The notes under the pieces are model-generated. The model did not search any database, was not told the origin of the DNA, and saw only the letters and a program-made list of their open reading frames with translations. A stretch of DNA of 61,675 bases. Source: Candidatus Stahliibacteriota bacterium (GTDB lineage Bacteria; Hydrothermota; UBA3073). Positions within the stretch are counted from its first letter, which is position 1. Every line of letters begins with the position of its first letter. This document shows positions 1 to 61,675 of the stretch, one piece after another. The DNA lies in the NCBI GenBank assembly GCA_030627085.1, contig DAOUSS010000001.1:1-61675 (forward strand), read 5' to 3'. A program made the translations under genes and the position numbers.

Positions 1-50
1 GTGTGCTTTGTGGTTTAAATAAAAAGAAATTCGTGCAATTTGTTAACCTG

Positions 51-80
51 CCCTGTTAGATATGGAGTTATCTAACAGGG
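51..80. repeat. palindromic hairpin, TTAGAT/ATCTAA family
   Basis: ccctgttagat (51-61) pairs with atctaacaggg (70-80): 11-bp perfect stem, 8-nt loop. The same stem sequence recurs at 2392-2453, 20405-20502 and 21768-21796. Confidence 0.8.
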
Positions 81-146
81 TAAATGATATTCGTGTTTTA
101 TACTTTCTATGCAATCAAGGAAATTTTCAAAATGACATTTTTTTTC

Positions 147-175
147 TTGACAAACATGCAGGTTTAGTATATAAT
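147..175 (+). promoter_or_regulatory. sigma70-type promoter TTGACA-N17-TATAAT
   Basis: ttgaca 147-152, 17-nt spacer, tataat 170-175. It precedes a hairpin-rich leader of about 230 nt and the M23 peptidase gene. Confidence 0.6.
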
Positions 176-407
176 AGAAATCCTTATTCCAGATCATACA
201 TTGAACACCGAAATAATATCATTGATCAGGTCGTCAGTGGTGTAGGGACAGGGCTAGCCTCTGTCTGAGGCAATTCAAAGCTTCAGCTTTGAGTTGCAGA
301 ATGATGTTATGTAACTCAACCCTTTAGGTTCGAAGAATGCTGTGCAGTTGATAGTCAACATGGACAATCGCAAGGGTTGTCCCTACAATAAACAACTTTC
401 ATCCAAA

Positions 408-1124
408 ATGCCAAAAAGAATATCTGTAATATTTATCCCCGAAGAAGAAGGGAAAGTAAGAAAAATAGTAATTCCGAGGAGTACCGCTATATTACTTATA
501 ACTCTACTTTTTATAGCAATTGGCTTTTTGACATTTTTGGGATACAGATACTGGTCTATTTACACCCTTGCAAGGAGGGCACTCATACTGGAGGAACGCG
601 TCGAACTCCTTGAAGAAGAAAGGAAAAACACAATAGAAAGGGTTACTGTAGATCTGAATAGAGTAGCCTATGAAACTCAGCGGTTACTGGCGCTTCTCGG
701 TATAGAAGACACACAACCCGATTATAGAAAAAACGATATTCAAGAGAATGATATACCTTCAATCTGGCCAACAAAAGGATGGATCAGTCAAGGATTTTCT
801 CCTTATCATCAGGCGGTAGATATTGCTGCGCCTATTGGTACTCCTATAGTTTCAATCATCAGTGGTGTTGTAACTGCGGTATGGAAGGATTCCTTACTCG
901 GCAATGTATTAGAGATAAGCAACGAAAAAGGCTATAGAATCGTATATGGACATAACTCAACCGTAATTGTAAAAGAAGGAGATAAAGTAAATAGAGGAGA
1001 TGTTGTGGCATTCGTTGGATCAAGTGGCATAACTTCGGGTCCTCATCTCCACTATGAGATATATCATAATGACAGTATTATAAATCCTGAACAATATCTC
1101 CTCTCTGATCACAGTAATCCGTAA
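408..1124 (+). CDS. M23 family (LytM-type) metallopeptidase with N-terminal membrane anchor
   Basis: HxxxD (HQAVDIAAPIGTP) and HxH (GPHLHYEI) motifs and a TM segment (ILLITLLFIAIGFLTFL). The track ORF starts at GTG 342 inside a repeat hairpin, so ATG 408 (MPKRISV) is preferred. The start remains uncertain. Confidence 0.85.
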   Translation: MPKRISVIFIPEEEGKVRKIVIPRSTAILLITLLFIAIGFLTFLGYRYWSIYTLARRALILEERVELLEEERKNTIERVTVDLNRVAYETQRLLALLGIEDTQPDYRKNDIQENDIPSIWPTKGWISQGFSPYHQAVDIAAPIGTPIVSIISGVVTAVWKDSLLGNVLEISNEKGYRIVYGHNSTVIVKEGDKVNRGDVVAFVGSSGITSGPHLHYEIYHNDSIINPEQYLLSDHSNP

Positions 1125-1213
1125 GTTCTATGCTCGTAATACGCTATGTTTTCAAATACGCCCATAAAAGAAAATCAAAAAGATAATTAGTTTGCTGGCA
1201 ACAAACTTTTCTC

Positions 1214-1242
1214 TTGACAAATATCAGAAATTGTAGTAAAAT
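1214..1242 (+). promoter_or_regulatory. sigma70-type promoter TTGACA-N17-TAAAAT
   Basis: ttgaca 1214-1219, 17-nt spacer, taaaat 1237-1242. The ATG at 1254 is only 11 nt downstream of the -10, so the leader would be very short. Confidence 0.55.
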
Positions 1243-1253
1243 GAAAAGTAACT

Positions 1254-2153
1254 ATGAAGCGTCTCTTTCTTCTCGTATTTATACCATCTATTATATACTG
1301 CAGCACTGCCACTACCATATTTGACTTCCTCAATATCCCTTGCGGTGCAAGGCCTACAGCAGTTGGCGGTGGATTTTCTGCCTTCTGTGACCCTTATAGT
1401 ATATTCTATAATCCTGCTGGAATATGTAATACACCCTTTATGACAGTTAGTTCAACCATACGACACTACATAGCAGGGATAAATTCCGGCATCTTACTGT
1501 GGGAGAAACCTGATTTTAACGGGGTGATTGGCATTGCAATCAACTATGTAAATCTTGGGAGTATGGAGAGACGGGATATAGATGTCAATCTAAATGGCAG
1601 TTTTACTCCAATCTCCTTATCCACAAAATTTGCCTACGCCAGGTATATTGGCTTATTTAAGGGGGGAATATCTGTAAATCTGATATACGAGAATATAGAT
1701 AAATACTCTGCCTTTGCCCCCGCAGTTGACATAGGCGCCATCTATACACCCCCCTCTATCCCTCAACTTAACCTCGGTTTCAGCCTTAACAACCTTGGCT
1801 ATGAAATTATCTCGTTCAGAGACACAAGGGAAAATCTGCCATACAAGATAAAGGCTGGTACGATCTATCGACCCCTTCCACCTTACACTTTCAGTCTGGA
1901 TGTTGAGCGACAGATAAACGGAAGGCAAGATTTTATTCTGGGGACAGAGATAGCCTTTTCCCCCACCTTTGTTTTTAGGGCAGGATACTCCTCACGGGGG
2001 CAAGACCTCAAGGTAGGTATGCCAATGGATGTAACTGCGGGACTATCTTTTGGAGTTGGATTGGTGCGAAATAGATTAAAAATTGATTATACAGCATCGT
2101 CTATGGTAGACCTTGGTATTGCTCACCAGATAAGCATATCCTTCTTTGATTGA
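1254..2153 (+). CDS. PorV/PorQ-like outer-membrane beta-barrel protein
   Basis: Signal peptide, then FDFLNIPCGARPTAVGGGFSAF..DPYSIFYNPAGI, which resembles the N-terminal signature of the PorV/PorQ (T9SS-associated) family. Alternating beta-strand pattern and an aromatic-rich C-terminus (ISISFFD). Confidence 0.6.
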   Translation: MKRLFLLVFIPSIIYCSTATTIFDFLNIPCGARPTAVGGGFSAFCDPYSIFYNPAGICNTPFMTVSSTIRHYIAGINSGILLWEKPDFNGVIGIAINYVNLGSMERRDIDVNLNGSFTPISLSTKFAYARYIGLFKGGISVNLIYENIDKYSAFAPAVDIGAIYTPPSIPQLNLGFSLNNLGYEIISFRDTRENLPYKIKAGTIYRPLPPYTFSLDVERQINGRQDFILGTEIAFSPTFVFRAGYSSRGQDLKVGMPMDVTAGLSFGVGLVRNRLKIDYTASSMVDLGIAHQISISFFD

Positions 2154-2391
2154 AAATTTTCAATTGACAATTGTTAATTTTAGACGTTGTTTCAAAGTGT
2201 TATGATAGGAAGAAGTGGTTAATTGGAGTGCCTGCCTGCGGTAGGCAGGCAATAGCTTGCTATTGCCAAACTATGACAGGATACTTTATTCCCCTATGCA
2301 TTACCAAGGTAATGCACTCCACTACAGATGATTTTAATGCTATCACGCCACTTTGGAACACTCCCTAATGTTAAAACAACCTCTGTGGTTC

Positions 2392-2453
2392 CCCTGTTAG
2401 ATAGTAAACCCCGTAGGATGCTTGCTATCCAACGGGGTAAACATCTAACAGGG
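2392..2453. repeat. nested palindromic hairpin, TTAGAT/ATCTAA family
   Basis: Outer stem ccctgttagat (2392-2402) / atctaacaggg (2443-2453); inner stem ccccgt (2409-2414) / acgggg (2432-2437). Flanked by ctctgtggtt (2381-2390) and atctgtggtt (2457-2466). Confidence 0.8.
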
Positions 2454-2506
2454 TGAATCTGTGGTTAAGGTTTTTATAATAGCGAATAAAGGGAAAGGAG
2501 ATATAA

Positions 2507-2620
2507 GTGCTTGTATCAGCAATAGTTATGTTGATATTTGGTTGTGTTGTGCTCTATGGGGGATTGATATTCTGCCTCTATAGGGCGATCAAAGGCGGTA
2601 AAAAAGATAAGGACGTTTAG
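2507..2620 (+). CDS. candidate 37-aa single-pass membrane mini-protein
   Basis: GTG start 6 nt after aaggag (2495-2500). Product MLVSAIVMLIFGCVVLYGGLIFCLYRAIKGGKKDKDV has one TM helix and a basic tail. It is below the ORF-track length cutoff. From memory it resembles small subunits of Na+-coupled importers (MetS-like), unverified. Confidence 0.35.
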   Translation: MLVSAIVMLIFGCVVLYGGLIFCLYRAIKGGKKDKDV

Positions 2621-2848
2621 AAATAAAGTCACAGATTACACGGATTAATACATAGATAAGCACTGATATTTTAAGAGATTACCAAAATTTGCAATATTTT
2701 CAGACTTGGTAACTACCCTCTAAAAATTCTGATTTTTGGATTTTTTTGGAATAAAAATTTAGTAAAACGAGCGGTTGATAGCACAAAAAACCTTTACAGG
2801 CTTGGGTTTATCGTAATCTGCCGTTTTTTAAAAATTTCATTTTTTTCC

Positions 2849-2877
2849 TTGACAATATTATATTTTTGTGTTATATT
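2849..2877 (+). promoter_or_regulatory. sigma70-type promoter TTGACA-N17-TATATT with TGn extension
   Basis: ttgaca 2849-2854, 17-nt spacer, tg at 2869-2870, tatatt 2872-2877. About 340 nt upstream of the porin start. Confidence 0.6.
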
Positions 2878-2997
2878 GTATTTAAGTAAAGTCAGTTTTC
2901 TCTGAGGTTAACCGGGAGAAATATGAACTATGGCTTCCTTGGCGTTGGCTTATCAGAACTTCCTAATTTTGGTATAAACAGAGGGAAGTATTACAGA

Positions 2998-3043
2998 ATA
3001 CCCTCAATCCCCACGTTACACAGGATTGAGGGTATTTTTATTT
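2998..3043 (+). terminator. intrinsic-terminator-like hairpin inside the porin leader
   Basis: ataccctcaatcc (2998-3010) / ggattgagggtat (3023-3035), 13-bp stem, 12-nt loop, followed by a T-rich tract (tttttattt). Confidence 0.6.
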
Positions 3044-3216
3044 ACCCTTGCGGCTTCCCTTACGCGAGGTTTGTAAGGTTCGTTTAAGTCAGCCCTGCGT
3101 ATCTTATGATACGCAGGGTAGTCCTTAAAACACAGTATTCCACTTTCTCCTTTAGCGAATTACGCCTTCAAAAAGAGGTAGAATTTGGAAAAATGATATA
3201 AATAAAAGGAGGCGAA

Positions 3217-4254
3217 ATGAAGAGAATAGGCTTTGTGATGGTAGGAGTTATGCTATTGGGATTTTTTGCTTCGCTGCAGGCAAAACCCTTTGAAAATGCT
3301 GCCCAGTCCTATATTCAGCAGGAAATCAGGTACACCCAGGATAAATTGACCTTTAGTGTCAGGAGAATGAGATTACGTTTCACTGGCAGTTTAGCCGATG
3401 GTAAATTAGCTTATAGGCTGGAACCGGCATTTGAAAAGGATGGCAGGTCACTTGATGTGAAGTTTGCCTACGCCGATATCAAATACATGGCTCCCTATTT
3501 TAACATCAGGGTTGGTAAGTTCTGTACCCCATCCAATGTAGAGGTCTATTGGACCTGGCCACCCAAGCAACTAACAGTATGGATTAACCCCATTACAAGA
3601 AAGATTTGGGAGGTAGGCGACCTCTTTGACTATGGAGTACAGGGCAGTGGAACCTTTAAATTGGGGGCCGAGTCTAACTTGGGCTACATAGTGTCGGTAA
3701 CTAATGGCAAGGGTTCAGGAATAGCAGCAAATCCTGATGGCAAGGTTGATATTTGCGGCAGGGTTAATCTTACCCCCATTAAGGGACTACAGATAGGTGG
3801 TTGGACACAACTTGTAAATGCTTATGTTGCTGCTCTAGATTCGATAGATAAGCGCACTCTATCCGGGATAGATGTTTGGTATACAGGCTATGGACTTGAT
3901 ATCCGTGGCGGGTATGATATGGGAGATGCTGGTGATTTTGGCATAATAACGGTTGATGGAAGGACTGGAAAATACACCGGTTTCCATATTATGGGTGGTT
4001 ACAGCTTCGAGACACCTGTGGAGGCTTTTGAAATAGGCACCTTAGAAGTCCAGCCTGTTATCAATTACTCATCCTATGCTCCTGATATCGATGGAGTTGA
4101 CCCTGCTACTGTTATTACTCCTGGTGTGAACCTATACCTGGGTGAGAACCTCAAGTTTATGCTCAACTATAGGATGATCACCGACGAAGATGGAGCCTAC
4201 TTTGCATCAGATGACAATGTATTCGAGATGAGGACACAGGTACTGTTCAAATAA
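3217..4254 (+). CDS. outer-membrane porin-like beta-barrel (possibly phosphate-selective OprO/P-like)
   Basis: RBS aaaggagg, signal peptide (MLLGFFASLQA), amphipathic beta-strand periodicity throughout, C-terminal MRTQVLFK. Assignment to the OprO/P family is tentative. Confidence 0.55.
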   Translation: MKRIGFVMVGVMLLGFFASLQAKPFENAAQSYIQQEIRYTQDKLTFSVRRMRLRFTGSLADGKLAYRLEPAFEKDGRSLDVKFAYADIKYMAPYFNIRVGKFCTPSNVEVYWTWPPKQLTVWINPITRKIWEVGDLFDYGVQGSGTFKLGAESNLGYIVSVTNGKGSGIAANPDGKVDICGRVNLTPIKGLQIGGWTQLVNAYVAALDSIDKRTLSGIDVWYTGYGLDIRGGYDMGDAGDFGIITVDGRTGKYTGFHIMGGYSFETPVEAFEIGTLEVQPVINYSSYAPDIDGVDPATVITPGVNLYLGENLKFMLNYRMITDEDGAYFASDDNVFEMRTQVLFK

Positions 4255-4278
4255 GGATAGATTCTATCTATTCTTGCT

Positions 4279-4302
4279 AAAATTTGTAAGGAGGTCTTGC
4301 AG
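4279..4302. repeat. inverted-repeat arm (SD-containing) upstream of gene 4327-5235
   Basis: aaaatttgtaaggaggtcttgcag. Its reverse complement occurs at 5284-5309 and 6724-6750, and a direct copy at 5482-5508. Confidence 0.85.
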
Positions 4303-4326
4303 GTCAGGAGAAAGGAGGAGAAACAT

Positions 4327-5235
4327 ATGTTAAATAAAATCAAAATATCAAGTTTTCTGGTGATTATTGCACTGTTTTTAATGCTAATTCCCTGTGCTAT
4401 GAATGCCGGTATCCCTAGTGAATACGAGGGTGGGGTGTATTCTTACGAGTTAGCCCGAGTAATCCAGGTACCAGGAAGACAGGGAATTGCTTCGGACGGG
4501 GATTACTACTATGTCAGTTGCAGTAAGGCTCTTTATAAGTGCGATAAAAATGGAAAGATACTTTTGGCAAATAAGGAGCCATTTAAAACATTCCCCAAAG
4601 AAGCCGTGTGTAACCACATAGGAGACATAGATTACTATAATGGTGAGCTTTATATAGGTGCGGAGGAGTTCAAGGAAGGAAGAGGTTTTAACATACAGAT
4701 TGCAATATACGATGCCAAGAGGTTAAAGTATAAACGTTCCATACCTTTTGATGAGAAGTCCGGACAAATAGAAGTCTGTGGAATGACTGTAGATCCTATT
4801 CGTAAGGTAGCATGGATGTCTGATTGGTGTAGTGGTAGATATCTTTATCAGTATGACCTCACGACTGGCACATATATTGGTAAATTACACTTGCAGCCGC
4901 CACCAGAGAAGCAACAAGGAGTCTATTATTATGATGGGAATCTGTTTATCACGGCAGACGATGGGGATGCTAATGACTGGGAGCATGACCATATGTACTG
5001 GGCAAATGCGAATCCCTCCGCAACCTATGCACCAGTGAAGTTAGAGAAAACATTTAGCGAATTCACCCGTACAGGCGAAATTGAAGGTATGTGCGTTGAC
5101 CCAAAGACTGGACAATTTCTAGTCCTATTCAATAGGGGAACTAAAGTTGTCGAAGGGATGCCTGTAGGTTTTTACACTGGTTATGAGAAAGAGATACACG
5201 AGTTGTACATATACAATATAACTAAGTCCCCATAA
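4327..5235 (+). CDS. secreted protein of unknown function (repetitive, possibly beta-propeller-like)
   Basis: ATG 4327 sits 8 nt after aggagg; the track start TTG 4297 lies inside the repeat. Signal peptide (FLVIIALFLMLIPCAMNA). Recurrent D-G-(D/N)-hydrophobic blade-like motifs (DGDYYYVS, YNGELYIG, YYYDGNLFITADDGD, IEGMCVDP). The fold call is inference. Confidence 0.5.
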   Translation: MLNKIKISSFLVIIALFLMLIPCAMNAGIPSEYEGGVYSYELARVIQVPGRQGIASDGDYYYVSCSKALYKCDKNGKILLANKEPFKTFPKEAVCNHIGDIDYYNGELYIGAEEFKEGRGFNIQIAIYDAKRLKYKRSIPFDEKSGQIEVCGMTVDPIRKVAWMSDWCSGRYLYQYDLTTGTYIGKLHLQPPPEKQQGVYYYDGNLFITADDGDANDWEHDHMYWANANPSATYAPVKLEKTFSEFTRTGEIEGMCVDPKTGQFLVLFNRGTKVVEGMPVGFYTGYEKEIHELYIYNITKSP

Positions 5236-5283
5236 AAGAAAGGCAACTGAGGTAACTCATTGAAGATAAGAGAAAATGTAAAG

Positions 5284-5309
5284 CTGCAAGACCTCCTTCA
5301 AAATTTGGC
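5284..5309. repeat. inverted-repeat arm (anti-SD-like) downstream of gene 4327-5235
   Basis: ctgcaagacctccttcaaaatttggc. The first 15 nt are the perfect complement of aaggaggtcttgcag. It pairs with 5482-5508 over about 26 bp with one mismatch and one bulge. Confidence 0.85.
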
Positions 5310-5389
5310 CGTTGGGTAACCGATAGATTTTTAGATATTCCCATCAAACTCTTTCTTTCTCTGTGTATCTGTGGTTAATTTTTCCTCTT

Positions 5390-5455
5390 GACGGAGCCTA
5401 CTTCACATCAGACAACGATGTGATGGAGATAAGGACACAGGTAGTGTTCAAGTAA
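5390..5455 (+). pseudogene. remnant of a porin 3' end (last 21 codons plus stop)
   Basis: Translates to DGAYFTSDNDVMEIRTQVVFK*, versus the porin C-terminus DGAYFASDDNVFEMRTQVLFK* (4189-4254). The similarity continues through the downstream spacer to 5508. Confidence 0.75.
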
Positions 5456-5481
5456 GGATAGATTCTATCTATTCTTGTCTT

Positions 5482-5508
5482 GCCAAAATTTGTAAGGAGG
5501 TCTTGCAG
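5482..5508. repeat. inverted-repeat arm (SD-containing) upstream of the metallophosphoesterase gene
   Basis: gccaaaatttgtaaggaggtcttgcag, a direct copy of 4279-4302. Confidence 0.85.
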
Positions 5509-5577
5509 TGTAATAGAGAGAAAGGGGGTAGAAAGGGTTTTAACTCGCTTTACCCTCAAGTAAAGAGGAGGATGAAA

Positions 5578-6696
5578 ATGAAAGAATCTAAAAAGCTATG
5601 GATATGCCTATTCATGATAGTTCTAATACTTCCCTGGACCGCCAATGGCTTTGAGCGGATAAAGTTTGGAGTTATTTCTGATCCTCATTTAGCTATGCCA
5701 GCAGCAGGAACAGAAGACGAGTTCAAAATGCAGCTTTCAAGTGTGGATCTAATGAAGAATGCAGTAAAAGAATTTAATAAGACCCCTGGTCTTGATTTTG
5801 TAGTTCTAACTGGCGATATAACGCTTAATGCTGAGCCCTGGAATGTAGAGATGATAAAATCTATCATGGATGGGTTAAGAGTGCCTTACTATGTTGTGTT
5901 AGGGAACCACGATATAAGTCCAGTACCTACACCACCAAAGCCTGGTGCTCCACCATCAATGGGTGCGTACATAGGTGTCACAAGATCTACTTTTGCCTGG
6001 ACTTTCCAAGGACATGGGTTCAATGGACCTGATCTTTGGTGGAGTGATGATCCGGTACCTGGTCTTCATATCATTGGTTTAGACACAAATGTCCCCGGTA
6101 TCTGGGGTGGTACTGTACCTGCAAATGAGATTGCTTGGTTAGAACATGATCTTTACGCTAATCGTGATAAGTTGACCATAGTGTTTTCTCATCATGGTTT
6201 TGTCACCTGGCATAAGGATGAAGAAAGTGCAGCGTGGAAGAACTACAATTGGTTTCCTGTTGATAACGCCGCAGAGATGAGGGCGATTTTTGAAAAGTAC
6301 CCCCAGGTTAGTTTTGTTATAAATGGACACCGCCACATCGGACAGCGCTACAAAAAAGTAAACGATGTTTACTACTTCGTTATACCTGCTGTTTCTTCAT
6401 ATCCAATGAGATACGCGGTGTTCACGCTAACGCCCGATGAACTGAGTTGGGTGTCAAAAGATATACCAATTTCTAAAAAAGTTTTGAACACGGCAAAAGC
6501 AAACTGTATCGGCGAACCTGGGGAGTGGTGGAGATGTTCAGATCATCCTAAAGGGCCGGCGGGCGACAAAAAGATGCTGGAGTTCTTTGAAGCGAAGGAA
6601 TATATGAAGGGTAAGGTCCCTGTTAGGTTCAAACCCCAGCGCTATGGAGAATTAAGAGTTCCTTCCGAGGAACTCTTGGGGGCAGTGGTTAGATAA
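5578..6696 (+). CDS. secreted calcineurin-like metallophosphoesterase
   Basis: Motifs GVISDPH, TGDIT, LGNHD, FSHHG and INGHRH. Signal peptide (LWICLFMIVLILPWTANG). ATG 5578 has better SD spacing than 5572, and the track start 5503 lies inside the repeat. Confidence 0.85.
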   Translation: MKESKKLWICLFMIVLILPWTANGFERIKFGVISDPHLAMPAAGTEDEFKMQLSSVDLMKNAVKEFNKTPGLDFVVLTGDITLNAEPWNVEMIKSIMDGLRVPYYVVLGNHDISPVPTPPKPGAPPSMGAYIGVTRSTFAWTFQGHGFNGPDLWWSDDPVPGLHIIGLDTNVPGIWGGTVPANEIAWLEHDLYANRDKLTIVFSHHGFVTWHKDEESAAWKNYNWFPVDNAAEMRAIFEKYPQVSFVINGHRHIGQRYKKVNDVYYFVIPAVSSYPMRYAVFTLTPDELSWVSKDIPISKKVLNTAKANCIGEPGEWWRCSDHPKGPAGDKKMLEFFEAKEYMKGKVPVRFKPQRYGELRVPSEELLGAVVR

Positions 6697-6723
6697 ATCT
6701 AAGTAGTTAGGAGAAATTTTAAG

Positions 6724-6750
6724 CTGCAAGACCTCCTTCAAAGTTCGGCC
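6724..6750. repeat. inverted-repeat arm (anti-SD-like) downstream of the metallophosphoesterase gene
   Basis: ctgcaagacctccttcaaagttcggcc, a near copy of 5284-5309. Confidence 0.85.
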
Positions 6751-6814
6751 ATTGGAAGTAAGAGCACCAAGGAAGAAGATTTGTTATCTCTTCTTAATTG
6801 GATAAAAAATACCT

Positions 6815-6923
6815 GGGAATTACAGCAAAGTGTCCCGTTATACCGCACTAAAATCAGAATGTCAAATAAGCAAGTGCAAATCTAAATTACGCGTATCTAA
6901 TGGGACACTTTGGTATAATTCCC
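6815..6923 (+). promoter_or_regulatory. 22-nt inverted repeat pair overlapping an extended -10 (TGgTATAAT)
   Basis: gggaattacagcaaagtgtccc (6815-6836) versus gggacactttggtataattccc (6902-6923): 20/22 complementary, with a 65-nt interior. tggtataat at 6911-6919 lies inside the right arm. Confidence 0.5.
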
Positions 6924-6971
6924 AAATTATAATAATAGGGAACAATCAAAATAAAACATAGAGGAGGCAAT

Positions 6972-7178
6972 ATGCCTACACCAACAATTTCATCTCTCCT
7001 TTATCCATATATTGTGGGGGGGGTTCTGTTTGTAATTGGTATGATACTCGTATTTAAATCGGATGTGGTTGACCTGAAGTTAAGAAGATATAGAATCATG
7101 GTCATTTGGTTAATTGCAGGGTATTTCATTTATCTTGCTATCCATTCATTTTTCTTCTTTGTAGCTCCTCGTCTTTAG
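6972..7178 (+). CDS. small two-TM membrane protein, putative accessory subunit of the SSS transporter
   Basis: Strong RBS (agaggagg). 68 aa with two hydrophobic helices. It ends 17 nt before the transporter start, an arrangement like the small subunits that precede some solute:sodium symporters. Confidence 0.55.
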   Translation: MPTPTISSLLYPYIVGGVLFVIGMILVFKSDVVDLKLRRYRIMVIWLIAGYFIYLAIHSFFFFVAPRL

Positions 7179-7195
7179 AGAAAAAGGAGGTAAAG

Positions 7196-9037
7196 ATGCA
7201 GGAGATATTGGGAACACCTTTGGATTATACGGTCATGATTGGCTACTTTGTTCTGATCGTAGCCTTTGGAACATTCTTTGCCAGATATACAAAGACTACC
7301 AAAGAATTCTTTCTGGGTGGGCAAAGATTCCCCTGGTGGATCATCTCGTTTTCATGTGTAGCTACATTAGTGGGTTCCTATAGTTTTATCAAGTACGCAT
7401 CAGTGGGGTACCTCTACGGATTCTCTTCTACAATGAGCTATATCAATGATATCTTTCTGCTGCCTATCTTCATGTTTTGCTGGTTACCCGTAATCTACTT
7501 TTCAAGAGTCTTGTCAATTCCCGAATATCTTGGGAAGAGATTCGATCCTCGAACTCGTGTAGTGGGTACGATTATTCTCATAATTTATCTTGTGGGCTAT
7601 GTGGGTATCAATCTCTACACTTTGGGTGTTGCCCTGCATACCTTAATAGGCTTGCCGGTATTCTGGGCTGCCGTTGCAGTGGCAGTATTTGCAACCATCT
7701 ATGTGGTAGCGGGTGGACAGACCGCTGTGATCTGGACAGATCTATTGCAGGCTTTTATTCTTTTGATTGCGGGCATAGGGTTATTTGTGGGGGGGATCTT
7801 TTTCTTGAGGCACTACGGTGGTTTTTGGAATCTCTTTCCAACCGGCCATAAATACGCCATGGCCTACTTCAATAAGCCGCCCAGTTTCAACTTCGTGGGT
7901 GTCTTCTGGCAAGATGCCATCGCAAATTCTTTTGCATTCTGGCTTATGAACCAGGGAATAATGATGAGATTTATGTCAGCCAAGAGCCTGCACGATTCAA
8001 GGAAGGCCGCTCTTTTCAATATCTTGGTGTTAATAATTGTGGCGTCTGTCGCCACTTCTGGTGGAGGCTGGATAGCAAGAGCTCTGGTGAGTGCCGGGCT
8101 TCTCCCTAAAACTCTCACCGGTAAAGAAGCATTTGTCAGAGCCGCCTATTTCTTATGTCGTCCGGGTGTATTTGGGTTTGTCCTCGCGGCTCTTACCGCA
8201 GCCCTTATGTCTACTGTGGATACTTTACTTAATGCCGCTTCAGCAGTATTTGTGAACGATGTCTGGCGACCTCATATAGTGAAGAAGGCTCCAGATAGGC
8301 ATTACTTGAAAGTTGCAAGGATAGCCTGTATAGCGGGGGCTATTATTGGGATTGCGCTGGTTCCCATTTATATGAGGTTTAAAACTATCTATGCTGCCCA
8401 TGGAGCATTTACCGCAACCATAACTCCACCTATGGTAGTAGCCATTGTCTTGGGTTGTACCTGGAAACGTTATACATCCAAAGCTGCTTTCTGGACCTTG
8501 TTGGGGGGGATGATCCTTATGTTTATTTCTATAAAGTATGACATCCTGTTAGCTCCATTTAGCTGTGGGATACCACGTTCTGGCTGGTTCTTCATCCGTG
8601 CCCTTTACGGATTGGTTGTCTCGGGAGTGATTGGAGTAGTTGTTACTTTATTTACAACACCCCCATTAAAGGAAAAAATCAGTGGCCTGGTTTGGAGGAC
8701 AGAGAGAGAGGGAATGATAAAATTTAAAGGTGCAGAGCCTAATGAGCGAGAAGGTAAGCAGGCTGTTCTCAGGATAAAGCAGGTAGAGCTATCTGATGAG
8801 GAAGATATCGTTAGAGTATCTCCCAAGGCTATGGAACTAATGCAAGCAAATACCGGTGATATGTTATATGTTACAGATTATAGGTGGTGGATGGGAGGAT
8901 TACATTCTACACATGCCAAGGCCGGAGATCCCATTACTGAAGAGGAGGATTTTGATAAAGTGTATGTATCTAAAGTCTTGATGGATAGAGGACGATTCAA
9001 AGAGGGTATGAAAGTAAGGGTAGAAAAGATATTTTAG
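7196..9037 (+). CDS. solute:sodium symporter (SSS/SSF) family transporter with extra C-terminal soluble domain
   Basis: RBS aaggagg, start MQEILGT. Many TM helices and the SSF signature region VAGGQTAVIWTDLLQAF. The last ~126 aa are hydrophilic. Confidence 0.85.
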   Translation: MQEILGTPLDYTVMIGYFVLIVAFGTFFARYTKTTKEFFLGGQRFPWWIISFSCVATLVGSYSFIKYASVGYLYGFSSTMSYINDIFLLPIFMFCWLPVIYFSRVLSIPEYLGKRFDPRTRVVGTIILIIYLVGYVGINLYTLGVALHTLIGLPVFWAAVAVAVFATIYVVAGGQTAVIWTDLLQAFILLIAGIGLFVGGIFFLRHYGGFWNLFPTGHKYAMAYFNKPPSFNFVGVFWQDAIANSFAFWLMNQGIMMRFMSAKSLHDSRKAALFNILVLIIVASVATSGGGWIARALVSAGLLPKTLTGKEAFVRAAYFLCRPGVFGFVLAALTAALMSTVDTLLNAASAVFVNDVWRPHIVKKAPDRHYLKVARIACIAGAIIGIALVPIYMRFKTIYAAHGAFTATITPPMVVAIVLGCTWKRYTSKAAFWTLLGGMILMFISIKYDILLAPFSCGIPRSGWFFIRALYGLVVSGVIGVVVTLFTTPPLKEKISGLVWRTEREGMIKFKGAEPNEREGKQAVLRIKQVELSDEEDIVRVSPKAMELMQANTGDMLYVTDYRWWMGGLHSTHAKAGDPITEEEDFDKVYVSKVLMDRGRFKEGMKVRVEKIF

Positions 9038-9057
9038 AAAAGAAAATCTATTTTGTG

Positions 9058-9954
9058 ATGCTTACTCAATTAGAATGTGCTCCCTGTATTATAGATGATT
9101 TAGTTGGAGCAATAAAGTTACTGAACTTGCCTCGCGAGATACAAAAGAAAATACTCGCTGAGGGGTTAGATTACTTAAGCAAAAATTTCAATCTTCAAAC
9201 CATCCCATCCTATCATATCACCCAGGTACATCGTATCTTAAAAAGAATTTCGGGAATAGAGGTCCCATTCAAAGACCTACGCAGTAACTGTAACAAAGTA
9301 GGGACCGAGATAGCCAATTACCTATCTCAGGAATCCAAAAAGCTTTCAGATTTTGATGGATTCTATTATTTAGCAAAATGGGCAATTGCTGGCAACTTGT
9401 TGGATTTCCGTACTGTGGGAACTGGTTATGGGTTAGCGGTTTCTCGTATTAGAGAGAAGCTCAAAAATAATGTTCAAGAGGGCTTGAGATTGGATTATAT
9501 CGATAGATTATATCAACTGCTGAAGGAAGGAAAAAGAAAGGTTTTATATATTTTAGATAATGTAGGCGAAATTGCTATTGATAAGTTGCTGATCAAAAAG
9601 ATAGTAGAATTTGGTAATTCAGTTACTACTACCGTGCGTGGTGGGCCTATTACAAGCGATGCTACTCTTAATGATGCCGAACAGGTAAATTTGAGTGAGT
9701 CTGGAGCCCGAATTATTATAGCAGGACCTGACACCCTGGGTATCTCCTGGAAGGAGAAATCCAGAGATTTGACTGATGCCTTAAATAGGGCAGATATTAT
9801 TATTACCAAGGGACAGGCAAATTTTTATGTTTTCTCTGAATATAAGAAAGAAATTCCAGGAAATATATTCTGCCTCTTTACCACAAAGTGTGACCCGGTC
9901 TCCAGCATTTTTGGTGTCAAAGGCAAGATTAATCTTGCAGTCCAGTTAAAATAA
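9058..9954 (+). CDS. DUF89 / ARMT1-like damage-control phosphatase family protein
   Basis: YILDNVGEIAIDKLL (DNxGxE...D metal motif) and IITKGQANF motif. Typical length of about 300 aa. Confidence 0.7.
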   Translation: MLTQLECAPCIIDDLVGAIKLLNLPREIQKKILAEGLDYLSKNFNLQTIPSYHITQVHRILKRISGIEVPFKDLRSNCNKVGTEIANYLSQESKKLSDFDGFYYLAKWAIAGNLLDFRTVGTGYGLAVSRIREKLKNNVQEGLRLDYIDRLYQLLKEGKRKVLYILDNVGEIAIDKLLIKKIVEFGNSVTTTVRGGPITSDATLNDAEQVNLSESGARIIIAGPDTLGISWKEKSRDLTDALNRADIIITKGQANFYVFSEYKKEIPGNIFCLFTTKCDPVSSIFGVKGKINLAVQLK

Positions 9955-9957
9955 AGG

Positions 9958-11445
9958 ATGAGTGACTCACCTGCATTAGGCACTCCATTTCTAAAAGAGT
10001 CAAGAGCCGATGTAGCTATCATCGGCTCTGGCGTTATTGGGGCAACGATTGCAAGAGAATTATCAAGGTATAAATTAAATACCATTCTTATAGATAAAGA
10101 GGTCGATGTGGGCTGGGGGGCAACCAAGGCGAATACTGGTATTATACATGCTGGTTACAGTGAGGACCCACATACACTGAGGGGGAAACTATGTGCTCCA
10201 GGCAATCGTGTCTACCAGCAGTTGTGCGAGGAATTAGAGGTCCCGTTTAAACGTATTGGCTCCATTGTGGTGAGTTTAAACAAAGAAGAAATTCAGACTT
10301 TATGTGAACTTGAAAATCACGCTAAAATCTGCGGAGTCCCCGAAACCAGAATCTTGAACAGAGATGAATTGCATAGTGTGATACCTCATTTAACCCCTAA
10401 GGCTGTATATGGTTTTTATGCCCCAACCGCTGCAACAATAAGTCCTTACGGGCTTACTATTGCATTGGTAGAGAATGCACAAGCAAACGGTGTAAACGTT
10501 TTGATACAAACTAAAGTGCTGGGATTAAAGAAAAACCGCCAAGCAATTATTCTTAATACCACCTCTGGTTATGTACATACAAATTTCGTTATAAATGCTG
10601 CTGGTCTCTGGGCTGACGAGATATCTGCTATGTCTGGAGAAAAGGAGTTTAATATCCATCCACGGAAAGGAGAGTATATACTTTTTGATGACGCAACAGG
10701 GGAAATTACGGACAAAATAATTTTTTCAGTCCCTACTCCTGTAAGTAAGGGTATAGTGTTTGTTCCATTCGTAGAAGGAAATTACGCAGTTGGTCCCACG
10801 GCTGAAGATACAGAGGACAAAGAAGACTTATCTACCTCATTTAAAGGTCTTAAGAAAGTACTTAATTTTGCTGAATATTTTTTCCCAGAAATTCCATTCA
10901 AGAGATATATTATCAACAACTTTTGTGGCTTAAGGCCAATAGCAGATGAGAACGATTTTATTATCAGGCCCTCTTATAATATGAAAGGCTTAATTCATGT
11001 AGCTGGTATCCAGTCTCCTGGTTTAACGGCAGCACCCGCAATTGCCTCTATGGTAATGGATATCCTTATGGATCAGGGCTTGAAGCTAACTCTAAATCCC
11101 TATTTTAACCCTATAAGACGAGCTATTCCTCAAATAAAAGGGTCAGAATATAAAACTAAAGAAAAACTAATTAAAGCAAATTCAAAGTACGGACATATTG
11201 TTTGCCGTTGTGAGACCGTGAGTGAAGCTGAAGTCATAGAAGCAATAAGACGCGGAGCAACGACTCTGGATGGGGTGAAATTCCGTACACGTTGCGGAAT
11301 GGGAAGATGCCAGGGAGGTTTTTGTACTCCCAGGATTATGGAAATTTTAAGTAGAGAACTTCATATTCCCTTAGAGGAAATTAGCAAACGAAATAAAGGG
11401 TCTTGGTTAATTAAGAATAAGGTGTTGGGTTCTGATAATGTATAA
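9958..11445 (+). CDS. FAD-dependent glycerol-3-phosphate dehydrogenase-like oxidoreductase with BFD-like [2Fe-2S] domain
   Basis: N-terminal DVAIIGSGVIGATIAREL dinucleotide fold. C-terminal VCRCETVSEAEV...RCGMGRCQGGFC (BFD-like Cys pattern). Confidence 0.8.
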   Translation: MSDSPALGTPFLKESRADVAIIGSGVIGATIARELSRYKLNTILIDKEVDVGWGATKANTGIIHAGYSEDPHTLRGKLCAPGNRVYQQLCEELEVPFKRIGSIVVSLNKEEIQTLCELENHAKICGVPETRILNRDELHSVIPHLTPKAVYGFYAPTAATISPYGLTIALVENAQANGVNVLIQTKVLGLKKNRQAIILNTTSGYVHTNFVINAAGLWADEISAMSGEKEFNIHPRKGEYILFDDATGEITDKIIFSVPTPVSKGIVFVPFVEGNYAVGPTAEDTEDKEDLSTSFKGLKKVLNFAEYFFPEIPFKRYIINNFCGLRPIADENDFIIRPSYNMKGLIHVAGIQSPGLTAAPAIASMVMDILMDQGLKLTLNPYFNPIRRAIPQIKGSEYKTKEKLIKANSKYGHIVCRCETVSEAEVIEAIRRGATTLDGVKFRTRCGMGRCQGGFCTPRIMEILSRELHIPLEEISKRNKGSWLIKNKVLGSDNV

Positions 11446-12700
11446 AGCAAACGTGGTAATTATTGGAGGCGGTCCAGCTGGATTAGGAGCAGCTTGTAAG
11501 GCCAAAGAATTAGGAATAGAGAAGGTGCTTATTCTGGAACGAGACCGAGAATTAGGGGGGATTCTCTTTCAGTGTATCCATAATGGGTTCGGATTGCAAT
11601 ATTTTAACGAAGATTTAACAGGTCCTGAATATGCTACAAGATTTATTCAAAAAGCTCAAAAACTAGGTGTGGAATCAAAACTTAATACAATTGTTCTTGA
11701 AATAAACAATAACAAAAAAATACTTGCTGTAAACTCGAGCGATGGCTTAATGGAAATAAATACAGAAACCATAATTTTAGCTATGGGTTGTCGTGAGAGA
11801 ACAAGAGGAGCAATAAATATACCTGGGACAAGACCAGCTGGCATTTTCACTGCCGGCACAGCTCAGAGATTAATAAATATGGAAAATTTGCTTCCGGGTA
11901 AGAGTGTGGTTATCTTAGGATCTGGTGACATTGGCCTGATTATGGCTCGTAGATTAACATGGGTCGGGGCAAAGGTTAAAGCAATAGTGGAGATGCTGCC
12001 ATATCCGTCAGGATTGACGAGAAATGTGGTCCAATGTGCAGAAGATTACGATATCCCTCTAATCCTTTCTCATACAGTAACGAACATCTATGGAAAAAAA
12101 CGACTTACAGGAGTGACTATTGGAAAAGTGGATGAAGAGGGAAATATAGTAAGAAAAAGCGAAAAATATATCCCGTGTGATACTTTGTTACTATCGGTTG
12201 GTTTAATTCCAGAAAATGAATTATCCAAAAACACGGGTATCAAATTAGATGCTGATACAAATGGACCCTTCGTGAATCAGTATATGCAAACAACTATTCC
12301 CAATATCTTTGCTTGCGGAAATGTGACTCAGGTTTACGATCTGGTAGACTATGTTACTGAAGCTGGAGAACTCGCAGCTGAAGGAGCCCATTTGTATATG
12401 AAAGGGTTAACGAATTCCAAAACTGTTCTAATCAAAAAGGGTAGAAATATAAGACAGATAGTACCTCAAAGAATATCGTTATACGAGAGACAAAAACCTA
12501 TAAGGTTCTATTTAAGGGTGCAATATCCAGAGGAAAAAGTGAAAGTGGGAATATACAAAGAAGGGAAAGAAATATTTTCCAAAAAGCAATTAATAGTTAG
12601 ACCAAGTGAGATGATAGTACTTGAAATTAGTGATGAGGTAATAAGAAAAGCATCCGAAACAAACGAAGTTACCGTTAAAATTAATGGGTATAGAAACTAA
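11438..12700 (+). CDS. FAD/NAD(P)-binding pyridine nucleotide-disulfide oxidoreductase (NOX-like partner subunit)
   Basis: Two Rossmann motifs (VVIIGGGPAGLGAA; VVILGSGDIGLIMA). The start overlaps the upstream stop by 8 nt. Confidence 0.8.
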   Translation: MYKANVVIIGGGPAGLGAACKAKELGIEKVLILERDRELGGILFQCIHNGFGLQYFNEDLTGPEYATRFIQKAQKLGVESKLNTIVLEINNNKKILAVNSSDGLMEINTETIILAMGCRERTRGAINIPGTRPAGIFTAGTAQRLINMENLLPGKSVVILGSGDIGLIMARRLTWVGAKVKAIVEMLPYPSGLTRNVVQCAEDYDIPLILSHTVTNIYGKKRLTGVTIGKVDEEGNIVRKSEKYIPCDTLLLSVGLIPENELSKNTGIKLDADTNGPFVNQYMQTTIPNIFACGNVTQVYDLVDYVTEAGELAAEGAHLYMKGLTNSKTVLIKKGRNIRQIVPQRISLYERQKPIRFYLRVQYPEEKVKVGIYKEGKEIFSKKQLIVRPSEMIVLEISDEVIRKASETNEVTVKINGYRN

Positions 12701-13061
12701 AAATAAAGCAATTACTTGCATTCTTTGTCCCTTAGGGTGTAAGATTGATGTTTTAAAAAAGAAAGGGACGATAATAGTAAAAGGCGCTAAATGTGCAAAA
12801 GGAAAAGATTATGCTATCAAGGAAATCACTAATCCAGTAAGAGTACTTACAGCTACCATTAGAGTAAGGAATGGGATACTACCCTTATTGCCAGTAAAGA
12901 CTACACTATCTATACCTAAAAAACAAGTATTTACTTGTCTTAAAAAACTCTATCAACTTGAAGTAAAAGCTCCTGTTAAAATGGGAACAGTAATTGTTAA
13001 AAGCATTGCTAATACCAATTCGGATATTATTAGTACTCGAGGAATAGATTCTAAGCATTAG
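12684..13061 (+). CDS. DUF1667 domain protein (third subunit of the G3PDH-like complex)
   Basis: CILCPLGC...GAKCAKGKDYA Cys-rich N-terminus and about 125 aa. Overlaps the upstream gene by 17 nt. This three-gene arrangement is a conserved module. Confidence 0.7.
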   Translation: MGIETKNKAITCILCPLGCKIDVLKKKGTIIVKGAKCAKGKDYAIKEITNPVRVLTATIRVRNGILPLLPVKTTLSIPKKQVFTCLKKLYQLEVKAPVKMGTVIVKSIANTNSDIISTRGIDSKH

Positions 13062-13169
13062 AACTATATAAGAATCCATTTAAATCATCCATTAAATATT
13101 TTACTCCCAACAAAAGTAGTTATCTGACCAACAACCTGCCAGTTTATATCCGCTTTCCTTAAAAATTTA

Positions 13170-13198
13170 TTGACAAATCCCGATATTTGGTGTATAAT
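13170..13198 (+). promoter_or_regulatory. sigma70-type promoter TTGACA-N17-TATAAT
   Basis: ttgaca 13170-13175, 17-nt spacer, tataat 13193-13198. It precedes a structured leader of about 168 nt and the FMN-binding protein gene. Confidence 0.6.
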
Positions 13199-13366
13199 AC
13201 AAAAGCACCTTTAAAAAAGAATAACAGGGACTGGAAGAGAATTCAAGAGAAAAATTATATTTAGAAAATAATCTCTTCCCTGCCTGACGGTTGGCAGGCA
13301 ATCCCTTTAGTTCCCTGTTGCAACTTATAAACTTCAATGTGGAAAGGCCAAAATAGGAGGGGAGAT

Positions 13367-13936
13367 ATGAAGATAAAGATGGTGTTATCGCTGCTGATAG
13401 TGTGTCTTGCAGCAGCAGGATTGCTTTCCTGGGTGTATACAGTCACTACACCTATAATTGAAGAGGGGATAAAGGCAAAACTGGACGAACAATTAAGGGA
13501 GGTCTTCCCCTCTGCCTGTAAATTTGATCCACTTGTAATTAAAGGAGACACACTTCTGAAGGATACCCTCTGGGTAGCAGTGGACTCGACAGAGAATAAA
13601 GTAGGAATTGTGTTTAAGGTATTTCCAATGGGATATGGTGGTCCAATTGAGACACTGGTTGGTCTTGCAAGCGATACCAGCATTGTAGCAATAAGACCTG
13701 CGACCCCCTCTGAAGGATTGAAGGAGACACCGGGACTGGGAGTAAGAATAACAGAATCCGGTTTTATAGAACAGTTCAAGGGAAAAAAGAAAAAGGACAT
13801 CCAATTGAAAAAAGATGGGGGCACGATTGATGCTATAACCGCAGCAACAATATCGTCAAGGGCTGTAACCGACGGTGTAAGAGAAGGAATTGAGAGATAC
13901 GCAAAATGGCTTGCAACTATTGGAGTTATAGAGTAA
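13367..13936 (+). CDS. RnfG/NqrC-like FMN-binding domain protein (membrane-anchored, extracytoplasmic)
   Basis: RBS aggagg before ATG 13367, N-terminal TM anchor, GYGGPIETLVG, ETPGLG, and a flavinylation-type motif DAITAATISS (Dxx[ST][GA]A[ST]). Confidence 0.75.
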   Translation: MKIKMVLSLLIVCLAAAGLLSWVYTVTTPIIEEGIKAKLDEQLREVFPSACKFDPLVIKGDTLLKDTLWVAVDSTENKVGIVFKVFPMGYGGPIETLVGLASDTSIVAIRPATPSEGLKETPGLGVRITESGFIEQFKGKKKKDIQLKKDGGTIDAITAATISSRAVTDGVREGIERYAKWLATIGVIE

Positions 13937-14040
13937 TGCGGTTTTGCAGTTATGCAATTATGCGGTTTGGTGGTTATGCGGTGATATTTGGTGTTGAATG
14001 GGGGTTAAGTGTTTTTGGTTCGTTGGTCACATATTAGTCG

Positions 14041-14067
14041 TTACGCCTTACGCCTTACGCCTTACGG
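14041..14067. repeat. tandem heptamer array (ttacgcc x3.9)
   Basis: ttacgcc ttacgcc ttacgcc ttacgg. Neighbouring arrays are ttatgcggt-like (13937-13983) and tgggcat x2 (14083-14096). Confidence 0.85.
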
Positions 14068-14143
14068 ATCAGGCGTCAGATTTTGGGCATTGGGCATTTT
14101 ACTTATCTCGGTTCCACTATTTCCGGCGAGGTTACTCATATAT

Positions 14144-15319
14144 ATGGACACAATGCAAACTGATCACCTTCACGCATATGGAGTTGCCTATCAGGCACTA
14201 CTGTTAGAGAAGAAGGTTGAATGGCTCTTAAATTACAGGGGAGGTTCTTTTCTAATAGACTACGATAAAGGCATTGAAAATATATGTAGAAAGAAAGGGG
14301 TTAGATGTTCCATAGTAAACGAGGCGAGCGTGAGACAGATTTACAAGATCATTGAGGATGAAAATATGGAGAAAGTGATATTGGAAGAGGCTCCAAAGAT
14401 TGCCGTATATGTGCCTCCGCATTTTTCTCCATGGGACGACGCAGTGAGACTTATACTTGATTATGCCGGGATTCCATACGACGCAATATGGGATGAGGAG
14501 GTTCTATCAGGTGCCTTATCTTCTTATGATTGGGTCCATCTTCATCACGAAGATTTCACAGGACAATACGGTAAGTTCTACAGGTCCTATCATAATGCAG
14601 ATTGGTATAAGAGGGAAGTCTCAATAAATGAGAATATGGCAAAAAGACTTGGCTTTTTATCTGTATGGAAATTGAAACACGCAGTTGCACTGAAGATAAG
14701 GGAGTATGTTGAAGAGGGTGGATTTCTATTTGCTATGTGTTCAGCAACAGAAACGGTTGATATTGCACTTTCAGCATATGATGCGGATATAGTTGGCATC
14801 CCATTTGATGGGACCCCAGCGGACCCAGAATACAGAAACAAACTTGACTATAGTGGAACATTCGCATTTAGGGATTTTACACCCGATGTGAACGCACTTA
14901 TATACAATCATTCTGATATTGATGTAACCAGAGAGGCACAGAGCAGAGGTAAAAAGATCTATTTCACACTGAAAAATTTTGATGCAAAATACGATCCCAT
15001 TCCCACGATGCTGAGCCAGAATCACACAAAATACATAAAGGAATTTCTTGGCCAGAATACAGGATTCAGAAGAAACTTCATAAAGGATGATGTTGTTGTT
15101 TTGGGAGATATCGAGGGTAGCGAGGAAGTCAAATATATCTATGGGGACAGGGGGAAAGGATTTTTTACATTCCTTGGCGGACATGACCCTGAAGACTATG
15201 CCCATCTTGTTGGTGACCCTCCGACAGATCTAAAAAACTTTCCAAATTCTGCCGGATACAGGCTTATACTCAATAATATATTATTTCCTGCTGCCAAAAC
15301 AAAGAGGTTGAAGACATGA
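14144..15319 (+). CDS. conserved hypothetical protein (family often mislabelled 'asparagine synthetase B'; possibly GATase1/ThuA-like fold)
   Basis: Long ORF with no antisense competitor of comparable quality. The N-terminus DHLHAYGVAYQALL...WLLNYRGGSF is recalled from a conserved bacterial family. ATG 14144 was chosen because the upstream part of the track ORF is repeat DNA. Function unknown. Confidence 0.5.
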   Translation: MDTMQTDHLHAYGVAYQALLLEKKVEWLLNYRGGSFLIDYDKGIENICRKKGVRCSIVNEASVRQIYKIIEDENMEKVILEEAPKIAVYVPPHFSPWDDAVRLILDYAGIPYDAIWDEEVLSGALSSYDWVHLHHEDFTGQYGKFYRSYHNADWYKREVSINENMAKRLGFLSVWKLKHAVALKIREYVEEGGFLFAMCSATETVDIALSAYDADIVGIPFDGTPADPEYRNKLDYSGTFAFRDFTPDVNALIYNHSDIDVTREAQSRGKKIYFTLKNFDAKYDPIPTMLSQNHTKYIKEFLGQNTGFRRNFIKDDVVVLGDIEGSEEVKYIYGDRGKGFFTFLGGHDPEDYAHLVGDPPTDLKNFPNSAGYRLILNNILFPAAKTKRLKT

Positions 15320-15948
15320 GGTTAATATTAGCATCGGCATCACCACGGAGAAGAGAACTTCTTTTAACACTTATACCCTCATTTGAAGTAATACCAAGTG
15401 GGGTAGATGAAAATCTTATAAACGAGAAGGACCCTGTAAGGTTTGCTATGAAAGCAGCTACGGCAAAAGCAGAGTCTGTGGCATCAGGAATAGGTAAAGG
15501 AGTAATAATCTCTGCAGATACTGTCGTTTCACTGAATGGATGTATAATTGGAAAGCCAAAGGATGAAAAAGAAGCATATAATGTTCTTTCACGTCTCTCA
15601 GGAAGTGAGCATTCGGTTATAACAGGATTATGTATTATTGCTATGGATGGTCGGAAGAGAAAAAAGTTCGTGGATTATGAAAAAACAATGGTAAAAATGC
15701 GCGAATTAAAGGAAGAGGAAATAATCTCCTATCTTTCACACAGTAACTGGTTGGACAAAGCAGGCGCTTATGCAATCCAGGAGCACGGAGATAGATTTAT
15801 AGAATACATTATAGGAGACTACCATAATGTGGTGGGACTACCTGTAAAAAGACTTAGAAAATTGTTGACACAGATGATCCACTCCGGGATAATAGACCTG
15901 TCATTACTACGCGATAGTAATACACTTATAGACAAAAGACCAATATGA
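15316..15948 (+). CDS. maf: Maf-like nucleoside triphosphate pyrophosphatase
   Basis: MRLILASASPRRRELL N-terminus and AGAYAIQ motif. The start overlaps the upstream stop (ATGA). Confidence 0.9.
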   Translation: MRLILASASPRRRELLLTLIPSFEVIPSGVDENLINEKDPVRFAMKAATAKAESVASGIGKGVIISADTVVSLNGCIIGKPKDEKEAYNVLSRLSGSEHSVITGLCIIAMDGRKRKKFVDYEKTMVKMRELKEEEIISYLSHSNWLDKAGAYAIQEHGDRFIEYIIGDYHNVVGLPVKRLRKLLTQMIHSGIIDLSLLRDSNTLIDKRPI

Positions 15949-16382
15949 AGAGATATCTATCTTTACTCTGTTTGTTATTACCCTTTGTTGGATGCGTTGA
16001 GAATCCACTGCAGCCACCGGGAGTGAAACACGGGACAGAAAGTTGTAATCTGAACGAAGGATCTCTTTATACATTCACATTTCCAGATGGAGATTATGGG
16101 AAATTCCATCTTGAGTATAGTAACGGATATGTATACATACAGGCAAATGGAATTGTAAGGACTTCGGGCAATAGAAATATTGCACCGGAGGAGGAATATC
16201 TTACCTGTGAACTATTCGAATGGGCAGACGAAGAAGGCTGTCCATATTACTACTTTTTAAAAACTGATGATACTCCGTACTATGCAAAGGTACATAGAAC
16301 AGGGGACATCACAAAGGGAATAACCGTATCTTTTGAATGGTGGCTGCAGACAGAGGCGGGAAATAGATACCTCGGGATGTAA
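15945..16382 (+). CDS. lipoprotein of unknown function
   Basis: Lipobox-like LLPFVGC after a hydrophobic signal. Overlaps the maf stop (ATGA). No recognisable domain. Confidence 0.5.
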   Translation: MKRYLSLLCLLLPFVGCVENPLQPPGVKHGTESCNLNEGSLYTFTFPDGDYGKFHLEYSNGYVYIQANGIVRTSGNRNIAPEEEYLTCELFEWADEEGCPYYYFLKTDDTPYYAKVHRTGDITKGITVSFEWWLQTEAGNRYLGM

Positions 16383-16395
16383 TTCAAGGAATAGT

Positions 16396-17037
16396 ATGAG
16401 CATATTATTCATGGATATAGAGACAATTCCTGGTGGAGAGAGTGCAAAGGAGTATCTGGAAAAACAAATGCCCCCGCCAACAGGTGCCTTGACTTTTGAT
16501 GATATTAAAAAATGGGAAGAGGTGGAAAAACCTGAAAAACTTCAAAAGGCATTTGAAAAGACATCTCTCTCTGGCGATTTTGGACAGATTATATGTATTG
16601 CCTGTATTAAAGAGAAGTCAGATGGTCTTGAGAAGAGGATATTCAAAGGAGATGAAAAAACACTGTTGAAAGAATTCTGGGAATTCTGTCGGGATGTTAC
16701 CCTTTTCGTGGGGCATAATATTCTTGATTTTGATTTAAAATTTATAATAAAAAGATGTATAATACATGGAATAAAGCCATGCGTCCAGATAAACTTTGCA
16801 AGATATAGGCGTGATATGGTATTTGATACAATGTGGGAATGGGAAAGGTGGAGCGGGAGGATTTCATTAGATAAGCTTGCATATATTCTTTCCCTGCCTA
16901 CGTCAAAGACCACAATGGATGGTAGCCAGGTTTATGACTACTATAAACAGGGAAGGATTGATGAGATATGCGAATATTGTATGAGGGACACCGAACTTGT
17001 AAGAAAAATATACAAAAAGATGAATTTTCTGGAATAA
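16396..17037 (+). CDS. stand-alone DEDDy 3'-5' exonuclease, PolB-exonuclease-like (RNase H fold)
   Basis: ExoI FMDIET, ExoII GHNILDFD, ExoIII YCMRDTE. ATG 16396 (MSILFMDIET) preferred over the track start 16333. Confidence 0.65.
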   Translation: MSILFMDIETIPGGESAKEYLEKQMPPPTGALTFDDIKKWEEVEKPEKLQKAFEKTSLSGDFGQIICIACIKEKSDGLEKRIFKGDEKTLLKEFWEFCRDVTLFVGHNILDFDLKFIIKRCIIHGIKPCVQINFARYRRDMVFDTMWEWERWSGRISLDKLAYILSLPTSKTTMDGSQVYDYYKQGRIDEICEYCMRDTELVRKIYKKMNFLE

Positions 17038-17114
17038 GAATTTGTGTTTTCAGGTGTTTAGTTGGTTGGTTAGTTTGTTAGTTTGTTGGTTAGGGTAGGG
17101 AGGATAAAGGTCCA

Positions 17115-17771
17115 ATGACTATCTCCCAACGACCCATTAACCCAATAACCTATCCTATGCTATTGTATGTTATTCTTGACGAGAAGTGGCTTAAGGGAAG
17201 AAAAATAGAGGAAGTAGCGAGAAGACTCGCATCATCAGGCGTATCTATGATACAGTTGAGGGAGCCCAAAAAGGCAAGAGAAATCATAGAAGACGCAAGA
17301 AAGATAAAATCTGTAATACAAAACTATAATATACCACTTCTTGTCAATAATCGCCCCGACATTGCACTCGAGGCAGATGCAGGTGGCGTCCACATCGGTC
17401 AGGATGATGTCTCTATATATACTGCTAGAAAGATACTCGGCAAGAGTAAATTGATAGGTGTATCTGTCCATTCACTTGAAGAAGCACTTCTGGCGGAAAA
17501 AGAAGGTGCAAACTATCTTTCCTTTGGCTCCATATTTCCCTCAAAAACAAAGGAATCTGTTGTTCGTTCCACTTCCATCCTTAGAAAGATAAAGAAAACA
17601 GTCGGTATTCCCGTTTTTGCAATAGGTGGTATAACCCTTGAGAACATAGATCTGGTTATAAAAGACGACATTGATGGCATTTGTGTATCAAGAGATATTT
17701 TGGACAGAGAGGATATTGAAAAAAGGGTAAAGGAATATCTAAAAATGCTAACGCATATTCTGAGAGATTAG
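17115..17771 (+). CDS. thiE: thiamine-phosphate synthase
   Basis: LYVILDE, IQLREPK, GGVHIGQDD, GVSVHS, FAIGGI motifs. The start could instead be ATG 17157. Confidence 0.85.
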   Translation: MTISQRPINPITYPMLLYVILDEKWLKGRKIEEVARRLASSGVSMIQLREPKKAREIIEDARKIKSVIQNYNIPLLVNNRPDIALEADAGGVHIGQDDVSIYTARKILGKSKLIGVSVHSLEEALLAEKEGANYLSFGSIFPSKTKESVVRSTSILRKIKKTVGIPVFAIGGITLENIDLVIKDDIDGICVSRDILDREDIEKRVKEYLKMLTHILRD

Positions 17772-17773
17772 TT

Positions 17774-18304
17774 ATGGAAGATGAAGTCCTTGTTAAACGG
17801 GCAAAGGCAGGGGATAAGTATTCATTCGAAGTTCTTGTAAAAAGACACGAGAGAAAGGTATACAACTCGGCATATAGGATTTTACATAACAGTGATGATG
17901 CGATGGATATAATGATGGAAACTTTTTACATTGCTTATACCCGTCTATCTTCTTTAAAAATTGAGGCGAAATTCGGTTCATGGCTTATCGGAATTGCGAG
18001 AAATCTTGCACTTATGAGATTAAGAAGCAAAAAGAAGGAAATTTCAATTGAAGAACCTGAGGTTAGGAAGAGACTTTCTGTCCCATTTGATGACGAAGTA
18101 ACAAGAGAGGAATTGAAAAAAATTATTGAAAGAGAGATAGAAAACTTACCCTACAAATACAGAGAGGCATTTGTTTTGAGGGAGATAATGGGATTTCCTT
18201 ATGGAAGGATAACAAAAGAGCTTGGCATCTCTCAAAGTAATGCAAAGGTAAGGGTATCAAGGGCAAAGGCACTCTTAAGAACAAGACTAATGAGAATCCT
18301 TTAA
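17774..18304 (+). CDS. ECF-type RNA polymerase sigma-70 family factor
   Basis: Region 2 (FEVLVKRHERKVYNSAYRIL.N..DAMD) and region 4 HTH (ELGISQSNAKVRVSRAKALLR). No adjacent anti-sigma gene. Confidence 0.85.
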   Translation: MEDEVLVKRAKAGDKYSFEVLVKRHERKVYNSAYRILHNSDDAMDIMMETFYIAYTRLSSLKIEAKFGSWLIGIARNLALMRLRSKKKEISIEEPEVRKRLSVPFDDEVTREELKKIIEREIENLPYKYREAFVLREIMGFPYGRITKELGISQSNAKVRVSRAKALLRTRLMRIL

Positions 18305-18321
18305 AGTCATTCCAAAACACT

Positions 18322-20289
<1,968 letters not shown>

Positions 20290-20291
20290 TT

Positions 20292-20320
20292 ATTATAACA
20301 CATTTTTCGGCGATTGTCAA
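20292..20320 (-). promoter_or_regulatory. sigma70-type promoter TTGACA-N17-TATAAT (minus strand) for gyrB
   Basis: Plus-strand attata 20292-20297 and tgtcaa 20315-20320 with a 17-nt spacer. Confidence 0.6.
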
Positions 20321-20330
20321 GAAAAATTAA

Positions 20331-20551
20331 CCACGAATCTATACGAATTAATCAAATAACACGAATAATTTTAAAAATTAAGAGAAGAAAATTTGTGTAG
20401 CCTGCCCCGTTAGATGCTCTTGTCCCGCTCGCCCCGTTAGATGACAGAGTCTATCTAACGGGGTAAAATGCTCGCTATCTAATGGGATGCTATCTAACAG
20501 GGTGAATACCATTCGTGTGCATTCGTGGTATAATTTCCTATGCTATCAAGG
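20331..20551 (+). repeat. composite intergenic element, copy A (cacgaat array / TTAGAT hairpins / attcgtg array / tggtataatttcctatgc(t)atcaagg)
   Basis: The ends align almost base for base with 21693-21840. The centre is expanded with additional ccccgttagat/atctaacgggg hairpin units (20405-20502). Confidence 0.85.
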
Positions 20552-20605
20552 AGAAAAATCGTGTGGTATGATACAGGTAGAAAAAATACAGGTTATGTAA
20601 GTTCG

Positions 20606-21667
20606 TTAGAATTTGCGTTTTTTTAGATAATCTATAAACTGCAGAAAGAAACCTTTGTATTTAAGAGGCGACGAAAGAAGGGATTCTCGTGCAAGTTCTG
20701 TATAATATTCAATTCTCTTCTGTGAATAGTCAACTGCACCACAATCTACCATAATATTTTTTATTCTTTCCATATCATCTTCACTCACATTACTACCTAA
20801 TTTAGCTTTCAAGAACTTTTTCTCCTTTGATCCAGCATTTTTAAATACATAGATAACTAAAAGGGTCTTTTTACCCTGTCTTATATCGGACGATGTGGGT
20901 TTGCCTGTTTTTTTGTTGTCGCCAAATGTGCCAAGGATATCATCGGTTATCTGAAAAGCCCTTCCAATAAGTTTTCCGTATTCCCTGAGCATTTTAAGAT
21001 CCTTAAGTCCTCCAAATATTCCTCCAAGAACGAGAGGCAGACAGGTGGTATAACTTCCCGTTTTTAAGTCCACCATACGTATAAATTCATTTTCATCCAC
21101 ATCTCCGCGTTTTTCCAGAATTATATCCATAAGTTCTCCTCTGAAACACTGCTCGCATGCAAGGGCAAATTCCTTAAGAGCCATTGCCTTCATTCTGCTG
21201 GGGAATGGGGATTCCAGAATTGGCAAAAGTGCCAGAGACGAAAACACATCACCGCCTATCAATGCACAGGAAAGACCAAAGTGGGTAAAATCTCGGTCTC
21301 GTAATAATTCTCTATCATTTTCTTCCATAAATCTTTCTACCATCTTATGAAAACTTGGTCCTCCTCGTCTTGTATCATCTCTGTCAATAATATCATCATG
21401 TATAAGGAGATAATTTTCAACAAATTCCATAGAAAGTGAAGCATTTATTATGGCATCTATATTTTCTCTCCCGGATGCCTTGTAAGCCTCTACCATAAGA
21501 ATTGGGCGAAGCCTCTTCCCTCCTCTCATAGCAAAATCAATAAGGAGACTATACAATTTTTCGTTATACCAATCGCCTGCTACCCTTTTCTTATCTTCGA
21601 GAAATCTAAAAAGCCTTTCATTTATCTTCTTTTTTACCTCTTCCACCTCTTGCTGAAATGACAACAT
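20606..21667 (-). CDS. trans-polyprenyl diphosphate synthase (FPP/GGPP synthase family)
   Basis: FARM LIHDDIIDRDDTRRG and SARM FQITDDILG. ATG 21667 (MLSFQQE) sits behind ggagg. The track N-terminal extension is repeat DNA. Confidence 0.85.
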   Translation of the reverse strand: MLSFQQEVEEVKKKINERLFRFLEDKKRVAGDWYNEKLYSLLIDFAMRGGKRLRPILMVEAYKASGRENIDAIINASLSMEFVENYLLIHDDIIDRDDTRRGGPSFHKMVERFMEENDRELLRDRDFTHFGLSCALIGGDVFSSLALLPILESPFPSRMKAMALKEFALACEQCFRGELMDIILEKRGDVDENEFIRMVDLKTGSYTTCLPLVLGGIFGGLKDLKMLREYGKLIGRAFQITDDILGTFGDNKKTGKPTSSDIRQGKKTLLVIYVFKNAGSKEKKFLKAKLGSNVSEDDMERIKNIMVDCGAVDYSQKRIEYYTELARESLLSSPLKYKGFFLQFIDYLKKRKF

Positions 21668-21692
21668 ATCTTTTCCTCCAAGAAAAAAGCTA

Positions 21693-21840
21693 ATCACGAA
21701 TCCGCACGAATTAATCAAATAACACGAATAATTTTAAAAATTAAAAGAAGAAAATTTGTGTAGCCTGCCCCGTTAGATGTTTGCTATCTAACGGGGTGAA
21801 TACCATTCGTGTGCATTTGTGGTATAATTTCCTATGCAAT
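21693..21840 (+). repeat. composite intergenic element, copy B
   Basis: atcacgaatccgcacgaattaatcaaataacacgaataattttaaaaatt...cctgccccgttagatgtttgctatctaacggggtgaataccattcgtgtgcatttgtggtataatttcctatgcaat, with a hairpin at 21768-21796. Confidence 0.85.
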
Positions 21841-21843
21841 AAA

Positions 21844-22947
21844 TTAAATTACTTTATCTGGTTGAACAAGCAGCGATTTGTAAACTCTCTCCACCCTATC
21901 AGTTATCCTCTTCCAGGAGAATCCAACAGCATATTCTCTACCCCTTCTCCTCATCGTTTCCCGTAATTCCCTATTCTCTGCAAGTCTTACGATGGCGGAT
22001 GCTATTGCCTGCGAGTTTTGTTTTTCCACGAGTGTCCCCGTATTACTATCCTTTATAACACATCTGTAACCCGGTATAGAGGATGCTACAACAGGTACCC
22101 CACTCGCCATAGCCTCGAGAAGTACAATCCCGAAACTTTCGTTCCCGGTCGCAGGACTGCAGAACACATCAGCGGAAGCATAGAATCGGGGAATTTGTGA
22201 TAGATGGACACATTTTCGTAGAACTATATCATTTGAGTATCTCCTGGGAACCTTAAAACTACCACTGCCAACTATAATAAGTCTTGCATCAGGAACTTGT
22301 TTCTTTATTATCGGAAATGCGGAAAGCAGGTACTTCAAGCCCTTTCTGGGTTCGAATCTCCCAATAAAGAGTATATTAAATCTTCCCTTAAATTCCGGCA
22401 GAGGCTCAACTTCCAGATTAAACCTATCTATATCCACTCCGTTTGGGATTATTATATACTTGCCGGGAAAAAACGTTGATATAGACTTCTCTGCAATCTT
22501 TGAGACAGCTATTCTCGCATCAAGTTTGTTAAAATATTTCATTAAATACCTCTTTGACATCTCATACGCAAGACTCCTGTCGTAAGCTGCGTGAACAGTG
22601 ATGACATTCCTGGTATCGGAATATTTTAGTGCAAGAATTGGAAGTACGGGCACAAAACTGTGAATATGAATTATATCAAATCCTCTTTTAACCACTTCGT
22701 TTACCTGTTTTTGTATATCCCATGTAACTGCAATCTGCGAACGGGAACGATTTGCCATGATAGGTAAAGCCTTTCCAACCCTTACAACTGGGGGAAATCT
22801 ATTTACCTCATCATCTCCATCCATATGCGGTGCCATTATAGTAACAGTGTGCCCTCTCTTCATTAGTTCACAAGACATATGATATATATGTTCCGAAATA
22901 CCCCCAAGATGGGGGTAATACACATCTGATACCATCAATATCCGCAT
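21844..22947 (-). CDS. GT4-family (GT-B fold) glycosyltransferase
   Basis: MRILMVSDVYYPHLGGISEH N-terminus and the C-terminal ESFGIVLLEAMASGVPVVAS (EX7E region). Confidence 0.85.
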   Translation of the reverse strand: MRILMVSDVYYPHLGGISEHIYHMSCELMKRGHTVTIMAPHMDGDDEVNRFPPVVRVGKALPIMANRSRSQIAVTWDIQKQVNEVVKRGFDIIHIHSFVPVLPILALKYSDTRNVITVHAAYDRSLAYEMSKRYLMKYFNKLDARIAVSKIAEKSISTFFPGKYIIIPNGVDIDRFNLEVEPLPEFKGRFNILFIGRFEPRKGLKYLLSAFPIIKKQVPDARLIIVGSGSFKVPRRYSNDIVLRKCVHLSQIPRFYASADVFCSPATGNESFGIVLLEAMASGVPVVASSIPGYRCVIKDSNTGTLVEKQNSQAIASAIVRLAENRELRETMRRRGREYAVGFSWKRITDRVERVYKSLLVQPDKVI

Positions 22948-22974
22948 ATATAAAATAAATCAAATATAAAAATT

Positions 22975-23189
22975 AACCGCAGAGGTCGCAGAGGCCACAG
23001 AGAACACAGATAGCTCAAAGCTTAAATATCAAAATTACCGCCCGGCAGGCATACTACATCTTGAATTTTTGTCCTTTCCGTCGGGAGGTAACTCCCGACG
23101 GCACAGAGGGGGTAACTCCCGACGGCATAGAGGGTCGCGTGGTGTCAAGAGTTACCGACCCAGTGGTGTCAGGAGTTACCTCCTGACAC
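22975..23189. repeat. intergenic repeat block: 9-bp cgcagag/cacagag array plus three GC-rich hairpins
   Basis: aaccgcagaggtcgcagaggccacagagaacacagatag (22975-23013); ccgtcgggag-gtaa-ctcccgacgg (23078-23101) with a second ggtaactcccgacgg copy; gtgtcaggag-ttac-ctcctgacac (23166-23189). Confidence 0.8.
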
Positions 23190-23229
23190 AAATTCCTGCA
23201 GGCTGGAAAATATAAGATGATCACTGAAA

Positions 23230-24150
23230 TCACGCCCTCCTCAAAAGATAGAGGAAAAATGGCACGCCAAATATTGATGTAACAACCCCGACGGGAAGTT
23301 CATATACAGCGATACCCCTCGCAACCATATCTGAAAAAACAAGAAGGATTGCACCCATAATCGCAGAGCCAGGAATAAGAATACGGTGGTCAGGGCCCAA
23401 AAGAAGTCGTGTTATGTGCGGAACCATAAGACCTATAAATCCTATTGCCCCGCACATTGAAACAACAAGCCCTACTATAACTGAGCCAAGTATAAATATC
23501 TCCCTTTTAAGGCGTTCAACATCCACGCCTATGGAGATTGCTTCTTCTTCTCCAAGGGAGAGAATGTTCAACTCTTGAGAACGAAGCCAGATTATAAAAG
23601 AAGCAATGGTAACGATTACCGCAGAAACGACGAAGCCTATAAGAAGTTTTTTGTCCCATATCACTCCAAGCCAACCCATAAGGAGATATATCATCTCATC
23701 GAGACTTCTGCCGCCAATTGTCATAAATAGCATAACAAGAGATGACGCAAGTGTGCCACATACAACCCCTGAAAGGAGCAGTGCCTCTCTTTCAAGTCTA
23801 CCCGCAATTGTAGCCAGCTTTTCTACAACAAATATGGTAACAAGCGCTCCTGCAAATGCAAATATCTGAACAGGCCCGAGACCGGAAAGAATTGCAACAG
23901 TGGCTCCAAGGCAAGCCCCCCCCGAGACCCCTATTATATAAGGATCGGCAAGGGGGTTGCGTAACATTCCCTGAAATGCGGAACCGACAATACCAAGCGC
24001 ACCACCGGCGAATATTGCCAGAATAAGCCTGGGTAATCTCAACTGGGTGACAATAGAAATGGAAGGAAGTGAGGTGCTAGCAAAAAGAGAGATAAGCGAT
24101 ATACAGATGAGCAGGGAAAAAAGAATTAAAAATGTACGAATATTTCTCAT
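23230..24150 (-). CDS. FecCD/BtuC-family ABC transporter permease (iron-siderophore/cobalamin type)
   Basis: About 9 TM helices and the signature LRNPLADPYIIGVSGGA. No cognate ATPase or binding-protein gene lies nearby. Confidence 0.85.
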   Translation of the reverse strand: MRNIRTFLILFSLLICISLISLFASTSLPSISIVTQLRLPRLILAIFAGGALGIVGSAFQGMLRNPLADPYIIGVSGGACLGATVAILSGLGPVQIFAFAGALVTIFVVEKLATIAGRLEREALLLSGVVCGTLASSLVMLFMTIGGRSLDEMIYLLMGWLGVIWDKKLLIGFVVSAVIVTIASFIIWLRSQELNILSLGEEEAISIGVDVERLKREIFILGSVIVGLVVSMCGAIGFIGLMVPHITRLLLGPDHRILIPGSAIMGAILLVFSDMVARGIAVYELPVGVVTSIFGVPFFLYLLRRA

Positions 24151-24188
24151 AAGGGCGTCAAATAGTAAACAGCAGATTATGTCTCTCC

Positions 24189-25172
24189 TTAACTTAAGTA
24201 GTCAAATCCTATTTTCTGCTTCACTTCCCTTAATGTTCTCTCTGCCAGAACCCCCGCCTTTTTTGAGCCCTCGATTATCACATCCATCACATAATCCTTT
24301 TTATCTTTGAATCTCTCTATTTTCTCTCTCACGGGTGTAAGTTCTTTGACTATATTGTCAAATAGTATTCGCTTACAGTCAAGGCAACCTATAGAGGCGT
24401 TTCTACACCCTTTTTCAACATATGTAAGTTCTTCTCTGTTGGAAAATGCCTTATGGTAGGATTTGAATATATTGCAGTCATTGGGCTCCCCTGGATCCTG
24501 TCTCTTTTTCCTCCTGGTGTCTGTAACTGCAGGTGCGAGTTTCTTCCATATTTCATCTGGTGATTCGTCGAGGTAGATACAGTTACCGAGCGTCTTTGAC
24601 ATCTTGTTTGTTCCATCAAGTCCAAGCATCCTTGGCCTCACAATCTCCTTTGGCTCTGGAAAGGTCTCTCCAAACCTCTTGTTAAATTCTCTTGCAATCT
24701 CCCTTGTCAATTCTATATGCGGAATCTGGTCGTCTCCAACAGGCACAAATTCTGCCTTATATATAAGTATGTCTACCGCCATAAGAACGGGGTAGTCCAA
24801 CAGTCCCATATTTACATTACCCTTCTGCTGGGACGCCTTCTCCTTAAAGGTTGGAACCCTTATAAGTTCTTGTACAGGTGAGATACAGTTGAATATCCAG
24901 GTGAGTTCAGCATGCTGGGGGACGAGTGACTGAAGCATTACTATGGATTTTTCGGGGTCTATGCCAGAGGCGAGGAACCCCACGGCACAATCAAAAACTC
25001 TTTTCTTTATTTCCTGTGGAGAGAAAGGAACAGTAATGGCGTGATAATCAACTATACCAAAGACACAGTCATAATCGCTCTGAAGTTGTGCCCAGTTCTG
25101 TAAGGCACCGAGATAGTTACCTATATGCAGTCTGCCGGTAGGCTGCGCCCCGCTAAAAATCCTCCTTTTCAT
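24189..25172 (-). CDS. trpS: tryptophan--tRNA ligase
   Basis: GAQPTGRLHIGNYLGAL (HIGH-type) and KMSKT (NKMSKTLGN). C-terminal Cys motif C233-x22-C256-x6-C263-x2-C266. Confidence 0.95.
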   Translation of the reverse strand: MKRRIFSGAQPTGRLHIGNYLGALQNWAQLQSDYDCVFGIVDYHAITVPFSPQEIKKRVFDCAVGFLASGIDPEKSIVMLQSLVPQHAELTWIFNCISPVQELIRVPTFKEKASQQKGNVNMGLLDYPVLMAVDILIYKAEFVPVGDDQIPHIELTREIAREFNKRFGETFPEPKEIVRPRMLGLDGTNKMSKTLGNCIYLDESPDEIWKKLAPAVTDTRRKKRQDPGEPNDCNIFKSYHKAFSNREELTYVEKGCRNASIGCLDCKRILFDNIVKELTPVREKIERFKDKKDYVMDVIIEGSKKAGVLAERTLREVKQKIGFDYLS

Positions 25173-25178
25173 ATGGGA

Positions 25179-25207
25179 ATTATATCACATTATTTAGCCT
25201 TTGTCAA
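25179..25207 (-). promoter_or_regulatory. sigma70-type promoter TTGACA-N17-TATAAT (minus strand) abutting the trpS ATG
   Basis: Plus-strand attata 25179-25184 and tgtcaa 25202-25207. The A of the ATG (25172) is the 7th nt after the -10, which predicts a leaderless mRNA. Confidence 0.6.
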
Positions 25208-25248
25208 GGAAAAAAGTGAGCAGGTTGCGTAACATCTGTGGTTTTTTC

Positions 25249-25277
25249 TTGACAATTGGATTATTTTACGTTATAAT
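25249..25277 (+). promoter_or_regulatory. sigma70-type promoter TTGACA-N17-TATAAT for the efflux operon
   Basis: ttgaca 25249-25254, 17-nt spacer, tataat 25272-25277. Divergent from the trpS promoter. Confidence 0.6.
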
Positions 25278-25424
25278 ACTTCAAATTCTGAAATATCATC
25301 TGTTAAAGGAAGGGGGTTTCAAGAAGCGGTCGAGGCATTTCCCGTAAGGACAGAAAAGAGGAACTAGAAGGCATTGAAAGGTTAAAGACATCCTATAACA
25401 AAAGGATGTCTGATTACACAGATT

Positions 25425-25574
25425 ATGGAGAATAGACATCCTCTTACAGAACGAATAATAGCCTGTTGTTATAGAATTCACTCTGAATTAGGGCCAGGAT
25501 TTAATGAGAAAGTATATCACACTGCTCTGAAATTGGCTCTTAATCGAGGAAGGTTAAATTATGAATCGGTGTAA
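25425..25574 (+). pseudogene. truncated GxxExxY-family (PD-(D/E)XK-like) gene fragment
   Basis: Encodes MENRHPLTERIIACCYRIHSELGPGFNEKVYHTALKLALNRGRLNYESV*, which matches only the N-terminal third of the intact paralog at 38526-39065 (LTNRIIKACINVHTQLGPGFLESIYHKALEIELKKQGL). Confidence 0.65.
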
Positions 25575-25607
25575 TCAGGTATAATGAACATCATACCAGG
25601 GGGAGTT

Positions 25608-27014
25608 ATGAATCCAAGGACTTACATCTTGGTTTGTGTTCTATTTTCTGTATTCTTTTTATGGAATGAAGCGGTCCCTTTCGAGGGAAATGAAGCGGTT
25701 ATCACTCTCCCGGAGGCAATTGAGATGGCTCTGGAGCACAACGAGGGTATCCTCGGGGCAAGGGATGCGGTGAGAGAGGCGGAGGCGAGCGTGGTTATTG
25801 CAAGGTCAGGATTTCTGCCAAAAATAAGTGCTCAAGTGAGCTACACCAGACTTGCAGAACTTCCCGCAATTGAAATGGAGGCACCGAAATATGGCATGAT
25901 GGAGGTACCTGTATTTGGTCCCATGGGAGATACAATAGGTTTCACTGTTGTGCCCGGTATCGTGGGTACAGATATTATGAAGTACCAGATGGGAGAGACC
26001 AAAAATTATGTGGGAAGGACATCACTACAGCAGCCCCTCTTTACCTGGGGAAAGATTTCAAATGGCTATCAAATCGCGAATTTGAATGTAGAAGCATCAC
26101 AAGAAGATTACAGAAAACAGAAAAATGAATTGGTTTTCAATGTCACAAAATCATTCTATGGTATTCTTGTAATGAGAGAGCTTGTAAAATTGACTGAAGA
26201 GGCGTACAAACAGACCGCAAATCACATGGATGCCGTGGAAAAAAGATATAAGGCGGGAGTTGCATCGAACTTCGACCTCTTAAGAGCAAAGGTTCAACTC
26301 AAGAATATGGAACCTCAGGTGATCAAGGTCAAAAATGGTTTAGAGCTCGCGAAAACCGGATTCAAGGCACTCCTTGGTCTACCGCAAGACACAATAATCA
26401 ACTTGGAAGGAGAGCTGGATGTAGATGTGGGGACACAATATATTGTGCCCCTACAGGAGAGTATAGATTATGCTAAGTCAAACCGTCCTGAGGTGAAGGC
26501 TCTGGAATTAAGAAAAGAGATGGCGGGCAAGGCACTTGCAATTGCAAAGAAGGCAAACTGGCCCAACATAGCCCTCACCGCAAATTATGACTACAAGAAA
26601 CCAGTTTACTTCAAGAATGAGTGGGGGACAGATTGGAATATCACAGTTGCTTTACAGATGCCTATATTTACAGGGTTTGGAAATCTTGGAAAAACACGAC
26701 AGGCAAAGTATCAGTTCTCCCAGGCAGAACATGGACTCAATCTACTAAAGGAAGGCATAGAAATGGAGGTAAGGGCATCTTACCTCCAGCTTGAGGAGGC
26801 AAAAAAAATTGTAGAATCTCAAAAAGAAAATATTGCACAGGCAGAAGAAGCGCTTTCAATTGTGGAAGAGAGATATAAACAGGGTCTTGCTACTTCGTTG
26901 GAAGTAATGGATACACAGCTTGCCGTGACGAAAGCAAAGACGAACTGGCTCCAGTCACTATCAGATTACTTAATAGCGAAGGCAAAATTAGAAAAAGCAA
27001 TAGGGAAACAGTAA
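25608..27014 (+). CDS. TolC-family outer-membrane efflux protein
   Basis: Signal peptide, LPEAIEMALEHNEGILGA start of the OEP repeat, and a second repeat (IDYAKSNRPEVKAL). ATG 25608 follows gggggag. Confidence 0.85.
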   Translation: MNPRTYILVCVLFSVFFLWNEAVPFEGNEAVITLPEAIEMALEHNEGILGARDAVREAEASVVIARSGFLPKISAQVSYTRLAELPAIEMEAPKYGMMEVPVFGPMGDTIGFTVVPGIVGTDIMKYQMGETKNYVGRTSLQQPLFTWGKISNGYQIANLNVEASQEDYRKQKNELVFNVTKSFYGILVMRELVKLTEEAYKQTANHMDAVEKRYKAGVASNFDLLRAKVQLKNMEPQVIKVKNGLELAKTGFKALLGLPQDTIINLEGELDVDVGTQYIVPLQESIDYAKSNRPEVKALELRKEMAGKALAIAKKANWPNIALTANYDYKKPVYFKNEWGTDWNITVALQMPIFTGFGNLGKTRQAKYQFSQAEHGLNLLKEGIEMEVRASYLQLEEAKKIVESQKENIAQAEEALSIVEERYKQGLATSLEVMDTQLAVTKAKTNWLQSLSDYLIAKAKLEKAIGKQ

Positions 27015-27039
27015 GGAGTAAACAGTAAGGAGTAAGCAG
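27009..27039. repeat. heptamer array (agtaagg-type), 5' arm of the stem enclosing the four-helix-bundle ORF
   Basis: cagtaaggagtaaacagtaaggagtaagcag. Its reverse complement matches 27437-27453 perfectly over 17 nt and partially beyond. It overlaps the tolC stop codon. Confidence 0.85.
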
Positions 27040-27043
27040 AGGA

Positions 27044-27433
27044 ATGACTATGGCACATAGCAGGGAATACAAAGGGTTTCGGGATTTGAAGGCATACCAG
27101 TTGGCATACAAATTGGCGATGAAGATTTTTGAAGAGACCAAGCATTTCCCCGTCGAGGAGAAATACGGCTTAACGAGTCAAATCAGAAGGTCATCACGCT
27201 CTGTTCTTGCTAATATTGCAGAAGCGTGGAAGAAAAGAATTTACAAGAAGGCATTTGTAAATAAATTGATAGATAGCTATGGAGAGGCAGGGGAAACAGA
27301 AGTATGGTTAGATATGTCTCTTGATAGTGGTTATCTGGGTAAAGAAAAACATAAATACTTTCTTAACGGGTATGAGGAAGTAGGCAAAATGTTATATGGA
27401 ATGATTAGTCAACCAGAGAAATTTTGTTCCTGA
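27044..27433 (+). CDS. four-helix-bundle protein ('23S rRNA intervening-sequence protein' family)
   Basis: FRDLKAYQLAYKLAMKIFEETKHFP..EKYGLTSQIRRSSRSVLANIAEAW is the hallmark N-terminus of this family. About 125 aa. The start could be ATG 27050. Confidence 0.85.
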   Translation: MTMAHSREYKGFRDLKAYQLAYKLAMKIFEETKHFPVEEKYGLTSQIRRSSRSVLANIAEAWKKRIYKKAFVNKLIDSYGEAGETEVWLDMSLDSGYLGKEKHKYFLNGYEEVGKMLYGMISQPEKFCS

Positions 27434-27436
27434 TAC

Positions 27437-27500
27437 TGCTTACTCCTTACTGCCTACTGCTTACTGCCTACTGCTTACTGCCTACTTCTTACTGCTTACT
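27437..27500. repeat. heptamer array (tactgcy x ~9), 3' arm of the stem enclosing the four-helix-bundle ORF
   Basis: ctgcttactccttactgcctactgcttactgcctactgcttactgcctacttcttactgcttact, with a period of 7. Confidence 0.85.
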
Positions 27501-27515
27501 AAAATAAGGGGGAAG

Positions 27516-28403
27516 ATGAAAAAATTAGGCTGGATTACAGTGGTTGTTATTGTAGGAGCTATCGCTTGTCGAATCGTCCAATACTTTAAGACAGGAGAAC
27601 CCGTAAAATCTGTGACTGAGGTTGCAACTGAGGTAGTAATAGAAGAGGTTAGAAGGGATTACATTGCTCAGACTCTTTCCTATACTGGAAATATTGCAGG
27701 TGAAGAACAAGTAACTGTTCACCCTATTGAAGAAACTGGCAGATTGATTAAATATTTGGTTAAAGAAGGGGATGTAGTCAAAAAGGGGCAGGTAATTGCC
27801 CTTGTAGATAGGTCTATTAAGGGTATGGAATTTCAATCTGCAAAGATTACATCACCAATATCAGGAATTGTAGGGATGTTATTTCTTGATAAGGGAGCAA
27901 TGGTGGCGCCGCAGACTCCAATTGCTATGATTGCTGATATAGACAGAATAAAAGTGAAGATTCAGGTCGTAGAAAGAGACTTGCCAAAGGTTCATAAAGG
28001 ACAATCGGCGGTTATAACAGTGAATGCTTATCCAGATAAAAAGTTTCAGGGTAAATTAAAGCAGCTCTCTCCATTTGTTAATCCGATGACAAAAGCGTCG
28101 AAGGGAGAGATTATCGTGCCAAATCAAGAACATCTCTTAAAGCCTGGGATGTTTACGAGGGTAGAATTAATAATAGAGGAACATACCAACACCATTGTGG
28201 TTCCCGAAAAAACGGTTATTGAAAAGGATGGCAAGAGAGTCGTTTTTGTTTTGAAAGAAGAGTATGCGGAGATGCGAGAGGTTGAGACCGGTATTGAAAA
28301 CGAAGGTTCCATTGAAATATTAAAAGGATTAAAAATAGGAGAAAAGGTTATCACCTTGGGTAATTATGGACTCCGGGACGGAGCAAAAGTGAGGGTAAAA
28401 TGA
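27516..28403 (+). CDS. RND efflux periplasmic adaptor (MFP/HlyD family)
   Basis: N-terminal anchor, lipoyl-like hairpin (GDVVKKGQVIALVD ... SPISGIV), C-terminal beta-barrel. The stop overlaps the RND pump start. Confidence 0.9.
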   Translation: MKKLGWITVVVIVGAIACRIVQYFKTGEPVKSVTEVATEVVIEEVRRDYIAQTLSYTGNIAGEEQVTVHPIEETGRLIKYLVKEGDVVKKGQVIALVDRSIKGMEFQSAKITSPISGIVGMLFLDKGAMVAPQTPIAMIADIDRIKVKIQVVERDLPKVHKGQSAVITVNAYPDKKFQGKLKQLSPFVNPMTKASKGEIIVPNQEHLLKPGMFTRVELIIEEHTNTIVVPEKTVIEKDGKRVVFVLKEEYAEMREVETGIENEGSIEILKGLKIGEKVITLGNYGLRDGAKVRVK

Positions 28404-31400
28404 ATCTACCCCAGTTTTCTGTAAATAGAAGGGTTACTATCACTATGGTGGTCCTCATAATAGTCCTCTTGGGATTCATATCGTTGAGTAAACTTGGGCT
28501 GGACCTCCTTCCAGATATTGAATACCCTGTTGTAAGTATAATGACAACCTATCTGGGTGTAGCTTCTCAGGAGATGGAAGAGCAAGTAACGAGACCAATA
28601 GAAGAATCAGTCTCAATGATAAGTGGGGTAAAATCTGTAAGTTCGAGCTCAGAGGAAGGCGTTTCAGTAGTAATCGTGGAATTTGAGTGGGGAACCAACC
28701 TTGATTTCGCAGCACAGGATATCAGGGATAGGATTGGTCTCATTGGGGATTGGCTTCCCGAGGATGTTTCAACCCCTCTGGTCCTTAAATTTGACCTCTC
28801 TATGATGCCGGTTGTCTTTTATGGTGCCACGGGTAATTGTAATCTGAAGGAACTTCGTAAAGTCCTTGAAGAAAGGGTGAAAGACAGAATAGAAAGGATA
28901 AACGGAGTAGCATCCTGTATGTTAATGGGAGGCCAAGAGAGGGAAATAAATATATCCATTGATAAAGCAAAACTTGTCTCCTATAATCTTGGGCTCACCC
29001 AAGTTATATCAGCACTCCGGACAGCAAATTTAAATTTTAGTGCAGGACATATCATCCGGGGATACAAAGAATATTCAATAAGGATAGTGGGAGAATATGA
29101 AAGCATTGACGAGATAGGGAATACAATAATAGGTGGTAAACAGGAAAGCCCTATCTATCTCAAAGACATCGCAGAACTCAAAGATACACATAAAGAGATC
29201 AGGAGCTATGGAAGAACACAGGGGAAAGAAAGTATCGTGGTGTTCATAACAAAACAGGCTGGATCAAATACTGTAGTAATTTCCAATAAAGTAACCAAAG
29301 AAATCGAAAAGATCAAGACTTCCCTTCCTCACAATATACAACTTCATCTGTTTTTTGACCAAGGGGATATGATAAAGAAAATAAGCAAAAGGACCGGGGA
29401 AACTGCTCTCTGGGGTGGTATCTTTGCTATTTTGTTTATATTCTTTTTCTTGCGGAACTGGAGACCCACTCTAACCATTGCTCTTGCTATACCATTTTCA
29501 ATCATTGTGACCTTCATAGCCATTTACTTTGCTGGTTATACTCTCAATCTGATGACTCTTGCAGGAATAGCCCTTGGGGTTGGGATGTTGGTTGATAATG
29601 CTGTAGTGGTGATTGAAAACATACATCGGAAAATGGAAGAAGGAAGCGATAGAAAGGATGCTGCAATATATGGAACCACAGAAGTTGGAATGGCAATTAC
29701 AGCCTCAACACTCACTACTGTCTCTGTATTTGTACCCCTTATTTTTTCTGCTGGCATTGCAGGCAGATTGTCCAGAAGCCTTGCTCTTACAATATCCTTT
29801 GCTCTTTTTGCATCTCTCTTTATAGCTTTTACTTTAGTCCCTATGCTCGCATCCACATTATTTAAAAAAAGGAGGGAAATCCCATGGGAGAGAAAGTTTG
29901 ATAAATTCAGAGGAAAATATGGAAGATTTCTACAATACGCTCTTACCCATAGAAGGAGGACACTTTTAACGACAGTTGTAATATTTATTATCACATTGTG
30001 CCTAATTCCTCTTGTAGGTACAGAATTTATGCCCCAAATGGACATACCTTTCTTATCAATAAATGTTACAATGCCCGTTGGAACCTCTCTTGAAGAGACA
30101 AATAGAGTTTCCTCCGAACTTGAGAATATTTTTAAGGATATCCCAGAAGTAGAAAATACAAGTTCTTGGATAGGGCTGAGTGAGGCAACGCAATATGATG
30201 TGGCGTACGGGTCAATGAGTGCAGGAGTAAATCAGGCTCAGGTGATGGGAAAATTAGTTGAAAGAAATGCTCGTAAAAGGTCTGCCCAGGAGATTATAGA
30301 GGAGATAAGAAAAAAGATTCCTCATATAGAAGGAGCAAATATAGAATTTGCTGATATGGGAGGGCAAATGTTTGGAGGTGGAGGCGGACCTCCAATAAAT
30401 GTAAAGATTTTTGGCAAAGATTTATCCATTCTCAAAAGAATCTCCGAACAAATCGCATCCGAAATAGACGATGTAAAAGGTATAAAGGATATAGATACAT
30501 CTCTCAGGCAAGGGAAACCAGAATTGCAAGTAAGGATTGATAAAGAGAAAGCGGCTCTATTTGGGTTAACTGTGTATCAGATAGGGCAGGAAGTGAGGAC
30601 AGCTACTCAAGGTATGGTTGCTTCAAGATTCAGAGAAAAGGGTGAAGAAGTAGATATGTTAGTAGAATTTAGAAATGAGGATGTGAAGGCAGTAAAGGAT
30701 ATTGAAAATATTCCTATTATGACTCCTCCTGGCACAAGTATTCTTTTGAAACAAGTTGCAGAGATAGTTTTAACTGAGGGTCCCGTAAGGATAGAAAGAG
30801 AAGAGCAAAACAGGAAGGTCTCGGTTACTGCAAATATTGAGCACAGAGATTTAGGAAGTGTTGTGGGGGATATTGCGAAGAAGGTTGAGCCAATAAAAAA
30901 GACCCTTCCATCGGGCTATTCGATAGAATTTGGTGGCGAATATGAACAGATGAAAGAAACTTTCATAACTCTGGGTATTGCCTTCATTCTCGCTATAATC
31001 CTTATATATATGGTAATGGCTGCCCAATTTGAATCATTTGTTCATCCATTTGTCATAATGTTTACTATGCCATTAGCTTCCGTAGGGGTAATTTGGGCAT
31101 TATTTATCACCCATAAGGCAGTATCAATGCCAGCCCTTATGGGAGTGATAATCCTTGCAGGTATTGTAGTAAATAATGCTATAGTATTTATAGACTATAC
31201 CAATCGTCTACGGAAGAAGGGATTGGAGATATACGAAGCCCTTATATTAGCTGGAAAAACGAGGTTGAGACCCATTCTAATAACCGCTTTTACAACTATT
31301 TTAGGAATGTTACCTATGGCACTCAGTCGTTCTGAAGGTTCAGAGATGAGGTCCCCTATGGCTATTGTGGTAATGGGTGGATTATTTGTTTCCACACTAC

Positions 31401-31501
31401 TCACTCTAATAGTTATTCCCATTATCTACACAATTTTTGATGACCTCGCACAGAAACTAAGGGCAAGGACAAAGAGGGTTATACATGGAGATGAAGGATA
31501 G
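28400..31501 (+). CDS. RND efflux transporter permease (AcrB/HAE1-like)
   Basis: 1033 aa, 12-TM/two-large-loop architecture, conserved GIALGVGMLVDNAVVVIENI and LAGIVVNNAIVFIDY segments. Confidence 0.95.
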   Translation: MNLPQFSVNRRVTITMVVLIIVLLGFISLSKLGLDLLPDIEYPVVSIMTTYLGVASQEMEEQVTRPIEESVSMISGVKSVSSSSEEGVSVVIVEFEWGTNLDFAAQDIRDRIGLIGDWLPEDVSTPLVLKFDLSMMPVVFYGATGNCNLKELRKVLEERVKDRIERINGVASCMLMGGQEREINISIDKAKLVSYNLGLTQVISALRTANLNFSAGHIIRGYKEYSIRIVGEYESIDEIGNTIIGGKQESPIYLKDIAELKDTHKEIRSYGRTQGKESIVVFITKQAGSNTVVISNKVTKEIEKIKTSLPHNIQLHLFFDQGDMIKKISKRTGETALWGGIFAILFIFFFLRNWRPTLTIALAIPFSIIVTFIAIYFAGYTLNLMTLAGIALGVGMLVDNAVVVIENIHRKMEEGSDRKDAAIYGTTEVGMAITASTLTTVSVFVPLIFSAGIAGRLSRSLALTISFALFASLFIAFTLVPMLASTLFKKRREIPWERKFDKFRGKYGRFLQYALTHRRRTLLTTVVIFIITLCLIPLVGTEFMPQMDIPFLSINVTMPVGTSLEETNRVSSELENIFKDIPEVENTSSWIGLSEATQYDVAYGSMSAGVNQAQVMGKLVERNARKRSAQEIIEEIRKKIPHIEGANIEFADMGGQMFGGGGGPPINVKIFGKDLSILKRISEQIASEIDDVKGIKDIDTSLRQGKPELQVRIDKEKAALFGLTVYQIGQEVRTATQGMVASRFREKGEEVDMLVEFRNEDVKAVKDIENIPIMTPPGTSILLKQVAEIVLTEGPVRIEREEQNRKVSVTANIEHRDLGSVVGDIAKKVEPIKKTLPSGYSIEFGGEYEQMKETFITLGIAFILAIILIYMVMAAQFESFVHPFVIMFTMPLASVGVIWALFITHKAVSMPALMGVIILAGIVVNNAIVFIDYTNRLRKKGLEIYEALILAGKTRLRPILITAFTTILGMLPMALSRSEGSEMRSPMAIVVMGGLFVSTLLTLIVIPIIYTIFDDLAQKLRARTKRVIHGDEG

Positions 31502-31648
31502 AATGGGGATTGTAGCATATCCTTAAGGGAATTTCTTGTTTCTCTCTTCCACCCCGATGTTCTACCTCACGTTCGCATATTTCTTTTTATAATTACCCCG
31601 CAAAAATTTAATCGTCCACTTTTCCCTCAAATCTAACATAAAAAAAAC

Positions 31649-31677
31649 TTGACATTCCTTGAGTTTTATGATATAAT
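31649..31677 (+). promoter_or_regulatory. sigma70-type promoter TTGACA-N17-TATAAT for era
   Basis: ttgaca 31649-31654, 17-nt spacer, tataat 31672-31677. Confidence 0.6.
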
Positions 31678-31705
31678 CTGATACTGTGAAAAATAATACG
31701 AAAGA

Positions 31706-31926
31706 AACCACAGAGGTCACAGAGATAAATCAAAAATCAAAATGTAAATATCAAAATTATCCTCGGGATCCGTATGGACATATTAAAATGTAAAATTTAT
31801 TCCGGTTGGGCATAAACTGAAGGCTGATTGAGAATCTTTCCTAGAAAACATTTTTGAATTTTGATTTGTCATTTTGCATTTTGATATTTGATTTTTACAT
31901 TTCTATCTTTTGTGTTCTCTGTGGTT
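31706..31926. repeat. 221-bp inverted-repeat element with CCACAGAG-type termini in the era 5' UTR
   Basis: Left arm aaccacagaggtcacagagataaatcaaaaatcaaaatgtaaatatcaaaatt (31706-31759); right arm gaattttgatttg...tgtgttctctgtggtt (31856-31926). The termini are identical to those of the element at 53790-53961. Confidence 0.85.
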
Positions 31927-31959
31927 AGGTTTTTTACAATGTCGATCTAAATTGTATCT

Positions 31960-32826
31960 ATGAAATCAGGATTTTGCGCGATACTCGGTAGAGCAAATGT
32001 GGGTAAATCCACATTCCTGAACAGGGTTCTTGCCAAGAAACTTTGTGCTGTATCAGACAAACCTCAAACTACACGCCATAGGATTCTTGGCATACTAACC
32101 GATGAAAGTTCACAGATAGTTTTTGTGGATACTCCCGGAGTAATCAAACCTTATTACGAACTGCAAAAAGTTATGATAAAGACGGCATTTTCAAGTCTTG
32201 CGGGAGCAGATGTAGTAATGGTTATGGTTGAACCATATATTATTGAGGAAGAACTCTTTCATAAGATAAAGGATATTCCTGTAATTGTGGCAATAAATAA
32301 AATTGACCTCTTAAAAAAGAGAGATTCTTTATACTCTCTTGTTGGCAGATACGAAGAGATGCCAGACATAACAAAAATCTGTCCCATCTCTGCCCTGACA
32401 GGCGAAGGGATAAATACACTACTGGATGAAATAAGAAATCTTCTACCTGAAGGAGAACCATTCTATCCGGAGGATGTGCTCTCAGATAGAGACGAACGAT
32501 TTTTTTGCAGTGAAATTATAAGAGAGAAACTTTTTAAAACCTGTGGTAAAGAAATACCATACACAGCAGCAGTGGTCATAGACGAGTTTATAGAGAGAGA
32601 AAAGGGGAAAACATATATAAAGGCTATAATGTATGTGGATAAAGAATCTGCAAAGGGTATAATTATAGGCAAGAGTGGCGAAAAATTAAAGAAAATAGGT
32701 GGCCTTGCAAGAGCGGAGATAGAATACTTTATTGCAAAACCTGTCTATCTGGACCTGTGGGTTAAAGTTCGCAAAGGATGGAGAAAAAATATAAATGATA
32801 TAAGGGAGTTTGGATACACAAGTTAG
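31960..32826 (+). CDS. era: GTPase Era
   Basis: G1 GRANVGKST, G3 DTPG, G4 NKID, C-terminal KH domain (IIIGKSGEKLKKIG). Confidence 0.95.
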   Translation: MKSGFCAILGRANVGKSTFLNRVLAKKLCAVSDKPQTTRHRILGILTDESSQIVFVDTPGVIKPYYELQKVMIKTAFSSLAGADVVMVMVEPYIIEEELFHKIKDIPVIVAINKIDLLKKRDSLYSLVGRYEEMPDITKICPISALTGEGINTLLDEIRNLLPEGEPFYPEDVLSDRDERFFCSEIIREKLFKTCGKEIPYTAAVVIDEFIEREKGKTYIKAIMYVDKESAKGIIIGKSGEKLKKIGGLARAEIEYFIAKPVYLDLWVKVRKGWRKNINDIREFGYTS

Positions 32827-32833
32827 AAAATAG

Positions 32834-32906
32834 CCCACAGAATACACGGAATACACTGAAGAAATAAATGAAAAATAAATCCCGTGGTCTCCGTGTCCTC
32901 CGTGGG
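32834..32906. repeat. 9-bp-word hairpin (cacagaa/cacggaa vs ctccgtg)
   Basis: cccacagaatacacggaatacac (32834-32856) pairs with cccgtggtctccgtgtcctccgtggg (32881-32906), between era and gatB. Confidence 0.8.
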
Positions 32907-32923
32907 AGATAAGATTAACCAAA

Positions 32924-34336
32924 ATGCAAGAATACGAAGCAGTCATAGGAATGGAGCTTCATGTTCAACTCAAAACAAGGACTAAACTCTTTTGTTCTTG
33001 CCCAGTTGAGTCTGAAAGCGAAGCCAATACACTTGTATGTCCTATCTGCGCAGGGTTTCCCGGAACTCTTCCTGTATTAAATGAAGAGGCGGTAAAACTT
33101 GCTGTGCGTACTGCTCTGACACTTGGATGCAAAGTAAATAAAATGTCTGTCTTTTCAAGGAAAAACTATTTCTATCCCGACCTACCTAAAGGTTATCAGA
33201 TAACGCAATATGAACATCCGTTGGCAGAAGAAGGAAAGTTAATAATAGGAAATAGAAATATAAGGATAAGGAGGGTCCACCTTGAGGAAGACTCAGGAAA
33301 ACTTATACATACAGAAGATACAACCCTTATCGACCTCAACAGAGCAGGAGTTCCACTTGTAGAGATAGTCACCGAGCCTGATATTCACTCTCCAAAAGAG
33401 GCATATAGTTATATAACAAAATTAAGGGAAATCTTAAGATATATTGGTGTATCAAATGCGGATATGGAAAAGGGTGAACTCCGATGCGAGCCGAATGTAT
33501 CTGTTCACCGTAAAGGAGAACCTCTCGGAACAAGAAGGGAAATAAAAAATCTAAACTCAATAAGACAGGTAGAGAATGGAATAAAATATGAGATAGAACA
33601 ACAGATAAATTCACTGAAGAAGGGAAGACCTGTAGAACGGGCAACTCTCCTCTGGGATGAGAAACAAAAAGTAACAAAAGTGATGAGAAGGAAAGAAACA
33701 GAAGAGGATTACAGGTACTTTGATGAGCCTGATCTTCCACCGCTCTGTATATCAGATTCTTTCCTAAAGGAACAATGGAATTGTATAGGAGAACTCCCTG
33801 ATGAAAGGAGAGAGCGAGTGCGTAAACAGTATGGATTGGCTCAAAATGACGCAGACACCCTCGTCTCAAGGAAACTTCTGGCCGATTATTTTGAGGATGT
33901 AACGAAAATAACAAAAGATGCAAGACTTACAGCAGGTTTTATACTCGTGGAACTGCTCGGCTTTCTGAACGAAAATAGTATAAGGATCGAAGATAATCCC
34001 ATCTCTCATACGAGCCTATCCGAACTTATCTCTCTCATGAAAAAAGGCGTCATAACCAGAACGGTTGCGAGAAATATACTACCAAAGATAACCAAAGGAC
34101 AGTCTCCGATGAAAGTTGTTAAACAGCTTGGTCTTGAGAAAATGGAGGAAAAAGAGGAAATGGAGAAGATTGTACAGGGTGTTCTGAATAAATATCCAGA
34201 TGAGGTTAAAAGATACAAAGAAGGCAAAAGTGGACTCTTTGGTTTCTTTGTGGGAGAGGTTATGAAGGCAACGAGAGGAAAGGCTAATCCGAACATTGTA
34301 GGCGAACTACTGAAAGAGCGGCTAAGTAAAATTTAA
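32924..34336 (+). CDS. gatB: Asp-tRNA(Asn)/Glu-tRNA(Gln) amidotransferase subunit B
   Basis: YEAVIGMELHVQL...CPICAGFPGTLPVLN N-terminus and the C-terminal YqeY/GatB tail (FGFFVGEVMKATRGKANP). Confidence 0.95.
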   Translation: MQEYEAVIGMELHVQLKTRTKLFCSCPVESESEANTLVCPICAGFPGTLPVLNEEAVKLAVRTALTLGCKVNKMSVFSRKNYFYPDLPKGYQITQYEHPLAEEGKLIIGNRNIRIRRVHLEEDSGKLIHTEDTTLIDLNRAGVPLVEIVTEPDIHSPKEAYSYITKLREILRYIGVSNADMEKGELRCEPNVSVHRKGEPLGTRREIKNLNSIRQVENGIKYEIEQQINSLKKGRPVERATLLWDEKQKVTKVMRRKETEEDYRYFDEPDLPPLCISDSFLKEQWNCIGELPDERRERVRKQYGLAQNDADTLVSRKLLADYFEDVTKITKDARLTAGFILVELLGFLNENSIRIEDNPISHTSLSELISLMKKGVITRTVARNILPKITKGQSPMKVVKQLGLEKMEEKEEMEKIVQGVLNKYPDEVKRYKEGKSGLFGFFVGEVMKATRGKANPNIVGELLKERLSKI

Positions 34337-34528
34337 ACCACAGAGACCAAGCCACTGATTGCACTGATTAGTTAGATTTCAGATTTTAGAAGGATACTAT
34401 ACCCTACGACGCTACGACTCTATGACCCAATGACTCAATGACCAAATAACCTAATGACCTAATAACTATGTTAATCTGCGTTAATCTGCGTCCAATTCTC
34501 TTTTTGTTTCTCTGTGTACTCTGCGGTT
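34336..34528. repeat. 193-bp composite element bounded by aaccacagag ... ctctgcggtt
   Basis: The interior carries cactgatt x2, ctacgac/aatgacc arrays (34401-34467) and ttaatctgcg x2 (34470-34493). The inner part is an inverted copy of 55937-56010. Confidence 0.8.
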
Positions 34529-34686
34529 AAAATTATGAAGAAGATTACACGAAGAAAATTTATTAAGTTTCTGGGAATTTTTGGCATTTTCCTTTTTATT
34601 CCCAAAATCAAGCTGAGAATAAAGGGGAAAAGGGTTACGAAATCCGAACTTCGCAAAAAACATAATCTTGCAGGATAGTTTTTTTC

Positions 34687-34715
34687 TTGCAATTCTGCAA
34701 ATTTTATGTTATAAT
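34687..34715 (+). promoter_or_regulatory. sigma70-type promoter TTGCAA-N17-TATAAT with TGn extension
   Basis: ttgcaa 34687-34692, tg 34707-34708, tataat 34710-34715. Upstream of the TPR lipoprotein gene. Confidence 0.55.
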
Positions 34716-34740
34716 ACCTCTGCCTTTAGAAACAAACTTG

Positions 34741-34890
34741 GCCCACGGAGGACACTGACATAAAAAACAAAATTTTTCAAATTTAACCTCGAGATGACAC
34801 AAGCGGAATGAATAGAATCTTGGGGTTTATTTAAAAAAGCAAAGTTTTTGAAATACATTAAGTTCCGTGTATTTCGTGTTTTTCGTGGGG
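34741..34890. repeat. 150-bp inverted-repeat element (cacggag / ttcgtg words) in the 5' UTR of the TPR gene
   Basis: gcccacggaggacactgac (34741-34759) versus ttccgtgtatttcgtgtttttcgtgggg (34864-34890). Confidence 0.75.
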
Positions 34891-34959
34891 AACTTCTTTT
34901 TCTGACTTGGTGCCTTCGTGGTTAAGCTTTTGGGTTTTCCTTTAACATGAGGAGGAGAT

Positions 34960-35961
34960 ATGCGTGGAGTGCCCAGCATAATGGTAGTCCTGCTGATGCT
35001 CGCTGGATGTGCGTCACAGGAGATGACATCTGGTAAGATTTACATGCAACAGGAGGACTGGGACAAGGCAATTGAGTTCTTTTCTCAAGAAGTACAAAAG
35101 AATCCAACAAATGCAGAGGCGTATATGTGGCTTGGCAGAGCATATACCCAGAAAAGAGAATATGAAAAGGCGTCAGACTGTTTTAATGAAGCGAGAAAAA
35201 TAAATCCGGATATAATAACAGAAAAAGAGAGATTGTTTATATGGGGAGTATACAATGCCGCCGGAGAACAAGCGACGACTAAAGAGGACTATGCCAGAGC
35301 TATTTCCTATCTCACAGAATCTCTTGAACTGGAATCCGACTCTGTGATTACATACACCTATCTGGCTTATGCATACTCTAAGATGCAGGATACAACGAAT
35401 ACAATAAAAAATTACACTCTTGCTATTGAGAAGAACCCATCTGGTATCGCTACAAGAACGCAATTCGCTCTATATTATATGGAAATAAAAAACTACGAGA
35501 ATGCAACAAAGGTGTTCAAAGAAGTAGTAGATATTGATTCCCTCAATAGTGATGTATTATATCATATGGGCGTTTGCTATACTTATTTGGAGGATTTTGA
35601 TAATGCCGAAAATTGTTTTAAAAAAGTAATTGAAATTGATCCAGCCAATGAAGATGCTTATTTCAATCTTGCTATGACACTGATACGGAAGAAAGATATG
35701 GACGGTGCAAAGGTAACTCTTGAGAAAGCGGTGGAAATAAACCCAGAGGACGCAGAGGCATATTCATTCCTTGGCTCTATATATCTGCAGGAAAAGAAAT
35801 ATAATGAGTCAATTGATGCATATACAAAGGCAATTGAGTTACATCCAGATGACCCTATTCTATACTATAACCGTGCCTCTGCATATTTCGGATTGGGAGA
35901 GACCAAAAAACAGAAAGCAGATGAGACGAAGGCAAAGGAGTTAGAGAAGAGTGAGCGATGA
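34960..35961 (+). CDS. tetratricopeptide-repeat lipoprotein
   Basis: Lipobox LLMLAGC, then about 8 TPR units (AEAYMWLGRAY..., EDAYFNLAMTL..., AEAYSFLGSIY...). Confidence 0.8.
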   Translation: MRGVPSIMVVLLMLAGCASQEMTSGKIYMQQEDWDKAIEFFSQEVQKNPTNAEAYMWLGRAYTQKREYEKASDCFNEARKINPDIITEKERLFIWGVYNAAGEQATTKEDYARAISYLTESLELESDSVITYTYLAYAYSKMQDTTNTIKNYTLAIEKNPSGIATRTQFALYYMEIKNYENATKVFKEVVDIDSLNSDVLYHMGVCYTYLEDFDNAENCFKKVIEIDPANEDAYFNLAMTLIRKKDMDGAKVTLEKAVEINPEDAEAYSFLGSIYLQEKKYNESIDAYTKAIELHPDDPILYYNRASAYFGLGETKKQKADETKAKELEKSER

Positions 35962-36635
35962 TTCCATTAAGGGATAATATACCGGCAAAAAAGTTTCCTT
36001 TTGTAACATATCTCCTGATTCTCATAAATGTCGCTCTTTTCATATATGAACTTACTCTTGGAAAATCTGCAAATATATTTGTCAGCAGGTATGGATGCGT
36101 TCCTTATGAAATAACACGAGCGAGAGATATTGAGCCTTACATAGGTATTCCTGTATATTTTACACTTCTCTCGTCTATGTTCCTGCACGGTTCCTGGTGG
36201 CATCTTGTTGGCAATATGCTCTTTCTCTTTATATTCGGCGACAATGTAGAGGACTGGTGGGGACACAGAAGATACATCTTGATGTACATCTTATTCGGAC
36301 TCATTGCAGCGCTCTTGCAGATACTTGTATCGCCCAACTCCAGAGTGCCATTTATCGGTGCATCCGGTGCAATTGCGGGTGTTATGGGGAGTTATTTTTT
36401 TCTCTATCCACATGCAAAGGTAAATGTAATTTTTATATTCTTCTTCTTTATACGAATTGTGTGGATACCCGCATTTCTATTCCTCGGCTTCTGGATATTA
36501 TTACAGATTTTGTACGGATTTCTCACTCCCCCTTCGGCTTCAAATATCGCGTTTTTTGCCCATATAGGTGGTTTCTTTGGGGGTCTCCTCCTTACCCGCC
36601 AGGTTGTAAAAAGGAGACTTATTGGGTGGAGATAG
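35958..36635 (+). CDS. rhomboid-family intramembrane serine protease
   Basis: FLHGSWWHLVGNMLFLFIFG, catalytic GASGAIAG and AHIGGF. The start overlaps the upstream stop (ATGA). Confidence 0.85.
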   Translation: MIPLRDNIPAKKFPFVTYLLILINVALFIYELTLGKSANIFVSRYGCVPYEITRARDIEPYIGIPVYFTLLSSMFLHGSWWHLVGNMLFLFIFGDNVEDWWGHRRYILMYILFGLIAALLQILVSPNSRVPFIGASGAIAGVMGSYFFLYPHAKVNVIFIFFFFIRIVWIPAFLFLGFWILLQILYGFLTPPSASNIAFFAHIGGFFGGLLLTRQVVKRRLIGWR

Positions 36636-36637
36636 TA

Positions 36638-36870
36638 ATATCAAATATCAAATAGTAAAAATTAAAAATCTCAAGATGATAAATCTTAAATCCGAAATCC
36701 TAAATTCTAAACAATATTTAAATTTCAATTCTCAAAATTCCAAACATGTTTTGAATAGATGTCTGTCGACAAGCAAGATTGGAATTTAGAATTTGGAATT
36801 TGTTTAGGATTTAGAAATTAGAATTTAGAAATTTTGTGTCTTTATATGTATCTTTGATTTTTGATATTGT
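36638..36870. repeat. ~230-bp inverted-repeat element built of atcaaat / aaatcc / aattcc words
   Basis: The left half (36638-36745: atatcaaatatcaaata, aaatccgaaatcctaaattctaaacaa, tcaattctcaaaattccaaac) is mirrored by the right half (36777-36870: ggaatttagaatttggaatttgtttaggatttagaaattagaatttag...tctttgatttttgatatt). Confidence 0.8.
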
Positions 36871-36922
36871 TTGTTATTTGGTGCTTGGTTATTGGAATTT
36901 GGATAAAAAGATGGGGGGTTTT

Positions 36923-38200
36923 ATGAGTATAATAAAAAAAATTTACGCGAGGGAGATACTTGATTCAAGAGGCAACCCCACAGTAGAGGTAGATTGCTGG
37001 CTTGAGACCGAGATAATGGGCAGGGTGCAAGTTCCATCAGGTGCATCCACAGGAGAATATGAGGCACTGGAACTCCGTGATAATGATAAGAACAGATACG
37101 AGGGCAAGGGTGTCCTGAAGGCAGTTGAAAATGTTAATCAGATTATAGCAAAAGAGATTATTGGTATGGATGCTCTGTATCAGAGCGAATTAGATCGTAA
37201 GCTAATAGCACTTGATGGAACGGAGAATAAATCAAACCTTGGGGCAAATGCAATACTCGGGGTATCACTTGCCGTCGCTACCGCAGAAGCGAACGAACTT
37301 GATATTCCTCTATTTAGATATCTTGGGGGCGTAATACAGGGAATAATCCCGGTGCCTATGTTGAATGTAATAAATGGCGGGATGCATGCGGATAACAACC
37401 TTGATATTCAGGAATTTATGATAGTGCCTGCAGGCGCCCCTACATTCAAAGAAGCAATGAGGATATCCAGCGAGACATTCCATACCCTGAAAAAACTTGT
37501 GAAGAAGAAGGGTTATTCCACGAATGTGGGAGATGAGGGTGGATTTGCTCCAAATCTATCAAGAAACGCAGAGGCAATAGAACTTATACTTTTGGCAATA
37601 GAAAAGGCAAATTATAAACCCGGTGAGGATATATGGATTGCTCTGGATGCTGCTGCGTCTTCATTTGAAACCAAAGGGATATACAAGTTCGAAGGAAAGG
37701 ATGTGAAGAGTGAAGGTATTATAGATATATATGAGAACTGGTGTAAAAAGTATCCTATTATCTCTATAGAAGACGGCCTTTCTGAAAACGACTGGCAAGG
37801 ATGGACAAAACTTGTAAAAAGACTTGGGAAAAAAGTCCAGATTGTTGGCGATGATATCTTCGTTACTAATGTAAAAAAGTTAAAAAGGGGAATTAAAGAA
37901 AAGGCAGCCAACTCCATACTCATAAAATTGAACCAGATAGGTACACTTACAGAGACACTTGAGGCGATAGATGTAGCAAAGAAAGCAGGCTTTACTGCAG
38001 TCATTTCACATCGCTCAGGAGAAACTGAAGGCGTGATAATATCTCACCTTGCCGTTGGAGCAGGCACAGGGCTCATAAAATCTGGTGCACCTTCAAGGAG
38101 TGAGAGAGTAGCGAAGTACAACGAACTCATGCGGATAGAAGAAGAACTTGGAAGCGGGGCAGAATATCCCGGTTATCTCGCATTCTACTCCATTGGATAA
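36923..38200 (+). CDS. eno: enolase (phosphopyruvate hydratase)
   Basis: [18 protein letters not shown]-terminus and SHRSGETE motif. ATG 36923 was chosen because the upstream part of the track ORF is repeat DNA. Confidence 0.95.
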
Positions 38201-38375
38201 AGACAGTGATCGGTTATCAGTCTTCGGTGAACTCAGCCGAACCGTGATCGGGTTATCAGGTCTTTCACAAGGATCTCTTACAATCTCTTTAGTTCCCTGT
38301 TGAAAAAGAAATTGACAGGGATTGTAAGAGAAAAAGATATTTTCAGAAAAAACAATTTCTTCTCTGTTTAAAACT

Positions 38376-38409
38376 GTATAAAAAATAGGCACAAATTAAA
38401 TTTGTGCCT
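38376..38409 (-). terminator. intrinsic terminator downstream of the tRNA (minus strand)
   Basis: aggcacaaa (38387-38395) / tttgtgcct (38401-38409) stem. On the minus strand it is followed by attttttata. Confidence 0.65.
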
Positions 38410-38449
38410 ACAACTCTACAGCGTAAATCAGTGTCAAAAAAACAAAAAT

Positions 38450-38521
38450 TTGTGGGGGCGGGATTCGAACCCGCGACCTTCAGGTTATGGGCCTGACGAG
38501 CTACCACTGCTCTACCCCACG
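38450..38521 (-). tRNA. initiator-type tRNA-Met (anticodon CAU), CCA not encoded
   Basis: Reverse complement CGUGGGG UA GAGC AGUGGUA GCUC G UCAGG CCCAUAA CCUGA AGGUC GCGGG UUCGAAU CCCGC CCCCACA A folds as a cloverleaf. C1:A72 mismatch and close similarity to E. coli tRNA-fMet, as recalled from memory. Confidence 0.85.
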
Positions 38522-38525
38522 ATGA

Positions 38526-39065
38526 ATGTATTATAACACAGAAAATCCCATTTGTCAAGAAAAAAATTCAAGGCAAAAGGAGAAAGGGGGAAAGAAGGAG
38601 ATAGAGAAAAAGAAATTAATTTTAGAAGAGTTGACCAACCGCATCATTAAAGCCTGCATAAATGTCCACACCCAGCTTGGACCTGGTTTTTTGGAGAGTA
38701 TATATCACAAAGCTTTGGAAATTGAGCTAAAGAAACAGGGACTTGAATTTGAAACAGAAGAAGAATACAAGATCTTCTACGACGGAATGGAAGTGGGAAC
38801 TCACCGATTAGATTTGTTGGTCGAGGATGCGGTTATTGTTGAATTAAAGACAGTGGAAGAGATACATAAGAAGTATTACGCACAGCTGCAATCTTATTTA
38901 AAGGCAACAAATAAGCCCGTAGGTTTGTTAGTCAATTTTGCCGATTTTAAAATAGATATACGAAGAGTAGAGTTAAAGAGACAAGGAGAAAGGAATTCAG
39001 GAGAAAAGGGGAAGGGGGAGAAATGGGGAAGTTTAAATAATTTAGGTTTTTTTTCCTTTTCATAA
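38526..39065 (+). CDS. GxxExxY-family protein (PD-(D/E)XK nuclease-like), both ends run into purine-rich repeats
   Basis: The core LTNRIIKACINVHTQLGPGFLESIYHKALEIELKKQGLEFETE...RLDLLVEDAVIVELK...YAQLQSYL contains the GxxExxY and D..(E/V)ELK motifs. The true start is uncertain (possibly TTG 38631). The N- and C-terminal KEKGGKKEIEKK / GERNSGEKGKGEK tracts are repeat-derived. Confidence 0.75.
   Translation: MYYNTENPICQEKNSRQKEKGGKKEIEKKKLILEELTNRIIKACINVHTQLGPGFLESIYHKALEIELKKQGLEFETEEEYKIFYDGMEVGTHRLDLLVEDAVIVELKTVEEIHKKYYAQLQSYLKATNKPVGLLVNFADFKIDIRRVELKRQGERNSGEKGKGEKWGSLNNLGFFSFS
38530..38558 (-). promoter_or_regulatory. sigma70-type promoter TTGACA-N17-TATAAT (minus strand) for the tRNA
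   Basis: Plus-strand attata 38530-38535 and tgtcaa 38553-38558. Only 8 nt separate the -10 from tRNA position 1. Confidence 0.6.
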
Positions 39066-39096
39066 CTTCTCTCTTTCTCCTGAAAGACCCAAAGGT

Positions 39097-40008
39097 ATGA
39101 ATGAACTTGTTTCCATAATTGTCCCCGCATACAATGAGGAGGAGAACATACCACTTCTTGTCGATGCGGTGGATAGTATGATAAAGGAGAGCGATCTTCA
39201 CTGTGAACTCATAATAGTGGACGATGGGAGTGAGGATGAGACTTATATAAAGGCGGTAGAAGCCCGAAAAAACCATAATTTCATAAAAGTAACCCGTCAC
39301 AAGAGAAGAATGGGTGTTACAGAGGCTCTTCTTTCTGGTTTTAAGATGGCGGAAGGGGATATTTTCGTATACTTTCCCGCTGATCTACAATATGCCTCTG
39401 AAGACATTTCAAAGATGGTTGAGAAAATACAGGGGGGTTATGATATCGTATGTGGTTGGAAGGTTGGAAAATATAATAAGAGATTTGTGTCTAATATTTA
39501 TAACGCACTTTCAAGAATATTATTTCGCGTTCCAGTCCATGATTTGAATTCAATAAAGGCATTCAAAAGGGAGATCATCAATGAGATACCCTGGCGTAAG
39601 GACTGGCATCGTTATATGGTAGTAATGGCTTACGAACAGGGCTTCAATGTGGGCGAGGTCAGAGTAAACCTCTATCCGAGGAGATATGGTAAGTCAAAGT
39701 TCGGTGGACCAGGAAGGGCAATCATAGGTGTTCTTGACCTCATTGCAGTAAAATTCCAAGTTTCATTTATGCGTAAGCCGATGTTGTTCTTCGGTTCAAT
39801 TGGCGGAATTTTACTTCTTGCAGCACTTATTGTGGGTATTATCGCACTGTATATGAGATTTGGGCTTGAACGAGGTTACAGACCCCTTATCTATCTGGTT
39901 ATTTTCCTCGGGTTGAGTGGACTTATCCTATTTATTTTTGGTTTCCTTGCTGAGACAATTGCTGGTATCAAAGATGAGATAAGACAATTAAAAAGGAGTA
40001 ACAAGTAA
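39097..40008 (+). CDS. GT2-family polyprenyl-phosphate sugar synthase-like glycosyltransferase (DPM1/GtrB/CsbB type)
   Basis: IIVPAYNEEENI, VDDGSEDET, FPADLQ (DxD-type), and two C-terminal TM helices. Confidence 0.85.
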   Translation: MNELVSIIVPAYNEEENIPLLVDAVDSMIKESDLHCELIIVDDGSEDETYIKAVEARKNHNFIKVTRHKRRMGVTEALLSGFKMAEGDIFVYFPADLQYASEDISKMVEKIQGGYDIVCGWKVGKYNKRFVSNIYNALSRILFRVPVHDLNSIKAFKREIINEIPWRKDWHRYMVVMAYEQGFNVGEVRVNLYPRRYGKSKFGGPGRAIIGVLDLIAVKFQVSFMRKPMLFFGSIGGILLLAALIVGIIALYMRFGLERGYRPLIYLVIFLGLSGLILFIFGFLAETIAGIKDEIRQLKRSNK

Positions 40009-40009
40009 C

Positions 40010-41077
40010 ATGAGAGTCCTGATCGATGTGAATCATCCTGCCCATGTGCATCTTTTTAAAAATCTATCTCGGGAATTAGAAAAAAGAGGACATGAAGTTC
40101 TCTGGGCTGCCCGTCCCAGAGGTCCAGTTGGTCCACTATTGGAGAAATACGGATTTAACTACAAAATGCTTACCTCTGCCAAACCAGGGTACATAAATAT
40201 GGTAACAGAACTCATAGAGCGTGATTGTAAAATCTACAAGCTTGTCAAGATATTCAAACCTACAGTAATGCTTGGAACTTCAGTATGCATTTCTCATGTT
40301 AGCCGTGTAACTAAAGCACACTCAATAGTTTTTAGCGAAGATGACGCCGATGTAGTAAGAACTTTTGTTGCTCTTTCTTATCCTTTTGCAGATACAATAT
40401 GTACTCCTGATTGCTTAAAGGATGATTTTGGGGGGAAACACATAAAATATCCCAGTTATCATGAACTTGCTTACTTACATCCTGATCATTTTTCACCAAA
40501 CCCGGAAGTACTCAAGAAATTGGGGTTGAGTGAAAATGATAAATACTTTATAATAAGATTTGTGGCTTTCCGTGCAGATCACGATATAGGACAATCTGGC
40601 ATTACTTATACTGCAGGAAAGAAGCTCATTGATGAACTATTACATTACGGAAAAGTATTTATAACCTCTGAGCGTGCATTGCCTTCCGAGGTTGAGAAGT
40701 ACAGAATTCATATTTCACCCTGGGAACTACACAACGCTTTATATTATGCAACAATATGTATTGGTGACTCACAAACAATGGTAGCAGAAGCGGCTGTCTT
40801 GGGAACTCCAGCAATCAGGTGTAATACATTTGTTGGCAGAATTTCTTATCTTGAGGAATTAGAGCATAAATATGGTTTGACTTACGGATTTTTGCCTAAA
40901 GACGAAGATAAAATGTTTGATAAAATTACAGAACTTCTAAAGAAACCCAATTTGAAAGAGGAATGGCAAGAGAAAAGAAAAAGGATGTTAAAGGACAAAA
41001 TTGATTTAACAGAGTGGATGGTGGATTTTGTAGAGAATTATTTTGAAAGTTTTAAAAAATATAAACAAGAGACATAG
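40010..41077 (+). CDS. DUF354 domain protein (GT-B/epimerase-like fold, glycan biosynthesis)
   Basis: MRVLIDVNHPAHVHLFKN...GHEV N-terminus typical of DUF354. About 355 aa. Confidence 0.65.
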   Translation: MRVLIDVNHPAHVHLFKNLSRELEKRGHEVLWAARPRGPVGPLLEKYGFNYKMLTSAKPGYINMVTELIERDCKIYKLVKIFKPTVMLGTSVCISHVSRVTKAHSIVFSEDDADVVRTFVALSYPFADTICTPDCLKDDFGGKHIKYPSYHELAYLHPDHFSPNPEVLKKLGLSENDKYFIIRFVAFRADHDIGQSGITYTAGKKLIDELLHYGKVFITSERALPSEVEKYRIHISPWELHNALYYATICIGDSQTMVAEAAVLGTPAIRCNTFVGRISYLEELEHKYGLTYGFLPKDEDKMFDKITELLKKPNLKEEWQEKRKRMLKDKIDLTEWMVDFVENYFESFKKYKQET

Positions 41078-41078
41078 T

Positions 41079-42074
41079 ATGGATCTTCTAAAGTGTTACA
41101 AGAATCAAAAAGTCGTAATAACTGGTGGCTTGGGAATGCTTGGAAGTACCATTGCTCATCTATTGGTCGATTCTGGCGCAGATATCACACTTATAGATTC
41201 AATGTTGGAGCCTTATGGCGGTAATCTCTTTAATATCTACGACATAAGAGATAAAGTGACGGTAAATTTCTCTGATATCAGAGATAAAAATTCTCTAAAA
41301 TATTTACTAATAAACAAAGATATAGTTTTTAACTTAGCTGCACAGGTAAGTTATACGGAAAGTCTATATGATCCATATACAGATTTAGAGATTAATTGTT
41401 TAGGTCATTTAAACGTTCTGGAAACATTACGCAAGTATAACCCAAGTGCAAAAATTATTTTTTCAGGATCAAGGTTAGAATATGGGAAAATTCATTCTAA
41501 CCCTGTGAGAGAGAATCATCAAATTGTCCCAGAAAGTATCTATGCAATACATAAATATACAGCAGAACGTTATTATCAAATTTATCATACTATTCATAAC
41601 ATCGATGCAGTATGTTTCAGGATCTCAAATCCATATGGCCCCCGACAACAGATGAAGCATTCACAATACGGTATAGTTAATTGGTTTATCAAAATGGCCA
41701 TGAATGGCGAAAAAATAAAAATATTTGGCAAGGGAGAACAAATAAGAGATTATATATACGTTGAAGAATTAGCAAAAGCCCTAATTTTAGCAGCAATTAA
41801 CAAAAACACAGCTGGAGAGGTCTATAATGTTGGCTCTGGATATGGTGTGAAATTTAAAGATATGGTAAGAACTGTAATCGAAGTTGTAGGGAAAGGCAAC
41901 TACGAATTTGTTGAATGGCCTGATGATTATAAAAACATTGAAACCGGAGACTTCATAGCAGATATATCCAAATTACAAAAATGTATAGACTGGGAACCAA
42001 GCACTGACTTGCGTTCAGGGATTAAAAAGACATATAAATATTATAAAAAATACCATAAATGGTATTGGGACTAA
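41079..42074 (+). CDS. NAD-dependent sugar-nucleotide epimerase/dehydratase (extended SDR)
   Basis: VVITGGLGMLGS (GxxGxxG) and catalytic YAIHK (YxxxK). ATG 41079 preferred. Confidence 0.85.
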   Translation: MDLLKCYKNQKVVITGGLGMLGSTIAHLLVDSGADITLIDSMLEPYGGNLFNIYDIRDKVTVNFSDIRDKNSLKYLLINKDIVFNLAAQVSYTESLYDPYTDLEINCLGHLNVLETLRKYNPSAKIIFSGSRLEYGKIHSNPVRENHQIVPESIYAIHKYTAERYYQIYHTIHNIDAVCFRISNPYGPRQQMKHSQYGIVNWFIKMAMNGEKIKIFGKGEQIRDYIYVEELAKALILAAINKNTAGEVYNVGSGYGVKFKDMVRTVIEVVGKGNYEFVEWPDDYKNIETGDFIADISKLQKCIDWEPSTDLRSGIKKTYKYYKKYHKWYWD

Positions 42075-42108
42075 TTTTCGGAAAAATTAAAATGTAAAAG
42101 GTAGCCAA

Positions 42109-43431
42109 ATGTATGAATCTTTAGCACGCAAGTTAATTTTCCCAATTGGTGATAGGCTATTGGGGACACACATAATACCTACATTGAAAGAAATAGAAAA
42201 GAAACAGTGGTGGCCGCCCGAGAAAATCCAGGAAGAGCAAAATATGAGATTGCAGGAACTAATCAATCATTCTTATAAAAACGTTCCGTATTGGAGAAAT
42301 TTGTTTGATAGTTTGGGCCTGAAGCCGAATCATATTCAGACGAAAGAGGATTTACAAAAATTACCAATTTTGACTAAGGAGACAATAAGAAAGAATATAG
42401 ATTCTATGCTTGCTCAAAATTTCACTAAAAAAATTTTCATAGAACAACATAGTAGTGGGTCAACTGGAGAACCTCTGAGATATTATCTTGACAAGGAAGG
42501 CATTAGTTGGTGGGTGGCTTCAATGATGCGGTTCTGGAGATGGGCTGGATATGATTTCGGCAAAAAATGGATCAGAATACAGTTGTGGCCTAGAGATAAA
42601 CTTTGGCAGAGATTATTTGATAGATTCACCAGATGTACATACATTCCAACATATAAGCTCAATGAGGAAAGCATAGAGCGAGCTATATTTTTAATTCAAA
42701 AAACAAGACCTGAGATAATACGGGGTTATACTGGAGCAATCTATCTTATTGCTAAACACATGAAAGAAAAAGGAAACGGGAAATTTAAAGTGAGAGCGGT
42801 AATCACTACCAGTGAGACTTTATTCCCCCATTATCGCCAAATAATAGAGGAACAATTTTGTTGCAAAGTTTACGATACCTATGGGGGTGAAGGTCTTTCA
42901 ATTGCTGGACAATGTGAAAAAGGAAATTATCATATCGATGATAACAATGTAATTGTTGAATTTACAAAAGATGACGGGACTCCAGCTAAACCAGGTGAAT
43001 TGGCTAATATTATTGTTAATAGCTTGCATAATTATTCAATGCCGTTCATTCGATACAAAATACAGGATGTGGGAATACCCTCAGATAGAATTTGCAGTTG
43101 TGGCAGAGGACTTTCTACAATGGAGTCGATTGAAGGAAGAGACGCTGATATTATAAGAACCCCTGATAGTAGGTACTTGACGGTTCAATTCTTTGTGGTG
43201 CTTTTCGAAAACGAGGAGGGAATCGACCAATTCCAAGTAATCCAGGAAGTTCTAAATGAAATCACCATTAAAATTGTTAGAAATGATACCTTCTCTGACA
43301 AGAATGCAGATCACATAATAAACACTATAAAGCAAAGCGGAGGACAGACATTAAAAGTGAATCTTGAATTTGTTGATGAAATCCCTTTGGCACCATCGGG
43401 GAAGAGAAGATTTGTTATCTCTAAAGCTTAA
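42109..43431 (+). CDS. CapK/PaaK-like adenylate-forming ligase (phenylacetate-CoA ligase family)
   Basis: SSGSTGEP AMP-binding motif and the C-terminal ...PLAPSGKRRFV. About 440 aa, as in capsule-locus CapK proteins. Confidence 0.7.
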   Translation: MYESLARKLIFPIGDRLLGTHIIPTLKEIEKKQWWPPEKIQEEQNMRLQELINHSYKNVPYWRNLFDSLGLKPNHIQTKEDLQKLPILTKETIRKNIDSMLAQNFTKKIFIEQHSSGSTGEPLRYYLDKEGISWWVASMMRFWRWAGYDFGKKWIRIQLWPRDKLWQRLFDRFTRCTYIPTYKLNEESIERAIFLIQKTRPEIIRGYTGAIYLIAKHMKEKGNGKFKVRAVITTSETLFPHYRQIIEEQFCCKVYDTYGGEGLSIAGQCEKGNYHIDDNNVIVEFTKDDGTPAKPGELANIIVNSLHNYSMPFIRYKIQDVGIPSDRICSCGRGLSTMESIEGRDADIIRTPDSRYLTVQFFVVLFENEEGIDQFQVIQEVLNEITIKIVRNDTFSDKNADHIINTIKQSGGQTLKVNLEFVDEIPLAPSGKRRFVISKA

Positions 43432-43442
43432 AGAGATTATCT

Positions 43443-44570
43443 ATGAAGGCGTTAAACACCAGCAAACCAAAGATATTAATAGTTGGCAGCTATCCTCCTC
43501 CTTATGGTGGTATCGCGGTTTTGGTAAAAGAAACTCTGAATTCAAGATTGAAAGATAAATATGATTTAATTCACTGTCGCACAGGCTCCAGGGACGTTAC
43601 AGTTGCTCAAGAAGAAACCTGTATACGATCGATTATCAGACTAATATATGACCACTTATCTTTAATTTATCTCTTAGTAAAGCATTCACCAAGAGTAGTC
43701 AATCTTTATTCTCCCGCCTTTTTAGGATTCTGGAGTAAATCTATCCTTGCAATAGTCTCAAAATTATTTGGCAAAAAGACGGTGATTCATATTCACAGTG
43801 CTAAGTTCGATAGTTGGTATAATAATGCCTCTCAGACCAAAAAATGGCTGATTAGGTTTTTACTTAACCGAGTTGATATTATAGTTATTGAGGGTGAAAT
43901 ATGGAAAACATTCTTCAAACAGATAGTTCCTGAAAGTAAATTAGTTATAATACCCAACTGTGTTCATTTGTCCAATTTTAAAAAGACAAAAAAATCCAAA
44001 CGCGAAAATAAAATCTCTGTTTTATTTCCGGGTTCATTATGTGAGAGAAAAGGTGTTTTTGACATCCTTAAAGCTATTCCACTTGTTGTTAAGGAAGAAA
44101 AAAATATAAAATTCATCTTTGGTGGTTGCAGCTCTAACGAAGAAGAAATCAAAATACTGGAGATTATTAAAAGCCAACACCTTGAAAATTACACTGCTTT
44201 TATTGGTGAATACACGGATAAGAATAAATCTGAAATATATGGCAGTGCTGATATTTTCATATTACCTTCTTATGCTGAAGGGTTACCTATTTCTATGTTA
44301 GATGCAATGGCGTTGGGTTTACCAATAATATCTACAAGAGTTGGTGCAATACCAGAAGTTATAGATGATAGAGTCAATGGATTTCTTATAGAACCAGGTG
44401 ATTACAAAGCTCTAGCAAAGAGAATACTTATTCTAACTACGGATAGAAATTTAAGAGAAAAAATGGGTAAAAACAATATCGAGAAGATAAAGAAAAATTA
44501 CGACTTTTCAATTATGGTTAAGAATTTCGATGAGTTACAACAAAGACTGCTTAAAGAGAATAGAAAATAA
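43443..44570 (+). CDS. GT4-family (GT-B) glycosyltransferase
   Basis: KILIVGSYPPPYGGI N-terminus and AEGLPISMLDAMALGLPIISTRVG (EX7E region). Confidence 0.85.
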   Translation: MKALNTSKPKILIVGSYPPPYGGIAVLVKETLNSRLKDKYDLIHCRTGSRDVTVAQEETCIRSIIRLIYDHLSLIYLLVKHSPRVVNLYSPAFLGFWSKSILAIVSKLFGKKTVIHIHSAKFDSWYNNASQTKKWLIRFLLNRVDIIVIEGEIWKTFFKQIVPESKLVIIPNCVHLSNFKKTKKSKRENKISVLFPGSLCERKGVFDILKAIPLVVKEEKNIKFIFGGCSSNEEEIKILEIIKSQHLENYTAFIGEYTDKNKSEIYGSADIFILPSYAEGLPISMLDAMALGLPIISTRVGAIPEVIDDRVNGFLIEPGDYKALAKRILILTTDRNLREKMGKNNIEKIKKNYDFSIMVKNFDELQQRLLKENRK

Positions 44571-45264
44571 CAAAGATACACATTATTGGGAAAAAAGAGA
44601 GAAGGCACCTGCTGATTGGTATTATTATAAGCCTTATTTAGCAACTTGTATTAAATATAGCAACCCAGGTAAGATTTTAGATGTAGGTGCTGGAATGGGT
44701 GGTTTTACAGAATGTTGTGCTCGCTTTGGTTTAGATTGTGTTGGATTGGAGGGCGATGATTGGGCAGTCAAACAAGCTAAGAAAAGATATGACATGGATA
44801 TTCGACAACACTTTCTTGAGTATAAATTACCGTTTAATGACGGAGAATTCAGTGTAATTTTCTGTAGTCAAGTAATCGAACACTTGTCTGAAAAGACAGC
44901 AAAGTTTGCATTGAAGGAATTTTATAGAGTCTTATCGGATGGGGGAACACTGTTTATTCATTCGCCCTGTTATTATGTTAGAGAGGCCCGGATTGACCCA
45001 ACGCATATAAATCTATATATACCAAAAAGGCTTTGTCATGAAATTATTGAGGCTGGGTTTAACATTGTTATACCAATGACTTATCCACGGGGCGTTATTG
45101 GGGGGAGCGTGGTAACAAAAGCTATCATGACAATTTTATTTGTATTGTTCCCTTGCGACAGGTTAGCCGGTAATAGTAGCTTGATGGCTAAGAAAACTTC
45201 TGATAAGGAAATAAAAATCTTTTCTCCGCGATATTTTCACATTCAAAGAATTATTCATTGGTAA
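44530..45264 (+). CDS. class I SAM-dependent methyltransferase
   Basis: ILDVGAGMGGF (motif I), FSVIFCSQVIEHL, GGTLFIHSP. Confidence 0.8.
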   Translation: MSYNKDCLKRIENNKDTHYWEKREKAPADWYYYKPYLATCIKYSNPGKILDVGAGMGGFTECCARFGLDCVGLEGDDWAVKQAKKRYDMDIRQHFLEYKLPFNDGEFSVIFCSQVIEHLSEKTAKFALKEFYRVLSDGGTLFIHSPCYYVREARIDPTHINLYIPKRLCHEIIEAGFNIVIPMTYPRGVIGGSVVTKAIMTILFVLFPCDRLAGNSSLMAKKTSDKEIKIFSPRYFHIQRIIHW

Positions 45265-45267
45265 ATT

Positions 45268-46728
45268 TTATTTGTGTATAATGCCTCGCAAGAGAGATAT
45301 ATCTTCTGTGTTAATAGTCTTAAAACATAATAGTCCCACTACTAATATTGCTAATCCTATAAATAGTAAAATAAAGTGTGGTATTAAACTTACTCCAAGA
45401 TTTAATAGTAAGTATACAAAGAGCACTAAAAGGATAAGTTTTATGAAAGTTTGTGAATGAAGTCTTATTTTTAAGAGTCGTTTTTGCAAAAATATTATCA
45501 TGCAAAAGCTCAAAATAAGTGAGATACCTGTAGCTATTGCAGCTCCCACAATGCCATATTTAGGTATCAAAATACAGTTAAATGCAAAGTTAATTATAAG
45601 AGTTATACTACTGAGTTTCAGAGCAATATCAGGTCGTCCTATACTGCTGCTGACTGCACTCCCAACAGAGCCTGTTGTTCCATAAAATATCATGCTGAAC
45701 AGTAGTATTTGACAGGGTAAGACAGCGTTTATAAATTCTATTTTCCCCGGATAAATAATGGCAATAATATCTTTGAAGAAAAAAGAAAGCAAAATGGCCA
45801 CCACTGATAAAATAATAAATGAATATTTCATAACAGTATTAACTAAATCTTCAATCTTTTGGAAACTCCTATTATAATAGAACTCAGTAATAGTAGGATT
45901 GGTCACTCGTTGGACAGCGGATGGAAAAATCATTAATCCCCTGGCAAACATAATGGCAGCTGTATAAATGCCCACATCCCTGTCCATTAAAAAGTAGCCA
46001 ATCAACAGCAAATCGATTTTTGAATTCAATTGTCCAATCATTCCCGAAAAGAGCATGGGGGTCCCAAATCTTACGAGTTTTATAGCAGTTTTTCTAAATC
46101 CAGTAAAGTCGAATCTAAAGTGTCTACGACATACTATGAGGAGAATAAAAAATAGCAATAACTCGGCGATGGGAAATGCAAATATGATACTTTGAATTGT
46201 ATGAAAGGCATTGTAAAAAATTATTGTGAATATCAGTATGAAAATATAGCGTAGACTCTCAATTATAGCATATTTTTTCATCTCTCTCAATCCATTGAGA
46301 AATCCTATTAGACTTTTGTTTACAATGAAGAATACAAAAGTTAATGCAATTACTCTAATACACTCCTTTAGTTCGGGCATCTTGAAGACATTTGCAAGCA
46401 AGGGCGATAATATGAAAATGATACCAGCAAAACAAATTCCAGACAAAAACGTCAATACAAATCCTGTTGTAACAAATCGATTGGTTTTATCTATATCCCC
46501 CTTATATTGTGCAGTATACTTGGTTATTGCGCTGTGGATACCAAATGATGCAATAATGGATGTAATCAGGAGAATGGTTAATGTCATTGAGTAAAGTCCC
46601 AATCCTTGCGCTCTGAAGAAATTACCCACAATAATATTCAGAAGCATACCGACGACAATGACTATGATAGAGCTGGAAAGTGTCCAGCCCACATCCTCTG
46701 CAAATTTTCTGATTGGCTTATTCGTCAT
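45268..46728 (-). CDS. Wzx-like oligosaccharide flippase (MOP superfamily)
   Basis: 486 aa and about 12-14 TM helices. Its position in a glycan locus and an N-terminus typical of polysaccharide-biosynthesis flippases support the call. Confidence 0.75.
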   Translation of the reverse strand: MTNKPIRKFAEDVGWTLSSSIIVIVVGMLLNIIVGNFFRAQGLGLYSMTLTILLITSIIASFGIHSAITKYTAQYKGDIDKTNRFVTTGFVLTFLSGICFAGIIFILSPLLANVFKMPELKECIRVIALTFVFFIVNKSLIGFLNGLREMKKYAIIESLRYIFILIFTIIFYNAFHTIQSIIFAFPIAELLLFFILLIVCRRHFRFDFTGFRKTAIKLVRFGTPMLFSGMIGQLNSKIDLLLIGYFLMDRDVGIYTAAIMFARGLMIFPSAVQRVTNPTITEFYYNRSFQKIEDLVNTVMKYSFIILSVVAILLSFFFKDIIAIIYPGKIEFINAVLPCQILLFSMIFYGTTGSVGSAVSSSIGRPDIALKLSSITLIINFAFNCILIPKYGIVGAAIATGISLILSFCMIIFLQKRLLKIRLHSQTFIKLILLVLFVYLLLNLGVSLIPHFILLFIGLAILVVGLLCFKTINTEDISLLRGIIHK

Positions 46729-46764
46729 TTGATGTTAGTTTAAAGGAGCTAAAATGCAACCCTC

Positions 46765-46784
46765 ATTATAACACGATTATAACA
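46765..46784 (-). promoter_or_regulatory. two tandem extended -10 elements (TGtTATAAT) upstream of the flippase gene
   Basis: Plus-strand attataacacg attataacacg (direct 11-nt repeat) reads cgtgttataat x2 on the minus strand. No clear -35. Confidence 0.35.
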
Positions 46785-46983
46785 CGGGGATGGAGAAAAG
46801 TCAAGGGGAAAATTTGCACTTTGGCAGATAGATATTGGCGGTATGTACATAATCTCTTCTAATAAACAGCAAAAATTTTTGAGGGTTCGTTTTTTTTCTA
46901 CGACTGGAGCGATCATTGGCTGGGGAAAAACCGATGGATGAAAGGATATTTTAAAATGAAGATTAACTCCGGAAAAGTTATAA

Positions 46984-49500
46984 ATGCGGGGTAAAATTAT
47001 GGCTAAGGAAAAAAGAAAAAGGGTAACCGAGAAACTGTCTGAGGGATCACATTTAAAGTTATCCGATAGTATTTTAAATAAGATATTCATTGCTATCTTT
47101 TTCATCCTACCCCTAATATACTTTGCTCCATTTCTATCCGGCAGCAAGATGATAGCGGGTTCTGACTGGCTTTTATCCGGCTATATTCCCGCAAGGTGGC
47201 TCACAAATTGTATAAAACACTATGAAGGTGGTCCATTGTGGAATCCAAATGTCTTTGGTGGACTTCCTATGGGTAATCCCTATAGTCTTTACACACTCTT
47301 TTATCTGGCTCTACCGGTTCATATTGTATTTACATATTCCTTTGTCCTTGCAATATTCCTTGCAGGACTGGGAATGTACCTGTATCTGAAAGAATTGAGG
47401 TTCCCCATTCTCATCTCATTTCTCGGCGGCATAGCATATATGTTTTGTGGTTCACTTCTTTCCACACCATATGCAGGACATCTTGGTAAGTCTTTAGCCT
47501 CTGCTCTATTTCCATTTATCCTTCTATTTCTACATAAAGGACTTACAAAACACAACTTCATATATTTTCTGATTGCGGGTGCACTTGGGGCTCTTTCTGC
47601 AACCCACGCACACTTCCAGCTCACATATTATGCGGGAGTGGTGTGTGCCTTTTATTTACTCTTTCACCTCATCTGGCAAAGAAAGGAAAACAAAATCAAG
47701 GGGACTGCCAAACTTATAATTTACTCTATCTTTGCACTTATTTTAGCCGGAGGACTGGTATCAATACATTATTTACCAATATTCAGTGATTTCGGGTGGG
47801 GGTCAAGAGGTGGGTTGGAGAGGGGCTATGCGTTTGCAACCTCTTGGTCAGTTCCAACCTCTGAACTTTTAGATTTATTAACCCCTCACTTCTCGGGATT
47901 GTTAAATAATTACTGGGGAGAGAATTATTTCAAACTGCATACAGAATACCTTGGTATACTTCCACTTCTTTTAGCTCTCATTGGAATAGCAGTTAAGTAC
48001 AGGAAAAAATATGTTAGATTCTTCATTGGACTTGGTGTGATTGCAACACTATTTGCACTCGGTGGACATACCCCATTTTACAGAATACCTTATTACCTTC
48101 TCCCCAGAGTAAATAAGTTCAGGGCTCCATCAATGGCGTTTTATCTTGTTGCATTTTCTGTTATAGTCCTTGCAGCATATGGAATAAAGGCAATAATAGA
48201 CCAGAGACAGGAGACCAGAGACAAAAGACCAAAGACAATAGACCGAAGACAAAAGAATCTTGCTATTTATCTTCTTACAATATTTGGTATTGTCGCCATT
48301 TTTACACTTGTTTGCTCGGTCGGGAAGGAATCTATCCTTTCTTTTATGAAAGGACACTTCCAACCAATTTTGATGAACCAGTATGGGCCACAACTCATAC
48401 AGCAAAAGATACAAAATTTCTATCAAAATTATCCCTATTTCCTCAACGGACTGGGCAAGGCACTCTTCTTGATAGCCCTGAATTCTGTTCTCATTATTCT
48501 CCTGGCGATGAGAAAGTTAAAACTCCCAGCATGGATACTAATGGTAACACCCATTCTAATATTTGACCAGTGGAGTATTGAAAAACACTTTTTAAAGAGT
48601 GTGTCACATCCAAAGGTATATTATGCACCCGACAGCGTTGTGAATTTTCTTAAAAAAGATAAAACACTCTATCGGGTATTTCCCTTTAACTACGAACATA
48701 CAACCGATTCTTATCTTACTCTGTATAATATCCAGAGTTTGGGGGGGTATGTATCCAATCCCGGTTGGAGATATCAGAAACTTATTGGTGCTGGCGAGAG
48801 TGTTATGTTTAATCCCCGTAATCTGATAATATATCCTCATCTCCTTGATGTACTGAATGTAAAGTATATTATATCCTATACACTTCCAGATGATATATCA
48901 AGATATGATGAAAAGACTCAAGGTTACATACGAGAATTGAGAAACTATCTCTCGCAGTTTAAAGAGGTTACGAGAGGAGGAAAATACAGTGTGTATTTAA
49001 ATACTAACTACATTGAAAGGGCATTTATAGTAAAAAACTATAAAATATTTGATAATCTTGACTCTCTTCTTTCGTTTATGCTTGCTCCTTCCTTCAATCC
49101 GAGAGAAGTTGTTCTTCTTGAAGAAGAGCCAGAGGGCAATTTCCAATTTCCAATTTCCAATTCCCAATCTCAGAAGGATTTGGAAGAAGTGCACATTAGA
49201 GAATACGGTCCTAATAAGATTATATGTGAGACTGCACTTGAATCTCCGGGTTTCCTCGTCCTCTCTGAAAACTGGCATCCTAACTGGAAGGCTTATGTTG
49301 ATGGAGAAGAAGAGAAAATATATATAGCAGATTACACATTGCGCACAGTCTATCTACCTGAAGGAAAGCATGTTGTGAGATTTGTATATGTATCAAAGGC
49401 ATTTAAGATTGGCTCTATTATTTCCATTCTTTCTCTTATATTCTTTGTTGGGGTCGTGGTGTGGTGGGGAATATCAAAACGCCGATACCGTGAAAAATGA
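46984..49500 (+). CDS. YfhO-family polytopic membrane glycosyltransferase-like protein (GT-C-like)
   Basis: 838 aa. The N-terminal half has more than 10 TM helices (SGSKMIAGSDWLLSGY..., GGPLWNPNVFGGLPM) and the C-terminal half is extracytoplasmic with a final TM helix. The start could be ATG 46999. Confidence 0.7.
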   Translation: MRGKIMAKEKRKRVTEKLSEGSHLKLSDSILNKIFIAIFFILPLIYFAPFLSGSKMIAGSDWLLSGYIPARWLTNCIKHYEGGPLWNPNVFGGLPMGNPYSLYTLFYLALPVHIVFTYSFVLAIFLAGLGMYLYLKELRFPILISFLGGIAYMFCGSLLSTPYAGHLGKSLASALFPFILLFLHKGLTKHNFIYFLIAGALGALSATHAHFQLTYYAGVVCAFYLLFHLIWQRKENKIKGTAKLIIYSIFALILAGGLVSIHYLPIFSDFGWGSRGGLERGYAFATSWSVPTSELLDLLTPHFSGLLNNYWGENYFKLHTEYLGILPLLLALIGIAVKYRKKYVRFFIGLGVIATLFALGGHTPFYRIPYYLLPRVNKFRAPSMAFYLVAFSVIVLAAYGIKAIIDQRQETRDKRPKTIDRRQKNLAIYLLTIFGIVAIFTLVCSVGKESILSFMKGHFQPILMNQYGPQLIQQKIQNFYQNYPYFLNGLGKALFLIALNSVLIILLAMRKLKLPAWILMVTPILIFDQWSIEKHFLKSVSHPKVYYAPDSVVNFLKKDKTLYRVFPFNYEHTTDSYLTLYNIQSLGGYVSNPGWRYQKLIGAGESVMFNPRNLIIYPHLLDVLNVKYIISYTLPDDISRYDEKTQGYIRELRNYLSQFKEVTRGGKYSVYLNTNYIERAFIVKNYKIFDNLDSLLSFMLAPSFNPREVVLLEEEPEGNFQFPISNSQSQKDLEEVHIREYGPNKIICETALESPGFLVLSENWHPNWKAYVDGEEEKIYIADYTLRTVYLPEGKHVVRFVYVSKAFKIGSIISILSLIFFVGVVVWWGISKRRYREK
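48198..48253 (+). repeat. 4 x 14-bp tandem repeat inside the YfhO CDS
   Basis: agaccagagacagg / agaccagagacaaa / agaccaaagacaat / agaccgaagacaaa, which encodes DQRQETRDKRPKTIDRRQK. Confidence 0.9.
49137..49171 (+). repeat. 5 x 7-bp tandem repeat inside the YfhO CDS
   Basis: caatttc x3, then caattcc and caatctc, which encodes NFQFPISNSQS. The same word family is found in intergenic 36781-36802. Confidence 0.9.
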
Positions 49501-49517
49501 AAGAAACCATGTATTTG

Positions 49518-49586
49518 AACCACAAAGGGCACAAAGAGAAGCTACTTATTCTTATAAACTTTGCGTTCTTTGTGAACTTTGTGGTT
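49518..49586. repeat. 69-bp hairpin of cacaaag/ctttgtg 9-bp words between yfhO and fabH
   Basis: aaccacaaagggcacaaagag (49518-49538) versus ctttgcgttctttgtgaactttgtggtt (49559-49586). Confidence 0.85.
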
Positions 49587-49611
49587 AATTATAGAATAAA
49601 AAGGAGGAAGC

Positions 49612-50589
49612 GTGGGCGTTAAATTCGTCTCAATGGGGAGATATCTCCCTGACAAGGTTCTAACAAACTTTGACCTTGAAAAAATGGTGGACACATCAGA
49701 TGAATGGATAAGAACCAGAACCGGCATAAAGGAACGAAGGATTGCACCACCTGAAATAGCTACATCAGATATGGTAACTGAAGCCGCCCGTATTGCACTT
49801 GATAGGGCAAACCTCAAACCAGAGGATATAGACTGCATTATAGTTGCAACCGTTACACCGGACAATGCATATCCATCTACTGCCTGCTGGGTTCAGAAGA
49901 ATCTGGGGCTAAAGCAGTTTCCTGCTTTTGACATCGCGGCAGCCTGTTCAGGTTTTCTATATGGTATTATTGTTGCAAAGGCACTTCTTGAAAGTAAAGT
50001 AGTGAAGAGGGTTCTCCTCTCAGGCGCAGAGACAATGTCAAGGGCTGTAAATTGGGAAGACAGAGAAACCTGTGTTCTCTTCGGTGATGGTGCGGGAGTT
50101 GCAATACTTGAACTATCAGACGATGAATCAGATATACTTTCCTATAACTGGGCTGCAGATGGAAACTTAGGAGAACTTCTTATCCAACCTGCAGGAGGTT
50201 CAAGGCTCCCACCAAGCCACGAAACCATAGACAAGAAATTACATTCCGTTTTTATGGGGGGACGAGAGGTATTCAAAAACGCAGTGAGATGGATGGCAAA
50301 TTCTGCAGAAAAAGCTATTCAGGACGCAGGATTGACAAAGGATGATATAGATTTATATATCCCTCATCAAGCCAATATAAGAATTATAGAATCCACAATA
50401 AAGAGGGTTGGAATACCAAGAGAAAAGACGGTAATAACAATAGATAGGTTTGCAAATGTCTCTGCCGCCACCGTTCCTATGTCGATGGACTGCGCAATAG
50501 AAGAAGGAAGGCTCAAAAGGGGTGATATTGTGTTACTCAATACTTTTGGAGGCGGATTTACATGGGGAGCAATGGTAGTAAGATGGTAA
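49612..50589 (+). CDS. fabH: beta-ketoacyl-ACP synthase III
   Basis: GTG start after aaggagg. TSDEWIRTRTGIKER, active-site AACSGF, HQAN, NTFGGGFTWGA. Confidence 0.9.
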   Translation: MGVKFVSMGRYLPDKVLTNFDLEKMVDTSDEWIRTRTGIKERRIAPPEIATSDMVTEAARIALDRANLKPEDIDCIIVATVTPDNAYPSTACWVQKNLGLKQFPAFDIAAACSGFLYGIIVAKALLESKVVKRVLLSGAETMSRAVNWEDRETCVLFGDGAGVAILELSDDESDILSYNWAADGNLGELLIQPAGGSRLPPSHETIDKKLHSVFMGGREVFKNAVRWMANSAEKAIQDAGLTKDDIDLYIPHQANIRIIESTIKRVGIPREKTVITIDRFANVSAATVPMSMDCAIEEGRLKRGDIVLLNTFGGGFTWGAMVVRW

Positions 50590-50591
50590 TT

Positions 50592-51869
50592 TCAATCTTT
50601 CCATTCGTATACCCTTCCCCTGTAGAGGGTACATAATACCTTCCCATAGAGGTTCTTTCCTATGAAGGGGGAGTTCTTCGATTTCGACAGAAATCTCTGA
50701 GGAATCCACTCACGAGCTGGATCAACTATCGCAAGATTTGCATATTCTCCTGTGGATATGCCTTTGACAGGAAGTGAAAAAATCTTTGCGGGGTTGAGCG
50801 TGAATTTCCGAAGAAGCTGTTTTATATCCACAAATCCCGGTTTCACAAGATAAGTTATTCCACAGGCAAAAGCTGTTTCAAGCCCTATAACACCGGATGG
50901 AGCTTGGTCGAACTCAAGTTCTTTTTCAAAATCTGCATGTGGGGCATGGTCTGTTGCGATTGCATCAATCGTGTCATCTAAAAGTCCTTCAATTATTGCC
51001 TTTCTATCCACCTCTGTGCGTAACGGTGGATTTATCCTGTAATTTGTATCAAAGCCTCTCACACACTCATCTGTAAGTGAAAAATGATGTGGAGTTGCCT
51101 CACAGGTAACATTTACTCCTTCTTTTTTTGCCCTTCTTATGAGTTCAACAGACCCTTTTGTAGAGATATGTGCTATATGAAGTCTGGATTTTGTAAATTT
51201 TGCAAGTAAAATATCTCTCGCAATCATAGCCTCCTCAGCACAAGAAGGAATTCCGGAAAGCCCGAGTTCAGTGGAAACAATCCCTTCATTCATAACACCG
51301 GGAGAGAGATTTAAGTCCTCTGCATGGGATATAACAGGAATATCAAACTGTTTACAATACTCAAGTGCTCTTCTCATAATAAATGAATCCATAATAGGCA
51401 TTCCATCATCAGACACGGCAACACAACCCGCATCTACAAGATCACCAATCTCTGATAATTCTGTTCCCTTAAGTCCTTTTGTCACTGCGCCCACAGGATA
51501 CACATCACATACCTTCTCTGCCTCTTGTATATATCTCACTATCCCGATATTATCAACGGGCGGTTCCGTGTTTGCCATACATACAACTGCCTGATACCCA
51601 CCTTTAAGTGCGCTCATCGTACCTGATAGGATTGTCTCCTCATCCTCCCTCCCAGGCTCTCTTAAGTGTGTATGTATATCAATAAGTCCTGGTATAACCC
51701 ATAAACCCTTTGCATTAATCATCTTTCCCTTTTCCCTCTTCCCTCTTCTCTCTTCTCTCTTCCCTCTCACCCCCTTCACTCTCTCCCCTTCTATGAGGAT
51801 ATCAAAGGTGTCATCTGTATCTGTAAAAGGGTCTATCACCCTTGCATTTTTAATAATTAATTTAGCCAT
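50592..51869 (-). CDS. pyrC: dihydroorotase
   Basis: GLIDIHTHLREPG, ATDHAPH. Residues 33-49 (GVRGKREERRGKREKGK) are encoded by a purine-rich repeat tract (51723-51773). Confidence 0.9.
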   Translation of the reverse strand: MAKLIIKNARVIDPFTDTDDTFDILIEGERVKGVRGKREERRGKREKGKMINAKGLWVIPGLIDIHTHLREPGREDEETILSGTMSALKGGYQAVVCMANTEPPVDNIGIVRYIQEAEKVCDVYPVGAVTKGLKGTELSEIGDLVDAGCVAVSDDGMPIMDSFIMRRALEYCKQFDIPVISHAEDLNLSPGVMNEGIVSTELGLSGIPSCAEEAMIARDILLAKFTKSRLHIAHISTKGSVELIRRAKKEGVNVTCEATPHHFSLTDECVRGFDTNYRINPPLRTEVDRKAIIEGLLDDTIDAIATDHAPHADFEKELEFDQAPSGVIGLETAFACGITYLVKPGFVDIKQLLRKFTLNPAKIFSLPVKGISTGEYANLAIVDPAREWIPQRFLSKSKNSPFIGKNLYGKVLCTLYRGRVYEWKD

Positions 51870-52118
51870 AAGACGGTTGTAGTATTGTTTACCACAAAGA
51901 GCACAAAGGACACAAAGGCCTTAGATTTTAGATTGTGGGCGAATTGCTATTCGCCCCTACGAGATTGTTTGCCATTCCTGTAGCTCAAGGCCTTAGCCTT
52001 GATTATCAACCCTGAAGGGTTGAGTTACAATTGCTAATTTTGCATTGCTAATTGGTAATTGAATATCTTAGTTGCTCGATAGCCTGATAGCTTGATCGCT
52101 CGATAGCCTCTTCACCCA
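51870..52118. repeat. 249-bp pyrB-pyrC intercistronic spacer filled with repeat words and small hairpins
   Basis: accacaaagagcacaaaggacacaaagg (51891-51918), gggcgaat-tgct-attcgccc (51937-51956), caaccc-tgaa-gggttg (52007-52022), ctcgatagcc/tgatagc array (52074-52108). Confidence 0.8.
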
Positions 52119-53096
52119 TCACCCCTCTCCCCTCTCCTCTCTCTTATCTCTCTTCCCTCCCGGAAGCAGATAAAAACATGCCATCCTCACTGCAACTCCG
52201 TTTGTTACCTGTGGAAGGATAAGGGATCTTGTTCCATCTGCAACAGAAGGGACTATCTCAATACCACGATTCACCGGTCCGGGATGCATTATCACAACAT
52301 CCCTCCTTGCGTATTTTTCGAGGACCTCTTCTGTAATAGAATACAAATTGATATACTCCCTTGTAGAAGGGAATAACCCTCTTTTCTGGCGTTCCTTTTG
52401 TATCCTCAACACATATATTATATCCTTATTCTCTATTGCTTCTTTTAAGTTATAATATACCCTTACACCCATTTTCTCTATGTCTCTCGGAATAAGCGTT
52501 GGCGGACCACACACAGATACATCCATTCCCAGTTTTTTCATCCCCCATATATCGGACCTCGCAACTCTGGAGTGTTCTATGTCGCCAACTATTAAAACCT
52601 TCAGTCCTTCAAATTTAGCAAAATGTTCTTTAATGGTAAGTAAATCCAGAAGCGCCTGTGTTGGATGTTCGTGGCTTCCGTCACCGGCATTTATGACAGA
52701 GGATGTAAGGTTTTTTGCGAGAATATGAGGAGCACCGGGGGAAGAATGTCTTACCACAACAAAATTTAGCTTCATTGCCTCAAGGTTCTTGGCTGTATCG
52801 AGCAGTGTCTCACCTTTTAATACACTTGAGGATGATGCGGACACAGATACAGAATCACAGGAGAGCCTTCTTGCGGCAAGACTAAAGGAATTGAGTGTGC
52901 GTGTAGATGGTTCAAAAAATAGGAATGCAACTGTTTTACCCCTGAGATAAGGGACAACTTTAATCGGTCTTTCAAGAATCTCCTTGAAGGAGACCGCGGT
53001 GTTAAGAATGAGTTCTATTTCCTCCTTTTCAAGTTCCAATACACCAAGGAGATCCTTTCTCTTTAGACCCTCTATCTCTGAACTATCAGGACACAT
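52119..53096 (-). CDS. pyrB: aspartate carbamoyltransferase catalytic subunit
   Basis: EPSTRT, HEHPTQALLD, IMHPGPVNRG. The last ~13 aa (GGKRDKREERGEG) are encoded by a repeat tract (52122-52160). Confidence 0.95.
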   Translation of the reverse strand: MCPDSSEIEGLKRKDLLGVLELEKEEIELILNTAVSFKEILERPIKVVPYLRGKTVAFLFFEPSTRTLNSFSLAARRLSCDSVSVSASSSSVLKGETLLDTAKNLEAMKLNFVVVRHSSPGAPHILAKNLTSSVINAGDGSHEHPTQALLDLLTIKEHFAKFEGLKVLIVGDIEHSRVARSDIWGMKKLGMDVSVCGPPTLIPRDIEKMGVRVYYNLKEAIENKDIIYVLRIQKERQKRGLFPSTREYINLYSITEEVLEKYARRDVVIMHPGPVNRGIEIVPSVADGTRSLILPQVTNGVAVRMACFYLLPGGKRDKREERGEG

Positions 53097-53614
53097 TCTT
53101 CTTCATCAATCTCGTGAAGTCTCACCTCCACCATTTCCTTTTTATCTACTTTCAGAAATTTACCCACAAAATCAGGGCAAATAGGGAGTTCTCTCTCCTC
53201 TCTATCTATAAAAACTGCAAGCTGTACCCTTTTAGGCCTTCCAAAATCAACAAGTTCAGTAAGGGCAGAGCGAACTGTTCTTCCTGTGAAGAGCACGTCA
53301 TCAACCAGTAGAAGATTTTGATCATCAATATTGAACGGGATCTCTGTCTTTCTCACTATAGGCTTTTTATCTATTGATGTAAGGTCATCCCTGTACAGCG
53401 TTATATCAATGCTACCAAATGCAACATCAATTTTTGTTCCAAGCGATTTTGCGATTCGCTTTGCAAGAATCTCTCCCCTCCTCTTTATGCCGACAATAAG
53501 TAATCTATCTTCGTCTTTATTTTTTTCGTATATCTCTTTTGTGAGTTTCTCAAGAATTTCTCTCAACTCATCTTCAACCATAAGTACTCTGGCATTTTTG
53601 TATTCTCTATCCAT
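53072..53614 (-). CDS. pyrR: PyrR: uracil phosphoribosyltransferase / pyr operon regulator
   Basis: LLLVDDVLFTGRTVRSAL PRPP-binding motif, about 180 aa, overlaps the pyrB start by 25 nt. Confidence 0.9.
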   Translation of the reverse strand: MDREYKNARVLMVEDELREILEKLTKEIYEKNKDEDRLLIVGIKRRGEILAKRIAKSLGTKIDVAFGSIDITLYRDDLTSIDKKPIVRKTEIPFNIDDQNLLLVDDVLFTGRTVRSALTELVDFGRPKRVQLAVFIDREERELPICPDFVGKFLKVDKKEMVEVRLHEIDEEECVLIVQR

Positions 53615-53697
53615 AACAGGGTTAGTTTGTTAGTTGGTTTGTTTGTTAGTTGGTTTGTTAGTTTATTCTCCCTTTTTCCTTAGATCATAATTGTGTT

Positions 53698-53726
53698 ATT
53701 ATACCATAATTTTTAGGCTTTGTCAA
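53698..53726 (-). promoter_or_regulatory. sigma70-type promoter TTGACA-N17-TATAAT (minus strand) for pyrR-pyrB-pyrC
   Basis: Plus-strand attata 53698-53703 and tgtcaa 53721-53726 with a 17-nt spacer. Confidence 0.6.
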
Positions 53727-53789
53727 CAAGTTTTTTGAAAATTTACGCAACATTTCTCAAAAATTTCCTTGATTGCATAGGAAAGTATA

Positions 53790-53961
53790 AAACCACAGAG
53801 GTCACAGAGGGAAGACATTTTTTATTTTATTCTCTGTGTCCTCAAATTCCTTATAAGATTTTTAAAATTTAGTTGGTGATAAATAGAGTTGGGAGATTGA
53901 ATATAGAGAGCACAGAGCCTTTGCCCTTTTTAAACAAAAATTCTCTGTGTTCTCTGTGGTT
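53790..53961. repeat. 172-bp inverted-repeat element with CCACAGAG-type termini
   Basis: aaccacagaggtcacagaggg (53790-53810) ... ttctctgtgttctctgtggtt (53941-53961). The outer 19 and 17 nt are identical to the termini of 31706-31926 but the interior is unrelated. Confidence 0.85.
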
Positions 53962-53971
53962 AATTTTTTCC

Positions 53972-54000
53972 TTGACATACTTACATTTTTATGATATAAT
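53972..54000 (+). promoter_or_regulatory. sigma70-type promoter TTGACA-N17-TATAAT for the helicase gene
   Basis: ttgaca 53972-53977, 17-nt spacer, tataat 53995-54000. Confidence 0.6.
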
Positions 54001-54037
54001 TCAAAAGTAGAATTAAACAGGAAAACAAAAACATCCG

Positions 54038-55927
54038 ATGAAAATCGACTACGCGAAGGAGTTGAACGAGGAACAGTACCGCTGTGTTATCGCTGGAGAC
54101 GGTCCTATTTATGTACTTGCAGGAGCAGGGTCTGGTAAAACCAGAGTACTCACATATCGCACTGCATGGCTCATTGAAAATGGAATCCCGCCAAACCGAA
54201 TAATGTTACTCACATTTACGAATAGGGCAGCAAGGGAGATGCTTACAAGAGTGGAGACTTTAACCGGATTAAATCTGAGAAACCTGTGGGGAGGCACATT
54301 TCATCACATTGGTAATCTGGTTTTACGCAGAATGGGAAAGTCTATTGGACTATCCCCTGATTATATGATAATTGACGAGAGTGATGCAAATTCGCTTTTA
54401 AACGAATGTAAAACGGCGTGTAGAATACCACAGGAGAGAAAATTCCCAAAAGCAAAGGTCCTAAAAGAGGTTATATCAAGCTCTATCAGTTCACTGCAGG
54501 ATATTCCAACGACACTCTCGGCAAGATTCCCATATCTCCTCGAATTTACTCCTGACATCGAGAGGATAGAAAAGGAATATAGAAAAAGGAAGAGAAAGCA
54601 AAACCTGATGGATTTTGACGATCTTCTCTACTACTGGCAACAGGTTCTATGTGATGGAAATCCAATATATAACTTTAACCACATACTCGTTGATGAGTAT
54701 CAGGATACAAACTTGCTTCAGGCAGAAATAACTGACAGGATGGCGGAGCAAGTCAGAAACATAATGGTGGTCGGTGATGATGCTCAGAGTATATACTCGT
54801 TCAGAGGAGCGGACTACAAAAATATAAGGGATTTCCCGTTACGCTATCCAGATACGAAGATATATAAATTGGAAACCAACTACAGAAGCACACCGCAGAT
54901 ACTTCATTTTGCAAATCAGATAATTGAAAGAAGCGATGCGCGCTTTAAAAAAAGACTTATTCCTGTCAGGAGCAACGGTGGTACTCCAACTGTAGTTGCT
55001 GTACGAGATCCTTATGAACAGGCAAGGTTCGTAGTTTATAAGGTCCAAGAATTAGCGGGTCAAGGAGTCCCATACAAAGATATAGGTATACTCTATAGAG
55101 CCCATTATCAGTCTGCAGAACTCGAAATTCAACTCTATAAATCAAATATTCCATATATTATAAGGTCGGGAGCCAGGTTTTTTGAAAGAGCACATATAAA
55201 AGATATCCTCTCATATCTTCGTGTGATTGTAAATCCAAGAGATTCGGTATCTTTCAAACGATTACTAAAACTTGAAGAAGGCATAGGCGATATAACTGCA
55301 GAGAAGATTTACGATAGAATAAGCTCTGTCCGCTCTCCTGTTCACAAATTTCTTTCAACTGAGCCAGAAGTGGCCGAAAAGGCGGTCCCCGGGATAAAGA
55401 ATGCACAAAAGATTCTCAGCAGTATAATAAAGCTCTCTCCGTCTGAGGCGATAAAATTCATATTTGAATCAGGATATAAAGAATATCTTAGACTTACCTA
55501 TCCAGATGTGGACGAACGAAAAGAGGACATAAGTGTCCTTATTGAAATTGCAAGAGAATACAGATCGCTTACGAGATTCTTGTCAGAGATTACTCTCTCA
55601 GAGCCTGCAACAGGAGAGGACACCTATTTTATACAGAGAGGCAATGATAGTGTGGTGCTTTCTACCATTCACCGCGCAAAGGGCATTGAGTGGGATACCG
55701 TATTCCTCATATACGCCTGCGATGGAGGACTTCCTATCTCAAGGAGTTATGAATCTATAGAACAATATGAGGAAGAAAGAAGATTGTTTTATGTTGCTGT
55801 CACAAGGGCAAAAAGAGAATTGTATATAACATACCCTATGCGCTCATCGAGAGCAAAGGCATATCTTTCCGCCTCTCCTTTCCTAAAGGAACTGGACGAG
55901 GATGCATACAAGATGATGTGGCTGTAA
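54038..55927 (+). CDS. UvrD/PcrA/Rep-family ATP-dependent DNA helicase (short form, 629 aa)
   Basis: Walker A AGAGSGKT, motif II VDEYQDTN, motif V/VI (STIHRAKGIEWD, YVAVTRAK). Confidence 0.9.
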   Translation: MKIDYAKELNEEQYRCVIAGDGPIYVLAGAGSGKTRVLTYRTAWLIENGIPPNRIMLLTFTNRAAREMLTRVETLTGLNLRNLWGGTFHHIGNLVLRRMGKSIGLSPDYMIIDESDANSLLNECKTACRIPQERKFPKAKVLKEVISSSISSLQDIPTTLSARFPYLLEFTPDIERIEKEYRKRKRKQNLMDFDDLLYYWQQVLCDGNPIYNFNHILVDEYQDTNLLQAEITDRMAEQVRNIMVVGDDAQSIYSFRGADYKNIRDFPLRYPDTKIYKLETNYRSTPQILHFANQIIERSDARFKKRLIPVRSNGGTPTVVAVRDPYEQARFVVYKVQELAGQGVPYKDIGILYRAHYQSAELEIQLYKSNIPYIIRSGARFFERAHIKDILSYLRVIVNPRDSVSFKRLLKLEEGIGDITAEKIYDRISSVRSPVHKFLSTEPEVAEKAVPGIKNAQKILSSIIKLSPSEAIKFIFESGYKEYLRLTYPDVDERKEDISVLIEIAREYRSLTRFLSEITLSEPATGEDTYFIQRGNDSVVLSTIHRAKGIEWDTVFLIYACDGGLPISRSYESIEQYEEERRLFYVAVTRAKRELYITYPMRSSRAKAYLSASPFLKELDEDAYKMMWL

Positions 55928-55941
55928 AAGTGAGAATCATT

Positions 55942-56070
55942 GGACGCAGATTAACGCAGATAAGGACAGATAAAGACAGTAATTAGGTCATTAGGTAATT
56001 ATGTCATTAACTATCTGCATCATCGGTCAAGCAATCTTTTAATGACTTAATGACCTAATAACTCAATAAC
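55942..56070. repeat. repeat block: acgcagatta 10-bp array plus ggtcatt/aatgacc hairpin
   Basis: ggacgcagattaacgcagataaggacagataaagacag (55942-55979). aattaggtcattaggtaattatgtcattaa (55981-56010) pairs with ttaatgacttaatgacctaataactcaataac (56039-56070). Confidence 0.8.
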
Positions 56071-56120
56071 TTTAGCATATCCGTGTAAATCAGTGTCTAA
56101 AAAGAATTTGATTTGTCTAT

Positions 56121-58403
56121 ATGGAGATATTAAAGATTATAGTTGTTGCTGTACTGGCAGGATTTGCACTATCCGCGTTGGTGCTTATTAGTATGGCATT
56201 GTACCGTAATCTAAATAAACTTGACAGAGGCAAGAGAATATTCATAATGAGATTCCTCTCTATACTACTCTCTATCCTCATTTTCGTGAGCCTAGCGACA
56301 TACGCAAAAACAGATTACATACGGAAAGGAATAATGGGCTTTTCTCCTGCAGAAAGCATCACTAATCGATGTGGTGTAGTTGGTGCCTTTATCTCTTACA
56401 TTCTCTTTACATTGTTTGGTACAGTTGCTTATATCATTCCAGTTATCTTGTTTATATGGGGAGTAATAAAACCCATCTATTACGGGCGATATCTACTGTG
56501 GAATGCATACATAGCTGTTCTTGTCGTATTTTTTGATATAATATTTGAGATTGTGCCTCGCTTTTATGGCGGACTGATAGGCTCCAATCTGCTATCTTTC
56601 TTTGTAAAATGGCTTGGGAATATAGGAACATATGCACTGCTCGCATTCATCTTTGCCGGACTTCTGTATATGGTACCTGCCGTGAGAAACCGTAGAAGAA
56701 AGACAAAACCTACTAAAGAGGTTTCCATAAAACAAAAGAGAAAAAAGCATCCAGAGATTGAACCAGAAAGGATTTCACAGCCTCCTGTAAAAATTAGACC
56801 TCGAAAACCTGTTGGCATAAATTTCTGGGAAAGATTTCTCTCTATTTTACATGAGCCGGAAGAGGAGCATATAAGTATTACGGAAGAAGAACTCAACAGA
56901 AATGCAAAGTTGATAGAGGAAAGGTTCGAGGAATTTGATGTATCGGGAAAGATAATTGGAATATCACCGGGCCCGGTCGTCACGCGATATGAGTATAAGC
57001 CCGCCCCCGGTATAAAGGTATCAAAGATAGAATCACTCGCTGACGACATTGCCCTTTCTATGAAAGCATCAAGAGTGCGCATCGTTGCGCCAATTTCAGG
57101 GAGTTCTGCCATAGGGATAGAAGTTCCCAACACTACACGGAAAAATGTGTATCTCAAACAGCTTCTTACCAACGAGAGATTTACCTCATCAAAATCTAAG
57201 CTCACCACCGTTATGGGTGTTGACATAGCAGGAATACCTATATGCTCGGATATACAGACGATGCCACACCTTCTGATCGCAGGAGCAACTGGCTCGGGCA
57301 AGAGTGTGTTTATAAACACAATCATAGCCAGCATTCTCTCAAAGGCAGACCCCGATGATGTTAGATTTGTTATGATAGATCCAAAGAGGATAGAACTTCC
57401 GATGTATAACAGCATTCCGCATTTGATCCATCCTGTGATAGCAGACGCAAGAAAGGCGCTCGATGTCCTCAAGGAGATCCTTGAATGGATGGATACAAGA
57501 TACAGGGAATTTGCAAGAGCAGGAGTGAGAGATATCGAGGGTTATAATACCAGATCACAGACAAAAAAACCATACATCGTGATAATAGTGGACGAACTTG
57601 CAGATCTTATGTTGACAGCACCGAGAGAGATAGAGGAGACGCTGACAAGACTTGCACAGATGTCAAGAGCGGTGGGTATACATCTTGTCCTCGCTACCCA
57701 GAGACCATCTGTGGATGTAATCACAGGACTTATAAAGGCAAACTTTCCTGCAAGGGTTGCATTCCAAGTGGCATCAAAGACAGATTCAAGGACAATACTC
57801 GATATGAACGGAGCGGAAAAACTCCTGGGAAGAGGTGATATGCTGTTTTTACCTCCGGGAAAGGGTGAACCTGAAAGACTACATGGGGCATACATATCGA
57901 CTGAAGAAGCAAAAGGGATTGCAAACCTATGGGCAGAGAGATGGCTGAATGAGCTCCTATCAGAGTTTGAAAACTGCGGGGAACTCACCCAAATGATCAT
58001 TGAATATGACCTTGTCGATTCAATAGTAAATCCCGATATGCCTGGTGCAATGGAAAGAATAGGAAATTTCTCTGTGGAAGCAGAAACAGCGCTTGATGTG
58101 GATGTTGGTACTCTCAGATCAACTCTATTAAACATTGATTATTATCCTCTCCTTACGGAAATGAAAATAATAGCAGAGGAGAAAGAATTATTCAAAGAAA
58201 GTCTTGGAGAGGTGGATGAACTGTTTGATGATGCAAAGAAACTTGTAATAAGGCATCAGGTAGCGTCTGTATCCCTCCTTCAGAGGCATTTCAAGATTGG
58301 ATATGCAAGGGCGGGTAGGATAATAGACCAGTTAGAAAAGGCGGGCATAATTGGTCCTTACCAGGGAAGTAAATCAAGAGATGTTCTGATTGAACTAGAG
58401 TAG
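56121..58403 (+). CDS. ftsK: DNA translocase FtsK
   Basis: N-terminal TM helices, linker, Walker A AGATGSGKS, Walker B IVIIVDELADL, C-terminal gamma winged-helix (SLLQRHFKIGYARAGRIIDQLE). Confidence 0.95.
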   Translation: MEILKIIVVAVLAGFALSALVLISMALYRNLNKLDRGKRIFIMRFLSILLSILIFVSLATYAKTDYIRKGIMGFSPAESITNRCGVVGAFISYILFTLFGTVAYIIPVILFIWGVIKPIYYGRYLLWNAYIAVLVVFFDIIFEIVPRFYGGLIGSNLLSFFVKWLGNIGTYALLAFIFAGLLYMVPAVRNRRRKTKPTKEVSIKQKRKKHPEIEPERISQPPVKIRPRKPVGINFWERFLSILHEPEEEHISITEEELNRNAKLIEERFEEFDVSGKIIGISPGPVVTRYEYKPAPGIKVSKIESLADDIALSMKASRVRIVAPISGSSAIGIEVPNTTRKNVYLKQLLTNERFTSSKSKLTTVMGVDIAGIPICSDIQTMPHLLIAGATGSGKSVFINTIIASILSKADPDDVRFVMIDPKRIELPMYNSIPHLIHPVIADARKALDVLKEILEWMDTRYREFARAGVRDIEGYNTRSQTKKPYIVIIVDELADLMLTAPREIEETLTRLAQMSRAVGIHLVLATQRPSVDVITGLIKANFPARVAFQVASKTDSRTILDMNGAEKLLGRGDMLFLPPGKGEPERLHGAYISTEEAKGIANLWAERWLNELLSEFENCGELTQMIIEYDLVDSIVNPDMPGAMERIGNFSVEAETALDVDVGTLRSTLLNIDYYPLLTEMKIIAEEKELFKESLGEVDELFDDAKKLVIRHQVASVSLLQRHFKIGYARAGRIIDQLEKAGIIGPYQGSKSRDVLIELE

Positions 58404-58503
58404 GCAAGTAGGGCAAAGTCGCGTCTTTAGACGGGATTCCGCGGAACTTCAGTATTGCGATAAACTATGCAGTGAATTGTCAAGTGCAAATTAGTGATCA
58501 GTA

Positions 58504-59733
58504 ATGGCAAAGGCTATTTATATATCTGCAACAGAGAAAAATGCAGGCAAAACATCCATTTCCATCGGTTTAATAAAGTATCTGACGGAGAAAGGTATGA
58601 GGGTAGGTTTTATGAAACCTCTTGCACAGAGATATGTAGAGGTGAACGGTGGAAGGTTTAGCGAGGATGCTGTTCTTGTGAAGAGGATATTCGAACTTCC
58701 ATATAGACTTGAGGATATGAGTCCTGTTATAGTAGATAAAGGTCTAACAGAGGAATACATAACAAAAAAGAGGAGATCCTTCAAGAGGCGGATAGTTTCT
58801 GCATTCAGAAGGATAGCACAGGATAGTGATTTTGTTGTAGTTGAAGGAACTGGACACGCAGGAGTAGGTTCTTGCCTTGATATGTCAAATCCAGATGTTG
58901 CAAAGGCGATTTCAGCGCCCATTCTTATGGTGGCAGAGGGAGGCATAGGAAATACCATTGACAGAATAATGCTTAATAGAAGTCTTTTTGAGTTGAAGGG
59001 AGTCAGGATACTGGGTATTATGATAAATAAGGTAAGGGAAGATAAGTATGAGAAAATACAGAATGTACTAAGGACAGCACTTGGAACTAAGGGTATGCAT
59101 ACATTCGGGTTCATCCCTTATATCTGTCATCTTGCAACACCCACAATAGCTCAAATAGGAGAAGAAACCAATGCTACAGTGATCTCTGGTGAGGAGGGCC
59201 TGGAAGAAGAAATAAATGATATAACAGTTGCGACGATGGAACCCCATGCTGTGCTTGATCTTATTCTGAATTCGGAGAAGAATCTCTTCCTTATCACATC
59301 GTCTGACAGGTTGGATGTACTCCTTGCTATTGTTGCTGCCTTTTTTGAAGGAGCAAAGAATTTAAAAGGGATTTTGCTCTCCGGAAACAACCTACCACCT
59401 GCAAACATTCTGCATGCCCTTAAAAAGACAGGTATTCCTGTGCTTATAGCAAGAGTAGGTGTTTATACACTTGCATCCATGCTTTCAAATCTTACTGTCA
59501 AGATAACACCTGGGGATAACAAAAGGATAGAATCTCTACATAAACTAACAGAAAAACATATTGATATCGAACTGATCATGAGACAGATGGAGAGAGAAAA
59601 GGAGATACCCCTAGGGTTTATGGGATGGTGGAGAAAGATATTAAAGAGCATCTTCAAATTTCTATGGGAGTTAGTGCAGGGAATCCCATCCTCAAAGAAA
59701 TCAAAGTGCAAAAATCAAAATGTAAAATTATAG
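58504..59733 (+). CDS. P-loop (BioD/CobQ-like) plus DRTGG-type domain protein resembling the N-terminal regulatory half of phosphotransacetylase
   Basis: IYISATEKNAGKTSISIGLIKYL..GFMKP P-loop and VVEGTGHAGVGS. There is no PTA catalytic domain. The C-terminal tail is amphipathic and basic. Confidence 0.55.
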   Translation: MAKAIYISATEKNAGKTSISIGLIKYLTEKGMRVGFMKPLAQRYVEVNGGRFSEDAVLVKRIFELPYRLEDMSPVIVDKGLTEEYITKKRRSFKRRIVSAFRRIAQDSDFVVVEGTGHAGVGSCLDMSNPDVAKAISAPILMVAEGGIGNTIDRIMLNRSLFELKGVRILGIMINKVREDKYEKIQNVLRTALGTKGMHTFGFIPYICHLATPTIAQIGEETNATVISGEEGLEEEINDITVATMEPHAVLDLILNSEKNLFLITSSDRLDVLLAIVAAFFEGAKNLKGILLSGNNLPPANILHALKKTGIPVLIARVGVYTLASMLSNLTVKITPGDNKRIESLHKLTEKHIDIELIMRQMEREKEIPLGFMGWWRKILKSIFKFLWELVQGIPSSKKSKCKNQNVKL

Positions 59734-59736
59734 ATT

Positions 59737-60066
59737 TTAAGCTTTACTTTTACCCTGATAGACCAGCTCGCACTCTATACAGTCAACTCTGCCACCAATT
59801 GGGGGATGCGGTTTGCGGACTCTTACAGTAAGACTGTTAGGTGTATATCTATCTGCAAGGATGGAGAGAAGTTTCTTTCCTATATCCTCAATGAAGGTAT
59901 AAGAAGAACTTTCCACTGTATCCTTTATTAGATTGTATACTTCTTTCAGATCTACAAATTTATCGGCATCAACGCTCACATCTACATCTATCTCCCTCTT
60001 TCCCTTTCTTTCCTCCTCACTAATGCCTATTTTTGTATACAATTTTATCCCTGATATAGTAAGCAT
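59737..60066 (-). CDS. folB: dihydroneopterin aldolase-family protein
   Basis: 109 aa. ISGIKLYTKIGISEEERKGKREIDVDVSV and ...LTVRVRKPHPPIG match the FolB tunnel-fold pattern. Confidence 0.7.
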   Translation of the reverse strand: MLTISGIKLYTKIGISEEERKGKREIDVDVSVDADKFVDLKEVYNLIKDTVESSSYTFIEDIGKKLLSILADRYTPNSLTVRVRKPHPPIGGRVDCIECELVYQGKSKA

Positions 60067-60131
60067 AATAAAAAAGGTAATTATAAAAGTTTTGGCACTA
60101 ACTGGCTAAAGATAGTAGCATACAGATCTAA

Positions 60132-60158
60132 TCCCCATTATGTTTTTTAGGCAGATTG
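60132..60158 (+). repeat. 27-bp perfect direct repeat, copy 1
   Basis: tccccattatgttttttaggcagattg, identical to 61609-61635. Confidence 0.95.
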
Positions 60159-60386
60159 CAGATTTATTTGTGGGAGGCATCCCCTGATGCCGATAATCCA
60201 ATTGCGGGCAGAGTCAAGGTCAGGAGACCTTCCCCACAAAAAACATACGGGATACCCTTTTCTTTGCTTCGTCCCGCATTTTGCGGGATGAAGACAATAA
60301 ATACAAAACAAGAATACAGCTCAGTATAAGCACCTTTCGAGTGTCAAATCTTTTATAAGCATCTAAAAAAATCGGTCTTTGTGTGT

Positions 60387-61274
60387 TTATCTTCTGAATA
60401 TTTTTCCCAGTCTGTAAAATATCGTTCGTTTCATTTTTCGCCTTATTTCGGGCAAGGCACGAGTTGCCGCTTCTCTCCCTTTTTGAATGCAAAAATCCAG
60501 TTTTCTATAGTCTGCCCAGTGAATATCTTTAACATTCGGCGAGATAACCACATCTGCCTCATCCAATTCTTTCTTTGTCAATCTATATTTTACTATCTCA
60601 TCCACTCTGAAGTTTATATCAAGACCCGTCTTAAATACAGAACAAATTTCCGGTGGCGAAGCCAGATTGGATGTAATAATTAAATCTGCTCCCATCTCTT
60701 TTACTACTCTGACAGGTACATTTTGGGTAGCACCACCATCGACCAAAATACACCCTTCTTTTTCCAGATATGGAAATAATCCAGGTATTGCAATGCTGGC
60801 ATATACTGCAGGAAGAAGAGGCCCCTCATTTATTACGATATCCTTTCCTGTTACGATATCTATCGCGGTCACGCTAAAGCGGATTTTTGTATCCTCAAAT
60901 CTCTTCTCGTTGAGGGTTTCTTCAAGCAATTTTTCTATCTTTTCTCCATCAACAATGAACGGGCGGAATAATGCTTTCCCGTAAGTGTATTTTTCCTTTA
61001 TAAATGTGGTTATCCTCTTTAAGAGGTTGTAATCTCTATTCTCGAATATGCTAATCCCTATATTCTTGAATGTATCGGAAGAGAGAACTTCTTCCGCTTT
61101 TACTTTAAGTAAAGAAGCATCGGGGCTAAGGGAATACATTGCACCAACTACCGCCCCTATACTTGTCCCAGATATAAAGTTAATAGGGATATTCTCTTCC
61201 TGCAGGACCTGCAGCACACCAATATGCGCAAGCCCTTTGGCAGAGCCACCCCCAAGTGCAAGACCGATCTTCAT
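60387..61274 (-). CDS. patatin-like phospholipase (RssA-like)
   Basis: GLALGGGSAKGLAH (oxyanion hole), GTSIG (GxSxG nucleophile), VDGGATQN (catalytic Asp). Confidence 0.9.
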   Translation of the reverse strand: MKIGLALGGGSAKGLAHIGVLQVLQEENIPINFISGTSIGAVVGAMYSLSPDASLLKVKAEEVLSSDTFKNIGISIFENRDYNLLKRITTFIKEKYTYGKALFRPFIVDGEKIEKLLEETLNEKRFEDTKIRFSVTAIDIVTGKDIVINEGPLLPAVYASIAIPGLFPYLEKEGCILVDGGATQNVPVRVVKEMGADLIITSNLASPPEICSVFKTGLDINFRVDEIVKYRLTKKELDEADVVISPNVKDIHWADYRKLDFCIQKGREAATRALPEIRRKMKRTIFYRLGKIFRR

Positions 61275-61389
61275 CTTTTATCTCCGGTTATTTATAATCC
61301 CCTATTTCAGCCACTAATTTCACAGATTTCTATATGCCTTTAAAAATAGTTATCTCTGTGTTGATCCCTCCTACAATTCTTTTAATAAA

Positions 61390-61418
61390 AATATACCACA
61401 AAAATACTGTTTTGTCAA
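61390..61418 (-). promoter_or_regulatory. sigma70-type promoter TTGACA-N17-TATATT with TGn (minus strand) for the patatin gene
   Basis: Plus-strand aatata 61390-61395 (reads tggtatatt on the minus strand) and tgtcaa 61413-61418. Confidence 0.55.
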
Positions 61419-61608
61419 GAAAAAAGACACCACGAATTACACAAATCAATCGAATGCACACAAATCTACCTATCGGTAGATAGGTAACATAAAAACACCT
61501 CAAAAATAGGGAATGTCCCAAAGCGTCGTGATAGAAATAGAATGAATCCATTGATACAGGCTTTCGGTTCGGCTGAGCTCACCGAAGTCCAACTTTTTGT
61601 TCATTGGA

Positions 61609-61635
61609 TTCCCCATTATGTTTTTTAGGCAGATT
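61609..61635 (+). repeat. 27-bp perfect direct repeat, copy 2
   Basis: tccccattatgttttttaggcagattg, identical to 60132-60158. Confidence 0.95.
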
Positions 61636-61675
61636 GTGAGTCGTTGGCGTTAAGATTTCCAGGTGTCTGAGCGAA

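What the first reader, a model, noticed from the sequence alone, without database searches (positions are those of the whole stretch)
4189..6750. Two adjacent secreted-protein genes each bracketed by an SD / anti-SD inverted repeat, next to a duplicated porin 3' end
The sequence (a/c)aaatttgtaaggaggtcttgcag occurs upstream of both genes (4279-4302, 5482-5508). Its complement ctgcaagacctccttcaaa(a/g)tt(t/c)ggcc occurs downstream of both (5284-5309, 6724-6750). The core 15 nt are perfectly complementary and contain AAGGAGG on one arm and ACCUCCUU on the other, the latter resembling the 16S rRNA 3' end. Arms 5284-5309 and 5482-5508 can also pair with each other over about 26 bp with one mismatch and one bulge. 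In addition, the last 21 codons of the porin plus its downstream spacer (4189-4302) are duplicated at 5390-5508. Possible readings are long-range 5'-3' stems that release or protect single-gene mRNAs (as for rRNA precursors), RBS-sequestering switches, or scars of modular porin-plus-enzyme cassette duplication.
Basis: partly seen in the sequence, partly recalled or inferred. Interest (0 to 1): 0.7.

Follow-up and report, generated by a model that had tools for sequence, protein, structure and literature searches.

The report
Long-range RNA stems bracketing enzyme genes
Two secreted-enzyme genes in a phosphate-porin operon are each enclosed by a pair of complementary sequences that evolution keeps able to pair as RNA across 1 to 2.3 kb, much like the stems that let RNase III cut ribosomal RNAs out of their precursors, but here on ordinary protein-coding genes.

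Summary
AAGGAGGTCTTGCAG lies upstream, and its complement downstream, of gene A (4327-5235, secreted beta-propeller) and gene B (5578-6696, secreted metallophosphoesterase). These are the only four copies in 61.7 kb. The porin 3' end plus spacer is duplicated at 5390-5508.

Ten distinct arm pairs from related contigs keep the pairing:
- 93.5% of cells pair, against 43-54% when the partner is slid.
- Six of 17 pairs carry compensatory double changes.
- One-sided changes give 10 G·U and 0 A·C on the sense strand.

This points to a selected sense-strand RNA duplex, not a DNA repeat. Full-length folds predict the helix in all nine cassettes folded. The arms are not the genes' ribosome-binding sites, because each gene has its own Shine-Dalgarno sequence further downstream. 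Gene A with both arms occurs in at least four other gene neighbourhoods. In one relative the arms enclose two genes. Relatives carry A only or B only, consistent with recombination between the direct repeats.

Best reading: a portable 5'/3' RNA clamp, probably an RNase III-type processing or stability element inside a polycistronic mRNA. The mechanism is inferred. It is a new variant of a known kind (icaR, hbs, hok, 23S IVS stems).

The parts
2849..2877 (+). Only strong sigma-70-type promoter in 2600-7300 (TTGACA, 17 nt, TATATT with TG). Probable operon promoter upstream of the porin leader.
   Evidence: conserved in L011 and L012
3217..4254 (+). Phosphate-selective porin O/P family gene, first cistron of the operon.
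   Evidence: Pfam PF07396, E 3.7e-11
4252..4276 (+). Local AU-rich hairpin starting at the porin stop codon (AAGGAUAGAuucUAUCUAUUCUU). Possible 3' protective hairpin for a processed porin mRNA.
   Evidence: predicted in co-folds of all WOR-3-type loci; G·U to A-U change in L003 seen by eye
4279..4302 (+). 5' arm of cassette A (core 4288-4302 AAGGAGGTCTTGCAG). A Shine-Dalgarno-like decoy, not the gene's ribosome-binding site.
4327..5235 (+). Gene A: secreted beta-propeller protein of unknown function. It belongs to a large conserved family found next to phosphorus-acquisition genes elsewhere.
   Evidence: no Pfam or NCBIfam hit; 982 homologues; AlphaFold pLDDT 88 with generic propeller matches; neighbours
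5284..5333 (+). 3' arm of cassette A (core 5284-5298 CTGCAAGACCTCCTT, outer helix to 5306) plus the conserved A-type 3' extension ggccgttgggtaaccgatagattttt.
   Evidence: homology boundaries 5322-5333
5390..5455 (+). Remnant of a porin 3' end (last 21 codons plus stop). It is followed by a copy of the spacer and so forms the direct repeat with 4189-4302.
   Evidence: D1, D4; 81-87% identical to all sampled porin ends
5482..5508 (+). 5' arm of cassette B (core 5494-5508).
5578..6696 (+). Gene B: secreted calcineurin-like metallophosphoesterase.
   Evidence: Pfam PF00149, E 4.7e-14; homologues
6724..6750 (+). 3' arm of cassette B (core 6724-6738). Its outer flank is of the A type.
27009..27501 (+). 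Separate element with the same architecture. A 23S_rRNA_IVP-family ORF (27044-27433) lies between the OEP and HlyD genes of an efflux operon. It is bracketed by a purine-rich 5' arm (27009-27039) and a pyrimidine-rich heptamer-array 3' arm (27434-27501).

Best explanation
Each enzyme cistron carries a portable pair of untranslated-region modules whose cores (5' ..GUAAGGAGGUCUUGCAG, 3' CUGCAAGACCUCCUUAC..) pair with each other in the sense-strand RNA. They form a 15-17 bp helix, extended to about 23-25 bp in some lineages, that closes a 1.0-2.3 kb loop containing the coding sequence.

Shown: the pairing is maintained by selection at the RNA level, and it brackets whole translation units rather than ribosome-binding sites.

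Inferred: the genes sit inside a polycistronic transcript driven from the one promoter upstream of the porin, and the helix has the length and form of an RNase III substrate. The most likely role is therefore to mark each enzyme cistron for endonucleolytic separation from the porin and downstream messages, and/or to hold its two ends in a duplex. Either way, its stability and output would be set independently of the rest of the operon. The Shine-Dalgarno-like 5' arm may also bind 30S subunits when unpaired, as a STAB-SD-type stabiliser does, so the 3' arm could act as a timer that closes this site once the cistron is fully transcribed.

The repeated modules also act as short homology patches. 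Cassettes have been gained, lost and swapped through them, which explains the A-only and B-only relatives and the porin fragment.
For: - Covariation: 10 distinct arm pairs, 17 pairs each. 93.5% of cells are paired, against 43-54% for slid partners. Six pairs carry double (compensatory) changes. 0 of 500 shuffles reach the observed pairing, double-change counts or covariation score.
- Strand specificity: 10 G·U and 0 A·C cells on the sense strand. In the inner 14 pairs, 137 of 140 cells are paired.
- Specific compensations: L012 G-C to A-U, L016 A-U to G-C, L022 G-C to A-U, and several in L036.
- Thermodynamics: arm duplexes are -27 to -37 kcal/mol. In full-length folds of 1.06-2.44 kb the core helix has mean pair probability 0.82-1.0 in 9 of 9 cassettes. 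It is in the minimum-energy structure of 8; for L036 the check was not applicable to its bulged arm.
- In L036 the arms enclose two genes 2.3 kb apart.
- Gene A with both arms is found in other neighbourhoods (L013, L014, L016, L022). Homology begins about 25-34 nt before the 5' core and ends about 24-35 nt after the 3' core.
- The arms are not ribosome-binding sites.
- Only one strong promoter and no intrinsic terminators were found around A and B.
- The motif is not a dispersed repeat.
- A third bracketed cistron in the window belongs to the family whose 23S rRNA intervening-sequence members are excised by RNase III at a 28-bp terminal stem (PMC4990558).
- RNase III cutting of long-range intramolecular mRNA duplexes is documented in B. 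subtilis (PMC11780869).
Against: - There are no transcript, cleavage or structure-probing data, so the biochemical consequence of the helix is entirely inferred.
- The sample is small (10 distinct pairs). The sequences are related, and the alignment was anchored on the helix. One sequence (L036) had a bulged C removed to keep register.
- In the L008, L011 and L012 lineage the helix is only 17 bp, shorter than the about 20-22 bp usually preferred by RNase III.
- Some A homologues (L015, L028, L030) lack the arms, so the clamp is dispensable for the protein.
- RNase III was not found in the window, and its presence in this organism was not checked.
- Compensatory change in inverted repeats can also come from DNA-level homogenisation, although that does not explain the G·U excess.
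Confidence: 0.55

Rival explanations
1. The arms are terminal inverted repeats or recombination sites of a DNA-level mobile cassette (a non-autonomous transposon, an integron-like cassette or an invertible segment). Pairing is irrelevant; a recombinase recognises both ends.
For: - Gene A plus arms occurs in several unrelated neighbourhoods, with homology ending close to the arms.
- Two unrelated genes share the same end modules.
- There is presence/absence polymorphism among close relatives.
- The outer flank of B's 3' arm is chimeric, of the A type, in the window and L003.
Against: - One-sided changes are all G·U on the sense strand and never A·C. A protein-recognised DNA site does not predict this.
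- No recombinase, integrase or transposase was found among 47 scanned ORFs.
- No target-site duplications are visible at the cassette borders (read).
- No inverted orientation was seen in 12 cassettes.
- The motif is not dispersed in the window or in the WOR-3 representative genome.
- The A-only and B-only junctions lie inside 42-114 nt direct repeats, as ordinary homologous recombination would give.
Confidence: 0.12
2. The 3' arm is an icaR-type translational repressor. Its anti-Shine-Dalgarno stretch (CCUCCUU) shuts off translation of its own cistron. It does so either by pairing with the true ribosome-binding site, or by closing an upstream standby or enhancer Shine-Dalgarno site. RNase III cleavage is then a secondary effect.
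For: - The 3' arm contains ACCUCCUU, and the 5' arm a 9-nt perfect Shine-Dalgarno sequence.
- The purine-rich, Shine-Dalgarno-like character of the 5' arm is kept in all variants: GGAGG, GGGGG, AGAGG.
- icaR shows that such 3'UTR-to-SD pairing blocks initiation and creates an RNase III site (PMC3868564).
- Anti-SD-like octamers repress from hundreds of nucleotides away in B. subtilis (PMC12697547).
Against: - The true ribosome-binding sites lie outside the helix.
- The 3' arm pairs with them far more weakly (-12 to -20 kcal/mol) than with the 5' arm (-38 to -44 kcal/mol).
- The helix ends 23 to 103 nt upstream of the start codon, so direct occlusion of the initiation site is unlikely for gene B.
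Confidence: 0.18
3. The repeats are non-functional hitch-hikers. An untranslated-region segment was copied along with tandem or segmental duplication of a porin-plus-enzyme module, and is kept only because the copies are young or homogenised by gene conversion.
For: - The porin 3' end and spacer are duplicated together with the 5' arm.
- Identity across the locus is mosaic among relatives, which indicates frequent recombination.
Against: - Tandem duplication cannot create the inverted arm.
- The arms persist in cassettes whose coding DNA is only 69-80% identical, and they do so with compensatory changes.
- The arms also flank gene A where no porin is present.
Confidence: 0.07

Closest known systems
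23S rRNA intervening sequences (IVS) and rRNA precursor stems cut by RNase III (e.g. Coxiella burnetii IVS, PMC4990558)
   Same: An ORF-containing segment of 0.4-3 kb is enclosed by terminal complementary sequences that form a long-range stem (28 bp in Coxiella). The segment is cut out of a longer transcript. IVSs are regarded as selfish or transposed modules. The window itself holds an IVS-protein-family ORF with such arms inside an mRNA operon (27009-27501).
   Different: Here the host transcript is an mRNA operon, not rRNA. The enclosed genes are ordinary secreted enzymes with good ribosome-binding sites. The arms carry a Shine-Dalgarno/anti-Shine-Dalgarno core. Cleavage has not been shown.
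icaR mRNA 5'UTR-3'UTR pairing in Staphylococcus aureus (PMC3868564)
   Same: [quoted passage not shown] The duplex is an RNase III substrate.
   Different: In icaR the paired Shine-Dalgarno sequence is the functional ribosome-binding site, and the motif is short (UCCCCUG). Here the paired sequence is a decoy upstream of the real site, the helix is 15-25 bp, and the module is shared by unrelated genes and several loci.
Bacillus subtilis hbs mRNA 5'/3'-UTR interaction (PMC5737220)
   Same: A long-range helix of similar length (14 bp there) between the two untranslated regions modulates endonuclease access and mRNA stability.
   Different: hbs is a monocistronic, species-specific case involving RNase Y. 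There is no Shine-Dalgarno/anti-SD core and no cassette behaviour.
hok-family toxin mRNAs: fbi (3' end) pairing with tac (5' end).
   Same: End-to-end pairing locks a full-length mRNA in a stable, translationally quiet form until it is processed.
   Different: hok mRNAs are about 400 nt, encode toxins, and are activated by 3' trimming. No toxin or antisense partner is evident here.
STAB-SD 5' stabiliser of Bacillus thuringiensis cry3A mRNA (reviewed in PMC4113751). The detail is from my own knowledge.
   Same: A strong Shine-Dalgarno sequence in the 5' UTR is not used for initiation of the downstream gene.
   Different: STAB-SD acts alone by binding 30S subunits and has no complementary 3' partner. 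A stabilising role for the 5' arm here is only conjecture.
Long-range intramolecular RNase III targets in B. subtilis mRNAs (PMC11780869)
   Same: RNase III cuts paired positions in duplexes formed over more than 100 nt within mRNAs.
   Different: Those duplexes are idiosyncratic to each mRNA. They were not described as conserved portable modules flanking whole cistrons.

Membership tests
RNase III-excised, IVS-like bracketed segment | Terminal complementary sequences form a stable long-range stem enclosing the segment. | tested here: met
   15-17 bp core, up to about 25 bp; -27 to -37 kcal/mol. Predicted in full-length folds of all nine cassettes folded. Covariation.
RNase III-excised, IVS-like bracketed segment | The stem is cleaved by RNase III, releasing the segment. 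| not testable with these tools
   No transcript-end or enzymatic data are available. RNase III was not among the 47 window ORFs scanned.
RNase III-excised, IVS-like bracketed segment | The segment is located within an rRNA gene. | tested here: not met
   The host is a protein-coding operon. Rfam finds only one tRNA in the window.
icaR-type 3'UTR/SD translational control | The 3' UTR motif pairs with the functional Shine-Dalgarno sequence of the same gene. | tested here: not met
   The functional Shine-Dalgarno sequences lie 23-103 nt downstream of the helix. 3' arm to true RBS is only -12 to -20 kcal/mol, against -38 to -44 kcal/mol for arm to arm.
icaR-type 3'UTR/SD translational control | There is an intramolecular 5'UTR-3'UTR duplex containing SD and anti-SD-like sequence. 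| tested here: met
   AAGGAGG/CCUCCUU lies within the conserved helix.
Integron gene cassette | A compact attC site (about 57-141 bp imperfect palindrome with R''/R' core sites, GTTRRRY) lies 3' of each cassette, with an integrase nearby. | tested here: not met
   The arms flank the gene about 1 kb apart and are not paired locally. Single-cassette loci have one arm on each side. No integrase among 47 ORFs. No GTTRRRY at conserved arm ends, judged by reading.
TIR transposon / MITE-like cargo element | Terminal inverted repeats with flanking target-site duplications, multiple dispersed copies, and a cognate transposase. | tested here: not met
   TIR-like arms are present. However, no target-site duplication is seen at borders, there are no dispersed copies, and no transposase is in the window. 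The transposase could lie elsewhere in the genome.
Invertible DNA segment (inverton) | Both orientations of the segment between the inverted repeats are found. | tested here: not met
   All 12 cassettes have the same orientation relative to the arms. Read-level data are not available.
STAB-SD-type 5' stabiliser | A non-initiating strong Shine-Dalgarno sequence in the 5' UTR. | tested here: met
   UAAGGAGGU has no conserved start codon after it.
STAB-SD-type 5' stabiliser | It stabilises the mRNA through 30S binding. | not testable with these tools
   This needs half-life measurements.

The most novel reading that the evidence does not exclude
The arms define a previously unrecognised class of portable 'mRNA clamp' cassette. 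It is an expression module, exchanged horizontally with its cargo gene, that can be dropped into any transcribed operon because its own 5'/3' RNA stem lets the cell cut it out of, or insulate it from, the host transcript. This would be the messenger-RNA counterpart of rRNA intervening sequences. The Shine-Dalgarno/anti-SD core would give a built-in, transcription-completion-dependent switch on ribosome loading. The same stems would double as homology handles for cassette swapping among phosphorus-scavenging loci.
Probability: 0.15. Interest if true: 0.85.

Novelty: new variant of a known kind. Interest (0 to 1): 0.62.

Why it matters
Very few bacterial 5'UTR-3'UTR interactions are known (icaR, hbs, hok-type), and each is a single-gene curiosity. 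This case is supported by covariation. The helix spans whole cistrons of 1-2.3 kb, is shared by two unrelated enzyme families, and travels with its cargo between gene neighbourhoods.

If the stems are processing or stability signals, they show how an uncultivated lineage (candidate division WOR-3) sets the output of individual genes within an operon. They would also show how inserted genes can be insulated at the RNA level. The case offers a compact, testable model: two arms, with compensatory mutants already supplied by nature. It also gives a sequence-independent search rule, namely complementarity between the upstream and downstream flanks of a gene. That rule immediately picked out a third bracketed gene in the same window.

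Tried and rejected
- Dispersed repeat: rejected. There are four copies only, all at this locus. A GTDB-wide scan found three contigs, all of this locus type. A metagenome scan added one real locus plus unrelated chance hits L005, L006, L009 and L010.
- Alternative N-terminal start at the TTG inside the arm (ORFs 4297 and 5503): rejected. It is out of frame, stopped or mutated in relatives.
- Cassette-own promoter (TGcTAAAAT overlapping the 5' flank): considered from reading the sequence. It is not conserved in L013 and L016 and was not called by the scan, so I dropped it.
- Intrinsic terminator after the 3' arms: none was called. The small GUUGG-GUAA-CCGAU hairpin in the A-type extension is too weak and is not conserved in L014.
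- Known RNA family: there is no Rfam match, even at E up to 1, in 2500-7300.
- Integron, transposon and inverton membership: not met (see the membership table).
- Exact-protein look-ups of A and B found nothing. Plasmid search for A found no relevant hit.
- PDB sequence and fold searches for A gave only generic beta-propellers, so A's function stays unknown.
- Whole-flank RNAduplex z-scores discriminated poorly, because long unconstrained duplexes score well even when shuffled. I replaced them with the perfect-complement background test.
- An extra outer helix (UCUAUC 4263-4268 with GAUAGA 5322-5327) is possible in A-type cassettes. It competes with the local hairpin and was not tested for covariation.
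- L028 has a different 12-bp perfect pair (CGCCGGAAACGA/TCGTTTCCGGCG) between the region about 190 nt upstream of gene A and the 10 nt after its stop. This may be a replacement clamp or may be chance.

Full report
**Observation**

The 15-nt core AAGGAGGTCTTGCAG occurs at 4288-4302 and 5494-5508 on the + strand. Its complement occurs at 5284-5298 and 6724-6738. These are the only perfect copies in 61,675 nt, and the nearest other matches have three mismatches. The repeat finder reports three direct repeats:
- 4189-4276 against 5390-5477 (86%)
- 4267-4302 against 5473-5508 (92%)
- 5274-5315 against 6714-6755 (88%)

It also reports all four inverted combinations of the arms. As a background, I compared the 120 nt upstream and downstream of each of 49 ORFs in the window. 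Forty-six have a longest perfect complement of 5-10 bp. Genes A and B have 15 bp, and one further ORF has 17 bp. Among 151 mechanical ORFs in the related loci, at most 12 bp was seen outside the A and B cassettes.

**Genes and setting**

| Coordinates | Gene | Evidence |
|---|---|---|
| 3217-4254 | phosphate-selective porin O/P family | |
| 4327-5235 (A) | no Pfam or NCBIfam match; confidently predicted beta-propeller behind an N-terminal hydrophobic helix | |
| 5578-6696 (B) | calcineurin-like metallophosphoesterase | |
| 6972-7178, 7196-9037, 9055-9954, then onward | small membrane protein, SSF-family sodium:solute symporter, ARMT1-like phosphatase, then a DAO/BFD, Pyr_redox_2, DUF1667 trio | |

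- All these genes are on the + strand.
- The only strong promoter in 2600-7300 is at 2849-2877. No intrinsic terminators were called after A or B. A polycistronic transcript is therefore the simplest expectation; this is an inference.
- The rest of the window is housekeeping chromosome (gyrB, trpS, era, gatB, eno, pyrB and others). None of the 47 ORFs scanned is a recombinase, integrase or transposase.

**Relatives**

An exact-pattern scan of one genome per GTDB species found three contigs.
- L001, a candidate division WOR-3 MAG, has porin end, 5' arm, A, 3' arm, then the symporter region, with no B.
- L003 has porin end, 5' arm, B, 3' arm, symporter, with no A.
- L002 has a divergent B with the 5' arm only, and its 3' end has been replaced.

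L002 and L003 are 2.1-2.5 kb contigs binned as Desulfobacteraceae and Nitrospirota MAGs. L003 is syntenic with the window and 85-88% identical to it, so its bin label should not be trusted.

The metagenome scan added L008. Protein searches plus contig look-ups added L011, L012 and L036 for B. In these the layout is porin, B, three cation-efflux/Band_7 genes, small membrane protein, symporter, ARMT1.

For gene A the look-ups gave the following.
- L013, L014, L016 and L022 carry A with both arms in other neighbourhoods: next to a peptidase M14 gene, between HD and GAF genes, and upstream of an ABC transporter with a HAD hydrolase.
- More distant A homologues have only a degenerate 5' remnant (L015, L028) or no arms at all (L030).

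**Is the pairing selected, and at what level?**

I aligned the 17 nt of each arm for the 10 distinct arm pairs. One bulged C of L036 was removed to keep register. I then counted pairs.
- 93.5% of 170 cells form standard pairs, against 43-54% when the 3' partner is slid by 1-3 columns.
- Six of 17 pairs show changes on both sides.
- None of 500 column shuffles reaches the observed pairing, the double-change counts or the covariation score.
- Examples: TTGCAG/CTGCAA becomes TTACAG/(A)TGTAA in L012; GGAGG/CCTCC becomes GGGGG/CCCC in L016; AAGGAGG/CCTCCTT becomes AAGAGG/CCTCTTT in L022; GTAAGG/CCTTAC becomes AGGAGG/CCTCCT in L036.

Wobble cells are all G·U on the sense strand (10 cells, from at least eight separate events). 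None is A·C. In the inner 14 pairs only 3 of 140 cells are unpaired. A DNA-level site would be expected to show G·T and A·C equally often. The asymmetry points to RNA of the coding strand.

Arm duplexes are -27 to -37 kcal/mol. Full-length folds of 1.06-2.44 kb give the core helix a mean pair probability of 0.82-1.0 in all nine cassettes folded. In L036 the arms enclose two metallophosphoesterase genes, 2.3 kb apart, with a one-nucleotide bulge and several compensations.

**What the arms are not**

- They are not the ribosome-binding sites. Each gene has its own Shine-Dalgarno sequence 5-8 nt before the ATG. The 5' core ends 23-24 nt (A) or 68-103 nt (B) upstream of the start.
- The TTG within the arm, which extends the mechanical ORFs at 4297 and 5503, is out of frame, interrupted or mutated to TTA in most relatives.
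- The 3' arm pairs with the true ribosome-binding sites at only -12 to -20 kcal/mol, against -38 to -44 kcal/mol with a 5' arm.
- They are not a known RNA family.
- They do not meet the defining features of integron attC sites, TIR transposons or invertons (see the membership table).

**Cassette behaviour and the porin fragment**

blastn places the homology between the window and foreign-context A cassettes at about 4254/4263 to 5322/5333. That is from roughly 25-34 nt before the 5' core to 24-35 nt after the 3' core. The arms therefore travel with the gene.

The three WOR-3 haplotypes are related by recombination within the direct repeats.
- L001 matches window 4211-5310 and then 6710 onward, and the two matches overlap in the 42-nt 3' arm repeat.
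- L003 matches 3972-4302 and then 5390-6770, overlapping in the 114-nt porin-end, spacer and 5' arm repeat.

The porin fragment at 5390-5455 is 81-87% identical to every sampled porin end, including the window's own. It is therefore an old or imported copy, not a fresh duplication. Identity along the locus is mosaic: against L008 it is porin 93%, B 75%, symporter 93%. B's 3' arm in the window and L003 carries the A-type outer flank (ggccattgg...). In L008, L011 and L012 it runs straight into the next gene. I read this as repeated homologous exchange using the shared untranslated modules as handles. That is a consequence of the modules, not their purpose.

**Mechanism**

The helix and its selection in sense RNA are shown. 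The rest is inferred. A 15-25 bp perfect or near-perfect duplex closing a kilobase loop is the classical substrate form for RNase III, as in rRNA precursors and 23S intervening sequences (PMC4990558; PMC6582327 abstract). RNase III is now known to cut many long-range intramolecular mRNA duplexes in B. subtilis (PMC11780869).

In an operon, such cleavage would do two things:
- It would separate the porin message, which ends in its own local hairpin at 4252-4276, from the enzyme cistrons.
- It would leave each enzyme message with base-paired ends.

Two other roles are possible:
- The unpaired 5' arm is a perfect non-initiating Shine-Dalgarno sequence and could act like a STAB-SD.
- The anti-SD-like 3' arm could close it once transcription of the cistron is complete, in the spirit of icaR (PMC3868564), hbs (PMC5737220) and the long-range anti-SD effects reported in PMC12697547.

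With two cassettes in tandem, two arrangements are nearly isoenergetic: own-arm pairing (-44.0 and -38.4 kcal/mol) and the nested alternative (d1:u2 -41.4, u1:d2 -35.1 kcal/mol). The order of transcription favours own-arm pairing.

**A third example in the window**

ORF 27044-27433 belongs to the 23S rRNA intervening-sequence protein family. It sits between the outer-membrane and membrane-fusion genes of an RND efflux operon. Its 5' arm is purine-rich: CAGTAAGGAGTAAACAGTAAGGAGTAAGCAG (27009-27039). Its 3' arm is an array of about nine TACTGCT-like heptamers (27434-27501). The arms are 31 nt and 90% complementary, and the terminal stem is predicted in the full fold (z = -5.1).

The Coxiella IVS, which encodes a member of this family, has a 28-bp terminal stem, heptamer repeats, and proven RNase III excision (PMC4990558). 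The polarity matches the finding's arms (purine-rich and SD-like 5', pyrimidine-rich 3', ending GCAG and starting CTGC). I could not test this element in relatives.

**Verdict**

The switch reading is not supported as stated. The scar reading is partly right for the direct repeats only.

I file this as a new variant of a known kind: bacterial long-range 5'/3' RNA pairing, with RNase III-type bracketing stems. It has not been demonstrated to be a member of any named family. Confidence that a selected sense-RNA clamp is the right description is high. Confidence in the whole statement, including the processing or stability role, is about 0.55.

Noticed in passing
window 27009-27501: A 129-aa ORF of the 23S rRNA intervening-sequence protein family (PF05635/bAvd-like) is inserted between the OEP and HlyD genes of an RND efflux operon. 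It is bracketed by a purine-rich 5' arm and a 3' array of about nine complementary heptamers (31 nt, 90% complementary). The full fold gives a long terminal stem with z = -5.1. It looks like an IVS-type element living in an mRNA instead of an rRNA.
   Followed up: partly
window 2849-3210: The porin leader starts with a strong promoter. A structured RNA of about 165 nt follows, ending in a 16-bp intrinsic terminator (2994-3045, fold z = -3.66). After it, 3050-3200 is more conserved than coding DNA among the window, L011 and L012, including hairpin 3101-3133. There is no Rfam match at E up to 1. It is a candidate riboswitch, attenuator or small RNA of a phosphorus-related operon.
   Followed up: partly
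window 6814-6924: A palindrome with 27-nt arms (89% complementary, 57-nt loop) lies upstream of the small membrane protein and symporter genes. It is present in L001 and precisely absent from L003, like a small palindromic insertion element.
   Followed up: no
L012 1506-1545: The 5' arm is tandemly duplicated (AAGGAGGTCTTACAG, then AGGGAGGTTTTACAG 25 nt later). Both copies carry the A that compensates the changed 3' arm, and both can pair with the single 3' arm.
   Followed up: partly
window 5509-5577; L008 1030-1097; L002 minus strand around 1160-1220: Between the 5' arm and gene B's ribosome-binding site there is a conserved hairpin (GGGGGTAGAAAGG...CTTTTTACCCCC) with apparent compensatory differences among loci. 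It may be a second regulatory element specific to gene B.
   Followed up: no
L014 4717-5409; L022; L030 4697-6313: Gene A homologues sit next to phosphorus-acquisition genes: an ABC transporter with a HAD hydrolase (L014, L022) and an alkaline phosphatase (L030). This suggests the uncharacterised beta-propeller family belongs to phosphate-starvation responses. In L014 the A reading frame appears disrupted.
   Followed up: no
L028 2807-2818 and 3926-3937: An A homologue that lacks the usual arms has a different 12-bp perfect complement (CGCCGGAAACGA/TCGTTTCCGGCG). One half lies about 190 nt upstream of the start and the other 10 nt after the stop. It may be a replacement clamp or may be chance.
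   Followed up: partly
L002 (JAOUGB010000578.1) and L003 (JAOUJR010000426.1): These 2.1-2.5 kb contigs are binned in Desulfobacteraceae and Nitrospirota MAGs. L003 is syntenic with the window (85-88% identical) and probably mis-binned; L002 matches only in gene B (77.5%) and its upstream spacer, so its bin label is less clearly wrong.
   Followed up: no

Follow-up and report, generated by a model that had tools for sequence, protein, structure and literature searches.

A four-helix-bundle gene bracketed by inverted heptamer arrays within an efflux operon: a probable copy of a widespread, exchanged gene cassette

Results

A four-helix-bundle gene lies between the genes of an efflux operon

We analyzed a stretch of 61,675 nt (61.7 kb; hereafter the window) carrying an efflux operon of WOR-3 / Ca. 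Stahlbacteria with the gene order OEP-4HB-MFP-RND. In this operon a four-helix-bundle (4HB) gene sits between the genes for the outer-membrane efflux protein (OEP) and the membrane-fusion protein (MFP). This gene and its flanking arrays are referred to below as the cassette. The features of the locus are the following.

25249..25277, + strand: sigma-70-like promoter, TTGACA-17-TATAAT (12/12), kept in the related loci L001 and L003
25584..27014, + strand: TolC-like OEP gene (PF02321, E 6.8e-70)
26995..27039, + strand: 5′ strand of a predicted 37-bp imperfect stem (RNAfold, arms-only construct)
27009..27039, + strand: 5′ arm, 4.4 copies of the tandem heptamer (C/G)AGTA(A/G)G (TRF, inverted-repeat search, pattern search)
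27038..27043, + strand: Shine-Dalgarno-like AGAGGA, 7 nt before the ATG at 27050, on the loop side of the stem (sequence)
27050..27433, + strand: 4HB gene, 127 aa, within a listed ORF that begins at 27044 (PF05635, TIGR02436, homologue lengths, AF2 model, PDB matches 2GSC/2RLD/4DWL, dN/dS)
27434..27500, + strand: 3′ arm, 9.6 copies of the tandem heptamer C(T/C)TACT(G/C), complementary to the 5′ arm (TRF, inverted-repeat and pattern searches)
27436..27476, + strand: 3′ strand of the predicted stem (arms-only fold)
27507..27513, + strand: Shine-Dalgarno AGGGGGA of the MFP gene, outside the stem and directly after the 3′ array (sequence)
27516..28403, + strand: MFP (periplasmic adaptor) gene (HlyD_D23 and related families)
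28400..31501, + strand: RND transporter gene (ACR_tran, E 3.4e-270)

The promoter at 25249..25277 probably drives the OEP-4HB-MFP-RND transcript, and no comparable promoter or terminator was found within the cassette. The initial annotation had placed a four-helix-bundle ORF at 27044-27433 between the OEP and adaptor genes, and matches to PF05635 and TIGR02436 confirmed its presence. Its proposed length of 129 aa is probably slightly too long, since close homologues are all 123-130 aa long and start at the second ATG; the real coding sequence is therefore probably 27050-27433, of 127 aa.

The cassette is fitted closely between its neighbors. The OEP stop codon (TAA, 27012-27014) falls inside the first heptamer of the 5′ array, an overlap already pointed out in the initial annotation, and the 5′ strand of the predicted stem begins within the OEP coding sequence, 14 nt before the array. 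At the other end, the Shine-Dalgarno of the next gene directly follows the 3′ array, a layout found at many other loci. The site is an OEP/MFP spacer, whereas 23S IVSs sit in helix 25 or 45 of the rRNA gene; an Rfam scan of the window returned only one tRNA and no rRNA, and no Rfam family matched the arms.

The arrays are complementary and predicted to form a long stem

TRF identified CAGTAAG ×4.4 at 27009-27039 and TACTGCT ×9.6 at 27434-27500, in agreement with the view that heptamer arrays of opposite polarity bracket the ORF. The consensus is (S)AGTARG on the 5′ side and the complementary CYTACT(S) on the 3′ side. A perfect 17-nt identity between one arm and the reverse complement of the other had been described; the match is real, but it lies at 27023-27039 / 27436-27452, one base to the left of where it had been put. 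It corresponds to 7 matches at ≤2 mismatches, compared with 0.01 expected. Complementarity does extend further, as had been suggested, the 31-nt arms being 90% complementary. This arm pair is the second-longest inverted repeat of the window and the sole one with an ORF-sized loop. When 26990-27520 was folded, the arms paired as anticipated (z = -5.5), and an arms-only mini-hairpin gave 37 inter-arm base pairs at -53.8 kcal/mol (z = -7.2; RNAfold). Heptamer copy number varies among the window, L001, L002 and L003.

AGTARG arrays are confined to the cassette, since all 9 of 9 matches in the 61.7 kb lie in the two arms, with 0 expected. Inverted arrays of other kinds form ORF-less hairpins elsewhere in the window. 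About six, which the initial annotation had not pointed out, were recognized by eye, and four of these (31700-31940, 36672-36838, 49512-49592 and 53785-53965) fold significantly better than shuffles (z = -3.9 to -6.9). In relatives of the ORF-less TAAATCC hairpin, which occupies a rhomboid|enolase spacer, no 4HB gene was found at that place, which held the same or a different array hairpin instead.

The protein belongs to the S23p / 23S rRNA IVS family and is under purifying selection

The 4HB protein matched PF05635 (23S_rRNA_IVP) with E 1.6e-32 and 112.3 bits (curated cutoff 33.8), and TIGR02436 with 106.1 bits (curated cutoff 24). Its AF2 model (pLDDT 93.3) consists of four helices. The best structural matches to this model were XCC0516 and BT_0352, then bAvd, with Foldseek TM values of 0.83/0.93 for 2GSC, 0.76/0.85 for 2RLD and 0.74/0.87 for 4DWL. 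Sequence matches in the PDB were 2rld and 2gsc, each deposited with 5 chains. Values of dN/dS between 0.10 and 0.26 show purifying selection on the protein.

Only one 4HB copy is present in the window. The S23p / four-helix-bundle family is very large, a single-sequence search having recovered 10,412 clusters (50% identity). PADLOC defence models gave no match at E ≤ 0.01 to three 4HB subfamilies. A scan of viral contigs returned no relatives of the window's subfamily and hence no evidence for a phage vehicle.

The cassette is gained, lost, deleted and replaced at one junction

Orthologous junctions were located by protein search and contig look-ups; a metagenome scan with the MFP protein returned only homologues of ≤39% identity, unsuited to this comparison. 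The 4HB gene is kept at the OEP/MFP junction in four related assemblies, and although the sequences compared are mostly metagenome assemblies, these four independent ones concur on the junction. No armless syntenic copy was found, L002 and L003 having both arms and the L001 contig ending inside the 3′ array.

Other relatives differ at the same place. The junction of L170 is empty, with the OEP stop followed by 16 nt and then ATG; it is the sole empty site and comes from a diverged species, too distant from the filled junctions for a target-site duplication to be read. L164 and L165 retain both arms together with the first 5 and last 11 codons of the ORF, a remnant equivalent to loss of window positions 27064-27400 (337 bp), which shows that an ORF-less hairpin can derive from a cassette. 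In L166 the gene belongs to another 4HB subfamily, and its arms read CAGTTRA / TYAACTG; L167, L168, L171 and L172 carry a RAYT with REP arrays (NF047646, 119 bits). In L171 and L172 a third 4HB subfamily, again with its own arms, lies between the MFP and RND genes. Domain scans of the cassette identified no transposase or recombinase.

These comparisons show the boundaries of the unit, and its presence, absence, deletion and replacement at one junction. The proposal that an IVS-like stem-plus-ORF build is embedded in a protein-coding operon is supported by relatives whose junctions are empty, reduced to a remnant or refilled, and the unit is a discrete, dispensable cassette.

The cassette is less diverged than its flanks

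When the window was compared with L001, the 4HB gene gave a dS of 0.10 and the OEP gene one of 1.46; in the comparison with L002, the values were 0.245 (4HB) and 1.68 (MFP). In synonymous divergence the cassette thus lies up to 14-fold below the flanking genes, and nucleotide identity rises at the cassette edges from ∼75% to 94-100%. Two cassettes have traded junctions in L018 and L019. Among syntenic pairs with homologous flanks, ORF identity exceeded flank identity in most, with a few being equal (e.g., L031/L034). Part of this excess could stem from synonymous constraint or gene conversion and not from repeated transfer.

Inverted heptamer arrays accompany the family in many phyla

An inverted-flank score of ≥30 was reached by 52/83 family genes (63%) compared with 9/439 control ORFs (2%), the controls being other ORFs from the same loci (Fisher p = 3e-40). 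Clear inverted flanks are missing from the remaining 37%. An earlier control, in which the upstream flank of one locus was combined with the downstream flank of another, was dropped because arms share sequence across loci, making swapped flanks a poor null; this sharing is what pointed to conserved arms. The signal was found at period 7 only. The architecture is spread over about 20 bacterial phyla, and complementary arrays around other copies of the family are the rule.

AGTARG arms of the correct polarity flank 46 of the 56 genes of the window's subfamily, compared with 4 of 27 in other subfamilies and 14 of 439 controls; polarity was reversed in 3 upstream flanks and in 0 downstream. Other 4HB subfamilies have other heptamers. 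Judged by sequence comparison across phyla, these data show that the heptamer tracks the protein subfamily, with fixed polarity. On complete plasmid records of cultured cyanobacteria, including Nostoc and Tolypothrix, GCAGRGG / CCYCTGC arms occur at 5-6 of 8 copies; at one copy the arrays are direct repeats instead, and another lacks arrays altogether. Cultured carriers include Nostoc flagelliforme CCNUN1 (pNFSY06), Nostoc sp. MS1 (pNSMS101) and Tolypothrix PCC 7910. In 80% of cases a family gene points the same way as the genes on either side of it, compared with 64% of controls, and the same cassette was found in unrelated operons of many phyla. A literature search that covered few subscription journals found no paper in which the family is linked, outside rRNA, to inverted heptamer arrays on its flanks.

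Mismatches within the arms were then compared with what pairing in RNA would favor. In 52 arm pairs read on the sense strand there were 50 G·U and 49 A·C mismatches. With no such asymmetry, the structure is not assignable to sense RNA, and the complementarity of the arms could equally be explained by upkeep at the DNA level.

Discussion

A probable mobile-like cassette and how it might work

Taken together, we consider it probable that the unit is a copy of a widespread, horizontally exchanged 4HB (S23p / TIGR02436) gene cassette, bracketed by inverted, lineage-specific heptamer arrays. ORF-bearing 23S rRNA IVSs share the build of the window cassette and would be a special case of this general one. 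The cassette appears to have lodged in a former stop-to-Shine-Dalgarno spacer of ∼16 nt that separated the OEP gene from the MFP gene. It probably lacks a promoter of its own and would be co-transcribed with the efflux operon; in the transcript the arms would pair into a ∼37-bp stem with the ORF looped out, leaving the host stop codon and the ribosome-binding site of the next gene at the stem base. By analogy with the IVSs of Coxiella, Leptospira and Salmonella, RNase III probably cuts the stem. Cleavage would free a 4HB mRNA with its Shine-Dalgarno and part the OEP message from that of MFP-RND. In DNA, the arrays probably serve in addition as short homology handles for cassette exchange between array-bearing sites and between genomes, while slippage would alter their copy number.

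The most serious alternative, though one we regard as rather unlikely, is that the arms act in DNA only, as recombination or transposition ends or as binding-site arrays for a pentameric protein, and that the RNA stem is an unprocessed by-product. This likens the arms to the subterminal repeats of some transposons. It would account for the even balance of G·U and A·C mismatches in the sense strand, and it agrees with the cassette swaps between junctions at shared array remnants, the sharp break in identity at the arrays, the heptamer that follows the protein subfamily, and the presence at the same junction in relatives of a RAYT, a single-strand hairpin transposase. Yet the Coxiella IVS, the sole experimentally studied element of the same build, is cut by RNase III in its heptamer-bearing stem (PMC4990558), and 37 bp of dsRNA in an mRNA would be very unlikely to evade this enzyme. 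Co-orientation of 80% of family genes with both neighbors and a polarity fixed relative to the coding strand both fit a need for transcription through the unit. Furthermore, no catalytic activity is known for the four-helix-bundle fold.

The stem and small protein could instead form a host regulatory module that sets how strongly OEP is expressed relative to MFP-RND, to the advantage of the cell. Retention of the gene at the junction in four related assemblies, purifying selection on its product, and a stem that adjoins the host stop codon and Shine-Dalgarno without covering them are all compatible with such a role, but we find it improbable, as orthologous operons function with nothing in the spacer, with a deleted remnant, with another cassette or with a RAYT, the same cassette occurs in unrelated operons of many phyla, and it is younger than its flanks.

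Chance placement of a gene between two of the genome's generic intergenic hairpins (terminators, stabilizers or slippage products) seems very improbable. It is true that the window has several ORF-less inverted-array hairpins, and that 70-75 inverted GGGAATC pairs are described in Xanthomonas with no gene link reported (PMC4692102). Nevertheless, the reading of the arrays as generic repeats of this genome is rejected by the restriction of AGTARG arrays in 61.7 kb to the 4HB gene and by the association of one heptamer with one subfamily in about 20 phyla (46/56 versus 14/439 controls). Different subfamilies moreover bring different heptamers to one junction, and the L164 remnant is itself a hairpin derivable from a cassette. 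Finally, the reading of the 4HB gene as part of a diversity-generating retroelement (DGR), either its Avd accessory gene or a remnant, is scarcely credible and was rejected: beyond the structural likeness to 4DWL, its matches to bAvd PF22296 (35 bits, curated cutoff 40) and NF033474 (28.7 bits, curated cutoff 80) are weak and fall short of these thresholds, the ten neighboring ORFs scanned, from ∼9 kb upstream to 7 kb downstream, are all housekeeping and include no reverse transcriptase, and a template/variable repeat pair is absent.

Implications

Some 30 years after its discovery in rRNA IVSs, the S23p / 4HB family is still without a known function. What the cassette reading adds is a stem-plus-ORF unit in mRNA spacers across phyla, with subfamily-specific arms and with gain, loss, deletion and swap at one junction, as well as a candidate source of those intergenic heptamer arrays that have so far lacked an explanation. 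If RNase III cuts the stem, many operons, here that of a multidrug-type efflux pump, would be split post-transcriptionally by a parasite.

We suggest only tentatively, as a possibility we would not yet bet on, that 4HB genes and their cognate inverted heptamer arrays constitute a previously unrecognized class of transposase-less mobile cassettes. Were this so, ORF-bearing IVSs of rRNA and thousands of orphan 4HB genes between operon genes would be one class, the heptamer arrays and inverted pairs that lie between genes in Xanthomonas, cyanobacteria and elsewhere would be MITE-like deletion derivatives, and the pentameric protein would recognize its own heptamer array, in RNA or DNA, for excision, protection or spread. 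The cassette lends itself to experiment, as copies of the same build reside on plasmids of cultured Nostoc and Tolypothrix.

Comparison with known systems

The closest counterparts are the 23S IVSs of Coxiella burnetii, Leptospira, Brucella and Haemophilus (Warrier et al. 2016, PMC4990558), whose origin is still called unclear (PMC4990558). Like the cassette, they enclose in their loop an ORF of this protein family, end in inverted repeats that form a stem of about 28-40 bp, and carry tandem heptamers in the 5′ arm with strain-variable copy number; they are sporadic and horizontally scattered, and their stem may outlast a decaying ORF. In Coxiella, the element combines a 28-bp stem with an S23p ORF and with 2-3 heptamers GACAGAT in tandem, their number depending on the strain, and RNase III cleaves at the first heptamer repeat (PMC4990558). 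The two differ in host, helix 25 or 45 of 23S rRNA for the IVSs and an mRNA spacer between protein genes for the cassette. They also differ in state: the cassette ORF has a good loop-side Shine-Dalgarno and is under purifying selection, whereas in Coxiella cleavage removes the Shine-Dalgarno and the ORF is in decay. The Coxiella IVS is known to be cut by RNase III, while for the cassette such cutting is only predicted.

Intergenic heptamer repeats, namely GGGAATC in Xanthomonas and GGGGA(C/T)T in Nostoc (PMC4692102), TAACTGA in Beggiatoaceae (PMC4679880) and cyanobacterial STRR, share the period of 7, variable copy number and a location mostly between co-oriented genes, near the end of the upstream one. 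In Xanthomonas the 70-75 pairs are convergent (PMC4692102). The Xanthomonas, Nostoc and Beggiatoaceae papers mention no gene that goes with the repeats and suggest roles in G-quadruplex formation or translation; the cassette arrays, in contrast, bracket one gene family, and their unit sequence tracks the subfamily.

REPIN / RAYT systems, found at this very junction in relatives, likewise combine a single small gene and flanking hairpin-forming repeats with ORF-less hairpin derivatives strewn over intergenic spacers. The 4HB protein, unlike a RAYT, is not a Y1 transposase (no Y1_Tnp) and has no known catalytic motif, and the cassette arms are tandem heptamer arrays and not REP palindromes. The Avd protein of DGRs (bAvd of Bordetella phage BPP-1, 4DWL), a pentamer that binds nucleic acid and reverse transcriptase, has a four-helix-bundle fold homologous to that of the 4HB protein; the cassette departs from it in the sub-cutoff HMM scores and the absence nearby of a reverse transcriptase and TR/VR.

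In phage T7 early mRNA, much as proposed for the cassette, RNase III cuts long intercistronic stems, separating the messages and leaving protective hairpin ends. Unlike the cassette, these sites are short regulatory hairpins, immobile and with no ORF in the loop. MITEs and their autonomous parents resemble the cassette in their inverted termini and in presence/absence polymorphism between relatives, and the internal deletion in L164/L165, which left only the ends, is MITE-like. Unlike MITEs, the cassette has no transposase and no detectable target-site duplication, the empty site being diverged, and its termini are tandem arrays of variable length where those of MITEs are fixed terminal inverted repeats.

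An inverted-repeat cassette within the efflux operon

In the window, whose G+C content is 39%, a consensus sigma-70-type promoter lies upstream of four co-oriented genes. Named homologues of the window's adaptor and rhomboid proteins carry the label WOR-3 / Candidatus Stahlbacteria.

Promoter, genes and arrays of the operon (genes co-oriented)
25249-25277, sigma-70-type promoter
25584-27014, TolC-like outer-membrane gene (OEP)
27009-27039, 5' array, CAGTAAG x4.4 (TRF)
27044-27433, four-helix-bundle (4HB) ORF as listed, PF05635 / TIGR02436
27434-27500, 3' array, complementary unit x9.6 (TRF)
27516-28403, membrane-fusion adaptor gene (MFP)
28400-31501, RND pump gene

Profile matches and gene order confirmed the initial annotation of a 4HB ORF between the OEP and MFP genes. 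Translation probably starts at ATG 27050, preceded by AGAGGA, because every close homologue is 123-130 aa long. The AF2 model of the protein (pLDDT 93.3) has four helices and superposes on XCC0516 and BT_0352, bAvd being more distant. The protein is under purifying selection (dN/dS 0.10-0.26, window versus relatives). No second family member was found within the 61.7-kb window, and no promoter or terminator belonging to the cassette itself was found. A role as the accessory protein (Avd) of a diversity-generating retroelement was rejected, since scores fell under the curated cutoffs and no reverse transcriptase lay nearby: none is encoded by the ten neighbouring ORFs (~9 kb upstream to 7 kb downstream), all housekeeping. 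PADLOC models gave no match for the protein.

The arrays bracketing the ORF do have the opposite polarity first attributed to them, and the OEP stop codon indeed falls within the first heptamer. The perfect 17-nt inverted match between the arms is also real, with its coordinates, originally one base off, now placed at 27023-27039 / 27436-27452; allowing up to 2 mismatches, this inverted pattern gave 7 matches against 0.01 expected. AGTARG arrays are confined to the cassette arms, with none elsewhere in the 61.7 kb. As proposed, the arms pair on folding, both in the full-length sequence (z = -5.5) and alone, when 37 inter-arm base pairs form (z = -7.2).

Turnover of the OEP-MFP junction in relatives

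In loci L001, L002 and L003, which encode the three closest 4HB homologues (95, 92 and 90% identity), synteny is kept and the gene follows OEP. MFP follows the 4HB gene in L002 and L003, and the L001 contig stops within the 3' array. Their arms are of the window's heptamer type, with differing copy numbers and variants. Comparison of orthologous junctions, suggested at the outset, was carried out by walking outward through MFP orthologues, and revealed empty, remnant and replaced states, which mark the cassette as a discrete unit that can be dispensed with.

States of the junction (MFP identity to the window in brackets)
L170 (64%): empty; the stop codon is followed by a 16-nt spacer containing the Shine-Dalgarno, then by ATG
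L164/L165 (81%): 134-nt remnant; 5' array, Shine-Dalgarno, first five codons fused to last eleven, 3' array
L166 (84%): 4HB gene of another subfamily (120 aa), bracketed by distinct arms
L167/L168 (73%) and L171/L172 (82%): REP-associated tyrosine transposase (RAYT) flanked by REP-like arrays
L169 (69%): REPIN-like palindrome

The remnant corresponds to deletion of window 27064-27400. In L166 the arms, CAGTTRA x5 before the gene and TYAACTG x5 after it, pair over 39 inter-arm bp on folding. A third 4HB subfamily, likewise bracketed by complementary heptamers particular to it, lies in the MFP-RND spacer of L171/L172. Each insertion falls precisely in the gap that separates one gene's stop codon from the ribosome-binding site of the next. 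Among marks of mobility, no transposase was found for the cassette and no target duplication was readable.

The RAYT genes with REP arrays occupy L167 2797-3480 and L171 2860-3490, and the REPIN-like palindromes (gtagggcaaggctttagccttgc...) lie at L169 3425-3480 and 4385-4440; similar palindromes occur in the window at 241-387 and ~51950-52030. The empty L170 spacer (2633-2652) reads TAGTTAACAGggagg and holds exactly one heptamer unit (TTAACAG/TTGACAG) of the type arrayed around the L166 cassette (3020-3060), the 10-nt string tagttaacag being common to both. This match may be coincidence, or a hint of arrays seeded from local sequence.

Inverted arms are a trait of the gene family

A scan of species-representative genomes gave 80 loci from ~20 phylum-level lineages (48-77% identity). 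One unbiased pipeline took every ORF there of 80 aa or more (83 family genes, 439 other ORFs) and aligned its upstream flank with the reverse-complemented downstream flank. Scores of at least 30 were obtained for 52/83 family genes versus 9/439 other ORFs (Fisher p = 3e-40), so the flanking complementarity expected around other family copies was indeed present; the top-scoring "control" ORF is antisense to a frameshifted family gene. Tandem periodicity at period 7 was detected in 34-39% of family flanks, with essentially none at 5, 6, 8 and 9. Co-orientation with both neighbours is commoner among family genes (80%) than among controls (64%, p = 0.007).

Of the 56 copies with 57% or more identity to the window protein, 46 had at least three AGTARG units upstream or CYTACT units downstream, compared with 4/27 genes of other subfamilies and 14/439 controls; the polarity ran the other way in just 3 upstream flanks and in none of the downstream ones. 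Other subfamilies have other units (CAGACYA, GAGTCGT, CGTGAAT, TAGCCGG, GAGTGGGA, GTAGAGA, CAGTTRA). Plasmids from cultured cyanobacteria, all complete records, supplied eight copies as an independent sample: 5-6 are preceded by GCAGRGG-type and followed by CCYCTGC-type arrays, the Oscillatoria copy has its arrays in direct orientation, and another copy lacks arrays. The subfamily-specific units, fixed polarity and cyanobacterial sample thus indicate that the heptamer follows the protein subfamily, not host or site, and on the sequences compared ORF and arms behave as a single polar unit.

The direct arrays of the Oscillatoria PCC 7112 plasmid copy (L175) are G-rich. In some copies (L057 3500-4366, L066, L012, L070) the upstream array is of CYTACT type, which in L057 results from two family genes standing in tandem.

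Exchange of cassettes between loci

Synonymous divergence of the 4HB gene from the window was 0.10 for L001 (OEP, 1.46), 0.245 for L002 (MFP, 1.68; OEP saturated) and 0.52 for L003 (OEP, 0.53; MFP, 1.08), and at the edges of the cassette sliding-window identity climbed from ~75% to 94-100%. ORF identity exceeded flank identity in most syntenic pairs with homologous flanks, a few being on a par. As a caveat, synonymous constraint or gene conversion, instead of repeated transfer, could account for part of this excess. Exchange is apparent in two WOR-3 assemblies ~94% identical, L018 and L019. Each has two different 4HB cassettes, arranged A-Y-B-X in the first and B-Y-A-X in the second: the two have traded junctions on either side of one gene (L018 1-1900, L019 2685-4460), with breakpoints marked by shared 49-nt array remnants. 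In L018, CAGACYA units also build a higher-order repeat of ~65 nt, present three times.

Other repeats and gene remnants

The operon leader (25425-25574) contains a 49-codon GxxExxY / PDDEXK_3 fragment (TIGR04256, residues 2-42 of 116, 40.6 bits), where L001, L003 and L166 encode MarR; the window has lost that gene and instead carries this relic of a different small "gene-let" family. Inverted-array hairpins lacking an ORF occur at 31700-31940, 36672-36838, 49512-49592, 53785-53965, 34334-34535 and 55935-56080, in spacers of housekeeping genes (RND/Era, rhomboid/enolase, others), with units of 7-9 nt (AAAATCA/TTTTGAT, TAAATCC/GGATTTA, CCACAGAG/CTCTGTGG, ATTAGGTC/TTAATGAC). On folding, four gave z = -3.9 to -6.9 and the last two fell short of significance. 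The same spacer in relatives holds a different array type.

Very close relatives (rhomboid 98% identical) have a 132-aa PDDEXK_3/GxxExxY gene in the Era/GatB spacer, with direct copies of a ~75-nt hairpin on both sides (L183 1338-1403, 1803-1880); the window has a single copy (32833-32905) and no gene. This hairpin-ORF-hairpin layout is reminiscent of integron cassettes, unlike the 4HB cassette. A ~170-nt hairpin with inverted 13-nt arrays (ggtcaccctggtc x3 / gggtgacgaagtaa x3) in the TrpRS/MarR spacer of L003 (2840-2960) is absent from that spacer in L001 and the window. Between two minus-strand genes, window 22970-23200 forms a complex repeat block with strong folding (z = -6.1): CCGCAGAGG x2.9, two copies of a 24-nt unit and an inverted repeat of 49 nt. 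Heptamer arrays of up to 9 copies at 48198-48256, 49137-49168 and 51725-51791 (AGACAAG, CAATTTC, TTCCCTC) fall within long predicted ORFs (46984-49500, plus strand; 50592-51869, minus strand).

Proposed processing and relation to known systems

The element has defined boundaries, occupies a junction that turns over, encodes a protein under selection and carries subfamily-specific polar arms. We consider it likely to be a discrete, exchanged cassette of the 23S rRNA intervening sequence (IVS) type; junction turnover, family-wide arms and the anatomy of the Coxiella IVS all support the stem-plus-ORF, IVS-like part of the interpretation first proposed. Since it lacks its own promoter and terminator, the operon promoter would transcribe it. 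The arms would then form a long imperfect dsRNA with the ORF looped out, leaving the stop codon of the host gene and the Shine-Dalgarno of the following one at the stem base. By analogy with IVSs, RNase III might cut this stem, a step we advance tentatively; cleavage would lessen the harm of a ~500-nt insertion in the operon and give a separate 4HB mRNA retaining its Shine-Dalgarno. Arm mismatches in 52 cassettes are balanced between G·U (50) and A·C (49), and therefore do not single out the sense RNA as the selected molecule. Equally or in addition, the arrays may provide short homology in DNA through which cassettes are exchanged, or may be binding sites for the 4HB pentamer. The explanation combining cassette, exchange and RNA processing is the one we moderately favour.

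Family genes have been described wedged between cas genes (PMC3936711) and, in CPR bacteria, scattered over several rRNA insertion sites (PMC11270868). Abundant intergenic heptamer arrays were described with no gene link given (PMC4692102; PMC4679880), among them 70-75 convergent pairs in Xanthomonas (PMC4692102). In literature mostly outside subscription journals, we found no paper connecting 4HB genes, IVSs and heptamer arrays. In the Coxiella 23S IVS, a 28-bp stem made by the terminal inverted repeats encloses an S23p ORF, and 2-3 tandem GACAGAT heptamers, their number strain-dependent, stand just upstream of the ORF; RNase III excises the IVS, its 5' cut falling where the first repeat begins (Warrier et al., PMC4990558). 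The window cassette shows this anatomy in another host molecule.

Follow-up and report, generated by a model that had tools for sequence, protein, structure and literature searches.

REP and REPIN sequences accompany RAYT (REP-associated tyrosine transposase), an IS200/IS605-type Y1 transposase whose small gene is flanked by inverted copies of a repeat that is also dispersed as gene-less hairpins (PMC3116915, PMC3337134; bioRxiv 10.1101/2022.05.22.493013). These units are mostly inherited vertically and are long-lasting in a lineage, and the repeat type is specific to the enzyme type. A comparable arrangement is formed by Ssn, a GIY-YIG nuclease with demonstrated cleavage of ssDNA. The NTS/SRM hairpin repeat that Ssn recognises stands on either side of its small gene, the repeats occur in multiple copies around other genes, the association extends across phyla, and specificity differs between homologues (PMC11893778). 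ORF-bearing intervening sequences (IVS) of 23S rRNA, such as the helix-45 IVS of Coxiella burnetii with its S23p ORF, hold an ORF of about 0.4-0.5 kb within terminal inverted repeats and are sporadically distributed (PMC4990558). Finally, intergenic heptamer repeats, among them TAACTGA of marine Beggiatoaceae (PMC4679880) and those of cyanobacteria, form tandem runs of 7-8 nt words within untranslated spacers and are abundant genome-wide; in these, a single word is repeated directly, and no nuclease gene is linked to it (PMC4679880).

Here, we describe a cassette of about 510 nt (38576-39084) that appears to share these respective features, located in a window of 61,675 nucleotides (the whole stretch of DNA analysed, contig DAOUSS010000001.1 of a Candidatus Stahliibacteriota bacterium). 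It comprises a small gene of the GxxExxY family (PF13366) between inverted arms made of short words. In contrast to RAYT and Ssn, the encoded enzyme is of the PD-(D/E)XK type (Cas4/RecB-like), and its activity, including cleavage, is only predicted. Whereas REP is a single palindrome, the arms here consist of arrayed 7-8 nt words, and many paralogues with different words coexist side by side in this genome (nine GxxExxY genes). Unlike in Ssn/NTS, the repeat is a word array that is swapped together with the gene. Compared with the 23S rRNA IVS, the cassette lies between a tRNA-Met gene and a glycosyltransferase gene rather than in rRNA helix 25 or 45, encodes another ORF family, shows no sign of selection for pairing at the RNA level, and has arms that are 71% complementary, as opposed to the near-perfect 28-bp stem in Coxiella (PMC4990558). 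In contrast to the heptamer repeats, its words are specific to both locus and subfamily, form inverted arms and are tied to a protein family. Unlike a transposon or MITE with terminal inverted repeats, the ORF has no match to transposase families in profile searches, and the loci read show no visible target-site duplication at their arm ends. From sequence comparison and by analogy, we somewhat favour the reading that the locus is a nuclease-plus-cognate-repeat cassette following a REP/RAYT- or NTS/Ssn-like logic. In the literature searched, we found neither a description of a word-array-armed GxxExxY cassette nor a report of GxxExxY ORFs inside rRNA intervening sequences, to which an earlier note on this DNA had assigned them. 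The S23p/four-helix-bundle family occupies the same kind of pocket elsewhere in the window (27044-27433).

The maximal ORF of the GxxExxY gene (38526..39065, plus strand) encodes 179 aa, and a contig search for this exact product found no other contig carrying it. Profile searches assign residues 35-148 (nt 38628-38969) to both PF13366 PDDEXK_3 (3.5e-40, 137.4 bits, cut-off 22) and TIGR04256 GxxExxY (5.6e-41, 139.5 bits, cut-off 35), while the ORF has no GIY-YIG match. This conserved PD-(D/E)XK core (38628..38969, plus strand) carries the motifs GFLESIY, HRLD, VELK, and QxxSY. Among 47 homologues, E32, D71, and E81 never vary, K83 is close to invariant, as is Y99, the tyrosine of the QxxxY motif, and the Q of this motif varies in some. 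The AF2 model (pLDDT 94.2) is Cas4/RecB-like: Foldseek against the PDB places Cas4 SSO0001 at the top (E 4.5e-4, TM 0.59), and Cas4 Pcal_0546, LHK-Exo, lambda exonuclease, MGME1, and AddAB are further best folds. A PDB sequence search with the protein found no solved structure. PF13366/GxxExxY is a very large family spread across prokaryotes, is mentioned in a handful of papers and is given as 'Unknown' in a census of PD-(D/E)XK proteins (PMC3424549).

The purine arrays on both sides of the ORF and the pyrimidine complement that follows, as described in the earlier note, were recovered in full. Arm A (38576..38612, plus strand) is a purine word array, GGAGAAAG GGGGAAAG AAGGAGATAGAG..., whose outer end, AGGAGAAAG, agrees at 9/9 positions with that of arm B. 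Arm A' (38985..39033, plus strand) is another purine array, oriented like A, and forms a local hairpin with B. Arm B (39045..39084, plus strand; TTTCATAACTTCTCCCTTTCTCCTGAA) is a pyrimidine array ending in ...TTTCATAACTTCTCTCTTTCTCCTGAA, is nearly invariant among relatives and abuts the RBS region of the glycosyltransferase gene. The words upstream are thus of the GGAGAAA/GGGGAAA type, and their pyrimidine complement follows downstream; the purine tracts proper span 38575-38616 and 38999-39032, and a pyrimidine tract is likewise present. A repeat search returned the inverted pairs 38578-38611/39048-39081 (34 nt, 71% complementary), 38996-39014/39066-39084 (19 nt, 84%), and 39017-39033/39064-39080 (17 nt, 82%). 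The arms match best at their outer ends, as in terminal inverted repeats. Arm B is shared between both purine arms in the MFE fold, its first half pairing with A' and its second half with A. The proposal that the complement can pair with either array therefore holds for the predicted fold; pairing as such seems not to be what is under selection, as the mismatches lack a G·U excess and arm B is conserved in sequence (see below). Since purine/pyrimidine composition alone provides most of this pairing, we do not count folding energy as evidence. Moreover, the inverted-flank score of this locus is 10, a value reached by 12% of 1416 control ORFs. The complementarity of the arms at this locus alone is not beyond the background of a repeat-rich genome, and significance rests on comparison with other genomes rather than on the single locus.

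The unusual ends of the ORF are, as judged from its orthologues, secondary. In G005 and G006, two relatives from another genus, the gene starts at an ATG inside the upstream array (ggagATGgagaaaagg), which aligns to an ATA codon here (38601..38603, plus strand), and stops at a TAA directly after ...ELKR, where this copy has CAA (38982..38984, plus strand), a stop loss that gives rise to a 31-aa tail. The purine arrays are free of T and consequently cannot contain stop codons. The tails KEKGGKKEIEKK and GERNSGEKGKGEK, that is, the 25 N-terminal and 31 C-terminal codons absent in the orthologues, thus result from ATG>ATA, TAA>CAA and T-free arrays: the frame does read through the arrays, as previously noted, but the extensions are not designed parts of the protein. 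ATG 38526 is indeed the sole in-frame ATG, is preceded by an in-frame TGA and lies between the 5' end of the tRNA and its -10 box. The overlap of the gene with the tRNA promoter, in contrast, did not hold up and is a product of taking the maximal ORF, since the orthologues start inside the upstream array. For the same reason, ATG 38526 is unlikely to be the native start, yet the orthologous codon here is ATA and the gene is under selection. The start codon of this copy is uncertain, and an in-frame TTG (38631..38633, plus strand), at position 2 of the family model, is an alternative.

On the left, the variable spacer is bounded by the promoter of the tRNA (38530..38558, minus strand), TTGACA-17-TG-TATAAT, which matches the consensus at 12/12 positions, has an upstream TG and is conserved in all relatives. 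The tRNA-Met(CAT) itself (38449..38522, minus strand; ARAGORN) is initiator-like, with an anticodon loop CCCAUAA and a C1·A72 mismatch, a trait of initiator tRNAs. On the right, the gene for the family-2-type glycosyltransferase (GT2; 39097..40008, plus strand) is a conserved neighbour and serves as synteny anchor. No plus-strand promoter was found near the GxxExxY gene, the tRNA promoter on the minus strand being the sole good sigma-70 match. A plus-strand 10/12 promoter match at 38312-38341 sits within another word hairpin.

Comparison of this spacer between related genomes indicates that gene and arms are kept, lost or swapped as one unit. G005, G006, and G007, which belong to another genus (GT2 70-71% identical), contain the same gene at 76-87% identity together with the same arms. 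G002, of the same genus (GT2 91%, enolase 97%), has two gene-less hairpins in the tRNA-Met/glycosyltransferase spacer, one of which retains TTAATTTTAGAAAGG, the 5' end of the ORF. In G003, also of the same genus (GT2 95%, enolase 99%), the spacer is occupied by a GxxExxY gene of 42% identity that is accompanied by ACGCAGAT/ATCAGCGT words, with a systematic central non-complementary base, and lacks the purine arms. G001 and G004 carry gene-less arrays of other words. The proposal that arrays and gene travel together is thus borne out at one spacer, where they are kept, lost or exchanged jointly. The earlier note had regarded orthologues at the same position in distant relatives as the mark of an ordinary, vertically inherited gene. 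Such orthologues do exist in another genus, with near-saturated synonymous sites, but loss and replacement are also seen; the pattern points to mainly vertical inheritance of the cassette at this site with occasional loss or replacement. We considered a recent horizontal transfer between genera g1 and g3, as protein identity reaches 87% compared with 70% for GT2, and rejected it: pS is 0.61 for the gene and 0.72 for GT2. The high protein identity is explained by strong constraint, as synonymous divergence is high. We saw no case of near-identical strains differing by an insertion or excision.

Strong purifying selection still acts on the gene. Relative to G005, dN is 0.064 and dS 1.28 (dN/dS about 0.05), and the lineage-specific changes comprise 17 synonymous and 1 non-synonymous substitution. 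Arm B, too, is under purifying selection: it retains 31 invariant columns over six copies, whereas 60-70% of synonymous sites have changed. The purine arms drift while arm B keeps its sequence.

The inverted-arm architecture is, on the sequences compared, a trait of the family. Among homologous loci from many phyla, 42/53 reach an inverted-flank score >=12, compared with shifted controls of mean about 8 and maximum 12.5; apart from one tie, these 42 lie above all shifted controls. In this genome, six of the seven testable loci score >=10, as opposed to 12% of control ORFs, and the inverted word arrays expected in the flanks of its other GxxExxY and four-helix-bundle genes were found, each copy-specific. 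Further, the words track the protein subfamily across phyla, as far as the compared loci indicate. Without exception, the closest homologues carry purine words on the upstream side and pyrimidine words on the downstream side. They come from six other phyla, namely Nitrospinota (71 and 69% identity), Sumerlaeota (67%), Ratteibacteria (66%), Neomarinimicrobiota (64%), Pirellulales (57%), and Stellaceae (56%), and from G020 (62%), where the gene lies at a different site with TPR/flagellin neighbours; most of these downstream arms end in CCTTA. The next subfamily (50-59% identity) is associated with CACGAAA/TTTCGTG words, and residues 84, 86, 90, and 105 separate it from the purine-word subfamily. 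Word specificity, if the protein has it, could be determined by positions near the QxxxY helix. Common descent of the entire unit could account in part for words travelling with a subfamily.

The words also occur apart from the gene. The B word TTCTCCCTTTCTCC (<=1 mismatch) is present in 33 copies, compared with 6 for the control, and 24/33 are intergenic; several of them belong to short hairpins that lack a gene and read AAGGAGAAATGGNGAAAG...TTCTCCCTTTCTCCTTA. Many spacers of this genome are full of word arrays, and each of its two commonest word families also flanks a GxxExxY gene. Word-rich genomes belong to family f1 and genus g6, while other lineages are not word-rich. A strict link between gene presence and word abundance was considered and rejected, as the correlation exists at the level of lineages and fails within f1: G004 has the most B words (63) and no close homologue of this gene, and G001, G002, and G003 retain many words without it. 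Consequently, the words do not need the gene at present.

Two readings place the role of the arms in the transcript. The arms may pair in the mRNA, so that the small ORF is enclosed in a long stem, and be cut by RNase III, thereby excising or insulating the ORF from the glycosyltransferase operon mRNA and hiding its start region, as in an IVS. The Coxiella IVS, with its ORF in a 28-bp terminal stem cut by RNase III, is a precedent (PMC4990558), and the presence of both the A/B and the A'/B pairing in the MFE fold (A'/B hairpin -32.6 kcal/mol), the orthologue start codon inside an arm, and the position directly before the start codon of the next gene all agree with it. The fold z-scores, however, are only -1.43 for the cassette as a whole and -1.89 for A' with B, and the mismatches bear no RNA wobble signature: in 63 cassettes, G·U-type mismatches on the sense strand are in no excess over A·C, antisense-type ones (103 vs 93, p = 0.52; 25 vs 25 within the purine subfamily), and mismatches by transversion are frequent (248). 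Selection thus seems not to maintain simple arm pairing. The conservation of arm B against drifting purine arms, the central non-complementary base of the G003 words, and a word class shared across phyla, beyond what a constraint on structure alone would demand, point in the same direction and leave an IVS-like RNA cassette improbable. Alternatively, the purine words could act as repeated Shine-Dalgarno (SD)-like sites and the pyrimidine arm as a mimic of the 16S anti-SD, so that the hairpins tune translation of the GxxExxY or the GT2 gene. GGAG and AAGGAG do occur inside the words, orthologues have their start codons within the array, some 10 nt past a GGAG, 12 nt separate the end of arm B from the GT2 ATG, and in G005 and G006 a further purine array right after arm B bears the GT2 SD. 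Yet this architecture is also found around other GxxExxY subfamilies, with words that do not resemble an SD (CACGAAA, CACAGAG, ACGCAGAT), and gene-less word copies occupy many sites in no fixed relation to start codons, which makes SD mimicry a distinctly poor candidate.

The least demanding reading, an ordinary vertically inherited gene amid word arrays made by slippage and unrelated to it, would account for the abundance of arrays in this genome, for an unexceptional inverted score at this locus, and for the orthologues at the same site in another genus. It is largely refuted, and we give it very little credence: the same word class accompanies the closest homologues in six other phyla and the differently located gene of G020, most homologous loci beat their shifted controls, arm B is conserved where synonymous sites approach saturation, and gene and words have been exchanged together in G003.

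If the locus is instead a nuclease-plus-cognate-repeat cassette, the arms would most likely be the cognate nucleic-acid sites of the encoded predicted nuclease and serve protein binding, probably also cleavage, on DNA. We infer that the protein may bind or cut the words and that its predicted nuclease activity may maintain or spread the hairpins. The words would then have been dispersed as gene-less hairpins, some of which may be cassettes emptied by internal deletion. At this site, the cassette has been inherited vertically for long under strong purifying selection, and over time it can be lost by deletion or give way to a different GxxExxY cassette that has words of its own. A generalisation to the whole family is more tentative: GxxExxY might constitute a large family of small word-specific predicted nucleases, each reading its own bracketing word of 7-8 nt and maintaining or spreading hairpins, akin to REPIN/RAYT with a Cas4/RecB-like enzyme and many specificities per genome.

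PF13366/GxxExxY, a family with no assigned function, thereby gains a concrete candidate partner in the word arms, and a single chromosomal site presents the cassette in three states: maintained by selection, reduced to an empty hairpin, and traded for a cassette with other words. Should the protein read the words, the origin of many unexplained intergenic heptamer and octamer arrays would be explained, such arrays would be linked to the 'intervening sequence' gene families, and a collection of small nucleases could be obtained that differ in their short specificities. Gene-less hairpins make up much of the intergenic DNA in this WOR-3 lineage.

The GxxExxY ORF at 38526..39065 (plus strand, 179 aa) lies on contig C20 of G000, a MAG of 1.93 Mb in 347 contigs with 40% G+C. 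Its residues 35-148 (nt 38628-38969) match PF13366 PDDEXK_3 (3.5e-40) and TIGR04256 GxxExxY (5.6e-41). Upstream is a minus-strand tRNA-Met(CAT) gene (38449-38522) with a C1·A72 mismatch, the mark of initiator tRNAs, a perfect TTGACA-17-TATAAT promoter with TG extension (38558-38530, minus) and a terminator hairpin (38411-38385, minus); downstream, a glycosyltransferase gene (GT2) starts at 39097. Arrays of short tandem words flank the gene, namely purine arm A (38576-38612), a second purine arm A' oriented as A (38985-39033), and pyrimidine arm B (39045-39084). In a repeat search, A and B form an inverted pair of 34 nt with 71% complementarity, while A' and B form pairs of 19 nt at 84% and 17 nt at 82%. 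In the MFE fold, the first half of B pairs with A' and the second half with A, thereby closing the whole cassette. The ORF, the purine arrays, their pyrimidine complement and the overlap with the tRNA promoter described in the earlier note are all present at the positions it reported. A plus-strand promoter for the GxxExxY gene was not detected.

Comparing relatives over the spacer between the tRNA and the start codon of GT2 accounts for the ORF ends. In the orthologues of G005 and G006, two genomes of another genus, an ATG start lies inside arm A (ggagATGgagaaaagg) and a TAA stop directly follows ...VELKR. The window copy carries ATA at the orthologous start (38601-38603) and CAA at the orthologous stop (38982-38984). 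Stop codons cannot arise in the purine arrays because these are nearly T-free, and the frame therefore stays open downstream as far as 39063-39065. On the other side it reaches back to the first ATG (38526), directly preceded by an in-frame TGA. Thus, the N- and C-terminal tails pointed out in the earlier note are read-through rather than design. The gene itself is not in decay, with dN 0.064 and dS 1.28 against G005 and, using G007 of the same other genus as outgroup, 17 synonymous and 1 non-synonymous codon changes on the window lineage. Consequently, the protein must be made; candidate translation starts are ATA 38601, TTG 38631, and ATG 38526.

Enolase, tRNA-Met, spacer and GT2 follow one another in this order throughout the family. 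The content of the spacer varies, and in all genomes compared the variable part runs from just after the A-tract of the tRNA promoter to the GT2 start codon. G000 and G005, G006, and G007 (GT2 70-71% identical) share the same GxxExxY gene (76-87% identity) and the same purine/pyrimidine arms. The closest relative, G002 (GT2 91%, enolase 97%), lacks the gene and has only two purine/pyrimidine hairpins. The loop of the second retains TTAATTTTAGAAAGG, the ORF's 5' end (LILE...), and this spacer is a cassette emptied of its gene through internal deletion. G003, of the same genus (GT2 95%, enolase 99%), holds a GxxExxY gene just 42% identical, preceded by ACGCAGAT words and followed by ATCAGCGT words, and its purine arms are missing except for a 10-nt trace. 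The spacers of G001 and G004 contain arrays without a gene, built of G003-like and other words. In G006, an empty copy of the unit is arrayed in tandem with a full one, each with CCTGAAGAACATT at its end; the empty copy's purine arm resembles A joined to the last part of A', the product expected if the two direct purine arms had recombined. A second cassette emptied by internal deletion occurs in the window at 25443-25568, just before the gene at 25584, where 42 N-terminal codons of a truncated GxxExxY gene (LTERIIACCYRIHSELGPGF...) are fused to the downstream arm of their subfamily (GTGTAATCAGGTATAATG...). A near-identical strain pair differing by the cassette was not found, nor was a target-site duplication seen at the arm ends in the loci read.

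Between G000 and G005, synonymous divergence approaches saturation (pS 0.61, compared with 0.72 for GT2). Constraint, not recent transfer, therefore underlies the close match of the proteins. The mobility proposed in the earlier note holds in part: orthologues occupy the same position in another genus, yet within one genus the site shows loss and whole-unit replacement. The cassette is thus both vertical and mobile, on different time scales. The closest homologues outside the family come from other phyla (56-71% identity), in agreement with the multiple transfers noted for PF13366 (PMC3424549).

In all of the nearest homologues, the gene is preceded by purine words and followed by pyrimidine words, and most downstream arms end in CCTTA. 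These homologues occur in Nitrospinota (71 and 69% identity), Sumerlaeota (67%), Ratteibacteria (66%), Neomarinimicrobiota (64%), the related genome G020 (62%, with TPR and flagellin-like genes as neighbours), Pirellulales (57%), and Stellaceae (56%), and the upstream purine words lie on the sense strand in every case. The next subfamily (50-59% identity, ...KEFEDIHFAQ...) has CACGAAA / TTTCGTG words, and the other paralogues in the class each have words of their own, common to their closest relatives in other genomes. Within the orthologous set, the purine arms vary, and arm B is nearly invariant (31 invariant columns, TTTCATAACTTCTCCCTTTCTCCTGAA); beside saturated synonymous sites, this indicates selection on the arm B sequence. 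The arms match best at their outer ends, as in terminal inverted repeats. A paralogue of the purine-word subfamily in G020 (L056, C1:33450-33806, minus; 43% identity) has lost key residues, with GFDKKLY replacing GxxExxY and EVE replacing ELK, yet retains a downstream pyrimidine array; this copy may be dead or limited to binding.

The words are also dispersed. With at most one mismatch, the B word TTCTCCCTTTCTCC has 33 copies in G000, 24 of them intergenic, compared with 6 for the reversed control, and several of the 33 stand in short hairpins without a gene (AAGGAGAAATGGNGAAAG...TTCTCCCTTTCTCCTTA). Enrichment extends to all genomes of family f1 and to genus g6, the holders of the purine-word protein subfamily, and is not seen elsewhere in the class. 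Strict dependence of word on gene is weakened, since f1 genomes without the gene retain the word (G004, with 63 copies, G001, G002, and G003). The commonest tandem word families of G000, CACAAAG (98 array sites, 53 contigs) and CACAGAG (73, 55 contigs), each flank a GxxExxY gene too (e.g. on C43 and C318); for the abundant words ACCTAAT, AACTAAC, and AATTACC, no linked gene was found in the G000 assembly.

In the protein, E32, D71, and E81 are invariant among 47 homologues, and K83 and Y99 (QxxxY motif) nearly so. The AF2 model is confident (pLDDT 94.2) and best matches Cas4 (SSO0001, Pcal_0546), LHK-Exo, lambda exonuclease, MGME1, and AddAB, RecB-like nucleases that act on DNA ends or single strands. 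Positions 12, 53, 84, 86, 90, 105, and 121 split the purine-word from the CACGAAA-word subfamily and are specificity candidates, a pattern that shared ancestry alone would also give.

We consider it somewhat probable that the locus is a nuclease-plus-cognate-repeat cassette. The encoded nuclease would use the word arms as its own partner sites, binding and cleavage of the words being what we infer for it, and the unit would be passed down vertically under selection, with the gene now and then lost or the unit swapped. REP/RAYT and NTS/Ssn are alike in logic, but the cassette differs in enzyme fold and in its word-array arms. An IVS-like RNA stem cut by RNase III, for which there is precedent (PMC4990558), is rather unlikely, and SD/anti-SD control of translation by the arms is improbable. 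Arms kept for pairing in the sense transcript should show more G·U than A·C mismatches. Such an excess is absent over 63 cassettes (103 versus 93, p = 0.52; 248 transversion mismatches) and in the purine subfamily (25 versus 25), and in the G003 words the central base is systematically off from the true complement. Thus, the words are conserved, and not pairing as such.

Coincidence in a repeat-rich genome is less probable still. Judged on the 38526-39065 locus alone, complementarity does not exceed chance: its inverted-flank score is 10, a value reached by 12% of 1416 control ORFs in G000 (about 3.5% reach at least 14), RNA folding gives weak z-scores (cassette -1.43, A'/B hairpin -1.89), and purine/pyrimidine composition alone already yields pairing. 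What lifts the pattern above chance is comparison between loci and genomes. Six of the seven testable GxxExxY loci of G000 score at least 10, as against 12% of control ORFs, and several four-helix-bundle (PF05635) genes, including that at 27044-27433, score 15-23.5, bearing out the complementary arrays that the earlier note had expected at other copies of both families. Among 53 homologous loci from many phyla with both flanks present, 42 score at least 12, compared with a mean of about 8 and a maximum of 12.5 for shifted pseudo-genes in the same loci. What this locus newly contributes is a series of four states at one site, an explanation of the tails by their start and stop codons, asymmetric conservation favouring the pyrimidine arm, a purine-word subfamily spanning phyla, and the negative wobble test.

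Several GxxExxY and four-helix-bundle genes sit exactly at contig ends in G000 (C2, C71, C279, C134, and C343). Such cassettes probably break the assembly, and their copy number in G000 is likely undercounted.

In the stretch from the enolase gene to the tRNA terminator, a further word hairpin (CTCTTACAATCTCTTTAGTTCCCTGT / ACAGGGATTGTAAGAG, 38270-38335) contains the sole plus-strand promoter-like match (38312-38341), and its words are similar to those around GxxExxY genes of another subfamily in relatives (L055, L060, and L062). Of the three G-C pairs that mark initiator anticodon stems, the tRNA-Met (38449-38522) has just two, and its CCA end is not encoded. Its anticodon loop reads CCCAUAA, so that position 33, almost universally U, is C. 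This loop is common to seven of the eight genomes of the family (also at L011, L012, L014, L015, L019, and L027), and G007 has CUCAUAA.
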